Part shown: positions 1-64,000 of the stretch, piece after piece | Position numbering within the stretch: the first letter of the stretch is position 1 | Layout: the number at the start of each line of letters is the position of its first letter | Assembly: GCA_963666565.1 (NCBI GenBank) | Contig: OY762911.1 | Span: forward strand, 800,001 to 864,000 | Length of the DNA: 64,000 bases | Origin: Thermoanaerobaculia bacterium | GTDB lineage: Bacteria; Acidobacteriota; Thermoanaerobaculia; Multivoradales; Multivoraceae | Reading direction: 5' to 3' | Program-made: the position numbers and the translations under genes | Notes under the pieces: model-generated | Told to the model about the DNA's origin: nothing | Seen by the model: the letters and a program-made list of their open reading frames with translations, nothing else | Database searches by the model: none

Positions 1-19
1 ATCGTGGGCGGCGCCGACG

Positions 20-913
20 GTGGCCGCCGGGTGCGTGCACGTCGCGTTGCTGGGCGTCGCGCTTGCCCTGTCCGCTTGCGCCGGAACGGCGCCGCCGACC
101 GGCCCCGCCGAGTGGATCTGGGCCGACGGCGTCGACGCGGCGCCGGGAGAGCCGGCGGCCTACGTGCTGCTGCGCGACTTCGACCTGGAGGCGGCGCCCC
201 AGGAGGCGGCGCGGCTGTTCGTCGCCGTCGACCGCGAGTACGCGGTGCATCTGAACGGCCGCCAGATCGCGCGCGGCGCCTACCGGCGCGGCGAACCTCT
301 CGACGAGTACCAGGTCGCCCACCTGCTGCGCGCGGGCTCGAACCGGCTGACGATCGAGGCGCGGACGCCCCACGGCGACGGCGGCGCGCTCGCGGGCATC
401 GAGCTCCACGACGGCTCGATGCCGGTGGCGACGGACGGCGAGTGGCGGTTCATGGCCGGCTGGGATCCCCGGCTGGTCAAGGGAGAGACTCCGCTGGCGG
501 AGGCCGGGCCGGCGCTGCGGCCGGTCCGTGTCTGGGGACGGCCGCCGGTGGGCCGCTGGGGCAAGGTGAGCCGCGGCGCAATGCGGAAGCCGGATCAGAT
601 CTGGCGCGCTGTCCGAGCCCGGCGCATCGTGCGCGTGACGACGTCGCCGGGACTCGACATCGAGCCCGGGATGCGGTCCTCGCACCGCGTGGACTTCGGC
701 CGGGAGGTGGCGGGCGTGCTGGAACTGGAGCTGAGGCCGGCGGAGGCGGAGGCCCGCCGGGAACTGCGCATCTGCCTGGCCGGCGACTGCGAGCGGCGGC
801 CGCTGGTGCTGACGCCCGGCCGGCCGGCGTGGCGCGATTCCGGTCCGCGCAGCTTCGACACGGTGATCGTGAGCGGCGTTCCCGGGCTGCGAGCGGTCCG
901 GGCGCGACGTTAG
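20..913 (+). CDS. Putative lipoprotein with alpha-L-rhamnosidase N-terminal-like beta-sandwich; start uncertain
   Basis: Lipobox-like LALSAC after a hydrophobic stretch; AEWIW, LRDFDL and LNGRQI...LRAGSNRL motifs resemble rhamnosidase N-domains. Confidence 0.55.
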   Translation: MAAGCVHVALLGVALALSACAGTAPPTGPAEWIWADGVDAAPGEPAAYVLLRDFDLEAAPQEAARLFVAVDREYAVHLNGRQIARGAYRRGEPLDEYQVAHLLRAGSNRLTIEARTPHGDGGALAGIELHDGSMPVATDGEWRFMAGWDPRLVKGETPLAEAGPALRPVRVWGRPPVGRWGKVSRGAMRKPDQIWRAVRARRIVRVTTSPGLDIEPGMRSSHRVDFGREVAGVLELELRPAEAEARRELRICLAGDCERRPLVLTPGRPAWRDSGPRSFDTVIVSGVPGLRAVRARR

Positions 914-922
914 CGGCCACCG

Positions 923-980
923 CTGGGTGCGCGGGTCTTCTGACCCGCTGCTGCCGAAGGCGGAAGACCCGCGCACCCGG
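923..980. repeat. REP-like palindrome, inverted pair between convergent genes
   Basis: CTGGGTGCGCGGGTCTTCTGACCCGC...GGAAGACCCGCGCACCCGG; same family recurs across the window. Confidence 0.9.
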
Positions 981-983
981 CGG

Positions 984-1721
984 TTACGGTTCTTCCCATT
1001 GGATGCCCGCGGGCGGCTGGAAGCGGCCGGGGGGCGCGCCGGAGCGGTAGTCGCCGAGCAGGAACCGGTTCTCGTTGCGCTGGGCGTCGTAGTAGGTCAG
1101 TTCGCGCAAGCGTTGGTCCCCGGCGTCGATCACCACCTGTACTTCGACGACGTCCTCGCTCGGTTCGAGCGGCCGCAGGACGAGGCGCAGGCGGTTCCCC
1201 TCGGCGGCGCCGAGTTCCGCCTCGTAGCGGTCGCGGAGGTCGCCGGTCGCCAGCAGGAAGAAGTCGAGTCCCGGCGCGGGCTGTTCCGAGAGGTCGTAGC
1301 GCTGGCCGACCGGCTCGCCGGGATTCCAGTGGTGGACGGTTCGCCCGCAGAGCAGGAACGCCTTCTCGAAGGGCGGGGAGTAGTCCCAGCGCAGGCAGCC
1401 AGGCAGGTCGATGGCGAGGCTGCCGCGCTCGGTCTCCCCGTCCTCGGGCGCGAAGCCGAAGGGGACGAAGGTCTGCACGAAGCCCGCCGACAGCGGACCC
1501 GAGCCTTCGAGCGCCCGGCGGAAGTCGTCCAGTACGCGCCACGGATCGTCCGCGGCCGGCGCCGATGCGGCGGCGGGCCCCAACGCGGCGCCGAGCGCGG
1601 CAGCCGGCGCGGCGACGGGCCCGACTGCGGAGGCGGCCGCGGCGGCCGGCGCGGCCAGTAGGCAGAGCGCCAGCCCGCGGGCGAGCGCGGCCGCCGGCGC
1701 CGCCCTCCGGTCCGGCTGCAT
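984..1721 (-). CDS. lolA: Outer-membrane lipoprotein carrier LolA-family protein
   Basis: Signal peptide, then FVQT...GSLAIDLPGCLRWDYSPP, the LolA RWDY..P motif; start overlaps the purH stop. Confidence 0.75.
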   Translation of the reverse strand: MQPDRRAAPAAALARGLALCLLAAPAAAAASAVGPVAAPAAALGAALGPAAASAPAADDPWRVLDDFRRALEGSGPLSAGFVQTFVPFGFAPEDGETERGSLAIDLPGCLRWDYSPPFEKAFLLCGRTVHHWNPGEPVGQRYDLSEQPAPGLDFFLLATGDLRDRYEAELGAAEGNRLRLVLRPLEPSEDVVEVQVVIDAGDQRLRELTYYDAQRNENRFLLGDYRSGAPPGRFQPPAGIQWEEP

Positions 1722-3295
1722 CAGTGCTTGAAGTGGCGCCGGCCGGTGAGCGCCATCGCGATGCCGTGCTCGTCGGCGGCGGCGACGATCTCGTCGTCGC
1801 GCACCGAGCCGCCCGGCTGGACGATGGCGGCGACGCCGGCGGCGGCCAGGGTGTCGACGCCGTCGCGGAAGGGGAAGAAGGCGTCGGAGGCCGCCACGGT
1901 CCCGGCGAGGTCCAGTTGCGCCTTGTCGAGCGCGATTCGGCAAGAGTCGACGCGGCTCATCTGGCCGGCGCCGATGCCCACCGTCTGGTGCTCGTTCGCG
2001 ACCACGATCGCGTTCGACTTCGTCGCCCGGCAGACCTTCCACGCGAAGTCGAGGGTGCGGAGCTGGCCCGCGTCCGGCCGCGCCCGGGTCGGACAGGTCC
2101 ACTCGGCCGGATCCTCCGGCGCGGCGTCGATCTGCTGGCCCAGGAAGCCGCCCTCGATCGCGCGCAGCTCCCACTGGCCGGCGGCGGGCGTGAAGGGCGG
2201 ACACTCGAGCAGGCGCAGGTTCTTCTTGCGGGCGAGCCGCTCCAGCGCGGCCGGCTCGTAGGACGGCGCCGTCACCACCTCCACGAAGAGCTTGGCCATC
2301 GCTTCGGCGAGAGCGGCGTCGAAGGGCCGGTTGACCGCGACGATCGAACCGAACGCGGACACCGGATCGCAGGCCAGCGCGCGCTCGTAGGCCTCGACCA
2401 GCGAGCCGCCGCGCCCGACGCCGCAGGGGTTGTTGTGCTTGACGATGACCACGGCCGGGTCTTCCTTCGGGCCGTCGAACAGGGCGGACAGCTTGCGCGC
2501 CGCGTCGGCGTCCAGGAGGTTGTTCCAGGAGAGCTCCTTGCCCTGGAGCTGGCGGAAGCCGCCGAGCACGCCGCCGGCACCCGCCTGCCGGTAGACGGCG
2601 GCCGCCTGGTGCGGGTTCTCGCCGTAACGCGGGCGCAGCACCTGCTCCAGCTCCAGGCGCACCGTGGCGGGCAGCGCGCCACTGGGTGCGCGGGTCTTCC
2701 GACCCGCATCCGCGCCGTCTGCGAGCCACTCCGTGATCGCGGCGTCGTAGCTGCGCGTGTGCCGGAACGCCTTCAGCGCCAGCCCGCGGCGGACTTCCTC
2801 GGACAGGCCGCCGTTCTCCAGCGCGGCCAGGACGACCGGGTAGTCGGACGGATCGACCACGACGGCGACGTTGGCGAAGTTCTTCGCCGCCGCCCGGACC
2901 ATGCTGGGACCGCCGATGTCGATCATCTCGACCGTGCCGTCCACCGACGCGTCCGGCGCCGCGGCGGCGTCCGCGAACGGATACAGGTTGACCGCCACCA
3001 GGTCGATGGGCGGAATCGCGTGCTCCTCCAGCTCCTCGCGGTGCTCCGTGCGCCGGCGGTCGGCCAGGATGCCGCCGAAGATCCGCGGATGCAGGCTCTT
3101 GACCCGCCCGTGGAGAATCTCCGGGTGCCCGGTGATCTCGGACACGGCCGTCACCGGCACGCCGTGCTCCGCGAGCCTCCGCGCCGTGCCGCCGGTGGAG
3201 ACGATCTGGACGCCCAGCTTCGCCAGACCCGCGCCCAGATCCTCCAGGCCCGTCTTGTCGAAGACCGAGACGAGTGCGCGGCGGACGGGGAGCAT
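1721..3295 (-). CDS. purH: Bifunctional AICAR transformylase/IMP cyclohydrolase
   Basis: RRALVSVFDKTG, STGGT, GRVKSLHP, IDIGGPSMVRAAAKN, RYGENPHQ, KHNNPCG, SDAFFPF, RHFKH. Confidence 0.97.
   Translation of the reverse strand: MLPVRRALVSVFDKTGLEDLGAGLAKLGVQIVSTGGTARRLAEHGVPVTAVSEITGHPEILHGRVKSLHPRIFGGILADRRRTEHREELEEHAIPPIDLVAVNLYPFADAAAAPDASVDGTVEMIDIGGPSMVRAAAKNFANVAVVVDPSDYPVVLAALENGGLSEEVRRGLALKAFRHTRSYDAAITEWLADGADAGRKTRAPSGALPATVRLELEQVLRPRYGENPHQAAAVYRQAGAGGVLGGFRQLQGKELSWNNLLDADAARKLSALFDGPKEDPAVVIVKHNNPCGVGRGGSLVEAYERALACDPVSAFGSIVAVNRPFDAALAEAMAKLFVEVVTAPSYEPAALERLARKKNLRLLECPPFTPAAGQWELRAIEGGFLGQQIDAAPEDPAEWTCPTRARPDAGQLRTLDFAWKVCRATKSNAIVVANEHQTVGIGAGQMSRVDSCRIALDKAQLDLAGTVAASDAFFPFRDGVDTLAAAGVAAIVQPGGSVRDDEIVAAADEHGIAMALTGRRHFKH
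2682..2707. repeat. REP-like palindrome inside the purH coding sequence
   Basis: CTGGGTGCGCGGGTCTTCCGACCCGC, read in frame as AGRKTRAPS. Confidence 0.9.
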
Positions 3296-3333
3296 CGGAG
3301 GCGGCGCAGCGTAGCACGCGGGCGCCTCTTCCG

Positions 3334-3363
3334 TTGACGGGATCCATCGGTCCCTGCTAGAAC
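3334..3363 (+). promoter_or_regulatory. Putative sigma70 promoter of tRNA-Phe
   Basis: TTGACG-N18-TAGAAC with an extended TG, about 28 nt upstream of the tRNA. Confidence 0.5.
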
Positions 3364-3390
3364 TCCCTTCCCTCAGCCGCGTGCCGGAAC

Positions 3391-3466
3391 GCCCAGGTAG
3401 CTCAGTTGGTAGAGCACCTGACTGAAAATCAGGGTGTCGGTGGTTCGAATCCGCCCCTGGGCACCA
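3391..3466 (+). tRNA. tRNA-Phe (GAA)
   Basis: GCCCAGG/CCTGGGC acceptor stem, anticodon arm CCTGA-CTGAAAA-TCAGG, GGTTCGAATCC T-arm, encoded CCA. Confidence 0.98.
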
Positions 3467-3544
3467 TCCGCGCAGGTTCCTTGCCGCCTGCGGCGGCAGC
3501 GGGTCAGAAGACCCGCGCATGTATGGTCCGCCCCGCTTGTGCAA

Positions 3545-3816
3545 GGGCACTTTCCGGAGTTCCGGCGAGAGAGGTGTCGTTGCTTGCATGTATTCGGCCT
3601 GTTGTTGGGCGTCTCGTGGTTTCGAGCTCCCTGGCCCCGATGGAATACGCGCGCGTCGTCTCTTCTGTACACCCAGACGGCCTGTTGAATGGCCCTGCGC
3701 GGGTTCAGGCTCTCGACGCGCCGGTCCGACCTGTTTCGCCATCGCTCCGTTGTGTCCTCGCAACGACTTGGTGGGGCAATCCTCCTTGGTTGATTCGATG
3801 TGGATCGAGCCGCCTG
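3545..3816 (-). ncRNA. Predicted bridge/seek RNA of the IS1111-type element (ends approximate)
   Basis: On the minus strand: ACCCGCGCA (3704-3696) and CTGGGTG (3676-3670) flank a GGCC/GGCC stem and match the target halves; ATTCCAT (3646-3640) and ATACAT (3593-3588) flank a second GGCC/GGCC stem and match the donor junction. Confidence 0.8.
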
Positions 3817-4875
3817 CTACGCGGCCCGAGAGACCTTCTGCCGAGACCCGGCGAGGCGGTCGTCGCGGTACAGCTCGCCGCGGCGAAGCACCGCCCAGGC
3901 GATGCGGCCCAGCTTGTTGGCCAGTGCCACCGTGGCGACGTTCGGCCCCCGGCGCCGCTTGACGTCGAGCGCCCAGCCCTTCAGCCGCGTTCGCTCGCCC
4001 TTCGCCGCCGTGCGCAGGACCGCCCGCGCACCGTGGATCAGGAGCGAGCGCAGGTAACGGTCGCCGCGCTTGCTGATCCCGCGCAGCACCGTGCGACCCC
4101 CGGTCGAGTCCTGACGCGGCACCAAGCCCATCCAGGCCGACATCTGACGACCGCTGCTGAAAGCCCAGCCGTTGCCCACCGCCGCCACGATCGCCGTCGC
4201 CACGATCGGACCGATGCCCGGAATCGACATCAGACGCTGGCAGTGAGGGTTCTCCTTCGACTCCCGCACCAGCATCGCGGTCAGGTCCTCGACCTCCTTG
4301 TGGACCTGCATCAGAGCCTCGTACTGCATCCACAGCAGCGCGCGAAACTGACCCGGCAGCTCGCGCTCCGCGTCGCTCGCGATGTCGGGCACCGCCCGCA
4401 TGACCACCGCCCGGCCCTGACGCAGCACGATCCCGTACTCGCCCAGGAATCCCCGCAACTGGTTCACCAACTGCGTGCGACGGCGAAGCGCCGCCTCCCG
4501 GCTCCGATGAACCTGCTGAAGAGCACGCTGCTCCTTCGTCTTGTACGGCACGAAACGCATCGTCGGACGGGACACCGCCTCGCAGATCGCCTCCGCGTCG
4601 TGGTAGTCGCTCTTGTTCGACTTCACGTAAGGCCGCACGAACTGAGGACTCATCATCCGCGCGTCGTGACCCAGAGCGCTCAGCTTCTCCACCCAGTAGT
4701 GCGCGCCGCAGCTCGCCTCCATGCCCACCAGGCACGGCTCGAGCTGCACCATCAACTCCATCAGCCCCGACGCCTTCACCTGACGCTGAAACACCACCGC
4801 GCCCGACGAGTCCATCGCGCACACCTGGAACAGGCGCTTGCCCAGATCGATACCGACTCGAGTAACCTTCTTCAT
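3817..4875 (-). CDS. IS110-family transposase/recombinase
   Basis: RuvC-like DEDD residues GIDLGK, MEASCG, KSDYHDAEAI; C-terminal SIPGIG, GLVPRQDSTGG (catalytic Ser), ISKRGDRYLR, VALANK; GGAGG RBS. Confidence 0.97.
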   Translation of the reverse strand: MKKVTRVGIDLGKRLFQVCAMDSSGAVVFQRQVKASGLMELMVQLEPCLVGMEASCGAHYWVEKLSALGHDARMMSPQFVRPYVKSNKSDYHDAEAICEAVSRPTMRFVPYKTKEQRALQQVHRSREAALRRRTQLVNQLRGFLGEYGIVLRQGRAVVMRAVPDIASDAERELPGQFRALLWMQYEALMQVHKEVEDLTAMLVRESKENPHCQRLMSIPGIGPIVATAIVAAVGNGWAFSSGRQMSAWMGLVPRQDSTGGRTVLRGISKRGDRYLRSLLIHGARAVLRTAAKGERTRLKGWALDVKRRRGPNVATVALANKLGRIAWAVLRRGELYRDDRLAGSRQKVSRAA

Positions 4876-4959
4876 GGTCCGTCTCCTCCCTTGTTGGTTG
4901 GGAAAAACCCATTCTGGCCCTACAAGAGGCCGTAGAGGGCGGGGCGGACCATCCCATTA

Positions 4960-5124
4960 CCCAGTGCGGCGGCAGCGGGTCAGAAGACCCGCGCACCCAG
5001 TGCGACGGCAGCGGGTCAGAAGACCCGCGCACCCAGTGCGACGGATGCGGGCCAGAGGACCCCGCGCACCCAGGAGCGGGTCAGATGCGCACCCAGGAGC
5101 GGGTCGGGAGACCCGCGTACCCAG
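4960..5124. repeat. Tandem cluster of REP-like units, degenerating rightwards
   Basis: Two near-identical 36-nt units (GCAGCGGGTCAGAAGACCCGCGCACCCAGTGCGACG-like) followed by three degenerate units. Confidence 0.9.
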
Positions 5125-5275
5125 CCCGCTGCCCGGGGGCCGCCGGGAATCCGCAACATTTCCGCAGCAGCTTCCGAACTCCCCGGAACCGTGCCGAACG
5201 GCGGCAAGTAACGGCAAGCACGACAGTTAGCGCCGATCGGGCCCGACCGCTCCGCAACCGGCGGGATCTCTCGTC

Positions 5276-5305
5276 TTGACACGGCCTTCACGCGGCCTGT
5301 ACGTT
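5276..5305 (+). promoter_or_regulatory. Putative sigma70 promoter for the large ncRNA candidate
   Basis: TTGACA-N18-TACGTT; the expected +1 near 5312-5313 coincides with the 5' strand of the terminal helix. Confidence 0.7.
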
Positions 5306-5312
5306 GTCTCGC

Positions 5313-6086
5313 GGATAGGGACTGTGACCAAGAATCGCATCCTGATCCACCGGTCCTGAGACGCGACCTTCGGACCGGAGCCCGAGAGGGGCGAAGTCAC
5401 GTTCGCGTGGTGGGCGCCCATCGACGGCGAAGGAAGGAAGGTCATGACTCGGAAGCCGGGCTCGGCGGCAGGAGCCGCCGGAAGCCGGAGACGCTGAGGC
5501 GCAAGCCGAAGAGAAACCGGATTCCAGCACGCTCCAGCCATCGAGTGGCTCCCGTGGCCGACAGCCTTCCCGGGAGCGGCGCCGAAGGGCGAAAGCCTGA
5601 CGGAGGCGCGACGGGGGAGGCGGCTTCAGGGAAACGGACGGCTGGAAGTTGCCCGGCAGCAAACGGAAGGCCGACTGCAGAACTGGAGCGCTTCGTCGGC
5701 GGACCCTACGGGGGCTTCGTCGTGAGACCCGACCAGTCGAGCGACGGAGTGCCCCGCAGGCGTCAGGCTGGCAGAAGCCAGGCTTCGGCGAGTCCCCGCG
5801 GCGGCGAGCCGCAGGGCGGCAGGCTCGGAGGCGCAAGCCGACGAGAAAGTCGTCCGACGGCAAAGGCGCGGCGGGCCGTTTTCGGCCGTCCCAGCCGAAA
5901 GGGCCGACCGTCTGAACGCAAGTTCGGCCGGAGAGCCCGGAAGGGGAAGGACGGGCGGAAGGGGATTCCGGCGGTGGTGCTCGCGCCCATGACCCAAGCC
6001 CGCCAAGCTGTAGAGGTCCAATCTGGTGCGAACGGGATGAGAGGCTGAGGTCGATTCGGGCGAAACTCCCGGAGCGGTCCCTATCC
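5313..6086 (+). ncRNA. Candidate large (~775 nt) highly structured non-coding RNA, family unassigned
   Basis: 5'/3' helix GGATAGGGACTG/CGGTCCCTATCC; nested helices 5401-5407/6027-6033 and 5410-5417/5983-5990; many GNRA/UNCG-capped hairpins; no ORF with a recognisable product. Confidence 0.75.
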
Positions 6087-6095
6087 TCTTTTTTT
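6075..6095 (+). terminator. U-tract directly after the terminal helix of the ncRNA candidate
   Basis: CCCTATCC-TCTTTTTTT; a T-run this long is exceptional in this GC-rich window. Confidence 0.6.
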
Positions 6096-6443
6096 GCCTG
6101 CACGGAACCTAGCACGACGCGACCGTAAGTGCAACCCCATCAGCAACTTGCAGGGGTCCCGCCCAGTACCTCGGCGACTGGCGGCCAGCGACGATCCGCC
6201 GCCGGCCGGCCAGCCGGGCTCGCCGCCGCTCCGACCCGGCGGCCTCCGTCCGCGGGTCCGCCGGCATCGCTGGAACGGAACGCTGTCACGAAACGGTCAG
6301 GCTATCGTCACGCACCGTGCAGAACTCTCCGTGCCAGTCTTCCCCTCCGCTCTCGAAGTCCCGGCGTCCGGCACCCAGGCGACGGCGACCGGACTTCCGG
6401 CACACGGAAAACCGGCCCCACGTAGCAGTCGAGATGCCAGCCA

Positions 6444-7427
6444 ATGCAGCGCGATAACGACGCGCCGTCGGACGCGGCGCCCCCGTCCGAAAGGGATCGC
6501 GACGCCAACGGCGAACCGCTGGGCCGCCTGCGTTTCGGCGAGTTCGAGTTCGACCCCGAGACTCTCGAACTGCGCGGCGACGCGAAGACCGTTCGGCTCC
6601 AGCCCCAGCCGGCCAGATTGCTTCTCCTTCTGATCGCCAACAAGGGGACGGTCGTCTCGCGCGACACCGTTCGCCGCCACCTCTGGCAGGACGAGATCCA
6701 CGTCGAGTTCGACCAGAGCATGAACTCCTGCGTCAAGCGCATTCGCGTCGCGCTCGGAGACAGCGCGGAAGCGCCGCTCTACATCGAGACCCTGCCGAGA
6801 CTCGGCTACCGGTTCCTCCAGCCCGTGACCGAGGTTCGTGACGACAGCCCGTTGCCCTCGGTCGAGCCGGCGCTACCCCGGTACTGGCCGCGCTCGCGAC
6901 GGGCGCCGTCCCTGCCCCTCGCCGCGGTGAGCGTGGCCATCGGGATCGTGTTGACGGTCCTGGTCTGGAACCTGCTCAACACGCGGTCCGGCGGCGCCGA
7001 CCAGCCGCCGCGCCAGGTGCTGGCGGTCCTGCCCTTCGCCGCCCTCGAGCACTGGCCCGGGGCGGAGTCCTTCCGTCAGGCGCTGGCCCAGGAGCTCATC
7101 ACCTCGCTCGCCCGGGAAGGCTCGCGAAGCGTCGCGGTCGTGGCCAGGGACGCAGCTCCCGAGCCGGAGACCAGCCCGCCGCCGCACCGCGTTCACGCCG
7201 ACTTCGTCCTCGACGGCCGCGTCCAGCACGAACAGGGTCGGCTCCGCGTCTGGGCGCACCTCCTGCTCGCGAAGGACGGAACGGTGCTGTGGACCGAGGC
7301 CTTCGACGGCGTGGAGGCCGAGATCCTCCTGTTCCAGGCCGAAGTGAGCGCCCGGATCGGCAACGCGGTCCTCGGCCGGCTGGAGCAACTCGCCGGTCAG
7401 GAGATCTCCCTGCAGCGCAGGGGCTGA
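6444..7427 (+). CDS. CadC/ToxR-like membrane-anchored regulator (OmpR-type wHTH, TM helix, TolB-N-like domain)
   Basis: LRFGEFEFD...LQPQPARLL...IETLPRLGYRF wHTH; hydrophobic TM segment; LAVLPF motif. Confidence 0.85.
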   Translation: MQRDNDAPSDAAPPSERDRDANGEPLGRLRFGEFEFDPETLELRGDAKTVRLQPQPARLLLLLIANKGTVVSRDTVRRHLWQDEIHVEFDQSMNSCVKRIRVALGDSAEAPLYIETLPRLGYRFLQPVTEVRDDSPLPSVEPALPRYWPRSRRAPSLPLAAVSVAIGIVLTVLVWNLLNTRSGGADQPPRQVLAVLPFAALEHWPGAESFRQALAQELITSLAREGSRSVAVVARDAAPEPETSPPPHRVHADFVLDGRVQHEQGRLRVWAHLLLAKDGTVLWTEAFDGVEAEILLFQAEVSARIGNAVLGRLEQLAGQEISLQRRG

Positions 7428-7431
7428 CGGC

Positions 7432-8124
7432 TCAGGGCCAGCGGCCCGGACGGCCGGGCAGATCGAGGGCGGCGTCCAGTTCCCGAAGGAAGCGCGACCG
7501 CGGGATCTCCTCCGCCCCGAGGCGCACCAGGTGCTCGGTGGCCTGCTGGCAGTCGACGAAGGCGTAGCCCCAGTCGCGGAGGCGGCGCACGAGATGGACC
7601 AGGGCGACCTTCGAGGCGTTCGACCGCCGGGAGAACATCGATTCGCCGAAGAAGGCGCCGCCGACGGCGACGCCGTAGAGACCCCCGGCCAGTTCGCCGC
7701 CGGCCAAGCACTCGACCGAGTGGGCGAAGCCCCGGCGGTGCAGGCGCTCGAACGCGTCGATCAGCGGTCCGGTGATCCAGGTGCCCGGCCGGCCCGGACG
7801 GTCCTCGGCGCAGGCCGACATGACCTCCCGGAAGCGCGCGTCCACCGTGACCTCGAAGCGGCCGCGCGCGAGCTCCTTGCGGAGGCTTCGCGACACGCGG
7901 AGCCGCTCCGGATAGAGGACGAGCCTCGGGTCGGGCGAGAACCACAGCATCGGACCGTCGACGCCGAGCAGCGGCCAGGGGAAGATCCCCGCCCGGTACG
8001 CGGCCAGCAGCCGCTCCGGTTCGAGGTCGCCGCCCACGGCCAGCAGGCCGCTCGGATCGGCCAGCTCCGGCGGCGGAAAGTCGAGGCGGCGTTCGTCGAG
8101 CAGGAAGGGGCCCCGCCGGTTCAT
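7432..8124 (-). CDS. aat: Leucyl/phenylalanyl-tRNA-protein transferase
   Basis: GLLAVGGDL, AYRAGIFPW, WFSPDPR, GGLYGV, FFGESMFS, ASKVAL. Confidence 0.95.
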   Translation of the reverse strand: MNRRGPFLLDERRLDFPPPELADPSGLLAVGGDLEPERLLAAYRAGIFPWPLLGVDGPMLWFSPDPRLVLYPERLRVSRSLRKELARGRFEVTVDARFREVMSACAEDRPGRPGTWITGPLIDAFERLHRRGFAHSVECLAGGELAGGLYGVAVGGAFFGESMFSRRSNASKVALVHLVRRLRDWGYAFVDCQQATEHLVRLGAEEIPRSRFLRELDAALDLPGRPGRWP

Positions 8125-8252
8125 CGCCGGCAGGTTACTCGCTCGGAAGCCGCCCGCCGGCTTCTCGCAGCGTCGCGCGCTCGGCGCCGCCATCGTGTGG
8201 CGCCCAGCCGCCGGCGGACGCGGACGGCGGTCCGGTCCATCGGCGGCGCGGC

Positions 8253-9317
<1,065 letters not shown>

Positions 9318-9338
9318 CGGTCGCGCCTCCCGGATGCC

Positions 9339-10523
9339 TCAGACGCCGGCGCCGAAGTTGGCGGCGAGGACGGCCAGATCGTCGCCGTCGACCTCGCCGC
9401 TGCCGTCGAGGTCGGCGTCGGCGTCATAGCGGCGCGACGTCTCGCCGGCGCCGAAGGCCAGGCCGAGAAGGACCAGGTCGGCGCCGGTCACCCGGCCGTC
9501 CCCGTCGACGTCGCCCCGCGGAATGACGGCGCCTTCCACCTGGAACCGGCCCAGCAGCCGGTCGTAGACGTTGCCGTTCGCGTCGCCGGCGCGGACGGTC
9601 AGCGTCACCACGCCGCTGAGAGGGACGGGCGGTTCGTAGTCCCATCGGAGGGTCCGCCCGTCGTCGCCGGCGGCCGGCGCGGGCGCCGGCGATCCGTCCA
9701 CCAGGAGCGCCGCCGACTCCGCGGCGACGTCGCTGCCGAAGTCCCGCATCTCCACTTCGATCACGCTGTCGGCCGGGACCTCGCGCGCGCCGTGCGCTGG
9801 CACGAGCCGGGTCGGCACCGGCGGGGCCGTGTCCGTCCCGAGAAGGGCATCGGCAAAGACGTTCGCCAGCAGGTCGTAACCCGGGCCGTTCGGGTGCCCC
9901 ACCGGATCCTCCTCGCCCGCGTAGTAGAAGCCCGGGAACAGCCTCGCCTGGGTGCTGAACTCCTCGAACGGATCGACCAGACCGCGGCCCCGACTCGCGG
10001 CCAGCCGCCGGACGCCCTGCGCGAGGTCCTGGTTCTCCACGTTGTTCGGGTCGAAGCGGGCGTTGCGCAGCCGGGGAATCAGCGTCGCGTGGTACGGCGC
10101 GCGGCCGGCGGCGGCGGCCCGGGATGCCATCGCGTCCAGGTTGAAAAGGGTCGTTTCGGCCGAGATGCCGCGGCTGATGTCGTTCGTTCCCTCCATCAGC
10201 AGCAGGCAGTCGCCCGGCTCGGCGATCACGTCGTCGATGCGGGCGAGCCCCTCGGGCGTCCGCTCGCCGCCGACGCCGCGGTTGTCGACGACGAGGCCGG
10301 GCACGAGGGCCTCCAGGCGCGGCGGGTAGCCAGCCTCGTCCCGTCCGGGATCGTCGCCGACGCCCGCCGTAACACTGTCGCCGAACGCCTTGCAGCGAGT
10401 CGGCGTCTGCGCCGCGGCGCCGGCACCAAAGCCCCATGCCAGCGCGGCGGCGAGCGCCGCGGCGGCGAGCCGGAGCGCCCGCGGTTCGGTTCCGTAGTTC
10501 CCGGAAAAGGAGTTGCCGGCCAA
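9339..10523 (-). CDS. Secreted SGNH/GDSL hydrolase with Ig-like and dockerin-like domains; start uncertain
   Basis: FGDSVT, NRGVGGE, MEGTND, DPVGHPN blocks; C-terminal GDVDGDGRVTGAD...ADLDGSGEVDGDD repeat. Confidence 0.8.
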   Translation of the reverse strand: MAGNSFSGNYGTEPRALRLAAAALAAALAWGFGAGAAAQTPTRCKAFGDSVTAGVGDDPGRDEAGYPPRLEALVPGLVVDNRGVGGERTPEGLARIDDVIAEPGDCLLLMEGTNDISRGISAETTLFNLDAMASRAAAAGRAPYHATLIPRLRNARFDPNNVENQDLAQGVRRLAASRGRGLVDPFEEFSTQARLFPGFYYAGEEDPVGHPNGPGYDLLANVFADALLGTDTAPPVPTRLVPAHGAREVPADSVIEVEMRDFGSDVAAESAALLVDGSPAPAPAAGDDGRTLRWDYEPPVPLSGVVTLTVRAGDANGNVYDRLLGRFQVEGAVIPRGDVDGDGRVTGADLVLLGLAFGAGETSRRYDADADLDGSGEVDGDDLAVLAANFGAGV

Positions 10524-10680
10524 TGGGCGGCCATCCTACAGAGCGTCGCGTTCGGACCGGTTCAGGGGTTCCGTCTTCTCCACTTATGTGCTATTGTGCA
10601 TGTTTGCAATATCCCCTCGGCTTCCCTGGCCCTCGGTTTCCCTGCACTGCGCTCCCGCGCCATTGGAAGAGGAGAACGAA

Positions 10681-12027
10681 ATGATGAGGCAAGCGTGCGG
10701 TCTGGTTCTCGCGGCGGCGCTGGCGGTTCCCGCCGCTCTATCGGCGCAGGGAACGTCCTACGTCCTGATCGGCGACACGGACGAAGGAAGGGAGGTCCTG
10801 CTCAGCGTCCACAACCCCACGGGCCAGAGCCAGAGCTTCGAGATCCTCGCGATCGCCGCCGGCAGCGCCGGGATCCAGCGCTCGACGCCGCCTTCCCGCG
10901 TACACGTTCCGGCCGGCCGCACCATCGTCTACTCGGACCTCGCGCAGGGCGGGCCGTCCATGCTGGAGGTGACGACCCACGGCCAGCTCACGTTCCAGGC
11001 CTACCTGAAGCCCCTGGACTCCCGCGGCAGGCGGGTCGGCCTGCGCGAGCAGGTCCCGATCGTCGACTCGAGCAGCCTGATCCGCGGCGGCTCCTGGGCC
11101 TACGTCAGCGGCCTGCGGCGCGACTCCCACGACCGTTCGGACTACGCGATCCTGAATCTCGCCCACCGGACCAACCGCTGCGAGCATCGCGTCCGCAGCC
11201 ACGAGGGCCATTGGGCGCGGGAGTCGACCGTGCTGAACCACCCGCCGCTCTCGCTGACCTACGTGGCCGACGTGCTGGCGGTGGTCGGCGTCGACCTGGG
11301 CGACCGCTACACGATCTCGACCAACTGCCCGGACAGCTTCTACGTCGCCGCGGTGGTAACGGACCGCTCGGAGAACCGGACGACCGTGCTGCAACCTTCG
11401 CAGAGCGGCGTCTCGAGCCTGACGCCGCCCGGCTACGGCGAGCCGCCGCCCACGCCGGACCCGGGAACGCCGGATCCGCCGCCCTGCCCCAGCGGCTGGA
11501 CCTGTCTCGATCTCGCCCGCACGAACCACACCGTCAAGCGGAACGACCTCCAGTACATCGCCCGGAAGAACCTGCCAGCCGGCGCCTACCGCGCGGTGGA
11601 ACTGGAGTTCGATCTGCGGACCGCCGGGATCGACCCGGCCGGCGCCCAGATCTTCTGGCTCGGAATCAACCGCCACCGGGACCTGCTCGGCTTCACCGTT
11701 CAGCGCCGGAGCGACCTGTTCGTCCGCCACGGCCTGGGCATCACGCACTCCGAGAAGGCCCGGCTCGTCCTGCCGCGCTCGCTCAGGCAGAACCAGAAGT
11801 ACCGGCTGCGCTACAGCTACACGGCCGGCGGCGAGGTGTCGCTGTGCGTCACGGAAAACCAGGGAACGCCGTTCTGCTCCTACGGCACGGCGAACGTCGA
11901 CTCGCTCGACTTCACCGCCTCCGACCAGATCCTGCTCGTGATGGGCAGCGACGGCACGGAGGAGATCGAACCGCCGCAGTGGGACTGGGCCTACAGCAAC
12001 ATCCAGCTCCGCGTTCGGAAGAACTGA
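10681..12027 (+). CDS. Secreted hypothetical protein, two domains joined by a Pro-rich linker
   Basis: GAGGAG RBS, signal peptide, PPPTPDPGTPDPPP linker, strong GC3 codon bias. Confidence 0.75.
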   Translation: MMRQACGLVLAAALAVPAALSAQGTSYVLIGDTDEGREVLLSVHNPTGQSQSFEILAIAAGSAGIQRSTPPSRVHVPAGRTIVYSDLAQGGPSMLEVTTHGQLTFQAYLKPLDSRGRRVGLREQVPIVDSSSLIRGGSWAYVSGLRRDSHDRSDYAILNLAHRTNRCEHRVRSHEGHWARESTVLNHPPLSLTYVADVLAVVGVDLGDRYTISTNCPDSFYVAAVVTDRSENRTTVLQPSQSGVSSLTPPGYGEPPPTPDPGTPDPPPCPSGWTCLDLARTNHTVKRNDLQYIARKNLPAGAYRAVELEFDLRTAGIDPAGAQIFWLGINRHRDLLGFTVQRRSDLFVRHGLGITHSEKARLVLPRSLRQNQKYRLRYSYTAGGEVSLCVTENQGTPFCSYGTANVDSLDFTASDQILLVMGSDGTEEIEPPQWDWAYSNIQLRVRKN

Positions 12028-12054
12028 AACGACCGGACGCCCGGGCCTGATCGC

Positions 12055-12666
12055 CTACCGCCGGATCCCCGCCTCCCGAATCTCGACCTCGAAGACCTGG
12101 AGACCGAGTTCCCGCCGGTCCTGCGAATCGGACAGGTGTTCGGCCGGAACGAAGGCGCGATCCGTGGCAAGCGTCAGCTCGAACACTTCGCCGTGTCCGG
12201 GAATCCCGGCCGGAAGCGGTAGCGCACGCCTCTGGCGGCCGGGAGCATCCGCCACGAAGGTCTCGAGCACCTCGTCGCCGACACTGACGGTGACCGTTCG
12301 CGGCCGGTCCCGGAAGAGGCCGGCTTGGCTGTCGTAGTCGATGTGGACCGTCGCCTCGACGCCGAGGTTGGGCGCCAGGACGCTGGCGGCCTGACCAGAC
12401 CATCTCCATGCCGCGTCGGACGTCCTTTCCTCCGCATGCCAACCCTCGAGGTAGCGCACGGGAAACTCCAGCAGGCGCTTGTCCGGCATGGTCACCAGCC
12501 AGCCGTCGTGTTCGACGAAGATCGCCGGCTCCTCGAGGAACGGCTCTTCCTCGCTCGCCGAACGTGGCCGGAGCCCCAGCCTGATCAACTCCCGGACCGC
12601 GACCGCGGAAACCGCCGAGGCTCCGAGGCCGGCCAGAAAAGCTCTCCGTGAGAAGCGATCCCTCAT
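12055..12666 (-). CDS. Tat-signal hypothetical protein with a C-terminal beta-sandwich
   Basis: FSRRAFLAGLG twin-arginine motif; GWHAEE...WRWS...DRRELGL motif. Confidence 0.7.
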   Translation of the reverse strand: MRDRFSRRAFLAGLGASAVSAVAVRELIRLGLRPRSASEEEPFLEEPAIFVEHDGWLVTMPDKRLLEFPVRYLEGWHAEERTSDAAWRWSGQAASVLAPNLGVEATVHIDYDSQAGLFRDRPRTVTVSVGDEVLETFVADAPGRQRRALPLPAGIPGHGEVFELTLATDRAFVPAEHLSDSQDRRELGLQVFEVEIREAGIRR

Positions 12667-12679
12667 GACCACGCCGTCA

Positions 12680-14083
12680 TCATCGCCCTGACGCGATGGT
12701 ATCCGCCAGTCGCAACGCCAGCGCCACGATCGTCAGCGTCGGATTCGCGTACCCGCCGGAAGGAAAGACCGAGGAGCCGGCCACGAACAGGTTCCGGTAG
12801 CCGTGGACCCGACAGTCCCGGTCGACTACGGAATCCGATGGCGTCGCGCCCATCCGCGTCGTTCCCATGAGGTGGCCGCCGCCCGAGACGCCCCGACGGA
12901 GCCTCTCGCTGTCGATCCGCACTCGACCCTTGCCGGTCTCGATCAACGATCGCGCGAGATGCCGCAAGGTCCTTTCGATGCTGAGCAGGTCGTCGGCGCC
13001 GACGAGGCAGTTCACACTCGGCCGATAGAGCCCCGCCCGGTTGCGCTCGCGGGTCAGAAAGACCCGGTTGCTGGGGGCCGGCAACATCTCGCCCCGGACT
13101 TCCGTTCCGTAGTGGAAGAAGGGCTTCCCGTACTTCCAGGACAGGTACTCGACCATCGGGTCATCAGTGGACTTGGAGTAGGACACGACGCTGCATCCCA
13201 GCAGTCCGTGGGCCGCGGCGTGCTCGTCGTCCGCCACGAACGCGTGACGCGCGCGCCCAAACTCTTCCGATGCCCGCCGCTTATAGAGGTCTTCGTCGAG
13301 CACCAGCTCGACAGTACGTCTCAGATGCGGATGCTCCATCAGGAATCTCCCGACGAGCCCGCTCTCGCTGCCGACCGGAACGCCGCCGTCCGGACGCGGC
13401 TGAAGAAGCAGCATCGGGTTGCCGATGCCGCCCGCGGCGAGAACGACCGACTGTCCCGGCTGGATCGCGAGTTGCAGCCTCGCGTCACCCTCATGACGAA
13501 GGCAGGTCAGGCCGCTAACCGCCGACCGTCCCATGTCGGCGTCGAGCGAGAGAACGGATGTCGAGAGCGCAACGTGAATGGTCGGGGAGTCTCGCAGCAG
13601 ATCGAGATATCTGGCGCCAAATCGGGTCGGGCGCAGCCGCGAGTACGGCCTGTAGAGGAACCCGGGAATCCAGGGCTTCTCGGGGTCGAGAATCGAAGGG
13701 CTCCGGTCCAGAATCGGAGCGGCGCGCCGGTAGTAGGGAACCAGCTCCGACCTGGCGATCGGCCAGCGGACGCCGGCGGCAGGGTTGTTGAAGTCCCTCT
13801 CCATCAGGCTCGCGCACCAGCCGCTCCAGACTTGCGAAGTGCCGCCGAGCCCACGAATCGAATGCCGGTCCCACCAGCCGTCACGGAAATGGCCGGTGTT
13901 CCGGGCATTCGGCATGGTCCTGCGCTCCCTGTCGTCGTTCCCCGATTCGAAGAGCAGAACCTTCCGGTTCGCCTCGGCGAGGGTCACGGCCGTCGTGATT
14001 CCCGCCGGCCCGGAACCGATGACGAAGCAGTCGTAGGAGGAGGGGTCCGGAAAGGAGCCGCCCGAAGCGATGAACACGGCCAT
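12680..14083 (-). CDS. GMC-family FAD oxidoreductase
   Basis: VIGSGPAG, GLGGTS, LAAGGIGNP, VGRFLMEH, HLMGTTRMG, GYANPTLTIVALALRLA. Confidence 0.92.
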   Translation of the reverse strand: MAVFIASGGSFPDPSSYDCFVIGSGPAGITTAVTLAEANRKVLLFESGNDDRERRTMPNARNTGHFRDGWWDRHSIRGLGGTSQVWSGWCASLMERDFNNPAAGVRWPIARSELVPYYRRAAPILDRSPSILDPEKPWIPGFLYRPYSRLRPTRFGARYLDLLRDSPTIHVALSTSVLSLDADMGRSAVSGLTCLRHEGDARLQLAIQPGQSVVLAAGGIGNPMLLLQPRPDGGVPVGSESGLVGRFLMEHPHLRRTVELVLDEDLYKRRASEEFGRARHAFVADDEHAAAHGLLGCSVVSYSKSTDDPMVEYLSWKYGKPFFHYGTEVRGEMLPAPSNRVFLTRERNRAGLYRPSVNCLVGADDLLSIERTLRHLARSLIETGKGRVRIDSERLRRGVSGGGHLMGTTRMGATPSDSVVDRDCRVHGYRNLFVAGSSVFPSGGYANPTLTIVALALRLADTIASGR

Positions 14084-14094
14084 AATGTATCCGC

Positions 14095-15564
14095 ATGAAG
14101 CCGCACCGCGCCGGAAACCGACTGGCCGCGGCGATCCTCGCAGCAGGCCTGTGGACGGCCTGCGCCGAGGCGCCGCCGGTGCACCGCGGGCCCATCGTGC
14201 TGATCACGATCGACGCGCTGCGCGCCGACCTGGCCGGCACCGGCCTGATGCCGCACCTGGACCGGCTGGCGGCCGAGGCCGACTGGGCGGGCACGGCGAT
14301 CGCGTCGTCGAGCTGGACGGTGCCGTCCATGGCGTCCCTGTTCACCGGCCGGCAGCCGTGGCGGCACGGCGGCTGGCACGGCGCCCGCGCCCGCCTGCGC
14401 GACGATCTGCCGACCCTGCCGGAGATCCTGCGCGAACTCGGCTACGAGAACGCGGCCTTCCGCTCGAACCCCTGGCTCGCCAAGGACTTCGGCTACGTCC
14501 GCGGCTTCGACCGCTTCGGACCGGTGAGCCGGATGGAACGGGTGACGGAGGTTCTCTCGACGCTCGACGGCGGACCGCAGTTCGTGTGGATGCACGTCCT
14601 GCCGCCGCACGCGCCCTACCGCCGCCACGACCCGTATCTCGAGCGCCTGGAGGCGCCGCGGGACGACCTGCCGGAACGGATCGCCTCGATCGACATGCGG
14701 CCTTTCGCGGACCCGGACCGGCCCCTCGACGCCGACTTCCGGGAAACGGCCTGGCAGCTCTACCAACTGACCGCGGCGCAGGCGGACAGCGAGGTCGGGC
14801 AGATGCTGGAAGCGCTGCGCGCCAGCGGCCGCTTCGACGACGCCCTGATCGCCGTTACCTCCGACCACGGCGAGGAGTTCGGCGAGAACGGCCAGGTCCT
14901 GCACGGCAACAACCTTCACCGGGTGCTGATCGAGGTGCCGCTGATCGTCAAGCTGCCGGCCGGCTGGCCGCGCGCGCTCGACCCGGGACCGACGGTGGCC
15001 AACCGCCGCCTGTTCTCGACCCTGATCGAGGCCGCCGGCGGCACGCCGCCTCCGGCCAGTCCGCCGAGCCTGTTCGAGCGCAGCGGCGAGGGCGCTTTGT
15101 CCGAGCTCTACCTGGGCAACGGCGTGAACCGCCTGTCCCTGGTGGAGGGCGACCGGCAGTTGCTTTGGACGAGCCGCTTCGCGCCGGCCGAGGAGCGCTA
15201 CCACGACGCGATGCTGACGCTCGCCGGCGGCGAGCCGGAGACGCCGCTGCCGGAGGCGCCGGAGGAAATGACGGCCCGGCTGGAACGGGAGTTCGAGACC
15301 GCGCCGCCGCTGATGGGGGCGCCCGGAACCCGGCCCGCGCTCCAGGCCTTCGAGTGGATGGCCGGCGGCGCGGTCGAGCCAGTCGCCGGAGAGGACCGCT
15401 TCGCGCGCCGCCTGCAGGACCGCTGGCGGGCGGAGAACGGTCCCGACCGGGCCGCCGTTCTCGCCGAGCGCGGCGAGCCTGACATCGGTCCGGAGGAGAT
15501 GGAACGGCTCCGCGCGCTGGGCTACGTGGTGACGTCGCGGAAGCCGCGTGCGGAAGGCGAGTAG
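14095..15564 (+). CDS. Sulfatase-like / alkaline-phosphatase-superfamily lipoprotein
   Basis: LITIDALRAD, SSWTVPSMASLFTG, PHAPY, TSDHGEEFGE, C-terminal LRALGY. Confidence 0.85.
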   Translation: MKPHRAGNRLAAAILAAGLWTACAEAPPVHRGPIVLITIDALRADLAGTGLMPHLDRLAAEADWAGTAIASSSWTVPSMASLFTGRQPWRHGGWHGARARLRDDLPTLPEILRELGYENAAFRSNPWLAKDFGYVRGFDRFGPVSRMERVTEVLSTLDGGPQFVWMHVLPPHAPYRRHDPYLERLEAPRDDLPERIASIDMRPFADPDRPLDADFRETAWQLYQLTAAQADSEVGQMLEALRASGRFDDALIAVTSDHGEEFGENGQVLHGNNLHRVLIEVPLIVKLPAGWPRALDPGPTVANRRLFSTLIEAAGGTPPPASPPSLFERSGEGALSELYLGNGVNRLSLVEGDRQLLWTSRFAPAEERYHDAMLTLAGGEPETPLPEAPEEMTARLEREFETAPPLMGAPGTRPALQAFEWMAGGAVEPVAGEDRFARRLQDRWRAENGPDRAAVLAERGEPDIGPEEMERLRALGYVVTSRKPRAEGE

Positions 15565-15585
15565 CCGGCGCCGCCTTCGGCGGCA

Positions 15586-15710
15586 GCGGGTCGGAAGACC
15601 CGCGCACCCGGCGGGTCGGAAGACCCGCGCACCCGGCGGGTCGGAGGACCCGCGCACCCGGCGGGTCGGAAGACCCGCGCACCCAGCGGGTCGGAAGACC
15701 CGCGCACCCG
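15586..15710. repeat. Five tandem 25-bp REP-like units
   Basis: (GCGGGTCGGA(A/G)GACCCGCGCACCC(G/A))x5 between convergent genes. Confidence 0.95.
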
Positions 15711-15722
15711 GCGACCCGGCGA

Positions 15723-16466
15723 CTACAGCCGCGGCTTGCGGGCGGGCCGCAGCCGGAGGTCACAGACCTCGGCCGACGGCGGCAGCGCGGCGGCGTCGAT
15801 GATCGCGGCCGCCACGTCGGCGGGGTCGAGGAAGCGCTCCGCGTCGTAACGCTGGCCGAAGGCGCGGCAGACCTCCCGTTGCATCCGACCGCGGGTCCGT
15901 CCGGGATAGACGCTCAGCACGCGGACGCCGTCGTCGTTCACTTCGGCGCGCAGACCCTCGGCGATCGCCCGCAGCGCGTGCTTGCTCGCGGCATAGGCCG
16001 CGCTTCCTGCGACGGCGCCGAGGCCCGCCGTCGAGTTGACGAAGACGACCAGGCCGCCTCGGGCGCGGAGGCCCGGCAGCAGGCGCCGGGTCAGAAGGTA
16101 CGGCGCGCGGACGTTGACGGCGAACTGAAGGTCGAGATCGCCGACAGGCGCCGATTCGACCGGGCCCGCACGGAAGGCGCCGGCCGCGTGGACCAGCACG
16201 TCGACACCGTCGCCGAGTTCCGCCGCGGCCGCGCCGGCCGCCTCGGCCGCCTCGGCCGCCGCCTGCCCGGCGAGATCCCCGGCAACCGGGCGGACCCTCG
16301 CGCCGCCCGCCTCGAGTTCGCCCGCCAGCGCCCGCAGCCGCGCCTCGTCCCGGCCCAGGAGCAGGAGGCACGCTCCCTCGCCGGCCAGCGACCGGGCGAC
16401 CGCCCCGCCGATCGCGCCGGTTGCGCCCGCCACCACCGCCACGCGGTCGGCAAACCTGGCCCCCAT
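15723..16466 (-). CDS. Short-chain dehydrogenase/reductase
   Basis: AGATGAIG, HAAG, YAASK catalytic motif, VYPG. Confidence 0.9.
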   Translation of the reverse strand: MGARFADRVAVVAGATGAIGGAVARSLAGEGACLLLLGRDEARLRALAGELEAGGARVRPVAGDLAGQAAAEAAEAAGAAAAELGDGVDVLVHAAGAFRAGPVESAPVGDLDLQFAVNVRAPYLLTRRLLPGLRARGGLVVFVNSTAGLGAVAGSAAYAASKHALRAIAEGLRAEVNDDGVRVLSVYPGRTRGRMQREVCRAFGQRYDAERFLDPADVAAAIIDAAALPPSAEVCDLRLRPARKPRL

Positions 16467-16578
16467 GTCACCCCCGGATCCGTAGCGGGGGCGCGAAGGC
16501 GCCGTTGCGGCGGGACGCACGGATGGAGACACGAAGGCCGGACACGCGCGGAGCTTACCGGGCGCTAAGCTGAGGCCG

Positions 16579-17640
16579 ATGCCGGGGCCGCTTCGCCTGA
16601 CGCTGACGATCCTCGCCTTGGCCGGGGCCTCCGCGACCGCTCTCGCGGCCGGGGGGATCGCCGCCTACCGCGGGTCGGAGTGGGCCTACGTGCAGGCATC
16701 GTCCGAGCGGCCGGTCCTGTGGCTGGGAACCGGACGCTCCGTGGATCTGCCGGCCGCCGCCGGGACGGCCGCCGCGATCCGCTACGACGACCTGGTCCTG
16801 CTCGGCCGGCAGCCCGAAGGCGGCCCGGAATGGGCGGCGGCGGGCGTCGCCGTCCACCGCGACGGACCGCGGCTGCTGCTGGTTGCCGGGCGCGGCGGGG
16901 ACGCGACCGTCCTGCCGCCGCCGGAGCGCGACCGCCCGGCGGCCCTGCTCGCCTCGGCGCGCTGGCTGGCGCGCGGCGGCCCCGAACCGCTGCGCGGCCT
17001 GGCCTGGCTAGAGGCGAACCGTCCCCGCGGCCAGGAAGTCTGGCTGGCGCCCCGGCGCGGCGGCGCCTTCGAGCCCGCCGTCCGACTGGTCGCGGACGGT
17101 CCCGGTTCCCAGACCGCCCTGGACGCGGCGGTGCTGGCCGACGGCGCCTGGCTGCTCGTCTGGTGCGCCTTCGACGGCGAGGACGACGAACTCGTCTGGC
17201 GGCACGGTCGGCCCGGAGGCGACTGGACCGGCGGCCGCGTCTCGCCCGACAACCGCGTGCCCGACATCGCGCCGCGGCTGCTCGTCACGCGGGAGGGCGC
17301 CGCGGTCGCCTGGAGCCGCTACGACGGCCGCGTCTACCGGGTGCGAACGGCGCGCTTCGAGGACGGGCGCTGGAGCGGCGAAGGCTGGGCCGGACCCCCC
17401 GATTCGCTCTACCCCGAATGGGCGGGCGCCGGCGATGCGCTGCTGTACCTCGAAGGCGCGACCCGGACCTGGACCGCCGCGGGGCCGGAGGCGACGGTGC
17501 GCTTCGAGACGGCGACCTCCGCAACGTCGGCGACGCCCGTTATCGACCGCGACCCGGCGTCGGGTCTCCCGCGCGCGCTCTGGCCCGAAGCGTCCGGCTG
17601 GCGAGCCGTGACCGGACGCGAGCCCGGAGTTCGACCGTGA
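16579..17640 (+). CDS. Secreted hypothetical protein (possible beta-propeller)
   Basis: Signal peptide; repeated LVW/VAW strand motifs; stop overlaps the next start. Confidence 0.65.
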   Translation: MPGPLRLTLTILALAGASATALAAGGIAAYRGSEWAYVQASSERPVLWLGTGRSVDLPAAAGTAAAIRYDDLVLLGRQPEGGPEWAAAGVAVHRDGPRLLLVAGRGGDATVLPPPERDRPAALLASARWLARGGPEPLRGLAWLEANRPRGQEVWLAPRRGGAFEPAVRLVADGPGSQTALDAAVLADGAWLLVWCAFDGEDDELVWRHGRPGGDWTGGRVSPDNRVPDIAPRLLVTREGAAVAWSRYDGRVYRVRTARFEDGRWSGEGWAGPPDSLYPEWAGAGDALLYLEGATRTWTAAGPEATVRFETATSATSATPVIDRDPASGLPRALWPEASGWRAVTGREPGVRP

Positions 17641-19976
17641 GCAGCGCCGTTCAGGCAATGGCCGCCCGCTTCCAGGCCCTGCTCCGGCGCCGCGAGGGAC
17701 TGTTCGCGAGCCGCCCGACGGTCGTGACTCTCCTGGCCTTGAGCCTGTTCCTGCTCGCGGTGCCGCTCACCATCGGCAAACCCGGCCAGCCGGCGACGCT
17801 CAAGGCGGACGAACCCGCCTACTACCTGATGGCGCTCAGCCTGGCGCGCGACTTCGACCTCCGCTACGAGCCGGCCGACGGCGACCGGCTGCTGGAGGAG
17901 TTCCCCTTCGCCTCCACCCACAACCTGATTCTCATGACCTCGGACGGCTGGGGCACGGCGCACTACGGCAAGCCGCTTCCATACCCGCTGTTCGCGGCGC
18001 CCTTCGCGGCGCTCTTCGGCGCCAACGGAATGGTGTTCCTCAACATGGCGCTGTTCGTCGCGATGGTGTGGCTGGCCGCGACGTTCCTGGCCCGCCGCAC
18101 CGCGCCCGCCGCCGCCGCCGCGTTCGCCTGCGGCCTGCTGCTGCTCTCGGCCTGTTCCCGCTACGTGTTCTGGCTGCAGCCCGAGGTCTTCAACATGTTC
18201 GGCATCTTCGGCGCGCTGTACTGGGGCTTCGAGAACCGGCGGCGGGCGTGGTGGCTGACGGCTCTCTCCGGCGTACTGCTGGCGCTGCCCGTCTACAACA
18301 AGCCGATGTTCGCGGCCGTCGCCCTGCCGCTCGCCGGCGCGTACCTGCTGCGCAGGCAGTGGCGAACGGCCGCGGTCTGGACCGCCGGTTTCGCGGCGAC
18401 CCTGATCCTCCTGGCGGGGATGTCCCAGCGCATGACGGGCCAGCTCCTGCCCTATCTGGGCGCCGACGTGCGGGCCGCCGTGCGAGTGTGCGAACCGGGA
18501 GGCTGGCCGGCCGAGATCGTCGAGGCGCGGCGGATCGAGGAGGCGCGAAGCGCCGGCGCGCCCGATCCGGCGGCCGTCTCGAACCCCGCCAACGTGATCC
18601 CGGAGTCGCCGACCGGCAACGCGTTCACCTGGCTGTTTCGGATTCCGCGCCAGTCGGTGGGGGAAGCGGTCGAAAACGCCGGCTACTTCCTGGTCGGCCG
18701 CCACGCGGGGCTGCTGCCCTACCACCCGTTCGCCGCCATCGCCTTCGGCCTGTTCCTCTTCGGCGGCCGCCGCGACCGGGAGCGCTGGCTGCTGGTCCTG
18801 GCGCTGGCGGTGATCGCCGGCTACTTCCTGCTCTTCATCGGCTGGAACTGGCAGGGCGGCGGCGGCTTCATCGGCAATCGCTACTTCGTCAGCGCGATGC
18901 CGGCCTTCCTCTTCCTCGTGCCGGGCCGGATCCCGCCCTGGACGCTGCCCGCCGGCGGCCTCGCCGCCGGCCTGTTCGCCGGCGCGATGGTGCTGGCGCC
19001 CTTCGGCGTCACCGTGCCGGCGGCGACGCTGCAGGCGCACACGCGGAACGCGCCCCTCCGCTACTTGCCGTTCGAGTTCTCGCTGCGCAACCTGCCCGGC
19101 TACGAGCGGAGGAGCGTCGCCGGCATGAGGATCCTCGGCCGGGCCGACCGGGTGCTGGCGCGCGGCGGCGCCTGGTGGATCGCCGCCCGCGGCCCGAGCG
19201 AGCTGTTCATCGAGTCGCGCCACCGGTTCGACAGCCTGGCGCTGTTCGTAACGTCGCCGGTGGCGGGGAACCGCGTGCGGCTGCGGCTCGACGGCGGCCC
19301 GGCGGTCGACGTCGAGTTCGCCGAGGCCGGCCGGCGGCAGCGGGTGACGCTGCGATCCCGGAAGCCGCACAAGGCGCGGCGGCGCGACGGCCACCGGAGC
19401 TACGTCCACCGCCTGCGCGTCGAGACCGATCGGGGCGCGCCGACCGTGTGGACGCGGGTCCGGCCGCCGGCGCCATGCGCCGTCTACGCCTGGAACCGGC
19501 AGACGGACGAGACCTTCTACCTCGGCGCCGAACTGCGGTTCCTCGGCAGCGAGGAGCACCTGAACGCGGAGGTCTTCGCGGCGCGGATCGGCACCGTCGG
19601 CCTGATGCCGGCCGCGCTTCCGGCCGGAGCGGAGGTCGAACTCCCGGTCGGCGTGACGAACGAATCGCAAGTCGCGTGGCGGCGGCAAGGCTACGTCGGG
19701 GTGAACCTGGCGTCCCGCTGGCGGCGGGGGATTGCGGCGGGCGAAGCTGGCGAACCCGGCCCCCGGATCGCCCCGGAAGGGCGGCGCACCCTGCTGCCGG
19801 AGTTGGCCCCCGGCGCCTTCGAGACGGTCATGCTGCGCGTTCGCGCGCCGGACGAGCCGGGCGACTACACCCTGGAAATCGACCTCGTCTACGAGCACGT
19901 CGCCTGGTTCGAGCAGCGCGGCGTCGCGCCCCTGCGGCTGCCGATCCGGGTGAAGACGCCGGCCGCGAACGAGTAG
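17637..19976 (+). CDS. Polytopic membrane protein, GT-C/PMT-like N-terminus with a C-terminal Ig-like domain
   Basis: KADEPAYYLMALSL (DE after TM1), many TM helices, GNRYF; C-terminal PDEPGDYTLEIDLVYEHVAWF. Confidence 0.7.
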   Translation: MSSAVQAMAARFQALLRRREGLFASRPTVVTLLALSLFLLAVPLTIGKPGQPATLKADEPAYYLMALSLARDFDLRYEPADGDRLLEEFPFASTHNLILMTSDGWGTAHYGKPLPYPLFAAPFAALFGANGMVFLNMALFVAMVWLAATFLARRTAPAAAAAFACGLLLLSACSRYVFWLQPEVFNMFGIFGALYWGFENRRRAWWLTALSGVLLALPVYNKPMFAAVALPLAGAYLLRRQWRTAAVWTAGFAATLILLAGMSQRMTGQLLPYLGADVRAAVRVCEPGGWPAEIVEARRIEEARSAGAPDPAAVSNPANVIPESPTGNAFTWLFRIPRQSVGEAVENAGYFLVGRHAGLLPYHPFAAIAFGLFLFGGRRDRERWLLVLALAVIAGYFLLFIGWNWQGGGGFIGNRYFVSAMPAFLFLVPGRIPPWTLPAGGLAAGLFAGAMVLAPFGVTVPAATLQAHTRNAPLRYLPFEFSLRNLPGYERRSVAGMRILGRADRVLARGGAWWIAARGPSELFIESRHRFDSLALFVTSPVAGNRVRLRLDGGPAVDVEFAEAGRRQRVTLRSRKPHKARRRDGHRSYVHRLRVETDRGAPTVWTRVRPPAPCAVYAWNRQTDETFYLGAELRFLGSEEHLNAEVFAARIGTVGLMPAALPAGAEVELPVGVTNESQVAWRRQGYVGVNLASRWRRGIAAGEAGEPGPRIAPEGRRTLLPELAPGAFETVMLRVRAPDEPGDYTLEIDLVYEHVAWFEQRGVAPLRLPIRVKTPAANE

Positions 19977-20159
19977 ACACACGGCGAGACGGTCATCGAC
20001 GCGCCTCGCGGGAACCGTACCTGTAATCTCGCTACGACGGAGTTCGATCTGGTCCACTCGTCCAGCCCGCAACCCCGGCGAGCGCCAGGAACTCAGCGCG
20101 TTCCGGCGCCAGTTCTCGCATCTCCACCGCCGGCCGGCCAGAAGGGCCACAACGAACCG

Positions 20160-21353
20160 ATGAACGCTGTCTACTCGGATGCCGAACTTGAGACCATGAT
20201 GGTCGACCTCGAGTCCGACCTTGTGGAGCGCAAACGAACCGGAGCGGACGGCAAGACCATACGCAAGAACATCTGCGCGTTCGCCAACGATGTCCCGGGC
20301 AATCGTCGTCCTGGAGTCATCCTCGTCGGCGTGGAGGATGACGGCGGCTGTTCCAACACACTCATCGACGACGAGTTGCTGACGAGGCTGGCGCAAACTC
20401 GGAGCGACGGCAACATCCAGCCGCTGCCTTCCCTGACCGTGCAGAAGCGGATCCTGAAGGGCTGCGCCGTGGCCGTGGTCTTTGTCGAACCCTCGCAAGA
20501 CCCCCCGGTCCGCTATCGAGGCCGCGTCTGGGTCCGGATCGGTCCCAGCGTGGTCGTAGCGGCGGCGGCCGACGAGCGACGACTCGTAGAGCGACGCCGC
20601 TCCGCCAACGCCCCATTCGATCTTCAGCCCGTTCCCAACGCGACGCCGGCCGATCTCGACCAGAACTACTCTCTTGACAGCTACCTTCCTCTCGCGATCG
20701 CCACCGACGTACTCGAGAAGAACGAGCGTTCCCCTTCTCAGCAGTTGCACTCCCTGCGATTGCTGAGTGGCGGGCGTCCGACATGGGGCGGCCTGCTGGC
20801 CTTCGGCAGAGAGACACAGCACTGGCTGCCTGGAGCCTACGTCCAGTTCCTCCGTATCGACGGCCGTCGCGTCACGGATCCGATCCGCAACCAAAGGACC
20901 TTGTCCGGGCGGCTGAACGACGTCCTCCGTCAGGTGTCCGAGCTTCTGGAGTTGAACATCTCGGTGCGGACGGATATCAGATCGGCGCCGACCGAACTTC
21001 GATCGCCCGACTATCCGATCGAGGCGCTCCGGCAACTGGCCTACAACGCGATCATGCATCGCAGCTACGAGGGAACCAACGCTCCCGTACACATCTACTG
21101 GTACGAGGATCGGGTCGAGATCCAGAATCCGGGCGGGCTCTACGGCGCCGTGACCCCCGACAACGTCTTCGACGGCGTGACCGACTACAGGAATCCGCTG
21201 GTTGCCGAGATCATGCACAATCTCGGGTTCGCACAGCGGTTCGGCTTTGGCGTTCGGCTGGCACGAGACGCACTGAGCGAGAACGGCAATCCCGATCCCG
21301 TGTTCGACTTCCAGCCCGGACACGTCGGCGTGACGGTGAGGGCAGCGACATGA
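20160..21353 (+). CDS. AlbA_2 (Schlafen-like) domain plus RecG-C/HATPase_c_4-type domain protein
   Basis: ESDLVERK, ICAFAN, GVILVGVEDDG; YPIEALRQLAYNAIMHRSY, DRVEIQNPGGL, RNPLVA. Confidence 0.85.
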   Translation: MNAVYSDAELETMMVDLESDLVERKRTGADGKTIRKNICAFANDVPGNRRPGVILVGVEDDGGCSNTLIDDELLTRLAQTRSDGNIQPLPSLTVQKRILKGCAVAVVFVEPSQDPPVRYRGRVWVRIGPSVVVAAAADERRLVERRRSANAPFDLQPVPNATPADLDQNYSLDSYLPLAIATDVLEKNERSPSQQLHSLRLLSGGRPTWGGLLAFGRETQHWLPGAYVQFLRIDGRRVTDPIRNQRTLSGRLNDVLRQVSELLELNISVRTDIRSAPTELRSPDYPIEALRQLAYNAIMHRSYEGTNAPVHIYWYEDRVEIQNPGGLYGAVTPDNVFDGVTDYRNPLVAEIMHNLGFAQRFGFGVRLARDALSENGNPDPVFDFQPGHVGVTVRAAT

Positions 21354-22339
21354 AGACCGTTGCCTTCTTCAACAACAAGGGGGGCGTGGGCAAGACCACG
21401 CTCGTCTACCACCTGGCCTGGATGTACGCGGATCTGGGCGTCAACGTGGTCGCGGCGGATCTCGATCCGCAGGCCAATTTGACGAGCATGTTCCTGAGCG
21501 ACGCCGAGATTGAGCGTCTTTGGCCCGATAGCGGCGACCGCGGAACGATCTTCGGTTCGCTCGTGCCCCTCATCGAGGGCTACGGTGACATCACGCCGCC
21601 CTTGCTACAGGAGCCTACACCGGGTCTGAAGTTGGTCGCGGGCGACCTCGCACTAGCCGAAGCCGAGGACTCGCTCTCCAGCCAGTGGCCCGGTTGCCTG
21701 GACCGGAAACCCAGGGCGTTCCGGGTCCTCTCGGCCCTGTGGCGAATTCTGTGCTTGGCCGCAGACAGAAGTGACGCTGATCTTGTCCTGATAGACGTCG
21801 GGCCGAACCTGGGCGCCTTCAACCGTGCTGCGCTGGTGGCGGCAGACCACGTTGTCGTGCCACTGGCACCGGACCTCTACTCTCTGCAGGGTCTCAGAAA
21901 CCTCGGACCCAAACTCATCAGTTGGCGCGAGGAGTGGGCCGAGCGCAGAGTTCGCAACCCGGTCCGCGATCTCAGGCTTCCGAACGGAGACATGCGGCCG
22001 GCGGGCTACGTCGTCATGCAGCACGCGGTGAGGCTGGATCGACCGGTGAAGGCCTACGCGAAGTGGATGGAACGGATTCCGCGTCAGTATCACGGAGAAG
22101 TGCTCAATGAACCCTTGGACGGCCAAGTCACGATCGAGGCCGACTCCCACTGCCTCGCGACCTTGAAGCACTTCAGAAGCCTGATGCCTTTCGCTCAGGA
22201 GGCTCGCAAACCGATGTTCGCTCTGAGGCCCGCCGACGGCGCCATCGGCGGTCACGTGTATGCCGTTCAGGACTGCTACCGCGATTTCAAGAGGCTGGCG
22301 CTTGCAGTGGCGGAGCGAGTCGGCATCGGAACTCGGTAA
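21350..22339 (+). CDS. ParA/MinD-family ATPase (orphan, no parB)
   Basis: FNNKGGVGKTT deviant Walker A, DLDPQANLT, LIDVGP; ATGA overlap with the upstream gene. Confidence 0.9.
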   Translation: MKTVAFFNNKGGVGKTTLVYHLAWMYADLGVNVVAADLDPQANLTSMFLSDAEIERLWPDSGDRGTIFGSLVPLIEGYGDITPPLLQEPTPGLKLVAGDLALAEAEDSLSSQWPGCLDRKPRAFRVLSALWRILCLAADRSDADLVLIDVGPNLGAFNRAALVAADHVVVPLAPDLYSLQGLRNLGPKLISWREEWAERRVRNPVRDLRLPNGDMRPAGYVVMQHAVRLDRPVKAYAKWMERIPRQYHGEVLNEPLDGQVTIEADSHCLATLKHFRSLMPFAQEARKPMFALRPADGAIGGHVYAVQDCYRDFKRLALAVAERVGIGTR

Positions 22340-22380
22340 CCAGCTCGGCGCCAATCCTCAATGGAGCGCACCGGCTGTGG

Positions 22381-23775
22381 CTAGTCCATCTCCTCAAGCA
22401 AACCGGCCTTGAACAGCGCGTCGGCCGCTTCGCTGAGAATTCCTGGCCGCAAGCGCGAGCGTTCCGCGATGTCCGACAGCGAGTGCTCGCCGTCGCTCTG
22501 GTTGAGCACCCACAGCATGGCGATCTCGAACTCCTTCCGGCCGGCGCCGCCGAGGCCGCCGTAGAGGCCGCGGCGGCCTAGCTGCGGTTCGCCGAAGGGT
22601 TCGAGGTTGCGGTAGCGACGGGCGCCGGCGGAGTGTTGGACGCGGGACCGGCCGCGTTGCGGTTCAACGGCAGAATCCCGGGCGCTGCTACGCGCGGCGC
22701 CTCCCTCCAGCACGGCCGCTGTCGCCAGATACGCGGCGAGCGAGCCGGCAAGGGCTTCGGCGCCGATAAACGACAGGTCGTCGGCGGAGGTGTGGTACTC
22801 GGGATAGCGGCCCCAGGAGGTGCGGGTCAGGACGCCGACGGGCAGGTCGAAGCCCGGGGAGCAGTACTGCCGTTCGTCGTAGCCGAAGGGGAAGAAGTCC
22901 TCGGCGACGAGATCCTCGCCGAGTCCGGCGAGGGCGGCCAGGACGGCGCGGTCGATCTCGCGGTCGCCGCGGCGGCTCTTCTTGTAGTGGAAGGCGCCCC
23001 CGTCGCCCAGATTGGCCGCGATCAGGCCGTGGCGGAAGGTGTCCAGGCGCTCGCGGTTCCGGGCCAGCCAGACGATGGCGCCGACGCCGCCCGGGGCGAA
23101 CAGGAAGCGATAGCTGTAGCGGCGCTCGTGTACCCGGGCGAGGGCCTCGGCCAGGTGGACCGCGACCGCGATCCCCGAGAGGTTGTCGTTGGCGAGCTGC
23201 GGATGGCAGACGTGGCTCGAGACGAAGACCTCTTCGGCGGTCTTCCCCGGCAGCAGGCACTCGCCCCAGGTCATCGAGCCGTTCTTGAGCGAGGCGTCGA
23301 TGAAGACCTCGTACTCGCCGCCCGGCAGGGATTCGAGGAGTCGATGGGGCAGGCAGAAGCCCCAGGTTTCCTCGTAGTAGGAGGTGCGGTACGGGATCAG
23401 GTCCGGCTGTTCCGGCAGGCTGTGCAGGTGGGGCCGCAGCTCGTCGAGCGTCATCCGGCGATGGACCGGGACGCTGTAGCCGACCAGGTGGAGCGCGTGG
23501 TCGGCGAAGTCGACGACACGACGGCCCGAGGGATCGCGGATCCATGCTTCGCGCGGGTTCCACTCCGGCGGCACGGTCCAGTCGAGGACCGGCGTACCGG
23601 TGGGGAGTTCGTGGAGTTCCAGCGGGATCCGGCGGCCGATCCGTTCCAGGGTCTCGCGGACGCCGTCGCCGGTCAGGCTGCGGCGGATCGGGTACAGCTC
23701 GGCGGCGAGGTCCATCATCGACCGGCCGGCCGCTTCGCGGTCGAGAGCGGCAAGGGCCTGCCGGACGGTGGACAT
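22381..23775 (-). CDS. DUF4910-type aminopeptidase-like protein (often in polysaccharide loci)
   Basis: PIRRSLTGDGVRETL, DWTVPPEW, PYRTSYY, HVCHPQLANDNLSG, GYDERQYCSPG, YHTSAD, C-terminal wHTH. Confidence 0.85.
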   Translation of the reverse strand: MSTVRQALAALDREAAGRSMMDLAAELYPIRRSLTGDGVRETLERIGRRIPLELHELPTGTPVLDWTVPPEWNPREAWIRDPSGRRVVDFADHALHLVGYSVPVHRRMTLDELRPHLHSLPEQPDLIPYRTSYYEETWGFCLPHRLLESLPGGEYEVFIDASLKNGSMTWGECLLPGKTAEEVFVSSHVCHPQLANDNLSGIAVAVHLAEALARVHERRYSYRFLFAPGGVGAIVWLARNRERLDTFRHGLIAANLGDGGAFHYKKSRRGDREIDRAVLAALAGLGEDLVAEDFFPFGYDERQYCSPGFDLPVGVLTRTSWGRYPEYHTSADDLSFIGAEALAGSLAAYLATAAVLEGGAARSSARDSAVEPQRGRSRVQHSAGARRYRNLEPFGEPQLGRRGLYGGLGGAGRKEFEIAMLWVLNQSDGEHSLSDIAERSRLRPGILSEAADALFKAGLLEEMD

Positions 23776-23794
23776 GGGCCTATTCTGCGCGAAG

Positions 23795-23935
23795 CCTGGG
23801 TGCGCGGGTCTTCCGACCCGCTGCCGCCGAAGGCGGCCAGGTGGTTCTTCGTCGCCGGCCAAGGCCGGCGGCCATTCTCCGCGTCGCCGCTGCGCGTCGC
23901 CGCCGGAAGCGGGTCGGAAGACCCGCGCACCCAGG
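23795..23935. repeat. Inverted pair of REP-like units (REPIN-like)
   Basis: CCTGGGTGCGCGGGTCTTCCGACCCGC at 23795 and its reverse complement ending at 23935. Confidence 0.9.
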
Positions 23936-25894
23936 CTACAGGTACCCCATCGCCTTCAGGCGCTCGATCTCCTGCCGCGTCCGTTCGACGTCCGTGCCGC
24001 CCACCGTATCGACCGGCTGCCAGGCGTCGCGATAGGTCGCAACCCGGCGTGACGAACCCGGGTCCGGCGGCGATTCGAACGCGCCCTCCAGCACCCTGCC
24101 CTCGGCATCCTCCGGAACCGGCAGACCCAGCAGCGCCAGCACGGTCGGAAACACGTCGAGCACATGGCTGCTCTCCAGCCGGTGGCCGCGGCGGATGCCG
24201 GGGCCATGCATCAGCAGAACGCCGTCCGGGCCGTGCCTGTGCTGGGTGTACAGCCGGTGAACGAAGGTCGGCGACTGGCCGTGGTCCGAGGCGATGACGA
24301 AGACCGTCTCGGGACCCAGGGCTGCCCGCAAGTCACCGACCACACGGTCGATCCGCCGGTAGACGTCCGCCACCGCCTCCCCGTGCTCCTCGATGCCCGC
24401 CGATGAAACGAACGGAAACAGCTCCGGCTCGGCCCAGCGCCAGCGCTGGTGCGAGACGGTGTCCGGTTCATGGGTGTAGAGGTTGAGAAAGCGCGGCGGC
24501 GGTTCGCCCTGCGCGGAGCGGTGCTCCAGCAGGGCGATCGCGGCCCGGTGCTGCCAGTCGAGGTCCAGCCGGCCCGCAGCGGCGTCCCGAACCCCGGGAG
24601 GCAGTTCGGGCGGTTGCGCGAACCAGGTCAGCATCGGCGAGGACGGGCGCCGGCCCCCCGCGGCGGATGCCTGCGAGGCGTCCGCGTTGCCGGACCCCGG
24701 CGAGGCGCCCAAGTTGCCGGATGCCGGCGAAACGCTCGCGCTTCCGGACGTCGCCTCCCCGAACGCGGTATCCGGCGGCAAGCCGGCCAGGGCGTCGTTC
24801 AGACCGTAGGCCAGCACGCGGCTCCCCCGCTCCAGCGGCGCCTGAGCCGGGAACGAGTAGAAGTAGCCGTCGACGACGACCGTCGGCAGTCCGGCGCGAT
24901 CCGCGATCTCCCAGATCGGCGGAGACGCCAGGTCGAGCCGGTTGACAAAGCGCCGCGAGATCCCCGGCACCCGGGCCACCAGGTCGATCAGCTCCTTGAA
25001 GCTGGTGCGGTGAACCGGGAACAGGCCGGCGCCCGAACCGGGAAAGCGAATCCGGTAGAAGTCGTGGACGCCGTGCCGCCGGGGCGTCTCGCCGGTGTAG
25101 ATCGACGCCCAGATCACCGCGGAGTTGGCGTTGCCGATCGTCTCGAGCCGGCTCGACGTGCCCTCGCGGACGAACTCCGCCAGGTTCGGCAGGTCGCCGT
25201 CGTCGATCAGGTCCTGGAGCATGTCGGGGTCCACCCCGTCGAAGCCCAGCAGAGCCACCGGCGGCCCCTCGCCGGCGACCAGCGCGGTCGGGTCGAAGGA
25301 CGCCGCCTCCTTCTCCGGAACGAGCCGGAACGCGACCGGCAGGACGACGTGGATCGCAACGAGGGCCAGCGCGAGCGCACCCACGAGCCGCGGCACTCGA
25401 CCGGCGTCGAGACGGGCCACCCGAGCCGCCAGCGTCCAGGCGACGATCCAGATGGCCGCCCCCGCCAGAACGCCGGCCACGGCCAGGAACAGCGCCATGC
25501 TCCAGAAGCCGGCGGGCGTGAACCAGGGGACCTGCCCGTAGGTCAGGCCGTAGAACAGGACGAGTTCGAGGAAGACGACGGCGAAGAGGCACGCGGCAAG
25601 CGCGGCCGGCCTGCCCGCCGGCCTCCGGCGCAAGTGGGCGAGGGTCCGCCACAGCAGCCCCAGGCCGCCGAAGGCGGCGCCCGCCCAGATCCCGTAGAGC
25701 AGCCCGAAGAGCAGGAGGGCGGCGACTCCGGCGACCGGGCTCTCCGTCCGGTTGTGCACGAGGTGGGCAAGCGAAATCGGCCCGCCGAACAGCAGCGCGC
25801 CGAACAGCAGACCTGCCCGCAGGTCGCGGCCGCAGGCGACCGGCACGTCCAGCCACCCGCGTACGAAGGAAGCCGTGCCACCACGTTCGGCCAC
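23936..25894 (-). CDS. Membrane-anchored alkaline-phosphatase/nucleotide-pyrophosphatase family protein
   Basis: About five N-terminal TM helices; GFDGVD, NSAVIWASIYTG, HG, ASDHG, LKAMGYL. Confidence 0.8.
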   Translation of the reverse strand: MAERGGTASFVRGWLDVPVACGRDLRAGLLFGALLFGGPISLAHLVHNRTESPVAGVAALLLFGLLYGIWAGAAFGGLGLLWRTLAHLRRRPAGRPAALAACLFAVVFLELVLFYGLTYGQVPWFTPAGFWSMALFLAVAGVLAGAAIWIVAWTLAARVARLDAGRVPRLVGALALALVAIHVVLPVAFRLVPEKEAASFDPTALVAGEGPPVALLGFDGVDPDMLQDLIDDGDLPNLAEFVREGTSSRLETIGNANSAVIWASIYTGETPRRHGVHDFYRIRFPGSGAGLFPVHRTSFKELIDLVARVPGISRRFVNRLDLASPPIWEIADRAGLPTVVVDGYFYSFPAQAPLERGSRVLAYGLNDALAGLPPDTAFGEATSGSASVSPASGNLGASPGSGNADASQASAAGGRRPSSPMLTWFAQPPELPPGVRDAAAGRLDLDWQHRAAIALLEHRSAQGEPPPRFLNLYTHEPDTVSHQRWRWAEPELFPFVSSAGIEEHGEAVADVYRRIDRVVGDLRAALGPETVFVIASDHGQSPTFVHRLYTQHRHGPDGVLLMHGPGIRRGHRLESSHVLDVFPTVLALLGLPVPEDAEGRVLEGAFESPPDPGSSRRVATYRDAWQPVDTVGGTDVERTRQEIERLKAMGYL

Positions 25895-26046
25895 GGGCCG
25901 GGATGATACGGCAGCGGTGGCCCGTCGCTGCTAGGGTCGCGCTCCCCGTGTCGGCGAGATGCGGGCCGAACCGCGAGTTGCCTGAAGGAACCGGACATGG
26001 CCACTTCTGAAGCACCAGGGTCGGTCATGGAACTTGCGAGGGACTC

Positions 26047-27402
26047 GTGACAGCGAAATCCAACGTAGTCGTCGTCGGCATGCAGTGGGGCGACGAGGGC
26101 AAGGGGAAGATCATCGATCTCCTGTGCCCCGCCTTCGATGCCGTGGTCCGCTTCCAGGGCGGCAACAACGCCGGCCACACGGTGAAGTTCGGCAGCGGCG
26201 AGGGCGACGAGCACTTCGCCCTGCACCTGATCCCTTCCGGCATCCTGCACGAGGGAGTGGCCTGCTACCTCGGCAACGGCATGGTGATCGACCCGGACGC
26301 CTTTCTCGCCGAGGTCGCCCAACTGGAGCGACGCGGCATCGAAACGGCCGGCCGGCTGCGGCTTTCCGACCGGGCGCACGCGCTGACGCCGGTGCATGTG
26401 GCGCTCGACATCGTCCGCGAGGAAGCGCGCGGCGCGGACCGGATCGGCACCACCGCCAAGGGCATCGGCCCGGCCTACGAGAGCAAGATCGGCCGCACCG
26501 GCATTCGCCTGGCGGAACTCGTCGCCGGCGGCGAGGCCATGATGAACCGGCAGATCGTGCGGGTGGCGAACTTCGAGCGCCCGGCCGCCGAGGGCGCCGA
26601 ACTGGACCCCGAAGCCGCCGCGGCGGACTTCACCCGCTGGGCCGAACGCCTGTCTCCCTACCTCTGCGACCTGTCGGTCGAACTGGACGATCTGATGCGC
26701 GGCGGCGGCGCCATCCTGTTCGAGGGCGCGCAGGGCGCGCTGCTCGACGTCGACCACGGGACCTACCCCTACGTGACGAGCTCGAACTCGACGACCGGCG
26801 GCGCCGCGACCGGCAGCGGCGTGCCGCCGACCGCCATCGACGGAGCGATCGGGGTGGTCAAGGCCTACACGACCCGGGTCGGCGAGGGTCCGATGCCCAC
26901 CGAGCTGGTCGACAACGTGGGGCGCCACCTGCGGGACCGCGGACACGAGTTCGGCACCACGACCGGGCGGCCCCGGCGCTGCGGCTGGCTCGATCTGGTC
27001 GTCCTGCGCCACGCGAGCCGCGTCAACGGAGCGCGTTGTCTGGCCCTGACGAAGATCGACGTGCTCGACGAGCTGGACGAACTCCAGGTCTGCGTCGCCT
27101 ACCGCATCGGCGGCGAGGCGGTCCGCAACCTGCCGGCGGTGACGGACCGCCTGGAGGCCGCCGAGCCCGTCTACCGGAGCTTCCCCGGCTGGAAGCAGGA
27201 CACGCGCGGCGTGCTCGACCGGAGCGACCTGCCGCGGGCCGCCCTCGACTACATCGACTTCCTGGAGCAGGAACTGGACGCGAGCGCGGACCTGATCTCC
27301 TCCGGCCCGAGGCGCGAGGAAACCGTCGTCAGCGGCGGCGGCCCGCTCGAGGAGTGGTTGGGCGACCGGTTCGCGACCGCCCAGGCGGCGGTCGGCGAGT
27401 AG
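26047..27402 (+). CDS. purA: Adenylosuccinate synthetase
   Basis: QWGDEGKGK, GGNNAGHT, IGTTAKGIGPAY, EGAQG, GTYPYVTSS, GTTTGRPRRCGW. Confidence 0.98.
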   Translation: MTAKSNVVVVGMQWGDEGKGKIIDLLCPAFDAVVRFQGGNNAGHTVKFGSGEGDEHFALHLIPSGILHEGVACYLGNGMVIDPDAFLAEVAQLERRGIETAGRLRLSDRAHALTPVHVALDIVREEARGADRIGTTAKGIGPAYESKIGRTGIRLAELVAGGEAMMNRQIVRVANFERPAAEGAELDPEAAAADFTRWAERLSPYLCDLSVELDDLMRGGGAILFEGAQGALLDVDHGTYPYVTSSNSTTGGAATGSGVPPTAIDGAIGVVKAYTTRVGEGPMPTELVDNVGRHLRDRGHEFGTTTGRPRRCGWLDLVVLRHASRVNGARCLALTKIDVLDELDELQVCVAYRIGGEAVRNLPAVTDRLEAAEPVYRSFPGWKQDTRGVLDRSDLPRAALDYIDFLEQELDASADLISSGPRREETVVSGGGPLEEWLGDRFATAQAAVGE

Positions 27403-27424
27403 ACCGGATTCCGCCTGCGGCGGA

Positions 27425-27451
27425 TGCCGGCGGGGACGCCGGCGCACCCAG
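27425..27451. repeat. REP-like variant with a different stem
   Basis: GCCGGCG-GGGA-CGCCGGC hairpin + GCACCCAG tail. Confidence 0.7.
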
Positions 27452-27490
27452 TCCGGGCCGTCGGCGATCGGTGGGGCCGTATACTGCGCC

Positions 27491-27566
27491 GGGCCGTTAG
27501 CTCAGTTGGTAGAGCAGTGGACTTTTAATCCAAGGGTCGGGGGTTCGATCCCCTCACGGCCCACCA
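27491..27566 (+). tRNA. tRNA-Lys (TTT)
   Basis: GGGCCGT/ACGGCCC acceptor stem, anticodon loop CTTTTAA, GGTTCGATCC T-arm, encoded CCA. Confidence 0.96.
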
Positions 27567-27653
27567 CGGGTCATGCGCTTCGAGCCGGCGGCTGGCGCGG
27601 CCCGGACGACGCGGCCGCCGGCTGACGCGACTACTGGGCCGCCTGCGGCGGCA

Positions 27654-27712
27654 GCGGGTCGGAGGACCCGCGCACCCAGTGAACAGCGCGGGTCGGAGGA
27701 CTCGCGCACCCG
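27654..27712. repeat. Two REP-like units
   Basis: GCGGGTCGGAGGACCCGCGCACCCAG and GCGGGTCGGAGGACTCGCGCACCCG. Confidence 0.85.
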
Positions 27713-27750
27713 ATGACGACCAGTGCCCACAAGCCCATAGGATCGTCTCC

Positions 27751-29133
27751 ATGCGAATCCCATCGATGGCCCGGCTCATCCTCCTCTCCGCGTTGGCGGC
27801 AACGCTCGCACCGGTGGCGGCCATGGCCGAAGACCGCGGCGCCCTGCTCGAACGGATCGACGGACTCGTCGCGGACTCGATGGAGGCGACGCAGACGCCC
27901 GGGATCTCCGTGGCGGTCCAGTACCGCGGCGAGCTGATCCTGGCCCGCGGCTACGGACTCGCCGACATCGAGAACCGGGTGCCGGCGACGGAGCACACCG
28001 TCTACCGGATCGGTTCGGTCACCAAGCAGTTCACCGCGGCGGCCGTGATGAAGCTGGTCGAACAGGGGAAGGTCGACCTCGACGACCCGATGACGAAGTA
28101 CTTCCCCGACTACCCGGTCGGCGAGTTCCGCATCACGACAGGCCAGTTGCTCGACCACACCAGCGGCATCAAGGGCTACACCGAGATGCCGGCGTTCTGG
28201 GAGCAGGGGCGGCTCGACCTCTCGCACGAGCAGATGATCGATCTGTTCTCGACCGTGCCGTACGAGTTCGAACCGGGCGACCGCTACCAGTACAACAATT
28301 CCGGCTACTACCTGGCGGGTCTGCTGGTCGAGAAGGCGAGCGGCATGACGTACGCGGAGTACCTGGAGGAGACGTTCTTCCGGCCGCTGGGGATGCGGGA
28401 GTCGCACTACCTCTACAACGACCCGATCGTGCCCGACCGCGCCGAGGGCTACCGGGTCGAGGACGGCGTCCTCCTGAACGACGAGCCGCTCTCCATGCAC
28501 CTGCCGTTCGCGGCCGGAGCGCTCGGTTCCAGCGTCCTCGATCTGGTGCGCTGGATGGTGGCGCTCGGCGCCGGCGACGTGGTCGGGCCGGACGGGATCG
28601 AGGCGATGACGACCCGGCGGCGGCTTTCCCGCGGCGACGAAATCGGCTACGGCCTCGGCCTGTTCGTCGGCGAGATGGCCGGTCGCCCCAAGATCGAGCA
28701 CGGCGGCGGCATCAACGGCTTCCTCAGCCAGCTCTCCTGGTATCCGGACGACGATCTGATCGTCACGGTTCTCGCCAACTGCAACTGCGGCGAACCCGGC
28801 CCTCTGGAGGCCCGGATCGCGAGGGCCGTGCTCGGAGTGGCGGAGCCGGACCACGCTCCGGTCGCGCTGGAAGAGGACGAACTGAAGCGCTACGCCGGCG
28901 TCTACGACTTCGGTCGCAGCCCGATCCCCGTGCAGGTCGAGGACGGCAAGCTCCGGATCTTCGGCAGGGACACCGTGCCGATCGGCGAGCACCGCTTCGC
29001 CGGCACCCGCGACAGGGAGCAGATCGCGATCTTCGAGGTCGATGCCGACACCGGGCGAGCCACCCACCTGCGCCTCGAACGCTGGGGCCAGGTGCAGCGC
29101 GGGCAACGGGCCGGCGACGAGCCGGAGGAGTGA
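27751..29133 (+). CDS. Serine hydrolase, beta-lactamase/AmpC-like family
   Basis: Signal peptide; IGSVTKQF (SxxK), YNNSGY, HGGG. Confidence 0.9.
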   Translation: MRIPSMARLILLSALAATLAPVAAMAEDRGALLERIDGLVADSMEATQTPGISVAVQYRGELILARGYGLADIENRVPATEHTVYRIGSVTKQFTAAAVMKLVEQGKVDLDDPMTKYFPDYPVGEFRITTGQLLDHTSGIKGYTEMPAFWEQGRLDLSHEQMIDLFSTVPYEFEPGDRYQYNNSGYYLAGLLVEKASGMTYAEYLEETFFRPLGMRESHYLYNDPIVPDRAEGYRVEDGVLLNDEPLSMHLPFAAGALGSSVLDLVRWMVALGAGDVVGPDGIEAMTTRRRLSRGDEIGYGLGLFVGEMAGRPKIEHGGGINGFLSQLSWYPDDDLIVTVLANCNCGEPGPLEARIARAVLGVAEPDHAPVALEEDELKRYAGVYDFGRSPIPVQVEDGKLRIFGRDTVPIGEHRFAGTRDREQIAIFEVDADTGRATHLRLERWGQVQRGQRAGDEPEE

Positions 29134-31151
29134 TCGTGAAGTACGGCGCATTCCTGGCCGCAGCTCTGCTGCTCACCGCCTGCGGTGCCACCGACGAGGA
29201 CTGGCCCGTCTATCTCGGCGACCCGGGCCGGCAGCACTACAGCCCGCTCTCCTCGATCAACCGGGAGAACGTGAGCCAGCTTGAAGTCGCCTGGGTCTAC
29301 GACGCGGGCGAGCCGCGCGGGGCCGGCGCCACGATGTACACCAGTCCCCTGGTCATCGACGGGGTGCTCTACGCGCTCTCGCCCCATCTCGACGCCTTCG
29401 CGCTCGACGCGGCCACGGGCGAAGAGATCTGGCGCACGGACCTCGAGCTTTCCGGCAACGCCCAGCGGGGGCTCATGTGGTGGGAGGATGGCGTCGAGCG
29501 GCGTCTCTTCTACACCCACGGCAAGGACCTGATCGGTCTCGACGCCGATGACGGCAGCCTGGTCCAGGGTTTCGGCGACGGCGGCCTGGTCGACCTGACG
29601 CCGGACGTCGACCGGGCCGGCGTCGTCTTCGTCACCGTGCCGGGGGTGGTTTTCGAAGACAAGCTGATCCTCGGCTTCTCCACGAACGAGGACGCAAACG
29701 CGTTCCCGGGATCGATCCGGGCCTTCAGCGCGGTCGACGGCAGCCTCGTCTGGCAGTTCGACACGATTCCGAAGCCCGGCGACACGGGCTCCGAGACCTG
29801 GGCCGAAGGCTCGCTCGCGCGCGCCGGCGGCGCCAACGTCTGGACCGGCATGGCGCTGGACGAGGAGCGCGGCATCCTGTTCGCGCCGACCGGGTCGGCG
29901 ACTCCCGACTTCTACGGCGCGAGCCGCCTCGGCGACAACCTGTTCTCAGACGCCCTGGTCGCGGTGGACGCCCGCACGGGCGAGCTCATGTGGCACTTCC
30001 AGGTCGTCCGCCACGACCTGTGGGACAAGGACAACCCGTCCCCGCCGACCCTGGTGCAGCTCGAGCGCGACGGCCGCACGATCGACGCGGTGGCGATCAC
30101 GACAAAGACGGGGCAGCTCTACGTGTTCGACCGCGAGACCGGAGAGTCGATGTACCCGATCCACGAGATCGAGACGCCGATTCGGAGCACCCTGCCGGGC
30201 GAGGCGACCTCGCCGACGCAGCCGATGTCGGAGGTGGTCATCAGCCGGCAGAACTTCGAGATCACGAACCGCACACCGGAGGCGCGCGCGTTCGTCGAGG
30301 AGCGGATCGAGGACTGGGACCTGCGGCCCTGGGCGCCGCCGAAGGTCGGCACCGTGCTCTTCACGCCGTGGTACGACGGCGGCGGCGAGTGGGGCGGTTC
30401 GGCGTTCGATCCGGCCACGAACAGCCTGATCGTGAACGCGAACGACGTCGCCGGCATCCTGGAACTCACCGAGGTGCCGGCCGGCTTCAGCCGCTACGGC
30501 ACCTACGCGCTCCACTGCGGCCGTTGCCACGGGCTGAAGCTCGAAGGAACCGACATGGGCGGCCCCCTGCTCGGCGTCGGCGACCGCCTGTCCCGCGACG
30601 AGATGCGCCGGATCATCCGCGAAGGCAGCGGCCGGATGGAGGGTTTCGCGCACCTCAACCGGATCGAACTCGGCGCCATCGAGGCCTACATCCTGTCGCC
30701 CGAGCCCGAGGAGGACGAGCCGCGCGGCGAGGTCGCCTACGCGCTCGGCGGCTACGTGTACCTCCGCGACCACGAGAACCTCCCCGGCAACTCGCCGCCC
30801 TGGGGAACGCTCAACTCGATCGACCTCGCGACCGGCGAGATCGCCTGGAAGGTCCCGTTCGGCGACTACCCCTCGCACCCCGGCCTCGGCTTCGGCGCCG
30901 TGAACTACGGCGGCCCCGTGGTGACGGCGTCCGGACTCATCTTCATCGGAGCGACGCCGGACGAGATGTTCCGCGCCTACGACACGCGGAACGGCGAGAT
31001 CCTGTGGGAAGCGAAGCTGTCGGCAGCAGGCTACGCGACGCCGGCCGTCTACAGCGTGGACGGCAAGCAGTACGTCGTGATCGCTGCCGGCGGCGGCCGC
31101 ACCGGCGGGCCTTCCGGGGGCGAGTACATCGCGTTCAGCCTGCCGGAGTAG
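29130..31151 (+). CDS. PQQ-dependent dehydrogenase lipoprotein with an inserted c-type cytochrome domain
   Basis: Lipobox LLTAC; YSPLSSIN..NV..L, GGANVW, HDLWDKD, GGGEWGG, ATPAVY..DGKQYV; CGRCH heme motif. Confidence 0.9.
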   Translation: MIVKYGAFLAAALLLTACGATDEDWPVYLGDPGRQHYSPLSSINRENVSQLEVAWVYDAGEPRGAGATMYTSPLVIDGVLYALSPHLDAFALDAATGEEIWRTDLELSGNAQRGLMWWEDGVERRLFYTHGKDLIGLDADDGSLVQGFGDGGLVDLTPDVDRAGVVFVTVPGVVFEDKLILGFSTNEDANAFPGSIRAFSAVDGSLVWQFDTIPKPGDTGSETWAEGSLARAGGANVWTGMALDEERGILFAPTGSATPDFYGASRLGDNLFSDALVAVDARTGELMWHFQVVRHDLWDKDNPSPPTLVQLERDGRTIDAVAITTKTGQLYVFDRETGESMYPIHEIETPIRSTLPGEATSPTQPMSEVVISRQNFEITNRTPEARAFVEERIEDWDLRPWAPPKVGTVLFTPWYDGGGEWGGSAFDPATNSLIVNANDVAGILELTEVPAGFSRYGTYALHCGRCHGLKLEGTDMGGPLLGVGDRLSRDEMRRIIREGSGRMEGFAHLNRIELGAIEAYILSPEPEEDEPRGEVAYALGGYVYLRDHENLPGNSPPWGTLNSIDLATGEIAWKVPFGDYPSHPGLGFGAVNYGGPVVTASGLIFIGATPDEMFRAYDTRNGEILWEAKLSAAGYATPAVYSVDGKQYVVIAAGGGRTGGPSGGEYIAFSLPE

Positions 31152-31236
31152 CTTGCGCCTGGCGACGCCACCGGCAGAAATCGCTGGCATGTGGGTCAAT
31201 CTACGGCTGATTCACCCACTCGCACGCCAACGTGCC

Positions 31237-31321
31237 CTGGGTGCGCGGGTCTGCATCCGTGTGCCCGATGACGGGCGACGGACTGGCGCGCGGATGGCAC
31301 CCCGGCGCACCCAGGGTGCGA
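31237..31321. repeat. Degenerate REP-like units between convergent genes
   Basis: CTGGGTGCGCGGGTCTGCATCCG ... CGGATGGCACCCCGGCGCACCCAG. Confidence 0.65.
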
Positions 31322-31372
31322 CCCTGTTCCCTGCGCGACAGCGCACCGGAACCGCCGCGAACACTCCTGGCG

Positions 31373-33415
31373 CTAACCGGCAAGGAGTCGCCGGGCGCGG
31401 TCCGCGATTGCCGCGGCGTTGATGCCGAGGTTCTCGACCAGGTCCCCGTAGGGCGCCGAGGCGCCGAAGCGGTCGATGCCGAGGACGTCGCCTTTCGAAC
31501 CGGTCCAGCGCTCCCAGCCCAAAGTCGCAGCGGCTTCGACGGCGAGCCGGCGGCGAACGCCCGGCGGCAGCACCCGCTCGCGGTACTCCTGCGGCTGCGC
31601 GGCGAAGGCCTCCCAGGAGGGCATGCTGACTACGCGGACGGCGTGGCCTTCAGCCGAGAGCTCCGACGCGGCCTCCAGCGCGGGCGCTACCTCGGAGCCG
31701 GTGGCGATCAGGATCAGGTCGGGTTCGGCGCCGCCGTCCGCCAGGACGTAGGCGCCGCGGGCGACGCCGTCCAGTGCGCCGTCGGCGGTTGCCTCCAACA
31801 CCGGGAGCTTCTGGCGGGTGAGAACGAGGGCGCAAGGGCCGTTCGTGTCGAGGGCCAGGGCCCAGGCGGCGGCGGTCTCGTTCGCGTCGGCCGGGCGGAC
31901 GACGACGAGGCCCGGCACCGCGCGCAGGTGCGCCAGGTGCTCGATCGGCTGGTGCGTCGGACCGTCCTCGCCCAGGAACACGGAGTCGTGGGTGAAGACG
32001 TAGATCGCTCGGAGCTCCATCAGCGCGGCGAGGCGCAGACTCGGCTTGAGGTAGTCGAGGAAGCAGAGGAAGGTGCCGCCGTAGGGCCGGAACAGGCCGG
32101 AGAGCGCCAGACCGTTCATCGCCGCGGCCATCGCGTGTTCGCGCACGCCGAAGCGGAAGTGGCGTGTCGGCGAACCGGCGGCGTAGTCGCCCTCGCCCTC
32201 GAGCAGGGTGTTGTTCGATCCGGTCAGGTCGGCGGAGCCGCCGGCGAGTTCCGGCACCAGATCCTTGAGCGCGTTGAGCGTCACCCCGGAGGCCGAGCGG
32301 GTCGCGATGGGGCCGTCCGCCGGGCCGAAGCGCGGGAGGGCGTCGCGCCAGCCGTCCGGCAGGCCGACGGCGAGACGGCGGTCCAGCTCGGCCGCCGCCG
32401 CCGGGTACTCGTGGTGGTAGGACCCGAGAAGCTCCTGCCACTCGGCGGCCGCTTCGGACCCGAAGTCCGCGGCCGGCGCGAACGCGGCGCGCGCCGCGTC
32501 GGGCACCAGGAACTCGGGCTCCAGCGGCCAGCCGAGGGCCTCCTTCGTGGCGACCACTTCGTCCGCGCCGAGCGGCGCGCCGTGCGAGGCGGCGGTGTCC
32601 TGCTTGTTCGGGCTGCCGTAGCCGATGTGGGTGCGAACCTGGATCAGGCTCGGGCGGCCGGTTTCGGCGAGCGCCGCCTCGAAGGCAGCATCGAGAGCTT
32701 CGATGTCGTTGCCGTCCTCCACGGACAAGGTGTGCCAGCCGTACGCCCGGTAGCGCCCGAGCACGTCCTCGCTGAAGCTGAGGTCGGTCGGGCCGTCGAT
32801 CGTGATCCGGTTCGCGTCGTAGAGGACGTTCAGCTTGCCGAGACCGAGGTGGCCGGCCATCGAGCAGGCCTCGGAGGCAACGCCTTCCATCAGGTCGCCG
32901 TCGGAGGCGATCACCCAGGTGCGGTGATTGAACAGGACGTGGCCCGGCCGGTTGAAGCGGACGGCCAGCAGTTGCTCCGCGATCGCCATGCCGACGGCCG
33001 CCGAGATGCCCTGGCCGAGCGGGCCGGTCGTGACCTCGACGCCCGGTGTCAGGCCGTGTTCAGGATGGCCCGGCGTCAGCGAGCCGTATTGCCGAAAGTT
33101 CCGGATCTCGTCCAGGCTCAGGTCGTAGCCGGCCAGGTGAAGGAGCCCGTAGATCAGCGCCGAGGCATGCCCGCACGAGAGGACGAAGCGGTCCCGGTTC
33201 GGCCACTGCGGATCCTCCGGCGCAAAGCGCAGGTACTTCGTCCACAGGAGCGCCGCCATCGCCGCCTGGCCCATCGGCGCGCCAGGATGGCCGCTGTTCG
33301 CCCGCTCGACCATGTCGACGGCGAGGAAGCGCAGCGTGTCCGTCGCCACGTCCAGCGGCTGACGTTCCGGCGGCCCGCCCGCCTCGGGCGTTCCGGCAGC
33401 CTCGACCTGACTCAT
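31373..33415 (-). CDS. tkt: Transketolase
   Basis: [58 protein letters not shown]. Confidence 0.98.
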
Positions 33416-33508
33416 CGACGCGTGGTTCCAGTGAGTCGTGTGCGCAGCGGACGAAGGCGTGGCGAGGGGCCGGTCAAGCGCCGCCAAGCATACACAGGCG
33501 CCGATTCG

Positions 33509-34030
33509 TCAGGGCCTTGAATCGAGATAGCGGTCGACCGCCTTCTCGAGCGCGGCGCTGCGCAGCCCGTTCTCCCTGGCGCGAGCGCGGGCTTCTTCCC
33601 GATCCACGCCCTTGGCGGCCGCCAGGTAGGCGTAGTACATCGCGCCGACCCGGTTGCCCGAGGCGCAGTGGACGAGCACGGGGCCCTCCGCCTTGTCCAT
33701 CGCTTCGATGAAGCGGTCGAAGGTCTCGGGCAGCGCCAGCCGGTCGCCGTCGACCGGCAGGTTGAGGTAGGGCACGTCCAGGCTCTGGAGCGCCGCCGGC
33801 TCGTCGAAGCCCCTGTTCTCGCCTTCCGTCCGCAGATCGAGGACGAAGGACAGCCCGTCGGCCGCCAGCGCCTTGAGCTGATCCTCGGTCGGCTGGCCGC
33901 CGAAGAGGACGCCCGGTTCCGGGTGCTTCGCGCCCCGCAGGCCGTGGTCTTTCTGCTCGGCTGCCGCGGCCGGAGCGGCGAGGACGAGGGCCAGGGTGGA
34001 GAGGGCGGCAGCAAGGGACAGGTTACGCAT
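33509..34030 (-). CDS. Exported phosphatase-fold protein (CX5R; Blh/TIGR01244-like)
   Basis: Signal peptide, GGQP, DLRTEGE, LVHCASGNRV. Confidence 0.8.
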   Translation of the reverse strand: MRNLSLAAALSTLALVLAAPAAAAEQKDHGLRGAKHPEPGVLFGGQPTEDQLKALAADGLSFVLDLRTEGENRGFDEPAALQSLDVPYLNLPVDGDRLALPETFDRFIEAMDKAEGPVLVHCASGNRVGAMYYAYLAAAKGVDREEARARARENGLRSAALEKAVDRYLDSRP

Positions 34031-34044
34031 GAAGACACCTCCGC

Positions 34045-34120
34045 CGGATGCGGGCCGGAAGGCCCGCGCACCCGGCCTTCCGCCTTCGGCGGATGCCGGC
34101 GGGGACGCCGGCCCACCCGG
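34045..34120. repeat. Two REP-like variants
   Basis: GCGGGCC-GGAA-GGCCCGC-GCACCCGG and GCCGGCG-GGGA-CGCCGGC-CCACCCGG. Confidence 0.75.
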
Positions 34121-34128
34121 TTTTTGCA

Positions 34129-34491
34129 TCAGAAGAACCCCAGTTCCAGTTTGGCGGCCTCGCTCATCATCGCCGGATTCCAGGTCGGATCCCAGACCAC
34201 CTCGACCTCGGCCCCGCCGACGCCCTCGACGTCGCGCACGGTGCGCTCCACGTCGCCCGGCAGCGACTCGGCGACCGGGCAGTGCGGCGAGGTCAGGGTC
34301 ATCTGCAGCTTGACGTGCGCGTTCTCGTCGATCCGCACGTCGTAGATCAGGCCGAGTTCGTAGACGTCGACGGGGATCTCCGGGTCGTAGACCGTCTTCA
34401 GGGCCTCGACGATCCGGGCGTCCAGATCGTCCATGTCGATCCCTCCGTTTCCGGGCGAAGCCGGGGAAACGCTGGTCGCCACGTCGTCCAT
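34129..34491 (-). CDS. SUF system DUF59/SufT-like Fe-S assembly protein
   Basis: LKTVYDPEIPVDVYELGLIY, MTLTSPHCP, VWDPTW, MSEAAKLELG. Confidence 0.9.
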   Translation of the reverse strand: MDDVATSVSPASPGNGGIDMDDLDARIVEALKTVYDPEIPVDVYELGLIYDVRIDENAHVKLQMTLTSPHCPVAESLPGDVERTVRDVEGVGGAEVEVVWDPTWNPAMMSEAAKLELGFF

Positions 34492-34589
34492 CCCTTCGTT
34501 CCTCCTGTTGCCGTGCAGCTTGCGCAGCGTGTTCGCCGCCGCGCCGCGCAGAGAACGAGCCAAGCCCATGCAGCCTGTCCGCCGGCAGT

Positions 34590-35042
34590 CTACTCGGTGG
34601 TGACGGCCTGCGAATCGCCGCCTTCAAGGGCGGCCCGCAGGGCATGCCACGCGAGCGTCGCGCACTTGATCCGGACCGGGTAGTCCTTGACGCCGCTCAG
34701 GACCTCCAGCTTGCCCAGGTCGGCGCCGGCCGCCCCGTTGCCGTCGCCGGTCATCAGGGCCAGGAAGGAAGCGATCAGCGCCTCCGCCTGCGGCCGTTCG
34801 AGGCCGCGCACGGCCTCCGTCATCAGCGAGGCGGAAGCCGTCGAGATCGCGCAGCCCACGCCCTCGAAGCTCAGGCCGTCGATCAGGTCGCCGTCGGTGC
34901 GCAGGTAGACCTTGACCTGGTCGCCGCACAGCGGGTTGTAGCCCTCGGCGCAGGCCGACACAGGTTCCAGCGCTCCGAAGTTCCGGGGCGCGCGGTAGTG
35001 GTCGAGGATGACCTGCTGGTAGAGATCGCGGAGATCGGACAT
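34590..35042 (-). CDS. sufU: SUF system NifU-family sulfur-transfer protein
   Basis: LYQQVILDH, NPLCGD, GCAISTAS, RIKCATLAW. Confidence 0.95.
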   Translation of the reverse strand: MSDLRDLYQQVILDHYRAPRNFGALEPVSACAEGYNPLCGDQVKVYLRTDGDLIDGLSFEGVGCAISTASASLMTEAVRGLERPQAEALIASFLALMTGDGNGAAGADLGKLEVLSGVKDYPVRIKCATLAWHALRAALEGGDSQAVTTE

Positions 35043-35050
35043 ACCGCCCC

Positions 35051-36331
35051 TCAACCGAAGATCCGCCGCACTTCGTGCAGGCCGGAAACGAGACGGTCGA
35101 CTTCCTCGTGCGTGTTGTACAGCCCGAACGAGGCCCGCACGGTGGCCGGGACGCCGAGCCGGACCATCAGCGGCTGCGCGCAGTGGTGGCCGGCGCGGAT
35201 GGCGATTCCCTGCTCGTCGAGGATCGTTGCCACATCGTGGGGATGGGCGCCGTCGACCGCCAGCGACACGACGGCGGCCCCGGCCGGCCCGCCGCCTGGG
35301 TGCCCCAGCACCCGCACCCAGGGGAGATCGCCCAGTCGTCCCAGAGTGTGGGAGAGAAGCTCCCGCTCGTGCCGCTCGATCCGCTCCAGGCCGATCGACT
35401 CCAGGAATTCGACCGCGACGCCGAGCCCGATCGCCGGCGCGATGGCGGGGGTTCCCGCTTCGAACCGGTGCGGCGGGGCCGCGTACTCGGTGCGCTTGAA
35501 GGTGACCCGCGTGATCATCGCGCCGCCGCCGTGGTACGGCGGCATCGTCGCGAGCAGGTCGCGCCGGCCCCAGAGGACGCCGATGCCGCCGGGGCCGTAC
35601 ATCTTGTGGCCGGAGAAGGCGTAGAAGTCGCAGCCGAGCGCGGCGACGTCCACCGCCATGTGGGGGACCGCCTGGGCGCCGTCGACGACCACGGCCGCGT
35701 CCGAGCGCTTGCGCGTCAGCTCGACGATGGCGGGAATGTCGTTCACCGTGCCGAGCGCGTTCGAGACGTGGGCCACCGCGACGACCTTCGTCCGCTCGCC
35801 GATCAGCCCGGCCATCGCGCCGACATCCAGCTCGCCGTCATCGCCGATCGGGGCCGCCCGCACCCGGGCGCCGGTCCGCTCGCAGGCGAGTTGCCAGGGG
35901 ACGATGTTCGAGTGGTGCTCCATCTCGGTCAGCAGCACCTCGTCGCCGGGCCGAAGGTGCGGCCGGCCGTAGCTCTGGGCGACCAGGTTGAGGCTCTCCG
36001 TCGTGCCGCGGGTGAAGACGACCTCGTGGCTGTCCGGGGCGCCGATGAAGCGCGCGACCTTGCCGCGCGCCGCCTCGTACGCGTCGGTCGACTTCTCGGA
36101 CAGCGCGTGGACGCCGCGGTGGGCGTTCGCGTAGTAGGTCCGGTAGCACTCGCTGACCGCTTCGATGACGACTTCCGGCCGCTGCGCGCTGGCGGCGTTG
36201 TCGAGGTAGACGAGCCGGTGGCCGTGGACGTCCTGCCGGAGGATGGGGAAGGACTCGCGCAGGCGGTCGACCTCCAGCGGCTCGGCCGCCGCCGGCCGCT
36301 CGCGCTCGGCCAGGGACGCCGGCGCCGTCAT
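35051..36331 (-). CDS. sufS: Cysteine desulfurase, SufS type
   Basis: YLDNAAS, ANAHRG, EHHSNIVPW, SGHKMYGP, RAGHHCAQPL. Confidence 0.96.
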   Translation of the reverse strand: MTAPASLAERERPAAAEPLEVDRLRESFPILRQDVHGHRLVYLDNAASAQRPEVVIEAVSECYRTYYANAHRGVHALSEKSTDAYEAARGKVARFIGAPDSHEVVFTRGTTESLNLVAQSYGRPHLRPGDEVLLTEMEHHSNIVPWQLACERTGARVRAAPIGDDGELDVGAMAGLIGERTKVVAVAHVSNALGTVNDIPAIVELTRKRSDAAVVVDGAQAVPHMAVDVAALGCDFYAFSGHKMYGPGGIGVLWGRRDLLATMPPYHGGGAMITRVTFKRTEYAAPPHRFEAGTPAIAPAIGLGVAVEFLESIGLERIERHERELLSHTLGRLGDLPWVRVLGHPGGGPAGAAVVSLAVDGAHPHDVATILDEQGIAIRAGHHCAQPLMVRLGVPATVRASFGLYNTHEEVDRLVSGLHEVRRIFG

Positions 36332-37782
36332 CGACCCGCTCGTGCGCCCGCGCCGCCCGGGCCGTCGCCGCCGCGGCCGCCGCTCCGGCCACTCCCCGGA
36401 CCGCCGTTCAGGCTCGCCCGCAGCCGGGCTTCCAGATCCTGCCGGAGCGGCTCGAACGGAGTCTTCTCGACCAGCTCCCGCGCGAACGCGTAGACCAGCA
36501 TCCGGTAGGCCTCGTCGCGGCGGATGCCGCGCGCGCGCAAGTAGAAGAGCGCGTCCTCGTCGAGGCGGCCGATCGTCGAACCGTGGGTGCAGCGCACGTC
36601 GTCGGCGAAGATCTCGAGCTGCGGGTTGCTGTTGGCGAGCGCGGATCCGGACAGCAGCAGGTTGCGGTTCGTCTGCTTGGCGTCGGTCTTCTGCGCCGGC
36701 TTGTGTACGTAGATGCGGCCGTTGAACACCGAGCGCGCCCGGCCGGCGAGCACACCCTTGTAGAGCTGATGGCTCGTCGTGTGCGGCTGCCGGTGCTCGA
36801 CGCGCATGTGGTTGTCCACGAACCGGGACCCGTCGACGACGTAGAGGCCGTCCAGGATGCAGTCCGCGCCCTCGCCGTCCAGAAGCGCCACCGTGTCGTT
36901 GCGCACCAGGCCGCCGCCGAAGGCCAGCGACGAGGAGTCGAAGCGCGCCGCGCGCGCGAGCCGGGCGTGCTGGAAGCCGAGGTGGAACGCGTCCGCCGCG
37001 TCGGCCTGTAGCCGCGTGTGCCGCAGCACCGATCCGGCCTCGCAGACGAACTCCGCCGCCGGACAGACGAAGTAGCCGCCGGCGGCCGGACCGGCGGCGA
37101 AGGTCTCGACGATCGAGGCCTGGCTGTTCTCACCCGCGACCACCAGCAGACGCGGGAAGCTGACCTCGATGGCGGCGGGGCCGCCTTCGCCGGCCGAGTC
37201 GCCGGCCGATCTGCCCGCCGGCGCCGGCGCGCTGATCCAAAGGACCTGGATGGGCCGTTCGACGACGGCGCCCGCCGGGATGACGAGCGCCGCGCCGTCT
37301 TCGAACAGGCCGGTGTTGAGAGCCGCGAAGGCGTGAACGCCGGCGTCCGCGCTGCAGGAGGCCCGGCCGTCGACGCTCGCCGCCAGGTGTTCCAGGACGA
37401 CATCGCCGGCAGTCCCGGCGGCGCCGCCCGCGGCCGAGAGCCCGGCCAGCGGCACGGCCGCGATTCCCTCCGGCAGCGCCGAGGCCGCCGGCGCGAAGCG
37501 GCCGTTGACGAAGACCATGCGGCGGCAGTCCTCGTAGAGCAGCGCCGCGGCCGCCTCGACCGGCAGGCCCCCCGGCGCCGGCGACGCCACGGCCGGCGGG
37601 CGTCGAAGCAGCGGGCCCAGGTTCGTCTGCCGCCATTCCTCGTCGCGGGAGGTCGGGAAGCCGGCCTCCTCGAATCGCCCGATCGCCTCCCGCCGCCGCG
37701 CCACGAGGACCGCGGCCTCGCCGTCGCGGTGAGCGCGGAGATCCAGGTAGGGCGCGATGGAACGGCCGCTGGCGACGGTCAC
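36328..37782 (-). CDS. sufD: Fe-S cluster assembly protein SufD
   Basis: FPTSRDEEWR, FNGRIYV, AQKTDAKQ, PQLEIFADDVRCTHG, LFYLRARGI. Confidence 0.95.
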   Translation of the reverse strand: MTVASGRSIAPYLDLRAHRDGEAAVLVARRREAIGRFEEAGFPTSRDEEWRQTNLGPLLRRPPAVASPAPGGLPVEAAAALLYEDCRRMVFVNGRFAPAASALPEGIAAVPLAGLSAAGGAAGTAGDVVLEHLAASVDGRASCSADAGVHAFAALNTGLFEDGAALVIPAGAVVERPIQVLWISAPAPAGRSAGDSAGEGGPAAIEVSFPRLLVVAGENSQASIVETFAAGPAAGGYFVCPAAEFVCEAGSVLRHTRLQADAADAFHLGFQHARLARAARFDSSSLAFGGGLVRNDTVALLDGEGADCILDGLYVVDGSRFVDNHMRVEHRQPHTTSHQLYKGVLAGRARSVFNGRIYVHKPAQKTDAKQTNRNLLLSGSALANSNPQLEIFADDVRCTHGSTIGRLDEDALFYLRARGIRRDEAYRMLVYAFARELVEKTPFEPLRQDLEARLRASLNGGPGSGRSGGRGGDGPGGAGARAGR

Positions 37783-37786
37783 CGCT

Positions 37787-38542
37787 TCAGTCTCCGGAGG
37801 AACCGTCGCTCAGGCCGGCGTAGCCCTTCTCCTCGAGCTCGTGCGCCAGCCCGCTGCCGCCCGAGCGCACGATGCGCCCGTCCTGCAGCACGTGGACGCG
37901 GTCGGGCACGATGTAGTTCAGGAGCCGCTGGTAGTGGGTGATCACGACGAACGCGCGATCCTCCCTCCGCAGCGCGTTGACGCCGGCCGCGACGGTCTTC
38001 AGCGCGTCGATGTCGAGCCCGGAGTCCGTCTCGTCGAGCACGGCGAGCCTCGGCTCGAGCACCGCCATCTGGAGGATCTCGTTCCGCTTCTTCTCGCCGC
38101 CCGAGAAGCCCTCGTTGACCGGGCGCCGAAGCAGCGCCTCGTCCACGTCGACCAGCTTCGCGCGCTCGCGCAGCAACTGGAGGAAGTCCATCGCGTCGAG
38201 CTCCGCCTCGCCCCGGGCCTTGCGCACCGCGTTGACGGCCGCCTTGAGGAAGTAGCTGTTGCCGACGCCGGGGATCTCGACCGGGTACTGGAAGGCAAGG
38301 AAGAGGCCGGCGTGGGCCCGCTCTTCGGGCGCCATCTCGCTCAGGTCCTCGCCGTCGAGCTCCAGCGAGCCCGCGGTGACCTCGTAGTCCTCCTTCCCCG
38401 CGAGAACCTGAGCCAACGTGCTCTTGCCCGAGCCGTTCGGCCCCATCACCGCGTGAACCTCGCCGGCGCGCACTTCGAGGTCCACGCCCTTCAGGATTTC
38501 CTGTTCTTCGACCTTCGCGTGAAGGTCCATCACCCTCAGCAT
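37787..38542 (-). CDS. sufC: Fe-S cluster assembly ATPase SufC
   Basis: GPNGSGKST, FQYPVEIPGV, GFSGGEKKR, LDETDSGLDID, ITHYQRLL. Confidence 0.97.
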   Translation of the reverse strand: MLRVMDLHAKVEEQEILKGVDLEVRAGEVHAVMGPNGSGKSTLAQVLAGKEDYEVTAGSLELDGEDLSEMAPEERAHAGLFLAFQYPVEIPGVGNSYFLKAAVNAVRKARGEAELDAMDFLQLLRERAKLVDVDEALLRRPVNEGFSGGEKKRNEILQMAVLEPRLAVLDETDSGLDIDALKTVAAGVNALRREDRAFVVITHYQRLLNYIVPDRVHVLQDGRIVRSGGSGLAHELEEKGYAGLSDGSSGD

Positions 38543-38614
38543 CTTGTTGACACTCCGTACGGCGGCAGCGAGGCCGCTTGCGGTTCCGGCAGCATCCGGC
38601 GTCCCTCAGAGGGG

Positions 38615-40062
<1,448 letters not shown>

Positions 40063-40063
<1 letters not shown>

Positions 40064-40524
40064 CAGGAACTGCTCCCGAGGGGAATCAGGGGTTCGGCGG
40101 CGCGGCCGACCGCACCGGCCATGAAGTCGGGACGGGCCATCTCGGCGATCGTGATGTCCTCCAGCGCCCCGCGCACGGCGCGGTCGATCCTCAGCCAGTT
40201 GTCGCGGACCCGGCAGAACGCCTCGTACGAACACTCGTGCTCCGAGTGCTCGCTGCACTCGGTCAGGGCGATGGGCCCCTCGAGCGCGAAGATCACGTGC
40301 GCGACGCTGATCTCGGCCGCCGAACGGGCGAGTTCGTAGCCGCCGTGTACGCCGCGGTGAGACACCAGCAGGCCGGCCCGGGCGAGCAGCTTGAGGATCT
40401 TGCTGACCATCGGCGCCGGCAGGTGCGTCTGCACCGCCAGTTCGGCGGCGGCGGCACGGCCCGTCGATGCGAGCTGGGTCATCAGAACGATCCCGTAGTC
40501 GGCTTGCTTGGTGAGTCGGATCAT
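40063..40524 (-). CDS. SUF system Rrf2-family Fe-S regulator
   Basis: [31 protein letters not shown]...C...C; first gene of the suf operon. Confidence 0.92.
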
Positions 40525-40614
40525 GACGATGGACGACCGGACAGCCCAGCACGGCGGCGGGGGAAACCGAGGCCGGCAGCGTGATGCCCTCTGAACGGTT
40601 CGGCGGCGCCGCCC

Positions 40615-40670
40615 AACCGGGACCCGAATAGTCCCGATTCGGAGAGTAGCACGGGAAGGCGGCGTGTCAA
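40615..40670 (-). promoter_or_regulatory. suf operon promoter and palindromic operator
   Basis: Minus strand TTGACA-N16-TACTCT (extended TG), followed by AATCGGGAC-N7-GTCCCGGTT, similar to Rrf2/IscR-type sites. Confidence 0.7.
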
Positions 40671-40742
40671 TCACGGCCGAACGACGTTGCGCCAGCAGAG
40701 CACGGCCTGCCCTGCAGCGAATGTGCTACCGTGTGCGTCACC

Positions 40743-41036
40743 ATGACTGAGCCAGCCTTGAAGACGTCCAGGGTCGGCATCCGGGAACTGCGACAGAACC
40801 TGAGCGTGTACGTCCGCCGGATTCGCCGCGGCGAGCGCTTCGAGGTCACGGATCGCGGCCGCCCGGTGGGCCTGCTGCTGCCGTTCCCGAAGAAGATGTC
40901 GCCGCTGGAACGCCTGATCGCCGAGGGCCGCGCGACCAGGCCGAAGGGGAGTCTCCTGGATCTGCCGCCGCCAAGGGGCGAAGTCTCGACGAAGGCGAGC
41001 GAGGCGTTGCTCGCGGACCGCGAAGACCGGCTCTGA
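40743..41036 (+). CDS. vapB: Phd/YefM-family antitoxin
   Basis: VGIRELRQNLS...GERFEVTDRGRPVG. Confidence 0.9.
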   Translation: MTEPALKTSRVGIRELRQNLSVYVRRIRRGERFEVTDRGRPVGLLLPFPKKMSPLERLIAEGRATRPKGSLLDLPPPRGEVSTKASEALLADREDRL

Positions 41037-41042
41037 GCGGGC

Positions 41043-41432
41043 GTGATCTACCTGGACTCCTCCGCGATCGTCAAGCTCGTCCTGCCTGAGCCGGAATCGG
41101 CCGCCCTTCGCGACTATCTGGCGAGCGACGAAGACCACGTATCGAGCGGCCTCGCGCACGTCGAAGTGCAGCGAACGGTGCGGCGGGTCGACGACACGGA
41201 AGAGAGGCGTCGAGACGCGGAGCGCGTGCTCGCCCGGGTCTCCCTCATGGACATGGCCGCGCCGATCCTTGCGCGGGCGGCGGCGCTCGATCCGCCCGGC
41301 CTGCGCAGCCTGGACGCCATCCACCTGGCGACCGCGCTCTCCCTGGACGGTCTCGACGCCGTGGTCACCTACGACCGCCGCCTCGCGGAGGCGGCAACGA
41401 AAGCCGGTCTCGCCGTCGAGTCTCCGGCCTGA
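41043..41432 (+). CDS. vapC: PIN-domain toxin
   Basis: IYLDSSAIVKL, EV, LRSLDAIHLATA, VTYDRRL. Confidence 0.93.
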   Translation: MIYLDSSAIVKLVLPEPESAALRDYLASDEDHVSSGLAHVEVQRTVRRVDDTEERRRDAERVLARVSLMDMAAPILARAAALDPPGLRSLDAIHLATALSLDGLDAVVTYDRRLAEAATKAGLAVESPA

Positions 41433-41454
41433 AGACCGCAGCCGCCCATAGAAC

Positions 41455-42201
41455 GTGCATTGGTTCCAGACACTCGTCCTGATCTGGTGCGGGCTGACAG
41501 TGCCGGTGCTGGTCTACGGCCTGGTGGGCAAGGACCGGACCGGGCGGGTGGGCGGCCGCGCCTGGGGACCGAACATCGACCCGCGCTGGGGCTGGCTCTT
41601 CATGGAACTGTCGGCTCTGGCGGTGTTCCCGGCGGTCTACGTAGCCGCCGGGGAGCGTCACAGGGTCGGCGACGTCCTGGTCGCCCTGTGGCTGGCGCAC
41701 TACGTCCATCGCACCCTGGTGTGGCCGTTCATCGTCCAGCGTCAGGCGAGGCCGTTCCCGGCGGTCACGGCCGCCTCGGGCTTCGCGTTCAACCTCGTCA
41801 ACGGCGTTCTTCTGGGCTGGTTCATGGCCCGGTTCGCCGACTATCCGAGCGGCTGGTTCTCCGACCCGCGCTTCCTGGCCGGCGCCGCCCTGTTCGTCAT
41901 CGGAGCAGTCCTCAACGTCTCCTCCGACTACCGCCTGTCGTCGCTGCGGGCCAAGGCCTCGGGAGGGGCCGTTCTGCCGCGGGGCGGCACCTTCAAGTAC
42001 GTATCGTGCCCCAATCTGGCGGGCGAGATCGTCGAATGGACCGGCTTCGCGCTCATGAGCTGGTCGCTGCCGGGCCTGGCGTTCGCGCTGTGGACCGCCG
42101 CGAACCTGGTGCCGCGCGCGCTATGGCGGCACCGCTGGTACCGGGAGAGGTTCCCGGACTACCCGGCGAACCGGCGAGCGGTCATCCCCGGAATCCTGTG
42201 A
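41455..42201 (+). CDS. 3-oxo-5-alpha-steroid 4-dehydrogenase (SRD5A-like) membrane protein
   Basis: GWLFME, HYVHR, FNLVNG, LPRGGTFKYVSCPN..GEIVEW, NLVPRA..HRWY. Confidence 0.88.
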   Translation: MHWFQTLVLIWCGLTVPVLVYGLVGKDRTGRVGGRAWGPNIDPRWGWLFMELSALAVFPAVYVAAGERHRVGDVLVALWLAHYVHRTLVWPFIVQRQARPFPAVTAASGFAFNLVNGVLLGWFMARFADYPSGWFSDPRFLAGAALFVIGAVLNVSSDYRLSSLRAKASGGAVLPRGGTFKYVSCPNLAGEIVEWTGFALMSWSLPGLAFALWTAANLVPRALWRHRWYRERFPDYPANRRAVIPGIL

Positions 42202-42247
42202 TCACCGGTTGCGCCCGGCCGGCTCCGCTCGGCCTGTCTCCTCGGCC

Positions 42248-43564
42248 CTACCCCTCCTTCTCCCCGCCGGAAGCCGGCGCCAGACGTTCCCCGGCCCGGC
42301 TGTCGCTGAGCAGCACGGCGACCCAGCGGAACTCCTCCGTGTTCTCCAGCAGGATCTTGACCACCATCGTCAGCGGCACGGACAGCAGCATCCCGATCGG
42401 GCCCCACACCCAGCCCCAGAAGACGAGCGAGAGGACGACCACCAGGGTCGAGAGGCCGAGCCGCCGGCCGAGGAGGGGCGGTTCGATGAAGTTGCCGATC
42501 ACCATGTTGACGACCAGGTAGCCGAGCGCGACGAGGAGCCCGCGGCCGACGCCGATCTCGACCATGGCCAGAAGGGTGGTCGGCACGGCGGCGATGATCG
42601 AGCCCAGGTTCGGGATGAAGTTCAGCACGAAGGCCACGAGGCCCCAGAAGACCGCGAACTCGACGCCCAGCACGCCGACCCAGACGCCGATCAGCAGGCC
42701 GGTGGCCAGGCTGATCACGGTCTTGATCCCCATGTAGTGCTGGATCTCGTGCATGGCGCGCGAGAAGCGGGCCTCGGCGGCGGCGCTGCCGAACGCCGCC
42801 CGCACCTTGGGGCCGAAGGTTGCCGCCTCGAACAGTGTGAAGATGACGATCAGCGAGATGACCAGGAAGGACGACAGGGCGGCCGTCGTCGTGCGCAGGG
42901 TCCGGTTGACGAAGTCGACCAGGAAGCCCGGCTCGAAGCGGGCGAACAGCGCCTGCGAGAGGGAGGTCTCGCCGCCGGCCGCCGACCCCGGGACGTCGGC
43001 GGACAGCGAGTCGGCCGGCGCTTCCGATGCCGCGGCGTCCCCGGACGACGGGTCGGTCGGCGCCTCGCCGTCGACCGCCGCGCCGCCCGCGCCCTGGACC
43101 GCGGCGCCGCCTGCGCCCTCGACCGCCGTGCCGCCTGCGCGCCCGCCCGCGGTTGCGCCCGCGCCCTCGACCGTCGATTCGGCCAGCCAACTGGCGAGCG
43201 GGACGCCGCGGCGCTCCAGCCATTCGCCGCCTTCGTCGATCGAGTTGGACAGAGTGGACTGGACGTCGTCCATCTTGCCCGCGAACTGGTTGGCCGTAGT
43301 GCCGACCAGGTAGCCCGCGAGGGCGAGAATCAGCAGGTCCACCATGATCGTGCCGAGGACCGCCACGATCATCGGCAGCCGGCGCTGCAGCCAGGTCAGG
43401 AGCGGCAGGCTGATCGCGGCGATGAAGATCGCGACCAGGAAGGGGATCATGATGGACGACGCGGCCCGCAGGCCGGCGACCAGCACGACGACGCACGCGG
43501 CGACGACCAGGATCCGGACCGGCGTCCCGTAGGCGCGGATCGGTTCGTCGGGGTTCGCGGCCAT
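42248..43564 (-). CDS. AI-2E family transporter with a low-complexity insertion
   Basis: FVLNFIPNLGS, GNFIEP, WGWVWGPIGMLLSVPLT; internal AVEGAGGA-like repeats. Confidence 0.9.
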   Translation of the reverse strand: MAANPDEPIRAYGTPVRILVVAACVVVLVAGLRAASSIMIPFLVAIFIAAISLPLLTWLQRRLPMIVAVLGTIMVDLLILALAGYLVGTTANQFAGKMDDVQSTLSNSIDEGGEWLERRGVPLASWLAESTVEGAGATAGGRAGGTAVEGAGGAAVQGAGGAAVDGEAPTDPSSGDAAASEAPADSLSADVPGSAAGGETSLSQALFARFEPGFLVDFVNRTLRTTTAALSSFLVISLIVIFTLFEAATFGPKVRAAFGSAAAEARFSRAMHEIQHYMGIKTVISLATGLLIGVWVGVLGVEFAVFWGLVAFVLNFIPNLGSIIAAVPTTLLAMVEIGVGRGLLVALGYLVVNMVIGNFIEPPLLGRRLGLSTLVVVLSLVFWGWVWGPIGMLLSVPLTMVVKILLENTEEFRWVAVLLSDSRAGERLAPASGGEKEG

Positions 43565-43611
43565 GGTGCGATTCGGAGTGTAGCCGCCGAGCGGGCCGCC
43601 AAAGCGGTCCG

Positions 43612-43800
43612 CCGGGTGCGCGGGTCTTCCGACCCGCCCTCCGGGCGGCGCCGCGGAGCGGCGTAGCCCGGACAAGCAGGCCGCCGGCCGAAGGCCGGCG
43701 ACGATGTCGGCGCGGGCTCCAGAGCGGAGCCGGCCTGACGGCCGGCGCGTTCTTCCGGCCGCCTTCGGCGGCAGCGGGTCGGAAGACCCGCGCACCCGGC
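43612..43800. repeat. Inverted pair of REP-like units
   Basis: CCGGGTGCGCGGGTCTTCCGACCCGC at 43612 and GCGGGTCGGAAGACCCGCGCACCCGG ending at 43799. Confidence 0.88.
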
Positions 43801-43802
43801 GG

Positions 43803-45746
43803 TCAGGCGGTGGCGGCGCGGTGGTCTTCCACCAGGCCGTCGACGACCGCCGGCTCGGCCAGCGTCGTCGTATCGCCGAGGTCGTCGTACTCGCCGGCGG
43901 CGATCTTGCGCAGCACGCGGCGCATGATCTTGCCGGAGCGGGTCTTCGGCAGGCCGGCGGCGACGTGGATGCGGTCGGGCGTGGCGATCGGTCCGATCAC
44001 GGTACGGACCTGCTGGCGCAGTTCGGCCACCAGTTCGGCCCGGTCCCGGCTCTCCGCCTCCGGCACGATCAGGACGTAGGCGTAGATGCCGACGCCCTTG
44101 ATCTCGTGCGGGCAGCCGACCACGGCGGCTTCCGCCACCGCCTCGTGCGCCACCAGGGCGCTCTCGATCTCGGCCGTGCCCAGCCGGTGCCCGGACACGT
44201 TCAGCACGTCGTCCACCCGGCCGGTGATCCAGTAGTAGCCGTTCTCGTCCCGGCGGCAGCCGTCGCCGGTGAAGTACATGCCGGGATAGGTGCTGAAGTA
44301 GGTCTCGACGAAGCGCTGGTGGTCGCCGTAGATGGTCCGCGCCTGCCCGGGCCAGGAGCGCTTGAGGCACAGGTTGCCGCTCCGGTCGTTCCCCTCGAGC
44401 TCCTTGCCGTCGGCGTCCACCAGCACCGGCTCGATGCCGAAGAAGGGCAGCGTCGCCGAGCCGGCCACCAGCGGCGTGGCGCCCGGCAGCGGCGTGATCA
44501 GGATGCCGCCGGTCTCCGTCTGCCACCAGGTGTCGACGACCGGACACTGGCCGTCCCCGACCACGTCGTGGTACCAGTTCCACACCTCGGGGTTGATCGG
44601 TTCGCCCACCGAGCCGAGCACCCGCAGCGAACCCCGGTCGTACGCCGTAACCCACCGGTCGCCCTCGCGGGCGATCGCCCGCAGCGCGGTCGGCGCTGTG
44701 TAGAAGAGGGTCACGCCCAGGTCGTCCACCACCTGCCAGTAGCGGCCGGGATCGGGGTAGGTCGGCACCGACTCGAACATGACGCTGGTCGCGCCGTTGG
44801 CCAGCGGGCCGTAGACGATGTAGCTGTGGCCGGTTACCCAGCCGATGTCGGCGGCGCAGAAGTGGATGTCGTCGTCGTGGTGGTCGAAGATCAGCCGGTG
44901 GGTCATCGAGGCGTACAGCAGATAGCCGCCGGTGGTGTGGAGCACCCCCTTCGGCTTGCCGGTCGAGCCGCTGGTGTAGAGCACGAAGAGCGGCGCCTCC
45001 GCGTCGAGCCGCGCCGCCGGCGCCGTGGCCCGCTGCTTCGCCGTCTCCTCGTGGAGCCACAGGTCGCGGCCCGGCGTCATCGGCACTTCCGTATCCGTGC
45101 GCCGCGCGACCAGCATGTGCTCGACCAGGTCCAGGCCCTCGATGGCCCGGTCGCAGGTCGCCTTGAGCGGGATCGTCCGGCCGCCGCGCAGGCCCTCGTT
45201 CGCGGTCACCAGCAGCCGGCAACCGGCGTCGACGATCCGCTCGCGCAGGCTGTCGGCCGAGAAGCCGGCGAAGACCACCGAATGCACCGCGCCGATCCGC
45301 GCGCAGGCCAGCATCGTGTAGGCCAGCTCCGGGATCATCGGCAGGTAGATGCACACCCGGTCGCCCTCGCCGATTCCGAGCGAGGTCAGCACGTTGGCGA
45401 CCCGGCAGACGTTCCGCTTCAGCTCCCGGTAGCTGATCCGGCGATAGCGACCGGGCTCGTCCTCGACCCAGATCAGGGCCGTCTTGTCGGGTCGGGCGGC
45501 GGCGTGGCGGTCGACGCAGTTCGTGCAGGCGTTCAGCACGCCGTCCTCGAACCAGGCGAAGTCGACGGCGTCGAAGTCCCAGCGCCCCGCCGACCGCGGC
45601 TCGGTGAACCAGTCGAGCGAGCGGGTCTGTTCGAGCCAGAAGCCGTCCGGATCCTCGATCGACCGCCGGTAGAGCTCGCGGTAGGCCTCCAGGCCGTCGA
45701 CGTGGGCGCGGCCGCTTTCCGCGATGGCGGTCTTGACGGGGATCAT
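43803..45746 (-). CDS. acs: Acetyl-CoA synthetase
   Basis: [55 protein letters not shown]. Confidence 0.98.
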
Positions 45747-45777
45747 CCGGCTCTCCTTGACGGCTTCTCGACGATGC

Positions 45778-47367
<1,590 letters not shown>

Positions 47368-47432
47368 CTCAACTACCTCGCCACGGTCGAGCGCGAGCAG
47401 CGGTCCCGCCTCACCGTCCGGGCCACAAGCAG

Positions 47433-47507
47433 TGGCTCCTCGGGAGGGATTCGAACCCCCAACATTTCGGTTAACAGCCGAACGCTCTACCGTTGAGCTA
47501 CCGAGGA
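47433..47507 (-). tRNA. tRNA-Asn (GTT)
   Basis: Minus strand TCCTCGG...CTGTTAA...GGTTCGAATCC...CCGAGGAGCCA. Confidence 0.97.
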
Positions 47508-47550
47508 AGAATCCGCCTCAAGGCAAAGGGCGGCGGGCGACACGGAGAGC

Positions 47551-47580
47551 ATCTTAGGGAGGCTTCAAGCCGACTGTCAA
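47551..47580 (-). promoter_or_regulatory. Putative sigma70 promoter of tRNA-Asn
   Basis: Minus strand TTGACA-N18-TAAGAT. Confidence 0.65.
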
Positions 47581-47597
47581 ACCGTCCCGGACGGCCG

Positions 47598-49313
<1,716 letters not shown>

Positions 49314-49322
49314 GACACCTCC

Positions 49323-51158
49323 TCAGCGCTCCGGCCGCCCGTAGATCTCCCGGCTGAGCTGCTGCTTCTCCTCGATCATCCGGTGCAGGGTCTCCATGTC
49401 GCCTTCACGCTGTGCGCGCTTGATCTCCTCCGCGAGCAGGTCGCGCCGCTGTTTGGCGAACCGCCGGCCGAGTTCGGCGAGACTGACCCGAAGCGATTCC
49501 GAGTCCCATTCCGATTCAGCGTCCGATTCCGATTCCGATTCCGAGAAGGCAGACGACCGTTGTAACAAAAGCCCGGCGATCCGGTCAACAGGTCGACCGG
49601 TCTCGTCGTCGGCGCCGCCGCGGCGGGCGAGGACGTCCACCAGGGCGCCGGTGTCGATCCGTTCCGCGCCGGCCCGCGCCTGCACGCGCATGGCGCCGTA
49701 GATCACCCGGAGGGCCGGGTCGAAGAACGCGTCCGGTTCGGGCCAGTCCACGCCATCGAGCGCGGGGGCGGCGGCGATCAGCCGCAGCACCTGTTCCTCG
49801 ATCGACGAGGTGTCCGGCGGGCGCGGAGCCGGCGCCGGGCGGGCCGAGTCCTCCGCGGGCGGGCGCTCGGCGGCCGCGGCCGACTCGCGCAGCAGCACCT
49901 CGACCTTGACCCCGAGGCGCTCGGCGGCGGTCTCGAAGTAGCCCCTCTTCACGATCGGGTCGCCGACCCGGTCGATCAGCGTCCGCACCCGCGCGGCCTC
50001 GCGCGCCCGCAGCCGGGGGTCGAGTTCGCCGCGGCTGGGCAGCTCGTCGATCTCGAGCGCCACCGCGTCCCGGGCGTCGGCGACCGTGCCGCGGACGGCC
50101 TCCGGCCCCTCGTCGAGCCGCAGGGAATCCGGATCCTGGCCGGCCGGAAAGCGGGCGCGGCGGACGTCGAGCCCGGCCTCGAGCATCAGCGCCGCCGCCT
50201 TGCGCGCCGCCTCAATGCCGGCGCGGTCGCCGTCGTAGCCCAGGATCACTTCGTCCGTGTAGCGGGACAGGAGCTTCACCTGCTGCCCGGTGAGCGCGGT
50301 GCCCATGCTCGCGACCGCCCAGTCGATGCCGGACGCCGCCGCCCCCAGGACGTCGAAGTAGCCCTCGACCAGCAGCGCCCGGCCCTGCTCGCGGATGCCG
50401 CGGCGCGCGGAGTCGAGTCCGTAGAGCAGGACGCCCTTGCGGAAGTGGTCCGTCTCGTTCGTGTTGACGTACTTGGCCTGGTCGTCGCCGAGGGTGCGCC
50501 CGCCGAAGGCCAGCAGGCGGCCGGAGGGCGAGCGAATGGGGAACATCAGCCGGTTGCGGAACCGGTCGTAGGGACGGTCCGGCGCCTTCGGGCTGCGGGC
50601 GATCAGCCCGGCGGCTTCAAGGTCGGGAACCGGGATGCGCCGGCCCAGATCCTCGATCATCGTCCGCCAGTCGTCGGGCGCGTAGCCGATGCCGAAGCGG
50701 GCGACGAGTTCCGGCGGCGCCTTGCGCCGGCGGAGGTACTGCTGAGGCAGGGCCTCCGTCCTGAGCTTCGCCCGGAAGAAGTCGTAGGCGGCGTCGAGCG
50801 CGGCCTGAATGCGCTCGGAGCGGTCGCGGCGGGCGTCGGCTTCCGGGCCGGACGCCCGCCGCAGGGGGATCCCGTAGCGATCGGCCATGTGCTCGACGGC
50901 GGTGGCGAAGGTGTCGCCCGTGAGTTCCATGTGCAGCTTGAGGGCGTCGCCGCCGGCGCCGCAGCCGAAGCAGTAGTAGAGCTTGCGCTCGGGGTCGAGC
51001 GAAAGCGACGGCGTCTTCTCCTTGTGGAAGGGGCAGAGCGCCACGAAGCGCTGGCCGCGGCGCTCGACCTTCGTGTGCTCGCTGGCGAGGTCGATGATGT
51101 CGATCGCCTCGCGCACGGCGTCCAGCGCCTCGTCGGTGAAGCCGGACTGCGGTTGCAC
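49323..51158 (-). CDS. dnaG: DNA primase
   Basis: CPFHKEKTPS/YYCFGC zinc ribbon, RFRNRLMFPI, FGGR, KYVN, VEGYFD, YDGDRAG TOPRIM. Confidence 0.97.
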   Translation of the reverse strand: MQPQSGFTDEALDAVREAIDIIDLASEHTKVERRGQRFVALCPFHKEKTPSLSLDPERKLYYCFGCGAGGDALKLHMELTGDTFATAVEHMADRYGIPLRRASGPEADARRDRSERIQAALDAAYDFFRAKLRTEALPQQYLRRRKAPPELVARFGIGYAPDDWRTMIEDLGRRIPVPDLEAAGLIARSPKAPDRPYDRFRNRLMFPIRSPSGRLLAFGGRTLGDDQAKYVNTNETDHFRKGVLLYGLDSARRGIREQGRALLVEGYFDVLGAAASGIDWAVASMGTALTGQQVKLLSRYTDEVILGYDGDRAGIEAARKAAALMLEAGLDVRRARFPAGQDPDSLRLDEGPEAVRGTVADARDAVALEIDELPSRGELDPRLRAREAARVRTLIDRVGDPIVKRGYFETAAERLGVKVEVLLRESAAAAERPPAEDSARPAPAPRPPDTSSIEEQVLRLIAAAPALDGVDWPEPDAFFDPALRVIYGAMRVQARAGAERIDTGALVDVLARRGGADDETGRPVDRIAGLLLQRSSAFSESESESDAESEWDSESLRVSLAELGRRFAKQRRDLLAEEIKRAQREGDMETLHRMIEEKQQLSREIYGRPER

Positions 51159-51232
51159 GACCGGTCATCCTACAGCGGCGGACGACGGGTTGGCGCCGGG
51201 CGGCGATGGCGGTGGACGTACCCGCCCGTCCT

Positions 51233-51392
51233 GGGTCAGGAGGGGTCCGCGCCCAGCTGACGCGCGCGCTCGAGAGGAGAAGGGAGGGGTTGCGCTTGCT
51301 CCGCTTCACTCGCTCCGGTTCGGTGGCGGTGAGTGCTACGTTGTCGGCCGTCGCTCGTTCAGAGGCACCTGGGCGCGGACCCCTCCTGACCC
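51233..51392. repeat. 160-bp element with perfect 24-bp terminal inverted repeats (MITE/REPIN-like)
   Basis: GGGTCAGGAGGGGTCCGCGCCCAG (51233-51256) and its exact reverse complement (51369-51392). Confidence 0.85.
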
Positions 51393-51507
51393 GACTGGGC
51401 TGGACGTCGGTGCCTGGGACCAGGCACGGGATCTCCGACAGGCTGGGCGGCATCAGGAATGTTCGCAGCCGCAGGGCTGCGCTGTCGCGCAGGGAACCGA
51501 CCGTTTG

Positions 51508-51533
51508 CTGGGTGCGCGGGTCTTCTGACCCGC
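51508..51533. repeat. REP-like unit
   Basis: CTGGGTGCGCGGGTCTTCTGACCCGC. Confidence 0.88.
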
Positions 51534-51619
51534 TACCGGCGTAGCCGGCCGGAAAATCGCGCCGGCCGCAGGCCGGCTCCGCTCGGGCTGGTGCCCCTTT
51601 GGCGCGGTCGGCGGCCGCG

Positions 51620-54184
51620 TTAGCGCAGGCGGACTTCGGTCGCGCCGTCGCCGCCGGCGGAGGGGGGCGCGGGATTGAAACCGGCGACGGCCGGGTGGTC
51701 CCGCAGGTGCTCGCGAACGGCCCGGCGAAGGCGGCCGCTGCCGTGGCCGTGGACTACCCGGACGCGTTCGCGGCCGGCGGCCAGAGCCTGATCGAGGTAG
51801 GCGTCGAGGGAATCGAGCGCCGGTTCGACCTGTTGGCCGATGAGGAGGAGTTCCGCCTCAACCGGGTCGGCCTGCGAACGCTGGACCTGGACCCGGCCGG
51901 GCGCCGGGCGCTCGCCGCCGGCCACCGCCACGAGGTCGGCGCTCGGCGTCCGGACGCGCTTGCCGCGTACCAGCACCGTCGCGCGGTCGCCGCGCAGGTC
52001 CTGGAGTTCGCCCTGCCAGCCGAGCGAACGGTGGCCCACGCGGGCGCCGGCGACGAGGGGACGCCGCGGCGCCCCCGGCGAAGCGCCGGCGTCCGTCGCG
52101 TCGGAAGCGAGATCGCCCGCCGACTCGGAGGTGCGCTCAGTTGCCGCCTCGGAGGCGCGGTTGGCCGCGGCCGATTTGTCGCGGTCGAGCTCTCCGTGCA
52201 GGGAGGCGGCCGCGCGGGCGAAGGCTCGCTTGCCCGGGCGCTGTCTACCGGGTCGCTTGGGCGTCGATGCCAACTCGGCCAGGGCCTCGTCCAGCCGGCG
52301 GCGGTTCGTCCGCCGCAGAGAGTCGACTTCGCGGCCGAGGGCCCGGTCGAGCCGCCGCCGGGCCCCCCGCAGCGATTCCTGCCGGGTCTCGAAGCGGGCG
52401 CGGGCCGCCTCCGCCTCGCCGGTCAGCCGGCCTAGCTCGGCCTCCCGCTCCAGCAGCCGCTCGCGGAGCCGCTCGTTGCGCTCCAGCACGCGCCGCAGCT
52501 TCTGGTGCTCGGAGCCCAGGAAGTGCTCGGCCCGCTCCAGCCAGGCCGGCGGCAGGCCGAGCCGGCGCGCCAGCGCCAGCGCCTGGCTGCCGCCGGGCGG
52601 GCCGAGGGCCAGCCGGTAGGTGGGCAGGCCGTTCTCCGGGTCGAACCCCATCGCGGCGCAGGAGGCCGCCTGCGATTCCAGGGCCGCGGCGGCGAGCTGG
52701 GTCAGGTGCGTCGTCAGGATGCCGAGCGAACCGCGTTCGACCAGCCCCTCCAGCAGGGCGATGCCGAGGGCGGCGCCCTCCTCGGGGTTCGTGCCGGCGC
52801 CGACCTCGTCGAGCAGCACGAGGGCGCCGGGTCCGGCGCGCCGCCACACTTCGCGCAGGCGCAGCAGGCGGGCGCTGAACGTCGACTGCTCGTCCAGGAC
52901 GCTCTGCTCGTCGCCGACCACCGCCACGACGTGGTCGAGGATCGGCAAGCGGCTCTCCGGCGCCGCCGGAACCGGCAGACCCGCCTGGGTCATCAGGCAC
53001 AGCAGCCCGACCGTCTTCAGGGCGACCGTTTTGCCGCCGGCGTTCGGACCGGTCAGGACGAGGGTCCGGTGCTCGTCGAGCTTCAGGTCGAGCGGCACGA
53101 CGGCGCCGCGGTTGCCGGCGGCCCCCAGCGCCTGTTCCCTGCGGTCGGCGAGCCGCGGGTCGAGCAGGGGGTGGCGGGCGGAACGAAGTTCGAGCAGAGG
53201 AGCGGCGCCGGCCGCGTCGTCGTCCGCCGCACCTGCCGCGACCCCCGCCAGCGCCGCGTCGACCTCGGCGGCGAAGCGCGCCGCCGCCTGCATCGAGTCG
53301 ACGGCGGCCAGGTGGTCGATGCGCGCGACGATCGCGGGGGCGAGGCGGCGCGCCTGCGCCGCCAGTTCGGCCAGGATGCGCGTCCGCTCGATCTCCCGGT
53401 CGGATGCGATGCGCTCCAGCTCGTCGTTGCCCTCGACCGTCTCGGCGGGTTCGAAGTAGAAGCTCCTGCCGGAGGCCGAGCGGCCGCGGACGAGCCCGGC
53501 GAGCCGTCTGCGGCTGCCCGAGGGCAGCAGCACGGACAGGCGGCCGCCCCGCATGGGGGTCGAGTCGTCGGCGAGGGCGTGGCCGTGGCGGCGGACGTAG
53601 GCCTGAAGCGAGGCTTCGACCGAGGCCTGGGTGCGGCGGGCATCCCGGACAAGCGTCCGTAGCCGCGGCGTCGCATCGTCCCGCACCTCGCCGCGGCGGT
53701 CCAGCATGCGGCGGAGCCGGCTCGCCAGCCCGGCGCAGCCGCCGCCCGGCCGGCCCGCCGCGGCGGCATCGCCGGCGCCGGAGTCCCCGGCGCCGGCCTC
53801 CATCAGGCGCAGGGCCTCGACCTCGGCGGCGCAATGCGGCGTGGCGTCGAAGCTCTCGAGCCGGGCCAGGACCTCCTCGCTGGCCTCGACGGCCGCCGCC
53901 AGGTCGAGAAGCTGCGGTCCGGCCAGCCCCCGGCCGTCCCCCTCGAGATGGCCGCGCAGGTCGAGCAGCCCGTCGAGCGACGGCGCGAGCGCCCCGCCCC
54001 GTTCGACCTCGCCGGCGATCTCGGCGTAGCGGACCCGGCGGCGCTGGATCTCCTCGACGTCGGTCTCCGGCTCGATGGCCCGGACCGCCCGGACGCCGGC
54101 GTCCGTCGACGCGAAGCCGGAGAGGACGGCGAGCAGCGACGGAAACTCGAGCGCCTCGGCGGTTGCCGCGCTGCAGCAGCTCAC
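51620..54184 (-). CDS. mutS2: MutS2 family protein (ATPase, coiled coil, KOW, Smr)
   Basis: ARHPLL, TGPNAGGKTVALK, STFSA, LLDEVGAGT, TTH; C-terminal VVHGHGSGRLR Smr domain. Confidence 0.92.
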   Translation of the reverse strand: MSCCSAATAEALEFPSLLAVLSGFASTDAGVRAVRAIEPETDVEEIQRRRVRYAEIAGEVERGGALAPSLDGLLDLRGHLEGDGRGLAGPQLLDLAAAVEASEEVLARLESFDATPHCAAEVEALRLMEAGAGDSGAGDAAAAGRPGGGCAGLASRLRRMLDRRGEVRDDATPRLRTLVRDARRTQASVEASLQAYVRRHGHALADDSTPMRGGRLSVLLPSGSRRRLAGLVRGRSASGRSFYFEPAETVEGNDELERIASDREIERTRILAELAAQARRLAPAIVARIDHLAAVDSMQAAARFAAEVDAALAGVAAGAADDDAAGAAPLLELRSARHPLLDPRLADRREQALGAAGNRGAVVPLDLKLDEHRTLVLTGPNAGGKTVALKTVGLLCLMTQAGLPVPAAPESRLPILDHVVAVVGDEQSVLDEQSTFSARLLRLREVWRRAGPGALVLLDEVGAGTNPEEGAALGIALLEGLVERGSLGILTTHLTQLAAAALESQAASCAAMGFDPENGLPTYRLALGPPGGSQALALARRLGLPPAWLERAEHFLGSEHQKLRRVLERNERLRERLLEREAELGRLTGEAEAARARFETRQESLRGARRRLDRALGREVDSLRRTNRRRLDEALAELASTPKRPGRQRPGKRAFARAAASLHGELDRDKSAAANRASEAATERTSESAGDLASDATDAGASPGAPRRPLVAGARVGHRSLGWQGELQDLRGDRATVLVRGKRVRTPSADLVAVAGGERPAPGRVQVQRSQADPVEAELLLIGQQVEPALDSLDAYLDQALAAGRERVRVVHGHGSGRLRRAVREHLRDHPAVAGFNPAPPSAGGDGATEVRLR

Positions 54185-54217
54185 GAGCGCGGCGCAACGA
54201 ACTCGCTGCGTCGACTC

Positions 54218-54427
54218 CTACGCGAGGCCGGCGCGGCGCTCTTCGGCCAAGCGGCGAAGCATCTTCTTGCGCGCCTGCATGACCTTGCGCTTCCGCTTGA
54301 CGGACGGCTTCTCGAAGTGCTGGCGCTTCTTGAGCTCCGTCAGGATGCCCTCCTTCTCGCACTTCCGCTTGAAGCGGCGAAGCGCGTTCTCGAAGCTCTC
54401 GTCTTCGCGTACCTGCACGACCGGCAT
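54218..54427 (-). CDS. rpsU: 30S ribosomal protein S21
   Basis: [27 protein letters not shown]...FEKPSVKRK. Confidence 0.96.
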
Positions 54428-54514
54428 GAAGTGATCCCGTTCCTTCGTTGAACCGCGGGCACTCGCCCGTACCGCCCGGGGCCGCCGACGCACGACTGCC
54501 CGCAAGCGGAGCGC

Positions 54515-54543
54515 ATTCTGCACGACCCGGCCCGCCGCGTCAA
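54515..54543 (-). promoter_or_regulatory. Putative sigma70 promoter upstream of rpsU
   Basis: Minus strand TTGACG-N17-CAGAAT. Confidence 0.5.
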
Positions 54544-54626
54544 GGGCGGGACGAACCCCGGCGGCGCGTCCTCGCGCCACCGGCGTCGTGTCCGAGCGCC
54601 CGTCCGCGGGCGATCGGATGTCTCGC

Positions 54627-55418
54627 CTACTCTTCTTCCGTCTTGCCTTCGACCGCGTTCGCGTCCGTGCGGTAGACCTTCCGGTCGCCCTCGCGGAAGA
54701 AGACGCCGGCCGCGGCGCCGTCGCCGTGCTCCTCGGGATTCTTGGGGTAGAACCAGGCGAACACGTTCTCCGCGTCGAACTCGCGGACGTTGCGGTGGAA
54801 GACCTTGCCGAGGAGAGCCTCGACCTCCGCCTCGGTCATGCCCCGCTTGACCTCCGCCAGCCGTTCGGCGGTGATGTAGCGCGCTTCCTGGTACTCGGCC
54901 AGGCGCGCCTGGAGATCGGCGTTGTCCGGATCGACGCCGAGGGCCCGCTCCAGCATCTCGACCGCCCGGCGGTAGTCGCCGCCCTTGACCACGTACTCCT
55001 CGGCGATGTACATGTCCTCGGCGCTCTTCATCGCGAAGGCGGCCTGCTGCTCTTCGGTCATCTCGCCGCCAAGTTCCCACTCGGCCTCGTTGATGTAGTT
55101 GACCAGCTTGGTCGACAGGGCGTCGCCGTCGGCGCCGATCTCGTTGTCGAGGGCGTCGGCCTGCGCGGTCAGCGCCTCGACGTCCTCGTCCTCGCCCGGA
55201 GCGGCGACGCGGGCGCGAAGCCCCGCCAGTTCGTCGCGCCTGGCGTTCAGCGCGGCCTGCTCTTCCTGGAGTTCGGACCATGCGTCGGCGCGCGCGGCGG
55301 CGACCCGTTCCTCCTCGGAGGGGCCGCAGGCGACCAGTGCGACGAACAGGAAGACGACCGAAACGCCGGCGGCGAACCCCGCCCGGCCCGGCCGCCCGAT
55401 TGGAGTGGATCTCGACAT
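54627..55418 (-). CDS. Lipoprotein with coiled coil, TPR-like motif and SmpA/BamE-like domain
   Basis: Lipobox LVAC; [18 protein letters not shown]; [15 protein letters not shown]...WFY. Confidence 0.75.
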
Positions 55419-55640
55419 TCTGGCGCCTCCTTGGTCCGCTTCTTGGGTGCCGCGGACTATACCCCAAGGCGGGCCGGCATCGGAGGCGCGCGGCGCGGAA
55501 ACGGCGCGCCCCGATTCCCGGCGCGGCGCCGGGGAAGCGGGAGGCGGGGAGCGGGCGCCGCGGAACGACGCGAGCGAGACCCGCGGCGACGCTCGCGCCC
55601 GGGTGGGGCTATACTGCCGCACTGCGCTCGGGGGCCCTGG

Positions 55641-55713
55641 GGGTCCATAGCTCAGCGGTTAGAGCATCCGGCTCATAACCGGCAGGTCCCTGGTTCGAAT
55701 CCAGGTGGACCCA
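55641..55713 (+). tRNA. tRNA with CAT anticodon, probably tRNA-Ile2 (lysidine); CCA not encoded
   Basis: GGGTCCA/TGGACCC acceptor stem, loop CTCATAA, paired G1-C72 and no GGG/CCC anticodon stem (not initiator); followed by ACAC rather than ACCA. Confidence 0.9.
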
Positions 55714-55834
55714 CACCGCGAACGGCGGAGCCTGCGATCGCTGCCTCGTTGGAACATCTGACAAATCGGCGTTTCGCCGGCGGACGGCAGATCGGTCGCT
55801 GCGGCGGATCGGCCCGGCTTCGGAACGGAGCGGA

Positions 55835-56575
55835 ATGGAAAGAGTCCTCGACATGATCGTAGATCTGCAGCAGGCGAGCCTCGAACTCGCCCACAGCCGC
55901 GCCCTGCTGGAAGGAGTTCCCGAGTCGATGCAGGAACTCCACGACCAGTACGAGAGCCAACGGGGCGAGATCGAGCGGCTGGAGCAGGAATGCCAGCAGG
56001 CGGAACTCGACCGCCGCGCCGCGGAAGCGGAGGCGGCATCGGGCAAGGAGAGCATCGACCGCTACCAGGAACAGATCGCCCGGGTGACGACGCAGCGCGA
56101 GTACGGCGCGCTCCTGAGCGAGATCGACACCGTCCGCGCCAGGATGCGCGAAGCCGACGACGAGGCCCTGCAGGCCATCGAGCGCCAGGAGGAGGCCTCG
56201 GCGGAGCTCGACGGCATCCGCGGCGCCTTCGAGACCCTGAACGAGCAGTACCAGGAACAGCTCGCCGTCTGGGAGGAGCAGAAGCCCGAGATGCGCAAGC
56301 GCGTCGAGGCGCTCGAAGGCCGGATCGAGGTGTACCGCGAACGTCTCCCTCCCGCCGCCCTCCTCCAGTACGAGCGCCTGTTCGAGCGTCACGACGGTGC
56401 GCCCCTGGCCGTCATCGGGGTCGTGGAGGGCGCCGGCGCGCCCATCCGGCACTGTTCCTTCTGCAACTACCGGATCAGGCCGCAGGTCGTCGTGCAGATT
56501 CAGACCCAGGGAGCGCTCGTCCCCTGCGACTCCTGCCAGCGGATCCTGTACCTGGACGGCGGAGGGACCGACTGA
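55835..56575 (+). CDS. Coiled-coil plus C4 zinc-ribbon protein (CT398/HP0958-like)
   Basis: Long coiled coil, REYGALLSEI, CSFC...CDSCQRILY. Confidence 0.88.
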   Translation: MERVLDMIVDLQQASLELAHSRALLEGVPESMQELHDQYESQRGEIERLEQECQQAELDRRAAEAEAASGKESIDRYQEQIARVTTQREYGALLSEIDTVRARMREADDEALQAIERQEEASAELDGIRGAFETLNEQYQEQLAVWEEQKPEMRKRVEALEGRIEVYRERLPPAALLQYERLFERHDGAPLAVIGVVEGAGAPIRHCSFCNYRIRPQVVVQIQTQGALVPCDSCQRILYLDGGGTD

Positions 56576-57294
56576 GCGACGCGCCGGAACGGACAGCCGC
56601 GGACCGCTACGCGGAGATCGTGGAGCGGCTGGCGGAGGCCTGCCGGCGGGCGGGCAGGCAGCCGGGGGACGTGGCCCTGGTCGGCGCCTGCAAGCGCCAG
56701 CCGATCGAGCGGATCGCCGAGGCGCTGGAGGCGGGTCTGCGGATTCTCGGCGAGAACCGGGTCCAGGAAGCGGAGACGCACCGGGCGGCGCTGGTCGAGG
56801 AAGGCTTCGGCGACCGGGTCGCGTGGCATCTGATCGGGCCGCTCCAGACGAACAAGGCGGGTCGGGCCTGCGAGGTCTTCGACGTGTTCGAGGCGGTCGA
56901 CCGGCCGAAGATCGCGGCGCGGCTCGACCGGGTGCTCGCCGGCCGGGGAGACGGCGTCCGAAGCTGCCTGCTGGAAGTGAACGTCGGCCGCGAGCCGAGC
57001 AAGCACGGGTTCCTGCCCGAGGACGAGGAGGGGATGCTGGGGCTGGCGGAGCTGGAGCGGCTGCGGATCCGCGGGCTGATGGCGATTCCGCCTGGGCGCG
57101 CGGCGGCGAGCGAGTCCCGGGCGGACTTCGCGGCGCTCCGGCGCCTGCGCGACCGGCTCGGGAAGCGCGGGTTGTTCGGAGAGCGCGAGGGGTGGCTGTC
57201 GATGGGGATGAGCGCGGACTTCGAGGCGGCGGTGCTGGAGGGGGCGACGCATGTGCGGATCGGCTCGGCGTTGTTCGGGCCGCGGCCGGGGTAA
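56572..57294 (+). CDS. yggS: PLP homeostasis protein (YggS/PLPBP); start uncertain
   Basis: ACKRQP, GENRVQE, WHLIGPLQTNK, SKHG, GLMAIP, LSMGMSADF, GATHVRIGS. Confidence 0.93.
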   Translation: MSDAPERTAADRYAEIVERLAEACRRAGRQPGDVALVGACKRQPIERIAEALEAGLRILGENRVQEAETHRAALVEEGFGDRVAWHLIGPLQTNKAGRACEVFDVFEAVDRPKIAARLDRVLAGRGDGVRSCLLEVNVGREPSKHGFLPEDEEGMLGLAELERLRIRGLMAIPPGRAAASESRADFAALRRLRDRLGKRGLFGEREGWLSMGMSADFEAAVLEGATHVRIGSALFGPRPG

Positions 57295-57338
57295 GAAGGA
57301 CGCCGGTCAGGGCCGGCGACGGTGCTACCGTTCAGGGC

Positions 57339-59183
57339 TTGGAGACTCTGTCCGATCTGCTCGCGGTCGTCGCGGAGCGCCACGGGGATCGCGAGGCCTT
57401 GCTGGCGATCCGGCGGCATGGCCGGACGGAGTCGCTGTCGGCGGGCGAGTTCATCGACGCCGTCCGCCGGACCGCGACGGCGCTCGAGTCGCACGGCGTG
57501 GCGAAGGGCGACCGGATCGCGCTGTTCGCCACGAACCGGCCGGAGTGGCACGTCGTCGACTTCGCCTGCCATCTGCTGGGCGCGGTGTCGGTGCCGATCT
57601 ACCCGACGCTCAACGCGCCCCAGGTCGCCTACATCCTGCTCGACAGCGGCGCCGGCTGGATCTTCTACGACGACGAGGCGAAGCGGGACCTGCTCGCCGG
57701 CGTCGTCCCGGGCGGCGCCGGGGACGCCGAAGGCGCGCGGGCCGCGGCGTCCGGCGACGAGCGTCGGCAGGACGAAGATGCGCGGCCGCCGTCCAGCGAA
57801 GAGGGCGGGCAGCGGGGCCTGCGGCTGGTGGCGCTGGACCCAGGGGCCGCGGCGGAGGGCGGCACTCATCTCGACGCTCTGATTGCCGGCGCGCCGCCGG
57901 CCGCGGGCGCCGACCTCGCCGCCTTCGCCGGGCGGGTCGGCCCGGACGACACGGCGAGCGTCATTTACACCTCCGGCACCACCGGCGATCCCAAGGGCGT
58001 CGTCCTGTCGCACCGGAACTTCGTCTCGAACATCCTCGCCTGCCAGGAGCTCTACCCTCTGGGAGAAGAGGACCGGGCGCTCTCCTTCCTGCCGCTCTCC
58101 CACGTCTTCGAGCGCACCGTCGACTACCTCTTCTTCTACCGTGGGGTGTCGATCCACTACTCCCCCGCGATCGAGCGCGTCGCCGGGCTGATGCCGGACG
58201 TGCGGCCCACCGTCCTGTGCTCCGTGCCCAGGCTCTACGAGAGCGCCTACGTCCGTATCCGCAACACGTTCGCGAGCCAGCCGCCGGCCCGCCGCCGGCT
58301 GATCGACTGGGCGCTCAAGGTGGGCAAACGGCGGGCGGAGCGCGGCGGAGCGGCGGTCCGCGGCCTGCTCGCCGACCGCCTCGTGTTCCGCAAGATCAAG
58401 CAGCGGTTCGGGGGCCGCCTGCGGTTCGCCATCTCCGGCGGCGCGGCGATCGCCGACGAGGTCGCCGAGTTCTTCGACACGATCGGCATCCGGCTCTACC
58501 AGGGCTACGGCCTGACCGAGACGGCGCCGGTGCTGGCCGTGGAGTACCCCGGCGCCTCGCGGCGCGGCTCGGTCGGCAAGGCCGCTCCCGGAGTCGAACT
58601 GCGGATCGCCGACGACGGCGAGATCCTCGCCCGCACCGAGGGCCTGATGCAGGGCTACTGGAACAAGCCCGAGGCCACCGCGGAGGCGATCGACCCGGAC
58701 GGCTGGTTCCACACCGGCGACATCGGCCGCCTCGACGACGACGGCTTCCTCTACATCACGGACCGCAAGAAGGACCTGCTGGTCACCAGCAACGGCAAGA
58801 ACGTCGCGCCGCAGCCGATCGAGCAGATGCTGATCGCCCACCCCGCGGTCGCCCAGGTGGTCGTGGTCGGCGACGGCTACCCGTACCTCAACGCCCTGAT
58901 CGTGCCCAACTACGCGGAGCCGCCGGCGCCCTTCGAGGAGATGGACCCCGCGGAACTGCGGGAGGATCCGCGCCTCCAGGAGGTCGTCAAGGGATTGCTC
59001 GACCGGGCGAACGAGCGCCTGCCGGTCCACGAACGGGTGCGCCGCTTCCGGCTGCTCGAGCGCGAGCTGACGCTGGAGGAGGGCGAGATCACGCCCACGC
59101 TGAAGGTGCGCCGGAAGATCGTCAACGAGCGCTACCGCGACGTGATCGCCTCGATGTACCTGAAGAGCCAGCGAGTCAATTGA
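57339..59183 (+). CDS. Long-chain fatty-acid-CoA ligase; start uncertain
   Basis: IYTSGTTGDPKGV, FLPLSHVFER, YQGYGLTET, GWFHTGDIG, DRKKDL, TPTLKVRR. Confidence 0.93.
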   Translation: METLSDLLAVVAERHGDREALLAIRRHGRTESLSAGEFIDAVRRTATALESHGVAKGDRIALFATNRPEWHVVDFACHLLGAVSVPIYPTLNAPQVAYILLDSGAGWIFYDDEAKRDLLAGVVPGGAGDAEGARAAASGDERRQDEDARPPSSEEGGQRGLRLVALDPGAAAEGGTHLDALIAGAPPAAGADLAAFAGRVGPDDTASVIYTSGTTGDPKGVVLSHRNFVSNILACQELYPLGEEDRALSFLPLSHVFERTVDYLFFYRGVSIHYSPAIERVAGLMPDVRPTVLCSVPRLYESAYVRIRNTFASQPPARRRLIDWALKVGKRRAERGGAAVRGLLADRLVFRKIKQRFGGRLRFAISGGAAIADEVAEFFDTIGIRLYQGYGLTETAPVLAVEYPGASRRGSVGKAAPGVELRIADDGEILARTEGLMQGYWNKPEATAEAIDPDGWFHTGDIGRLDDDGFLYITDRKKDLLVTSNGKNVAPQPIEQMLIAHPAVAQVVVVGDGYPYLNALIVPNYAEPPAPFEEMDPAELREDPRLQEVVKGLLDRANERLPVHERVRRFRLLERELTLEEGEITPTLKVRRKIVNERYRDVIASMYLKSQRVN

Positions 59184-59487
59184 CGCGGCCGGACTGGTCC
59201 GTCGGGTCGGGCGCCTCCTCGATCGGGCCGTGGACCTCCTCGTAGCGCCGCAGGTTCGTGCCGAGGGCGCGGATGATCCGCTTGAGATGCCCGGGGCTCG
59301 TCACGATCCGGGCGCTGACGATGCCCTGGGGCGGCACCACGTTGATGAAGTCGAGGATGAACTCCTCGCGGGTATGGGTGATGCGCAGCAGGTTGGAGTA
59401 CGCCCCCTTCAGCTCGGCGTCGCCGATCTTCACGTTGATCGACGACGCGTCCTCCTCGGCCGCAACATCCTTGGGTTGGTCGCTCAT
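59176..59487 (-). CDS. DUF3467-like small protein
   Basis: GAYSN...HTREEFILDF...ARIVTSPGHLKR...YEEVHGPI; GGAGG RBS. Confidence 0.82.
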   Translation of the reverse strand: MSDQPKDVAAEEDASSINVKIGDAELKGAYSNLLRITHTREEFILDFINVVPPQGIVSARIVTSPGHLKRIIRALGTNLRRYEEVHGPIEEAPDPTDQSGRVN

Positions 59488-60962
59488 TCGTTCCTCCGTT
59501 GATCGCTGGGTGCGCCGGCCTTGCCGCCGGCATTCCGGGTTTGGCCGCGGGGCGCGCCTTGGCTCTCTGAATCGCCGGGCGCAAGCCAATCGATGACTGT
59601 CGGTCGTGGGTCGCCTTCCGCTTCGTCCCCGCCGGCCCGTTCGGCCGACGCCTCCACCTGCCACTCGTGGTCCGGCAGGTAGAGGCCGATGCTCCCGAGG
59701 GCCGTGCTCTCGGCCACCGTGAACCGAAGCGCTCGGCGGCGGTAATCGTACGCCCTGCCGTCGCGCGCGTGAACCGCCACGTCCACCGTGTACTCGCCGG
59801 GGGCCAGCCGCAGCTCGGGACAGACCAGCCGCACCCGCACCGGCCCGGAGAGGAGGCGCGGTTCGTAGCCGGCCAGGTCGGTGTTCGTGCCCCAGCAGTC
59901 GATGCCGCGGGGCGTCTTGACGCCGACGCCGAAGACGAAGTCGGAGAGGTTTTCCCGCGGCTCGACCTCGAGTTCGAAGGCCACCGCTTCCCCCCAGTGC
60001 AGGTGATAGCGCTCTTCCCGTTCCCCGCCGGCCAGCAGCCGGGCCGCCACGATCTCCGCCTGGCCCGAGCCCCAGCGGAGGGTCTCTTCGCCGCCGTCCG
60101 CCGCCGTCGGCACCTCGGCGCCGTCCCCGTCCGCGCCCCCGTCCGCGCCCTCCTTCGAGGCGGCCGCCGCGGCCGCGGACAGGCGGCGCCGGTCGTGGGC
60201 CTCGCCCTCGCGCGCCGCCACCGATTCCAGGTAGGCGTCGATGACCCGCCGGGTCGAGCCCAGGCCGCGGATGCGCCCGCCGTCGAGCCACATGGCGCGG
60301 TCGCAGATCTGGTCGATCAGCGCCATCGTGTGGCTGACCACCAGCAGGGTGCCGCCGCCGGCCAGATGCTCCTCGATCCGCGCCAGGCAGCGGTGAACGA
60401 ACTCCTCGTCGCCCACCGCGAGGACCTCGTCGACCAGCAGGATCTCCGGGTCGGTGTGGATCGCGACCGAGAAGCCCAGCCGGACGTACATGCCCGACGA
60501 GTAGTACTTGATCGGCTCCTCGATGAAGTCGCCGAGCCCGGCGAACTCCACGATGTCGTCGTAGCGCCGCTCGATGCGCCGCCGGCTCAGTCCGAGCAGC
60601 GCCCCGTTGATGTAGACGTTCTCCCGGCCCGAGATCTCCGGATGAAAGCCCGCGCCGAGCTCGATCAGGGCCGCGACCCGGCCGTTCACCGCGAGCTCGC
60701 CGGAGGTCGGCGGCAGCAGGCCGGCCACCAGCTTGATCAGCGTCGACTTGCCCGAACCGTTGCCGCCGATGATGCCCACCGCCTCGCCGACGGCGACCTC
60801 GAAACCGACGTCGGTCAGGGCCTCGACGACTTCGCCCGAACCGAGCCCGCCGGTCAGGCTGCCTTCGAGCAGCGCGCTCTTCAGCGTCCGCAGCCGGTAG
60901 CCGCCGGCGGTGCGCCGGTAGCGCTTGCACAGGCCGCTCGCCGCGATTGCCGGCGGACTCAA
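59484..60962 (-). CDS. wzt: Polysaccharide ABC exporter ATPase with a C-terminal Wzt-C carbohydrate-binding domain
   Basis: GGNGSGKST, ELGAGFHPEISGREN, YSSGMYVRLGF, LLVDEVLAVGD; C-terminal RWGSG...WGTNT...LAPGEY. Confidence 0.92.
   Translation of the reverse strand: MSPPAIAASGLCKRYRRTAGGYRLRTLKSALLEGSLTGGLGSGEVVEALTDVGFEVAVGEAVGIIGGNGSGKSTLIKLVAGLLPPTSGELAVNGRVAALIELGAGFHPEISGRENVYINGALLGLSRRRIERRYDDIVEFAGLGDFIEEPIKYYSSGMYVRLGFSVAIHTDPEILLVDEVLAVGDEEFVHRCLARIEEHLAGGGTLLVVSHTMALIDQICDRAMWLDGGRIRGLGSTRRVIDAYLESVAAREGEAHDRRRLSAAAAAASKEGADGGADGDGAEVPTAADGGEETLRWGSGQAEIVAARLLAGGEREERYHLHWGEAVAFELEVEPRENLSDFVFGVGVKTPRGIDCWGTNTDLAGYEPRLLSGPVRVRLVCPELRLAPGEYTVDVAVHARDGRAYDYRRRALRFTVAESTALGSIGLYLPDHEWQVEASAERAGGDEAEGDPRPTVIDWLAPGDSESQGAPRGQTRNAGGKAGAPSDQRRNE
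59506..59531. repeat. REP-like variant inside the wzt 3' end
   Basis: Minus strand GCCGGC-GGCAAG-GCCGGC-GCACCCAG, read as AGGKAGAPS. Confidence 0.65.
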
Positions 60963-60963
60963 C

Positions 60964-61776
60964 TCAGACCGCCTCTGCCAGGGTGTCGGAGAGGCGCGAG
61001 AACAGGCCGGCGCCCGCTACCCACGACACCGCGGCGATCGCGGCCATGATCGCCCACGCGTCGAGCCCGGGCAGGCGGCCGAAGAACAGAAGGTCCTGGG
61101 TCGCGGTGGTGAACGAAGTCATCGGGTTCAGTTGCACCACCCGCGCGAACTGCGGCGGCAGGTCGCTCAGCGTGTAGATGATCGGCGCCAGGAAGAACGC
61201 CAGGACAAGCAGATTGCCGAGCAGATCCCGCACGTCCTTGAAGTGGACGCACAGGGCCGCCAGCGCGAAGGCGAGACCGGCGACCATGACCAGCTCGAGC
61301 GCCAGCACGGCCGGCAGCAGGACGACCGTCCAGCCCGAGATCGAATGGCCGAGCAGCCGGCCGGCGACCAGCGCGACTCCGACGATCGGCAGCGCCAGCA
61401 GGAAGTGCACCAGGTTCGCCGCCACCGCCACCGCCGGCAGCACCTCGACCGGAAACACCGCCTTGCGGATCAGCCCGCCGTTGGCGGTCAGCGAAGTGCA
61501 GCCCTCGAGCAGCGAGGTCGACACCCAGATCCACGGGAACAGGCCGGTGACGAGGAAGACGCCGTAGGGCTCGACGTCCACCAGGTCCGAGCGCTTCAGG
61601 ATCACGCCGAAGACGAAGGAGTAGACGGCCAGCAGCAGGAGCGGATTCAGCAGCGACCACAGGAAGCCCAGGACGCTGCCGCGGTAGCGCGCCCGGAGTT
61701 CCCGCATGACCAGGGTCCAGAGCAGGCTGCGGTAGCGGACCAGGGATCGAGCCAGATCGACCATTGCCGCGAGCAT
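60964..61776 (-). CDS. wzm: Polysaccharide ABC exporter permease
   Basis: RELRARYRGSVLGFLWSLLNPL, LIRKAVFP, FKDV, APIIY, LNPM. Confidence 0.92.
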   Translation of the reverse strand: MLAAMVDLARSLVRYRSLLWTLVMRELRARYRGSVLGFLWSLLNPLLLLAVYSFVFGVILKRSDLVDVEPYGVFLVTGLFPWIWVSTSLLEGCTSLTANGGLIRKAVFPVEVLPAVAVAANLVHFLLALPIVGVALVAGRLLGHSISGWTVVLLPAVLALELVMVAGLAFALAALCVHFKDVRDLLGNLLVLAFFLAPIIYTLSDLPPQFARVVQLNPMTSFTTATQDLLFFGRLPGLDAWAIMAAIAAVSWVAGAGLFSRLSDTLAEAV

Positions 61777-61837
61777 CTTACGCGGGCGCCCCGGGGCGGC
61801 CCGCCGCCGCCAGAGGCGGCCGGGAAGCGGCCGCGAT

Positions 61838-64000
61838 TCAGACGGCGGCGGCGCCGGGCTCGAACTCCAGGTACACCGGCGCCCCGCCGAGCGCCGCAGG
61901 AACCCGGTCGAGCTCCCGGCCGTCCCGGTCGCGGACCGCGCGAACCGCGCCCTCGGGCCGGAAGGACCGGCCGCGCCCGTCCACCGCCCACAGGACCCGG
62001 ACTTCGCGCCCCTGACGGAGCGCCCGGTAGCCGCGCGCGCCCGCCGGCATCCGCAGGCGCCGGACCTCCGCGCCGGCCAGGTCGCGCTGAAGCTGGCGGA
62101 ACGCGAGGTAGGCGGGGCGCCGCCGGAGGCCGCCGCCGCGCGGGTCGAGCAGCCCGTAGCCGGCCGCCGCCAGACGCCACCAGTAGACGCGCTCGGCCAG
62201 GCCGGTTCCCAGCGCCTCCAGCGCGTAGCGGACCAGGTAGCTGGCCTGGGCGTCCTCGTCCACCGCCACGTCGCGGCCCGCCGGCGCGTGCGGCCCTTCC
62301 GCGAGCGGCCAGTTGAACTCGGTCACCCAGCTCCGGCCCGACGCGCAGTCCGGCGCCCGGCGCGCCAGGGCGCCCAGCAGCGCCAGCTTGCCGGCGAGGT
62401 CGAAGCCAAGCTGCCGGTTCTCCGGCGCGCCCCGGCGGTCGACGTAGAGCTGGTTCGCCAGGATGTCGAACCCGTGCCGGGCCGAACCGGAGTGAATCAG
62501 CGCGGCCGTGGCGTGGGGCTCGAAGTCGATCGTCGCCGGGGCGAGCACGCAGGCGTCGCTGCGGCGAGCCCGCACCGCCTCGGCGCCGGCGGCCAGCAGG
62601 TTCCAGTAGTCGTCCGGCCGCCAGACGCCCCACTTGCTGCGATTCGGCGCCTGGCCGATGAGGAACCGGCGCCCGCACGGAGCGAGCGCGGCCGCGGCTT
62701 CCTCCACCCGCTCCCGCCAGAGCCCGGCGTCCCGGGCCAGCGAGCGGTCCTGGCAGAGGTGAAAGACGAGATCGAGCGGCCGGTCGGCGCGGCCGAGGGT
62801 TCGCGCCAGCTCCAGCAGGCCGCGGTCGACGCCTTGCCAGAGGTGGAAGCGCAGGAGCACGGTGTCGACTCCCAGGTCCCCGATCGCCCCGGCCAGGGAA
62901 TCGGCCGGCGCCGGGCCGGGACCGACCGCGACGCCCAGGCCGCCGAAGCGAACCGCCGGCGGGTCCCGGTCGAGGGCGCGCCGAACGCGGCGCGCCTCGA
63001 CGACCGACGCGGCCAGCGGAACGGCGGCCCGCAGCAGCGGGCGCGCGTGGCGGCCGGCGTCGCGCAGGCGCACGCCCAGGCGCTGGCCGCGGGTGGCCTG
63101 CTGGTGCGGCTGATCGGTCAGCGGGTCCCACACCGCGCGCTCGGTCGCCGTCGCCCCCCGCTCCGCCCCCGGTACGTGGGGATGCGCGCGGCGGCGCGGC
63201 AGCAGCAGATCGGCGAGCCGGCGCAGGCCCCGGCGCGCGCCCTGCTTCGACCCCAGCTTGAGCCGGAAGCCGCGGTGGTACGCCTCGAACCAGATCCGCT
63301 GCAGCCGGGGCAGGCCGCCCGGCCGGTAGCCGGCCAGGTACTCCGTCCGGTCGTCCGGCCGCAGCACCGGCATCCGGCTGAGGTCGCGCAGCCGCTGGCT
63401 GGTCGACAGGCGGCGGCGGAAGCGGGCCCGGTTCAGGTCGACCAGGAGCAGCTCGGCGTCGGTGACCGGCGCCGACAGGAGGACGTTGCCGGACGTCAGG
63501 TCCCGGAACCAGACGCCGTGCCCGTGAAGCCCCGCGGCCAGCGCGCCGACCCGCCGCAGCAGGGCCGGGCCGTCGATGCCGGGAAACCGCTCGGGGCCTT
63601 CGCCGGCGTTCAGGGCGCGCAGGACGTACCGCAGTTCCAGCGCCTCCGGCGCCAGCCGGCAGACGTACCAGGCGGGACCGTCGACCGTCTTCGACTCCGC
63701 GTAGAGGACGGGCGCCGGGGTCGCGACGCCTAGCCGGCCGAGCCGCCGCGCCGCCCGAAAGCTCAGGCCGGCCCGGGAGCCGCGCCGGCGCCGCCGCAGC
63801 CGCGCCCGCAGGTCGTCGTGGCGGAACTGCTTGACGACGACGGCCGTCTCGGCGGCCTCCGGGGCCGGCCGCCAGCCGGCCTCGTAGAGGTAGCTGCGGC
63901 CCCAGTGGACGCTGCGCCGCCCGCTCGCCGGGTCCAGCAGCCGGCGGAGCCTCTCCTCGAAGCCGGCGTCCAGGTCCCCGTCGACCGCCCGCGGCGCCAC
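61838..64000 (-). CDS. Kdo/WaaP-like kinase fused to a glycoside-hydrolase-like TIM barrel; the start may lie at or beyond the window edge
   Basis: VVVKQF, FRDLTSGNVLL, LVDLNR kinase motifs; LYVDRRGAPEN, WVTEFNW, QASYLVRY, VYWWRL GH-like C-terminal domain. Confidence 0.8.
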   Translation of the reverse strand: MAPRAVDGDLDAGFEERLRRLLDPASGRRSVHWGRSYLYEAGWRPAPEAAETAVVVKQFRHDDLRARLRRRRRGSRAGLSFRAARRLGRLGVATPAPVLYAESKTVDGPAWYVCRLAPEALELRYVLRALNAGEGPERFPGIDGPALLRRVGALAAGLHGHGVWFRDLTSGNVLLSAPVTDAELLLVDLNRARFRRRLSTSQRLRDLSRMPVLRPDDRTEYLAGYRPGGLPRLQRIWFEAYHRGFRLKLGSKQGARRGLRRLADLLLPRRRAHPHVPGAERGATATERAVWDPLTDQPHQQATRGQRLGVRLRDAGRHARPLLRAAVPLAASVVEARRVRRALDRDPPAVRFGGLGVAVGPGPAPADSLAGAIGDLGVDTVLLRFHLWQGVDRGLLELARTLGRADRPLDLVFHLCQDRSLARDAGLWRERVEEAAAALAPCGRRFLIGQAPNRSKWGVWRPDDYWNLLAAGAEAVRARRSDACVLAPATIDFEPHATAALIHSGSARHGFDILANQLYVDRRGAPENRQLGFDLAGKLALLGALARRAPDCASGRSWVTEFNWPLAEGPHAPAGRDVAVDEDAQASYLVRYALEALGTGLAERVYWWRLAAAGYGLLDPRGGGLRRRPAYLAFRQLQRDLAGAEVRRLRMPAGARGYRALRQGREVRVLWAVDGRGRSFRPEGAVRAVRDRDGRELDRVPAALGGAPVYLEFEPGAAAV

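Follow-up and report, generated by a model that had tools for sequence, protein, structure and literature searches.

The locus raises the question of whether an insertion sequence lodged at the edge of a palindromic repeat reaches its sites under the guidance of an RNA encoded in its own non-coding end, a reading that the initial annotation of the window (the whole stretch of 64,000 nt that was analysed) had advanced for positions 3520-4959. Weighing the evidence from the element, its insertion sites and its relatives, we consider it very likely that this is an intact IS1111-group element, probably active recently, that works as an RNA-guided recombinase.

The element is a complete IS1111-type insertion sequence of 1440 bp at 3520..4959 on the minus strand, as judged from five identical copies and from flanks that rejoin to an unoccupied 14-mer; because one base is common to target and element, its ends are ambiguous by that base and 3519-4958 is equally possible. 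All 5 copies in the genome are 100% identical across their 1440 bases, and no partial or decayed copies were found in the genome. An open reading frame at 3817..4875 (minus strand; 352 aa plus stop codon) encodes a transposase/recombinase that matched PF01548 with 72.6 bits (cut-off 29), PF02371 with 84.4 bits (cut-off 21.3) and NF033542, 'IS110 family RNA-guided transposase', with 341 bits (cut-off 140). Alignment placed the DEDD residues at D10, E53, D90 and D93 and the Thr-Gly of the GL-P----TG motif at T258-G259, with T258 aligned to the Ser of SG in ISCro4, and residues D10, E53, D90, D93, G250, L251, P253 and G259 were invariant in alignment A2. With the catalytic role of the DEDD and Ser/Thr-Gly residues taken from published work on the family, the profile matches, acidic residues and Ser/Thr-Gly motif together place the protein in the IS110 family in the broad sense. 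Counted from its ATG, the transposase slightly exceeds the ~330-350 aa given for the IS1111 group (PMC11187229). A search of solved structures matched its C-terminal domain alone to ISCro4 and IS621 (E ~1e-9; 2e-9 for IS621), and the best plasmid-borne relatives in a plasmid collection were 48.8-49.7% identical, that collection holding no relative above 60% identity and no attached IS names.

Reading of the ends revealed 14-bp sub-terminal inverted repeats, the left one at 4939..4952, beginning 7 nt inside the element end, and the right one at 3523..3536, followed by the 3-nt tail ACA (transposase orientation), a layout also seen in relatives. These repeats, with terminal extensions of 3 nt (right) and 7 nt (left) outside them, agree with the IS1111 group, for which inverted repeats of 7-17 bp, set in from the ends by short extensions, are described (PMC11208160), and so do the 297 nt of non-coding DNA downstream of the transposase gene against 84 nt upstream. 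Insertion occurs in a single orientation, at a specific site and without target duplication (5/5 own copies; 45/45 in the genus). The assignment to IS1111 made in the initial annotation is thus borne out by the open reading frame, its PF01548/PF02371 matches, the sub-terminal repeats and the five copies.

All 5 copies in this genome sit at (C/A)TGGG|TGCGCGGGT, four of them at the foot of a REP hairpin and the fifth at a matching site that has no REP hairpin. At the copy described here, a REP hairpin (3499-3516) plus GCA adjoins the right end (3499..3519), CCCAG forms the other part of the target beside the left end (4960..4964), and an array of REP copies follows at 4965..5130 and holds unoccupied exact targets at 4987-5000 and 5023-5036. 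The element had been described as splitting a REP copy at GACCCGCGCA|CCCAG; the split point is right, but the element has entered at the base of the REP hairpin (CTGGG^TGC-hairpin), outside the palindrome. Ten further exact 14-mers occur in the window against 0.00 expected from 100 shuffles, each of them where it had previously been placed as an unoccupied target, and the whole genome holds 526, such that only 5/531 perfect or occupied sites are filled. The host family behind these sites comprises 808 hairpins, 676 of them with a GGGTGC lead, arranged in arrays with 36/27/28-nt spacing, and one PF01797 gene (36.3 bits, cut-off 23) bears REP copies at its 3' end. The family is accordingly a REP family in the usual sense of a GC-rich palindrome present in hundreds of copies and in arrays, with a cognate RAYT gene, and the PF01797 (RAYT-type) gene presumably spreads the repeats. 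Genus-wide and own copies together gave 45 distinct insertions, with CTGGG on the left in 44/45 and ATGGG in 1/45, and with TGCGC on the right in 45/45. A search for copies at unrelated sites, which would speak against RNA guidance, found none: 5/5 own copies and 45/45 in the genus lie at TGGG|TGCGC.

The 297-nt 3' non-coding end, within which we give all guides in transposase orientation, contains both halves of this target. A 5' target guide, ACCCGCGCA (3696..3704, minus strand), pairs with the top strand, in transposase orientation, of the core plus right flank TG-CGCGGGT and corresponds to the RTG of IS621; it is followed by a target-module hairpin, GGCC-ATTCAACA-GGCC with an 8-nt loop (3679..3694, minus strand), and by a 3' target guide, CTGGGTG (3670..3676, minus strand), which corresponds to the LTG and, having the same sequence as the top strand of the left flank plus core, pairs with the bottom strand. 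The 5' target guide matches the flank perfectly in 5/5 own copies, and it covaries with the site both in a sister-species element and in more distant relatives. As in seekRNAs and bridge RNAs, the segments match opposite target strands and overlap at the core, and their order agrees with that of IS1111-type seekRNAs, in which the segment matching the top strand comes first (5'), the segment matching the bottom strand comes second, and their target sequences overlap (PMC11187229). When the 297-nt end was shuffled 20000 times with its dinucleotide content kept, the 9-mer arose in 110 shuffles and the 7-mer in 103, and 0/20000 held both target guides in order and 8-40 nt apart. Target guides flanking a GGCC stem, as first read from the sequence, are where they were reported and are backed by both the shuffles and the covariation.

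A second module of the same build follows. Its 5' donor guide, ATTCCAT(CG) (3638..3646, minus strand; RDG), pairs with the left-end ATGGGAT through one rU:dG wobble, and its last 2 bases misfit the TA at the left junction; the exact partner, ATGGAAT, is present in ten relatives. The donor-module hairpin, GGCC...GGCC with an inner stem, lies at 3596..3636 (minus strand), and the 3' donor guide, ATACA-TG (3587..3593, minus strand; LDG), is identical in sequence to the right-end tail and core; the 7-mer of that tail arose in 47/20000 shuffles. Donor and target guides share one register around their respective hairpins. When this sequence is folded by itself, the two putative donor guides pair together (GUAUUC/GAAUAC), but this pairing is broken in relatives, so the donor guides are better read as unpaired.

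Both modules fall within a predicted bridge/seekRNA scaffold of 162 nt (3582..3743, minus strand), in which the target-binding module sits inside an outer stem and the donor-binding module comes after it. Its structure comes from alignment A3 of 49 elements, which gave 19 pairs in 5 helices with 92.7% of cells paired, compared with 64.4% after shuffling (0/500 shuffles reached the observed value) and 45% when slid by 1, and with 264 cells changed on both sides compared with 86. The target hairpin (helix 4) had 94.3% of cells paired and 3/4 pairs changed on both sides, and the donor hairpin (helix 5) 99.0% and 2/4. Single-sequence folds of the non-coding end were no better than those of shuffles (z -1.54, 20/200 as good; z -0.50, 54/200) and, given these scores and the guide-guide pairing, were dropped in favour of the comparative structure. 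A same-genus alignment, A1 (10 sequences, 87% identity), showed only 2/73 predicted pairs changed on both sides and was useless as a structure test because its variation is too small. When positions 3300-5200 were compared with Rfam (E up to 1), no model reached threshold on the non-coding end; the scan matched the neighbouring tRNA and returned a sub-threshold chance match on that same tRNA.

Covariation across distant relatives further supports the guides. Of 80 metagenome loci, 29 had no usable repeat or end, and of the remaining 51 elements three (L111, L115 and L154) were dropped as no junction could be placed, which left 48 non-redundant elements, this one included, that are 43-52% identical and were read in a fixed register. 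The 3' target guide matched the left flank at a mean of 4.25/5 positions (cross-pairs 1.42; perfect in 32/48) and the 5' target guide matched the right flank at 5.75/7 (cross-pairs 2.76; perfect in 16/48), with the imperfect matches perhaps reflecting in part alignment register and in part the single insertion seen per element. The first five bases of the 3' donor guide equalled the right-end tail in 48/48 elements and across six tail types (cross-pairs 4.05/5), following even the rare CCAC in place of CCAT in L139 and L147, and the 5' donor guide matched the left end at 5.90/7 (cross-pairs 5.19), with single compensatory cases in ATGGGGT/ACCCCAT, ATGAAAT/ATTTCAT and ATGGTAT/ATACCAT. For each of the four guides, 0/10000 permutations reached the observed mean. 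The transposase tree implies at least 14 changes of tail type and 42 of the left flank, with the guide equal to the tail in every element; phylogenetically independent pair tests gave 4/4 and 3/3 (p 0.125 and 0.25). The proposal that the donor guides match the circle junction with one G-U wobble, the weakest of the claims when read from a single sequence, holds in a fixed register across these relatives, the evidence being covariation of the donor-binding segments with the joined ends; this element's own 5' guide carries one wobble. More broadly, the RNA-guide reading of the locus gains support from this covariation of guides with both targets and ends.

The 49-element comparison yields a simple fixed-register rule, with 9 + 7 nt of guide reading the target and 7 + 5 nt + core reading the donor, by which the target and both ends of any member of this subfamily can be read from sequence alone. 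The rule may aid annotation of IS ends and the choice of orthologues for bridge-recombinase engineering, and the same register for IS1111 donor guides may already be contained in Supplementary Figs 6-9 of PMC11187229 and in Extended Data Fig. 10c/Supplementary Table 5 of PMC11208160.

The alternative that bears most directly on these data is that only the target is read by RNA, with the protein recognising the ends through the sub-terminal repeats and the donor guides serving as scaffold or as a copy of the end motif. The seekRNA study reports target matches only, found that an 82-nt RNA sufficed for ISEc11, and raises the possibility that IS1111 elements recognise their ends differently from IS110 elements (PMC11187229); as 82 nt roughly equals the length of the target module by itself, the donor module may be dispensable in the IS1111 group. 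In the same direction, the left end and the 5' donor guide are both strongly conserved, so that their covariation is small (5.90 vs 5.19), the last two bases of that guide ignore the core, and the independent pair tests are too few for significance on their own. Other observations speak for donor reading: the identity of 3' guide and tail in 48/48 elements over six types and at least 14 tree changes, its tracking of CCAC, the compensatory cases of the 5' guide, and the register shared with the target guides around the hairpin, to which we add the donor-binding bases reported in predicted IS1111 bridge RNAs by Durrant et al. (PMC11208160). We therefore regard exclusive reading of the target as unlikely.

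Under the preferred reading, in which target and ends are both RNA-read, the 3' non-coding end would be co-transcribed with the transposase gene and yield a bridge/seekRNA of two like modules, each a short hairpin between two unpaired guides. In the target module the 9-nt 5' guide would bind one strand of TG-CGCGGGT and the 7-nt 3' guide the other strand of CTGGG-TG, such that the pair covers 14 bp of target and has 2 nt, the core, in common; the donor module, in the same register, would read the left-end ATGGGAT and the right-end tail ATACA of the circle's joined ends. The recombinase, with DEDD and a Thr-Gly in place of the catalytic Ser-Gly, would then exchange strands at the core, and the element would enter in one orientation and without target duplication. 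The 14-bp site is, in this host, the edge of the main REP family, with 526 sites on offer outside genes. Anatomy, copies, site specificity and the way guides covary with targets and ends are established by the present analysis; transcription and processing of the RNA, protein binding, the circle and the chemistry are modelled on ISEc11, ISPa11 and IS621. The element may reasonably be regarded as a candidate programmable tool, as the initial annotation suggested.

Joining the ends computationally also produces a candidate junction promoter, with a putative -35 box TTGCAC at 3539..3544 (minus strand) and, 17 nt away, a -10 box CATAAT that arises only in the circle (3521-3520 + 4959-4956). In 38/49 relatives we likewise found TTGnnn, a 16-17 nt spacer and a joint-spanning -10 box with at most 1 mismatch, and a promoter scan of the linear element returned 0 sigma-70-like sites. 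In contigs of three public runs the depth of the element is ~5x that of its flanks, which, with the identity of the copies, speaks for recent activity. Among public runs no RNA run was listed as containing the stretch, and neither a circle joint nor a clean empty-site joint was present in contigs from four runs of one study and one of another. A skip from 3519 to 4967 in one contig of X1 (side 34) misfits the exact empty site and is probably derived from a different REP locus, and joints that go back in the contigs carry extra letters between the parts and belong to REP neighbours elsewhere.

These data also touch on whether the element is a fossil, once RNA-guided and now represented by five immobile copies. 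The occupation of 5 of >500 sites, the missing circle and empty-site joints in the contigs, the linear element's want of a sigma-70-like promoter and a donor core that misfits the guides could all be taken that way, but a promoterless linear form is expected of elements that rely on a junction promoter, and five copies without a single difference in 1440 bp (100% identity) whose 352-aa frame is open, a genome devoid of partial or decayed copies, retained catalytic positions, guides that fit the right side of each of the five sites perfectly and 21 distinct full copies in a sister species together make immobility improbable and point to an element that was probably active recently.

The sister species provides a natural case of retargeting. 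Elements with guide ACCCGCGCA lie at TGCGCGGGT in 19/19 insertions; the sister-species element, whose transposase is 79% identical and whose 5' target guide is GTCGGCGCA, lies in its 21 distinct full copies at TGCGCCGAC (7/21) or, with one rU:dG wobble, at TGCGCCGGC (14/21). Three positions differ between the two elements on both guide and site, and 21/21 sites fit, so that the covariation of guide and target that the initial annotation had called for is seen at three positions in the sister element and at both target guides in the distant relatives. The 14-mer of this element occurs 526 times in its own genome and 0 times in the sister genome, and that of the sister element 52 times here and 413 times there; 0 of the 5 own copies lie at the 52 sister-type sites, and 1/21 sister copies lies at a matching site that has no REP hairpin. 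A protein that recognises the REP hairpin, with the likeness in the non-coding end being a picked-up piece of REP, would account for a target that is part of a palindromic repeat and for two target guides that can pair with each other in the fold, but is scarcely credible given that the halves are separated by a conserved hairpin and run in opposite senses rather than forming one REP piece, that the same scaffold bears unrelated guides in 48 relatives, each fitting its own flanks, that 1/5 own and 1/21 sister copies lie at matching sites with no REP hairpin, and that the 52 sites of the other REP type in this genome are unused.

The main REP stem itself differs between the sister species, from a GCGGGTC-type to a GCCGRCG-type, and the 5' target guide follows the host's variant, being changed at exactly three matching positions. 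As the guide change mirrors the change in the REP stem, an RNA-guided element would here be tracking a repeat family kept by a RAYT-type gene.

Set against known systems, the element is a clear new example of the seekRNA/bridge-RNA mechanism described in 2024 (ISPa11, ISEc11, IS621) and not a new mechanism. The novelty implied initially was overstated, as ISPa11 is already a REP-targeting IS1111 element whose seekRNA derives from the downstream non-coding region and co-purifies with the transposase (PMC11187229), and bridge RNAs are predicted in 93.0% of IS1111 elements (PMC11208160). With ISPa11 of Pseudomonas aeruginosa, as described there, it shares the IS1111 type, a REP target, a downstream non-coding RNA (here a predicted one) and a 5' top-strand match; it differs in phylum and in the REP concerned, the comparison being with the published description of ISPa11. 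ISEc11 and ISXne4, with transposases 72% identical, are reported to have been redirected by replacement of guide segments on a kept stem (PMC11187229), and this element and its sister have similarly been redirected in nature; unlike in that pair, reported to have 3/13 target bases the same, here just three positions of one guide changed, in step with the replacement of one main REP variant by another in the host.

IS621, of the IS110 group in E. coli, likewise has a DEDD recombinase with PF02371, a REP target and a bispecific RNA, which here is predicted. In both elements the target loop and the donor loop each carry two guides whose matches share a 2-nt core, the 5' guide is the longer of the two (8-9 nt in IS621, 9 nt here) and the 3' guide the shorter (4-7 nt in IS621, 7 nt here), and the joined ends form a promoter, here again a predicted one (PMC11208160, PMC11208158). 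As IS621 is presented in those reports, its RNA lies upstream of the gene and its core is CT at both ends, whereas here the RNA region is downstream, the guide strand order is reversed in transposase orientation, the sub-terminal repeats are long (14 bp) and the two junctions differ in core, with TA on the left and TG on the right; the two proteins match over the C-terminal domain only (E 2e-9). ISPpu9 and ISPpu10 of Pseudomonas putida are also IS110-family occupants of REPs that form circles, and of these ISPpu10 is reported to depend on a junction promoter and ISPpu9 to differ in having its own strong promoter and the small RNAs Asr9 and Ssr9 (PMC12288879).

Judged by title and abstract, none of the papers listed on IS1111 in Acidobacteriota dealt with the topic; the literature on Multivorans/Thermoanaerobaculia held nothing relevant, and that listed on RAYT with IS110 and REP consisted of general REP/RAYT papers. 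Our analysis carries over to an uncultured acidobacterial lineage of 70% G+C a mechanism that had been proven in Proteobacteria, and adds a clean natural case of retargeting via three guide bases; the understanding of how IS1111 elements work is unchanged.

Two linked readings are offered tentatively, as possibilities on the doubtful side: that the guide tracks the host's REP family, and that an A in the core trades promoter against pairing, with asymmetry of the products. In this element the left junction has the core TA and the right junction TG, and the guides' core positions read xG, where x is the first core base; 30/48 elements, including this one, have xA at the left junction and, for the most part, xG at the other. 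The left-junction A, unmatched by the guide core, completes the -10 box (TATAAT/CATAAT, not TATGAT), such that there may be a trade-off between a strong promoter and full pairing of the guide. Unlike the symmetric CT core of IS621, the outcome here is always asymmetric, with the donor-type core on the left and the target-type core on the right, which suggests that the first-exchanged strand fixes the outcome.

The element occupies window positions 3520-4959 (1440 bp), and its single long ORF (3817-4875, minus strand; 352 aa) encodes a DEDD transposase that matched PF01548 at 72.6 bits and PF02371 at 84.4 bits; with the NCBIfam model NF033542 ('IS110 family RNA-guided transposase'; cut-off 140) it scored 341 bits. 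Matches to solved structures were remote and covered the C-terminal domain only (ISCro4, 1.3e-9; IS621, 2e-9). In gene orientation the element starts with TAATGGGATGG and ends with CCATACA, with 84 non-coding nt ahead of the start codon, 297 nt past the stop, and sub-terminal inverted repeats of 14 bp each at 4939-4952 and 3523-3536, which together with the two domains bear out the IS1111-type assignment of the initial annotation. Five copies, 100% identical along their full 1440 bases, are present in the host genome (one contig, 4.79 Mb, 70.2% G+C), and a search of the genome revealed no partial copies and no other transposases of this family. In a contig from a public run of a second study (X5, labelled marine metagenome) the element shows 21 differences and lacks one base, and a close variant is therefore present outside the source study. 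Beside the window copy, a tRNA gene (3391-3463, plus strand; Rfam 74.4 bits), tRNA-Phe by our reading of its anticodon loop (GAA), lies 56 nt from the right end, and the long minus-strand ORF upstream resembles purH, judged from its translation alone.

Evaluating the insertion sites, we looked for copies at unrelated positions and found that all five share the right flank TGCGCGGGTC, with a left flank of CTGGG in four and ATGGG in one (gene orientation). The corresponding empty 14-mer, CTGGGTGCGCGGGT, occurs 526 times genome-wide, including the ten window copies already located by the initial annotation (923, 2682, 4987, 5023, 15673, 23796, 23921, 27666, 31237 and 51508), where none would be expected by chance. 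This target is the edge of a REP in which the consensus CTGGGTGC precedes the hairpin GCGGGTC-N4-GACCCGC; such hairpins number 808 in the genome, 676 of them with a GGGTGC lead, and they are often arrayed at spacings of 36, 27 or 28 nt. Because the hairpin comes after the site, the element enters at the hairpin foot and not within it, which qualifies the earlier description of a split REP; one of the five copies lies at a matching site without a hairpin.

The REP family has further features of its own. BIMEs typically alternate REP orientation, unlike the arrays here (window 4960-5130 and genome-wide), which run head-to-tail. Between 0.4 and 0.8 Mb lie 117 of the 526 exact targets. The genome's sole Y1-transposase gene (G000:C1:748983-749858; L166:1057-1932 in the retrieved locus; outside the window) matched PF01797 at 36.3 bits (cut-off 23) and encodes an HUH-like NHIHAL motif; its frame extends into four forward REP copies (749711-749817), with an inverted REP after it at 749908, and the gene probably represents this family's RAYT. 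The element has three of its five copies at most 55 kb away.

The 3' non-coding end contains two modules that can be read against these sites. In RNA sense, ACCCGCGCA and CUGGGUG flank the hairpin GGCC-AUUCAACA-GGCC of the target module, set off from it by one spacer base on the 5' side and two on the 3' side. The 9-mer is the complement of TG-CGCGGGT and the 7-mer has the sequence CTGGG-TG, with the TG core common to both. Farther 3', the donor module places AUUCCAU(CG) and, after two spacer bases, AUACAUG around a second GGCC...GGCC hairpin in the same register; AUACA equals the right-end tail, and AUUCCAU is the complement of ATGGGAT at the left end apart from a single rU:dG wobble. When the 297 nt were dinucleotide-shuffled 20000 times, 110 shuffles contained the 9-mer, 103 the 7-mer and none the two in order, so that the target guides noted earlier around a GGCC hairpin stand; 47 contained the right-end 7-mer. 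Judged from these matches, the first guide pair is predicted to read the target and the second the element ends.

To compare the guides with those of distant relatives, we scanned metagenomes by transposase alignment and obtained 80 loci (43-52% identity), of which 51 combined a clear sub-terminal repeat with a right end lying 200-330 nt past the stop; three were left out as their junction could not be placed, giving 49 elements with the window element included (48 non-redundant). One scaffold is common to all 49, with a consensus fold of 19 pairs in five helices (outer stem, small inner stem, target hairpin and donor hairpin) and the guides in unpaired stretches. Paired cells reached 92.7%, versus 64.4% after shuffling (matched by 0 of 500 shuffles) and 45% with partners slid by one, and cells changed on both sides numbered 264 versus 86. 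In one fixed register across 48 elements, the 3' target guide equalled the left flank in 32 (mean 4.25 of 5 versus 1.42 in cross-pairs), and pairing of the 5' target guide to the right flank averaged 5.75 of 7 positions (cross-pairs 2.76), being perfect in 16 and 6 or more of 7 in 30. As had been proposed for the joined ends, the 3' donor guide equalled the right-end tail in 48/48 across six tail types, and the 5' donor guide had a mean of 5.90 of 7 positions paired to the left end versus 5.19 in cross-pairs; all four means were reached by 0 of 10000 permutations. A FastTree phylogeny of the 49 transposases required at least 14 changes of tail type, with donor guide and tail the same in every element, and 42 changes of the left flank; formal independent-pair tests gave 4/4 and 3/3, too few for significance alone.

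Closer relatives revealed natural retargeting; there, 13 element variants (transposases 66-82% identical) accounted for 45 distinct full insertions. Guide ACCCGCGCA was at TGCGCGGGT in 19/19 insertions, and guide GTCGGCGCA at TGCGCCGAC in 7/21 and, with one wobble, at TGCGCCGGC in 14/21, the guide/target covariation that the initial annotation had looked to copies and relatives for, and which the flank-tracking of the 48 distant elements extends. The three insertions of guide GCCCGCGCA each differed in the last base, and the single insertion seen for guide GCCGCCGCA (variant L010 / L041) was at TGCGCCGGC with one C:C mismatch, which is either tolerated or reflects a guide mutation postdating insertion. 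Between guides ACCCGCGCA and GTCGGCGCA, three positions have thus changed jointly in guide and target. The window element's 14-mer is absent from the sister genome G061 (a same-genus species), and that genome's own 14-mer occurs 413 times there and 52 times in the host genome, where none of the five element copies occupies it. This second REP variant, CTGGGTGCGCCGGC, rarer in the host (e.g. window 27438-27451 and 59506-59519), is the main one in the sister genome, whose element carries the matching guide. In the sister genome that element is present in 21 full, distinct copies (L047-L074) versus 5 copies of the window element in the host, a four-fold difference in load.

Those defining features on which sequence tests gave a clear answer are found in the window element. 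In elements of the IS1111 type, among them ISPa11 with its REP targets, PMC11187229 shows that the transposase binds an RNA from downstream of its gene, a reprogrammable seekRNA whose top-strand match lies 5' of a bottom-strand match that overlaps it in the target, and it also describes natural re-direction between ISEc11 and ISXne4; Durrant et al. (PMC11208160) define four guides and a shared core for IS621, report REP targeting, and predict right-end bridge RNAs in 93.0% of IS1111 elements. Relative to IS621 the guide strand order is reversed in gene orientation, as PMC11187229 states for the IS1111 group; on the opposite DNA strand the arrangement would be that of IS621, the long 5' guide being directed to the bottom strand and the short 3' guide to the top. 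The donor module may be dispensable, because an 82-nt RNA sufficed for ISEc11 (PMC11187229). The initial observation is confirmed and its RNA-guide interpretation supported at the level of sequence; the mechanism is already known and the element is an added example, of modest biological interest; its use lies in being a thoroughly documented case and in supplying a rule by which its subfamily can be decoded.

The left junction core differs from the guides in one base. At the core the guides have xG (x denotes its first base), and the left junction is xA, with mostly xG at the right, in 30/48 elements, including the window element (TA left, 4958-4959; TG right, 3518-3519); the left core follows the donor and the right core the target. 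No circle joint was seen in contigs of public runs, and a scan of the linear element found no promoter. Joined ends would give TTGCAC-17-CATAAT with the -10 box across the joint, and such a candidate junction promoter is present in 38/49 relatives, mostly as TATAAT or TACAAT. Because the A unmatched by the guides completes this -10 box, it may, we conjecture, be retained for the sake of the promoter.

Follow-up and report, generated by a model that had tools for sequence, protein, structure and literature searches.

To our knowledge, elaborate conserved folds are very rare among bacterial RNAs longer than 500 nt, and each of those that have been studied (RNase P, group I and group II introns, OLE, GOLLD and ROOL) revealed unexpected chemistry or architecture. 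The hosts of ROOL are mostly Firmicutes.

In the portions of PMC12286853 that deal with these RNAs, OLE is described as about 600 nt long, with long co-axial helices and forming a dimer, and GOLLD as longer than 800 nt, with a conserved and a less conserved part. According to the same portions, ROOL and GOLLD are "often near tRNA islands", and ROOL can equal 16S rRNA in abundance, is non-essential in one strain and has no known protein partner (PMC12286853). The hosts of OLE are Gram-positive bacteria that are extremophilic or anaerobic, and dedicated Oap proteins are its working partners, as stated in parts of PMC9723947 and PMC12286853. All three RNAs self-assemble through A-minor contacts and kissing loops, and it is left open there how common cages or oligomers are among the large RNAs found in nature (PMC12286853).

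Here we analysed a locus of an acidobacterial genome, contained in a stretch of 64,000 nt that we call the window. Positions 5312-6095 of its plus strand represent a stand-alone gene, whose product is a large structured RNA. Counted from its predicted start through a terminal U-tract, it measures about 783 nt.

Comparison with described RNA families

We compared the RNA with all the 4227 families of Rfam 15, and none matched it at the gathering score. Precisely, cmscan gave nothing relevant at E <= 10 on positions 5100-6300, nor at E <= 1 on four homolog loci. We considered as chance matches the rows for MIR169_3, RF_site1, Atu_Ti1, raiA-hairpin and ctRNA_pGA1, which scored 15-21 bits, and Plastid-ycf2, which was antisense to the tRNA.

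The first-pass annotation had proposed either a divergent member of the GOLLD, ROOL or OLE classes or a large ncRNA of a new class. The former proposal did not hold, since there was no Rfam match and the three models found nothing genome-wide at E <= 1. GOLLD (RF02032) had no genome match at this threshold and no cmscan row in either positions 5100-6300 or the four homolog loci. For ROOL (RF03087) the lack of a genome match at E <= 1 is weak alone, the control being positive in 0/14 genomes, and there was no cmscan row; for OLE (RF01071), whose control was positive nowhere, there was likewise neither a genome match at E <= 1 nor a cmscan row. The second proposal is supported, the RNA being conserved, non-coding, backed by covariation and present in RNA libraries. 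It also has the characters by which we define the large ornate ncRNAs of bacteria (a descriptive grouping that implies no homology), as it is longer than 500 nt, non-coding and built of multiple stems supported by covariation. No published description of this RNA was found in the literature, and candidate-RNA lists in supplements could contain it. That the locus is a true ncRNA gene, and that its family is undescribed, we regard as very probable.

The absence of hallmarks of RNase P, tmRNA or introns, already remarked upon, was borne out by cmscan, in which no such family had a row. The RNase P RNA of this genome (RF00010) is at C1:3265025-3265416, with 215 bits, and has no row for this region; the tmRNA (RF00023) is at C1:920861-921207 and a canonical 6S RNA (RF00013) at C1:625720-625906, all three above their Rfam cut-offs. 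A group II intron was also discarded: cmscan gave no intron family, RF01998 (group-II-D1D4-1) had no genome match and the ORFs of the region were without Pfam match.

ROOL resembles this RNA in being large, multi-armed, adjacent to a tRNA and dispensable; here there are many contigs in RNA libraries, which are no measure of level. ROOL is, however, borne by phages and prophages, whereas the present locus is syntenic and chromosomal, in Acidobacteriota, and without phage match; moreover, ROOL has been shown to assemble itself into a cage, which for our RNA would be a conjecture. GOLLD has a similar length, a position near tRNA and a conserved part beside a less conserved one, just as our RNA has an invariant core with variable modules, but it is phage-borne and varies in its 5′ region, whereas here the variable modules are internal, the ends invariant and the flanks syntenic and housekeeping, with no matches in viral contigs or phage records. 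OLE is likewise chromosomal and highly structured, and it is abundant; unlike OLE, our RNA has no partner gene of the Oap kind beside it in the Pfam scan of its neighbours. RNase P RNA, 6S RNA and tmRNA, which are stable and abundant, also share an own promoter and paired 5′ and 3′ ends, but they gave no match here, and the RNA is not universal even in its own genus.

Genomic context

The features surrounding the RNA in the window are the following.

3391-3466, plus strand: tRNA-Phe (GAA), from ARAGORN, with an Rfam tRNA score of 74.4 bits; context, outside the RNA
3817-4875, minus strand: IS110-family transposase (PF01548 and PF02371, Pfam)
4959-5124: tandem array of 36-nt units
6444-7427, plus strand: Trans_reg_C (CadC-like) gene, from Pfam, in the same orientation as the RNA

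ARAGORN, run on positions 3300-6300, returned tRNA-Phe only. In the relatives the distance between tRNA-Phe and the 5′ end of the RNA is 222-258 nt (four loci measured), with the two in the same orientation, and the gene order tRNA-Phe, RNA, Trans_reg_C gene, aat, ychF is conserved. The end of the U-tract is 349 nt from the start codon of the Trans_reg_C gene. Pfam identified among the neighbours a LolA-like protein, the IS110 transposase, Trans_reg_C, the Leu/Phe-tRNA protein transferase and YchF. Among these scanned neighbours there was no candidate partner gene linked to the RNA; they are housekeeping genes, retained where the RNA is absent. The genome has one copy of the RNA.

What had been labelled a REP cluster is actually the 36-nt tandem array at 4959-5124. 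Together with the IS110-family element it forms an insertion at 3474-5146 that is present in this genome only, the relatives' loci being without the insertion and keeping the RNA. Judging from the compared loci, the array and the transposase are a recent insertion and not the normal neighbourhood of the RNA.

Coding potential

Two long ORFs overlap the RNA.

5288-6115, minus strand: ORF of 275 codons, no Pfam match, not conserved
5407-6048, plus strand: ORF of 213 codons, no Pfam match, not conserved

The earlier statement that the interval from the repeat array to the Trans_reg_C gene contains no recognisable coding gene agrees with these properties. In the homologs the frames are broken or shifted, and the longest open ones (105-287 codons) differ in strand, frame and length. 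The fractions of variable sites in the three codon phases were 0.446, 0.457 and 0.480, that is, without 3-base periodicity. The large gaps of the alignment span 83, 84, 93, 173 and 174 columns and are mostly not multiples of three. Long open frames do exist in this genome, which speaks for a protein-coding gene on either strand, but they are expected at 68% G+C. We give such a gene a practically negligible probability: the region is non-coding and the ORFs of 275 and 213 codons are spurious.

Promoter, closing helix and 3′ end

The ends of the gene are marked by the following elements.

5276-5281, plus strand: -35 box TTGACA, from the sequence
5300-5305, plus strand: -10-like box TACGTT, 18 nt after the -35 box, matching the consensus at 3/6 positions
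5313-5325, plus strand: 5′ strand of P1, the helix closing both ends; 13 pairs, 100% of cells paired
6074-6086, plus strand: 3′ strand of P1, directly before the U-tract
6087-6095, plus strand: U-tract, presumed 3′ end; TC then seven T, T-rich in 32/32 homologs

TTGACA is kept in 48 of the 49 complete loci listed, the exception being L019 (duplicate L024), which reads TTGAC-T, and the sequence upstream of it diverges among the homologs. TACGTT is found in 29 of the 32 distinct homologs and is off by one or two bases in L018, L040 and L048. The promoter described in the first-pass annotation is therefore in place as to its two boxes and its 18-nt spacer, but the promoter scan, which requires at least 4/6 consensus positions in the -10 box, called no promoter on a box with 3/6. 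Transcription would start at 5312-5313, from a putative sigma-70-type promoter with a weak -10 box; GGATAGGGACTG begins at 5313.

The pairing of GGATAGGGACTG with 6075-6086, proposed on the basis of this one sequence, is a standard pair in 32/32 homologs at all 12 positions. Ten pairs of P1 are invariant and three change on one side only; the first 21 nt at the 5′ end and the core of the 3′ strand of P1 (GTCCCTATC) are invariant among the 32 homologs. The T tract said to follow the closing helix is there as well (TC plus seven T, 6087-6095). The consensus scan called no plus-strand terminator hairpin before the U-tract, so that P1 is the only helix adjoining it. The sole terminator-like site of the scan was on the minus strand, at 5528-5516, and was not above shuffles (mean 1.0). 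Both promoter and terminator are non-canonical. P1 may serve as the terminator stem and would seal both ends against exonucleases; it would be unusual for a terminator stem to enclose about 750 nt, hence the 3′ end could instead arise by processing.

Overall fold and covariation

The folding energy of the RNA was -421.2 kcal/mol, in comparison with -368.0 +/- 7.8 for shuffled sequences (z = -6.8), and 0/20 shuffles were as good, which answers positively the question, raised beforehand, of whether the fold beats shuffles. For the minus strand z was -4.2. The plus strand is favoured by the 887 G-U cells versus 231 A-C cells, and the GNRA and UUCG loops read correctly on this strand only.

The consensus structure was based on alignment A1, which contains the 32 homologs. 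It consists of 280 pairs in 37 helices, and 93.3% of the cells are paired, versus 33-45% with the partners slid. Changes on both sides were observed in 35 pairs and 123 cells, as against 23.6 +/- 2.6 pairs and 61.1 +/- 9.4 cells in shuffles; 0/500 shuffles reached the observed values, and the slid controls gave 10-17 pairs. Many of these changes track the split of the homologs into two clades and thus represent few independent events. Within a single clade, two-sided changes were observed in 27 pairs. About 110 of the 280 pairs never vary.

As to the single helices of the first-pass annotation, GCTTCGTCGT/GCGACGGAGT pairs in 32/32 homologs, and CCGGTCC/GGACCGG, GTGAC/GTCAC and GTTCGCG/TGCGAAC are compatible with 29-32 of the 32, in competition with a local 5′ arm. 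In fact, GTGAC/GTCAC, CCGGTCC/GGACCGG and the long-range GTTCGCG/TGCGAAC and GCTTCGTCGT/GCGACGGAGT all compete with an alternative long 5′ arm, and the choice is undecidable because the sequence is invariant. Two other helices did not survive the comparison: CGCTCCAG (5530-5537) with CTGGAGCG (5683-5690) is confined to this genome, two of its positions pairing in just 1/32 and 5/32 homologs, and the conserved partner of 5683-5689 is 5623-5629; GTGGGCGC/GCGCCCAT, as placed there, has three positions that pair in just 9-17 of the 32. As to the hairpin caps, the consensus has GCAA three times, GAAA once and UUCG once.

Some rival pairings are not separable, namely Arm I as a local hairpin or in long-range pairing to the 3′ domain, GTGAC/GTCAC or P2, and columns 57-63 with 121-127 or with 810-815. 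We also looked for pseudoknots, as covarying stacked pairs outside the model; the candidates were mostly G/A-rich runs against the U-tract or alternatives following the clade split, and none was convincing.

Domains and size classes

The layout of the RNA comprises the trunk P1-P3, the long 5′ arm, one arm with a GCAA tip, a central domain of three arms and the 3′ arm. All the elements below are on the plus strand.

5326-5343, plus strand: 5′ strand of P2, an interrupted trunk helix with partner 6034-6052; 14 pairs, 95.7% paired
5354-5453, plus strand: Arm I, a long irregular hairpin with a 6-bp tip stem and a UUCG loop at 5402-5405
5455-5460, plus strand: helix closing the inner super-domain, partner 5967-5972; 6 pairs, 99.5% paired
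5461-5545, plus strand: Arm II hairpin, whose GGC-GCAA-GCC tip (loop 5501-5504) has purine-rich internal loops on its flanks; helices 9-12, two-sided changes in 9 pairs
5547-5794, plus strand: central domain with three arms, helices 13-20
5564-5621, plus strand: central arm 1, GAAA tip at 5591-5594
5623-5689, plus strand: central arm 2, invariant loop CCGGCA at 5653-5658
5690-5778, plus strand: central arm 3, loop CCGACCA at 5729-5735
5795-5966, plus strand: variable module A, two arms with GCAA tips at 5833-5836 and 5918-5921; helices 21-30, with alignment gaps
5980-6033, plus strand: 3′ arm, helices 35-36, 87% and 98% paired; two-sided changes in 3 pairs, register only partly settled
6055-6073, plus strand: last hairpin, 6-bp stem and 7-nt loop; 100% paired, 2 pairs vary on one side

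P2 is nearly invariant, with one pair changed on both sides, so covariation is no test of it, and the rival GTGAC/GTCAC is equally invariant. Arm I was predicted in each of the long, middle and short size groups when these were folded separately, and its pair 73/119 is divided between CG (17 sequences) and UA (14 sequences); in the competing model parts of it pair with the 3′ domain, and the alternative register, with columns 57-63 against 121-127, seems better than the model at pair 60/124. One invariant 7-nt loop of the RNA ends in ACCA.

The homologs are 618-867 nt long, in classes of 618, 696, 698, 783 and 862 nt. This variation is confined to one inner region, just 3′ of the central domain, with both ends of the RNA invariant, and consists in the gain or loss of whole GCAA-tipped hairpin modules. 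Module A is absent in the 618-621-nt and 696-nt forms, and only its first half is present in the 698-nt form. The helix 5455-5460/5967-5972 is kept in every size class, although 172 nt of the sequence between its strands can be present or absent. The first tip of module A repeats that of Arm II, as 5463-5516 resembles 5799-5848, and the GGC-GNRA-GCC tip motif has two copies in the shortest forms, four in the RNA of the window and six in the longest forms.

Distribution of the RNA

The 32 distinct homologs belong to one genus only, of marine Acidobacteriota (records named Ca. Multivorans or Thermoanaerobaculia), and fall into two clades that are about 78% identical. The RNA was present in 19/24 and 17/21 sampled genomes of the genus. 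R1, a covariance model built on the central domain from near-identical sequences (effective number 1.1), scored 237-273 bits within the genus and had no match in 129 other genomes of the class, nor in 150 other genomes of the phylum; being of low diversity, it would miss distant relatives, so that confinement to a single genus may be an overstatement. BLAST found no relative in 16 genomes from other families of the order. On five genomes of the genus that were negative by BLAST, R1 gave weak matches, the best of which (E = 2e-4, 25.7 bits) was inside an apparent coding region and was taken as chance.

In three species (G012, G002 and G021) the RNA is cleanly absent between tRNA-Phe and the Trans_reg_C gene, that is, missing at the same locus, and on this comparison of loci we consider it dispensable within the genus. 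An exact 28-nt pattern of the central domain was found in 3 metagenome contigs and in 0 viral contigs, and blastn in distant mode gave no match to a phage or plasmid record.

Presence in RNA libraries

Contigs on the RNA body (5313-6090) were found in 4/4 metatranscriptome runs, from 4 studies of sponge and other environmental RNA libraries, with 3910, 6, 14 and 79 records. One X11 contig starts at 5313, and in X5 and X6 there are contigs that skip module A wholly or partly, matching the forms of relatives. The word depth reached 1.2 million, a value that is summed over thousands of variant contigs and is no measure of expression. We compared the stretch 4900-6500 in the same way: the bins 5062-5277 and 6142-6411 were without cover in all the four runs, which for contigs is no evidence of absence, and in run X1 the bin 6088-6141 had a value of 35 versus 261,944 in the preceding one. 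This pattern of cover in the flanks is compatible with the predicted ends. With regard to the discrete 5313-6090 transcript that had been anticipated, the RNA body is thus represented in every run, but strand, ends and level are not readable from assembled contigs.

Proposed role and alternative explanations

Taking all the results together, we consider as the best explanation, and as a fairly probable one, that the locus produces an independently transcribed, stable and abundant RNA of about 783 nt, of no described family, which acts in trans as a scaffold. The mechanism itself, scaffolding by assembly, is proposed tentatively and by analogy. The four to seven GNRA tetraloops and the purine-rich internal loops would dock into helices by A-minor contacts, giving a compact body, and this body may work in trans as a structural scaffold, either as a particle of self-associating RNA, like those shown for ROOL, GOLLD and OLE, or as the RNA component at the core of a ribonucleoprotein. 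That the RNA builds an ordered quaternary assembly of RNA only, we consider rather unlikely; it would be the first whose gene has a stable place on the chromosome of a lineage that is Gram-negative and rich in symbionts (Acidobacteriota), and not in phages or Firmicutes; the sole hint of a homo-oligomeric assembly is the self-complementary CCGG contained in the invariant loop CCGGCA.

One alternative reading is that of an RNA which sequesters or scaffolds proteins, as the OLE ribonucleoprotein does, or 6S and Ms1 with RNA polymerase and CsrB with CsrA. The repeated GGC-GNRA-GCC hairpins, between purine-rich internal loops, would be sites for several copies of one protein, with the number of modules tuning the capacity, and the recurrence of this tip two, four or six times speaks for it. 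Stable RNP RNAs typically have paired ends, the many contigs and the high word depth in two RNA libraries (again no measure of level) agree with it, and dispensability is common to many regulatory RNAs. CsrA prefers GGA in loops, whereas the consensus loops here are GNRA, UUCG, CCGGCA and CCGACCA, none with GGA. OLE, a comparable large RNA, uses dedicated proteins, as described in part of PMC9723947, but here there is no linked candidate partner gene, the housekeeping neighbours being kept where the RNA is absent; a canonical 6S RNA is already elsewhere in the genome, and the long-range nested architecture goes far beyond the needs of known sponge RNAs. We consider this reading unlikely, yet worth keeping in mind. 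A large ribozyme, perhaps acting on tRNA or another RNA, is suggested by the size, the invariant unpaired stretches and the GNRA-stapled multi-domain fold, which recall RNase P and group I and II introns, as well as by the conserved neighbour tRNA-Phe and the invariant 7-nt loop ending in ACCA. It appears improbable to us, as Rfam gave no match to RNase P, any intron or a self-cleaving ribozyme family, the genome has its own RNase P RNA elsewhere, and no cleaved or ligated form was seen among the contigs, whose joints only match relatives' forms without all or part of module A; a dispensable RNA of one genus only would also be unusual for a core catalytic RNA.

The remaining alternatives concern the neighbours of the RNA. 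A cis-acting leader or giant riboswitch for the Trans_reg_C gene at 6444-7427 would account for the shared orientation and for the position about 350 nt upstream of the start codon, but the U-tract ends the RNA 349 nt before that codon, the three species without the RNA keep both the regulator gene and its own upstream region, Rfam gave no match to a riboswitch family, and 783 nt with paired termini is unlike any known leader; its probability is very low. Lower still, and close to nil, is that of an RNA belonging to a mobile element, of the phage-borne type of GOLLD and ROOL or an IS110 bridge or guide RNA. The transposase just upstream (3817-4875, minus strand) speaks for it, but the RNA points away from the transposase and is about four times larger than a bridge RNA. 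The insertion at 3474-5146 with its IS110 element is absent from the relatives' loci that keep the RNA, on which ground, together with the single genome copy, the bridge RNA was rejected. The location of GOLLD and ROOL near tRNAs, mentioned in part of PMC12286853, would fit the phage-borne type, against which stand the syntenic housekeeping flanks and the lack of matches in viral contigs, phage records and plasmid records.

To return to the scaffold, the candidate differs from the earlier large RNAs in belonging to another phylum and in being chromosomally fixed, and it indicates that genomes of uncultured organisms still hold large RNA genes missed by annotation pipelines. If the RNA-only assembly were true, the invariant CCGG loop at 5653-5658 would make a kissing contact between molecules, and the gain or loss of GCAA-tipped modules between species would alter the geometry or the stoichiometry of the particle. 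In that case, the RNA being non-essential, the species that carry it and those that do not would represent a natural experiment on the role of such particles. There are sister species cleanly without the RNA at the same locus, and the natural size variants of 618, 696, 698, 783 and 862 nt are ready-made deletion constructs.

Identification of the RNA gene and its homologs

The RNA at 5312-6095 (+) is real, conserved, large and non-coding, and belongs to a family of which our literature search found no description. The 4.79-Mb genome has a single copy. BLAST recovered the RNA from 19 of 24 genomes sampled within the genus, and from none of the 16 that represented other families of the order. 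The exact 20-mer of its 5′ end occurred in 31 public genome contigs, the records of which are named Candidatus Multivorans, Thermoanaerobaculia, Acidobacteria or 'Holophagales' MAGs. After duplicate removal we considered 32 distinct full-length sequences, aligned as A1.

Features annotated around the RNA
3817-4875 (-): IS110-family transposase gene (PF01548 + PF02371)
5288-6115 (-): long ORF across the RNA, 275 codons
5407-6048 (+): long ORF across the RNA, 213 codons
6444-7427: Trans_reg_C (CadC-like) gene

The stretch encodes an RNA rather than a protein. There was no credible coding gene between the transposase gene and the Trans_reg_C gene, and neither ORF had a match in Pfam. In the homologs the longest open stretch went from 105 to 287 codons, with strand and frame changing, the variable alignment columns were even over the three phases (0.446, 0.457 and 0.480), and the large gaps of A1 were of 83, 84, 93, 173 and 174 columns. 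We consider both ORFs spurious; gene callers could easily report one or the other as a hypothetical protein, masking the RNA.

Among the genomes searched the RNA was confined to one genus. Precisely, a covariance model of the central domain (R1; 247 positions, 59 pairs) scored 237-273 bits in 17 of the 21 other genomes of the genus and had no match at E <= 0.01 in 129 genomes from 66 other genera of the class, nor any in 150 other genomes from 105 genera of the phylum, although, its effective sequence number being 1.1, it could miss distant relatives. In three RNA-less genomes of the genus (G012, G002 and G021) the interval from tRNA-Phe to Trans_reg_C was 204, 462 and 397 nt long, respectively, without trace of the RNA, which is thus dispensable. 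In G012 the sequence just downstream of the terminator was still recognisable. A short, hairpin-like stretch at 6127-6150 (GTGCAAC...CAGCAACTTGC), just downstream of the RNA, is also retained in G012, hence the presence/absence boundary falls between this stretch and the U-tract.

Proposed promoter and ends

The promoter-like boxes and complementary ends described in the first-pass annotation are where it placed them: TTGACA is at 5276-5281, followed by an 18-nt spacer and TACGTT at 5300-5305, GGATAGGGACTG begins at 5313 with its complement at 6075-6086, and the U-tract (TC and seven T) occupies 6087-6095. Of the 49 complete loci listed, 48 retained the -35 box, whereas the sequence upstream diverges; TACGTT was retained in 29 of the 32 distinct sequences. 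All 32 homologs have the same first 21 nt and the same core in the 3′ strand of the end-joining helix P1 (GTCCCTATC), and in each of them a T-rich tract comes after this strand. P1, which closes across about 750 nt, is the helix that adjoins the U-tract. We infer that the folded RNA acts as its own transcription terminator, or else that the 3′ end arises by processing.

Consensus structure and covariation

A highly structured RNA had been proposed, and the + strand did fold better than its shuffles (-421.2 kcal/mol vs -368.0 +/- 7.8 for 20 dinucleotide shuffles, z = -6.8); for the minus strand z was -4.2. With all 32 sequences, RNAalifold predicted 164 pairs, of which 13 show compensatory changes; when long, middle and short size groups were folded separately, 165 pairs were shared. 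Adding the module helices to these yielded a model with 280 pairs and 37 helices.

Elements of the consensus model (all on the + strand)
5313-5325 with 6074-6086: P1
5326-5343 with 6034-6052 and 5347-5352 with 5973-5977: interrupted trunk
5354-5453: Arm I, UUCG hairpin tip
5455-5460 with 5967-5972: closing helix
5461-5545: Arm II, GCAA tip
5547-5794: central domain, three arms tipped by GAAA, a CCGGCA loop and a CCGACCA loop
5795-5966: module A, two GCAA-tipped arms
5980-6033: 3′ arm
6055-6073: last hairpin

Pairing in A1 under the model, shuffled and slid
Cells forming standard pairs: model 93.3%; shuffled 92.2%; slid 33-45%
Pairs changed on both sides: model 35; shuffled 23.6 +/- 2.6; slid 10-17
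Cells changed on both sides: model 123; shuffled 61.1 +/- 9.4; slid 15-38

None of 500 shuffles equalled the observed value for any of the three measures. By a looser count, 27 pairs changed on both sides inside one of the two clades; since these clades are about 78% identical, a large number of pairs are invariant, and double changes often amount to a single event. G-U cells outnumbered A-C cells (887 vs 231), which fits the + strand.

As regards Arm I, the all-sequence fold favours a local hairpin (5350-5378) and long-range pairing of 5401-5417 with the 3′ domain, and the per-group folds favour the long arm; these rival pairings are inseparable on present data. A compensatory pair of columns, 73/119 (CG n=17, UA n=14), favours Arm I, inside which a register alternative was also detected. 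Two helices of the first-pass annotation were not conserved: in CGCTCCAG/CTGGAGCG two positions pair in only 1 and 5 of the 32 homologs, and GTGGGCGC/GCGCCCAT, as placed, has three positions that pair in 9-17 of the 32.

Two hairpin loops, both invariant and non-GNRA, may be sites of tertiary or intermolecular contact. CCGGCA (5653-5658) includes the self-complementary CCGG; CCGACCA (5729-5735) has GACC in common with the 5′ trunk strand (5326-5329), and the invariant GGUC at 6049-6052 could pair with either copy.

Size classes

Length classes of the 32 sequences
618-621 nt: 9 sequences
696 nt: 1 sequence
698 nt: 1 sequence
783-785 nt: 6 sequences
861-867 nt: 15 sequences

The length differences all map to a single portion of the inner fold, immediately 3′ of the central domain. 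Module A, which measures 172 nt in the window's RNA, was whole, half or missing among homologs. Module B, of about 83 nt, adds two more GCAA-tipped hairpins (A1 columns 681-763). It is missing from the window's RNA; the longest forms (e.g. L014:1171-2031, -) carry it, as does the 696-nt form (locus L020). As the latter has module B without module A, the modules are gained or lost independently, and the tip of module A, repeating that of Arm II, suggests growth by internal duplication.

Expression

A word index returned 18 RNA-library runs with parts of the stretch. Contigs of four runs, from four studies, were placed on 4900-6500 at 80% likeness, and all four had contigs in the RNA body (3910, 6, 14 and 79 records), which carry no strand, end or level information. 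One contig of a sponge-metagenome run (X11) starts at 5313. In run X5 one contig joins 5788 to 5987; a junction of 5839 with 5987, separated by 57 other letters, occurs in one contig each of X5 and X6. Such contigs represent forms without all or part of module A.

Comparison with known RNAs and possible mode of action

Against the 4227 families of Rfam 15 the RNA had no match, either in the window or at the four homolog loci scanned. The ROOL, OLE, GOLLD and group-II-D1D4-1 models had no match in the genome at E <= 1, a result that for ROOL and OLE rests mainly on cmscan, as their model controls matched no control genome. The genome's own RNase P RNA, tmRNA and 6S RNA lie elsewhere. On the strand opposite tRNA-Phe, the Rfam Plastid-ycf2 5′UTR scored 29-31 bits in L007, L014, L020 and L037 (cut-off 65.7), a chance echo of the tRNA.

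Among large ornate bacterial RNAs, a loosely defined kind, the RNA represents a new family; its closest analogues in character are ROOL, GOLLD and OLE. According to PMC12286853, these three are long and ornate, and A-minor contacts together with kissing loops hold them in homo-oligomers; GOLLD and ROOL are often encoded close to tRNAs, and ROOL is non-essential, yet can be as abundant as 16S rRNA. The findings above fit a stable, trans-acting structural RNA. The present RNA has four to seven GNRA tetraloops by form, adjoining purine-rich internal loops, sealed ends and an invariant loop with self-complementary CCGG. Because of these features and of the likeness to ROOL, GOLLD and OLE, we tentatively prefer, as the likeliest single mode of action, that it could act as a self-organising scaffold, RNA-only or ribonucleoprotein. 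Its main rival, an RNA that sequesters a protein, seems to us rather improbable, and catalysis, cis-regulation, coding and a mobile-element origin come far behind; searches of phages, plasmids and viral contigs gave no match to the RNA. The natural size variants allow direct tests of both function and higher-order structure.

Locus organization

The conserved order is LolA-like gene (-), tRNA-Phe (GAA), the RNA, Trans_reg_C gene, aat (-) and ychF (-), and in the relatives tRNA-Phe precedes the RNA by 222-258 nt, in the same orientation. In this genome only, an IS110-family insertion sequence (3470-4966) lies between the two. In relatives window 3473 is followed by 5147 within about 50 nt, so the element and the adjoining tandem array are an insertion specific to this genome. 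As for the 'REP cluster' of the first-pass annotation, repeats are indeed present; they are, however, a tandem array (4959-5124; 3.2 copies of a 36-nt GC-rich unit, then 2.5 looser 23-nt copies) missing from the relatives' locus. The IS110 element has an 85% identical copy elsewhere in locus L035. Its ends (3470-3519 and 4965-5003) both resemble one short repeat found at other sites in relatives (L034, L041), which suggests that REP-like repeats flank the element or were its insertion site. Single copies of a unit related to that of the 36-nt array occur near 920-962 and in other loci of relatives.
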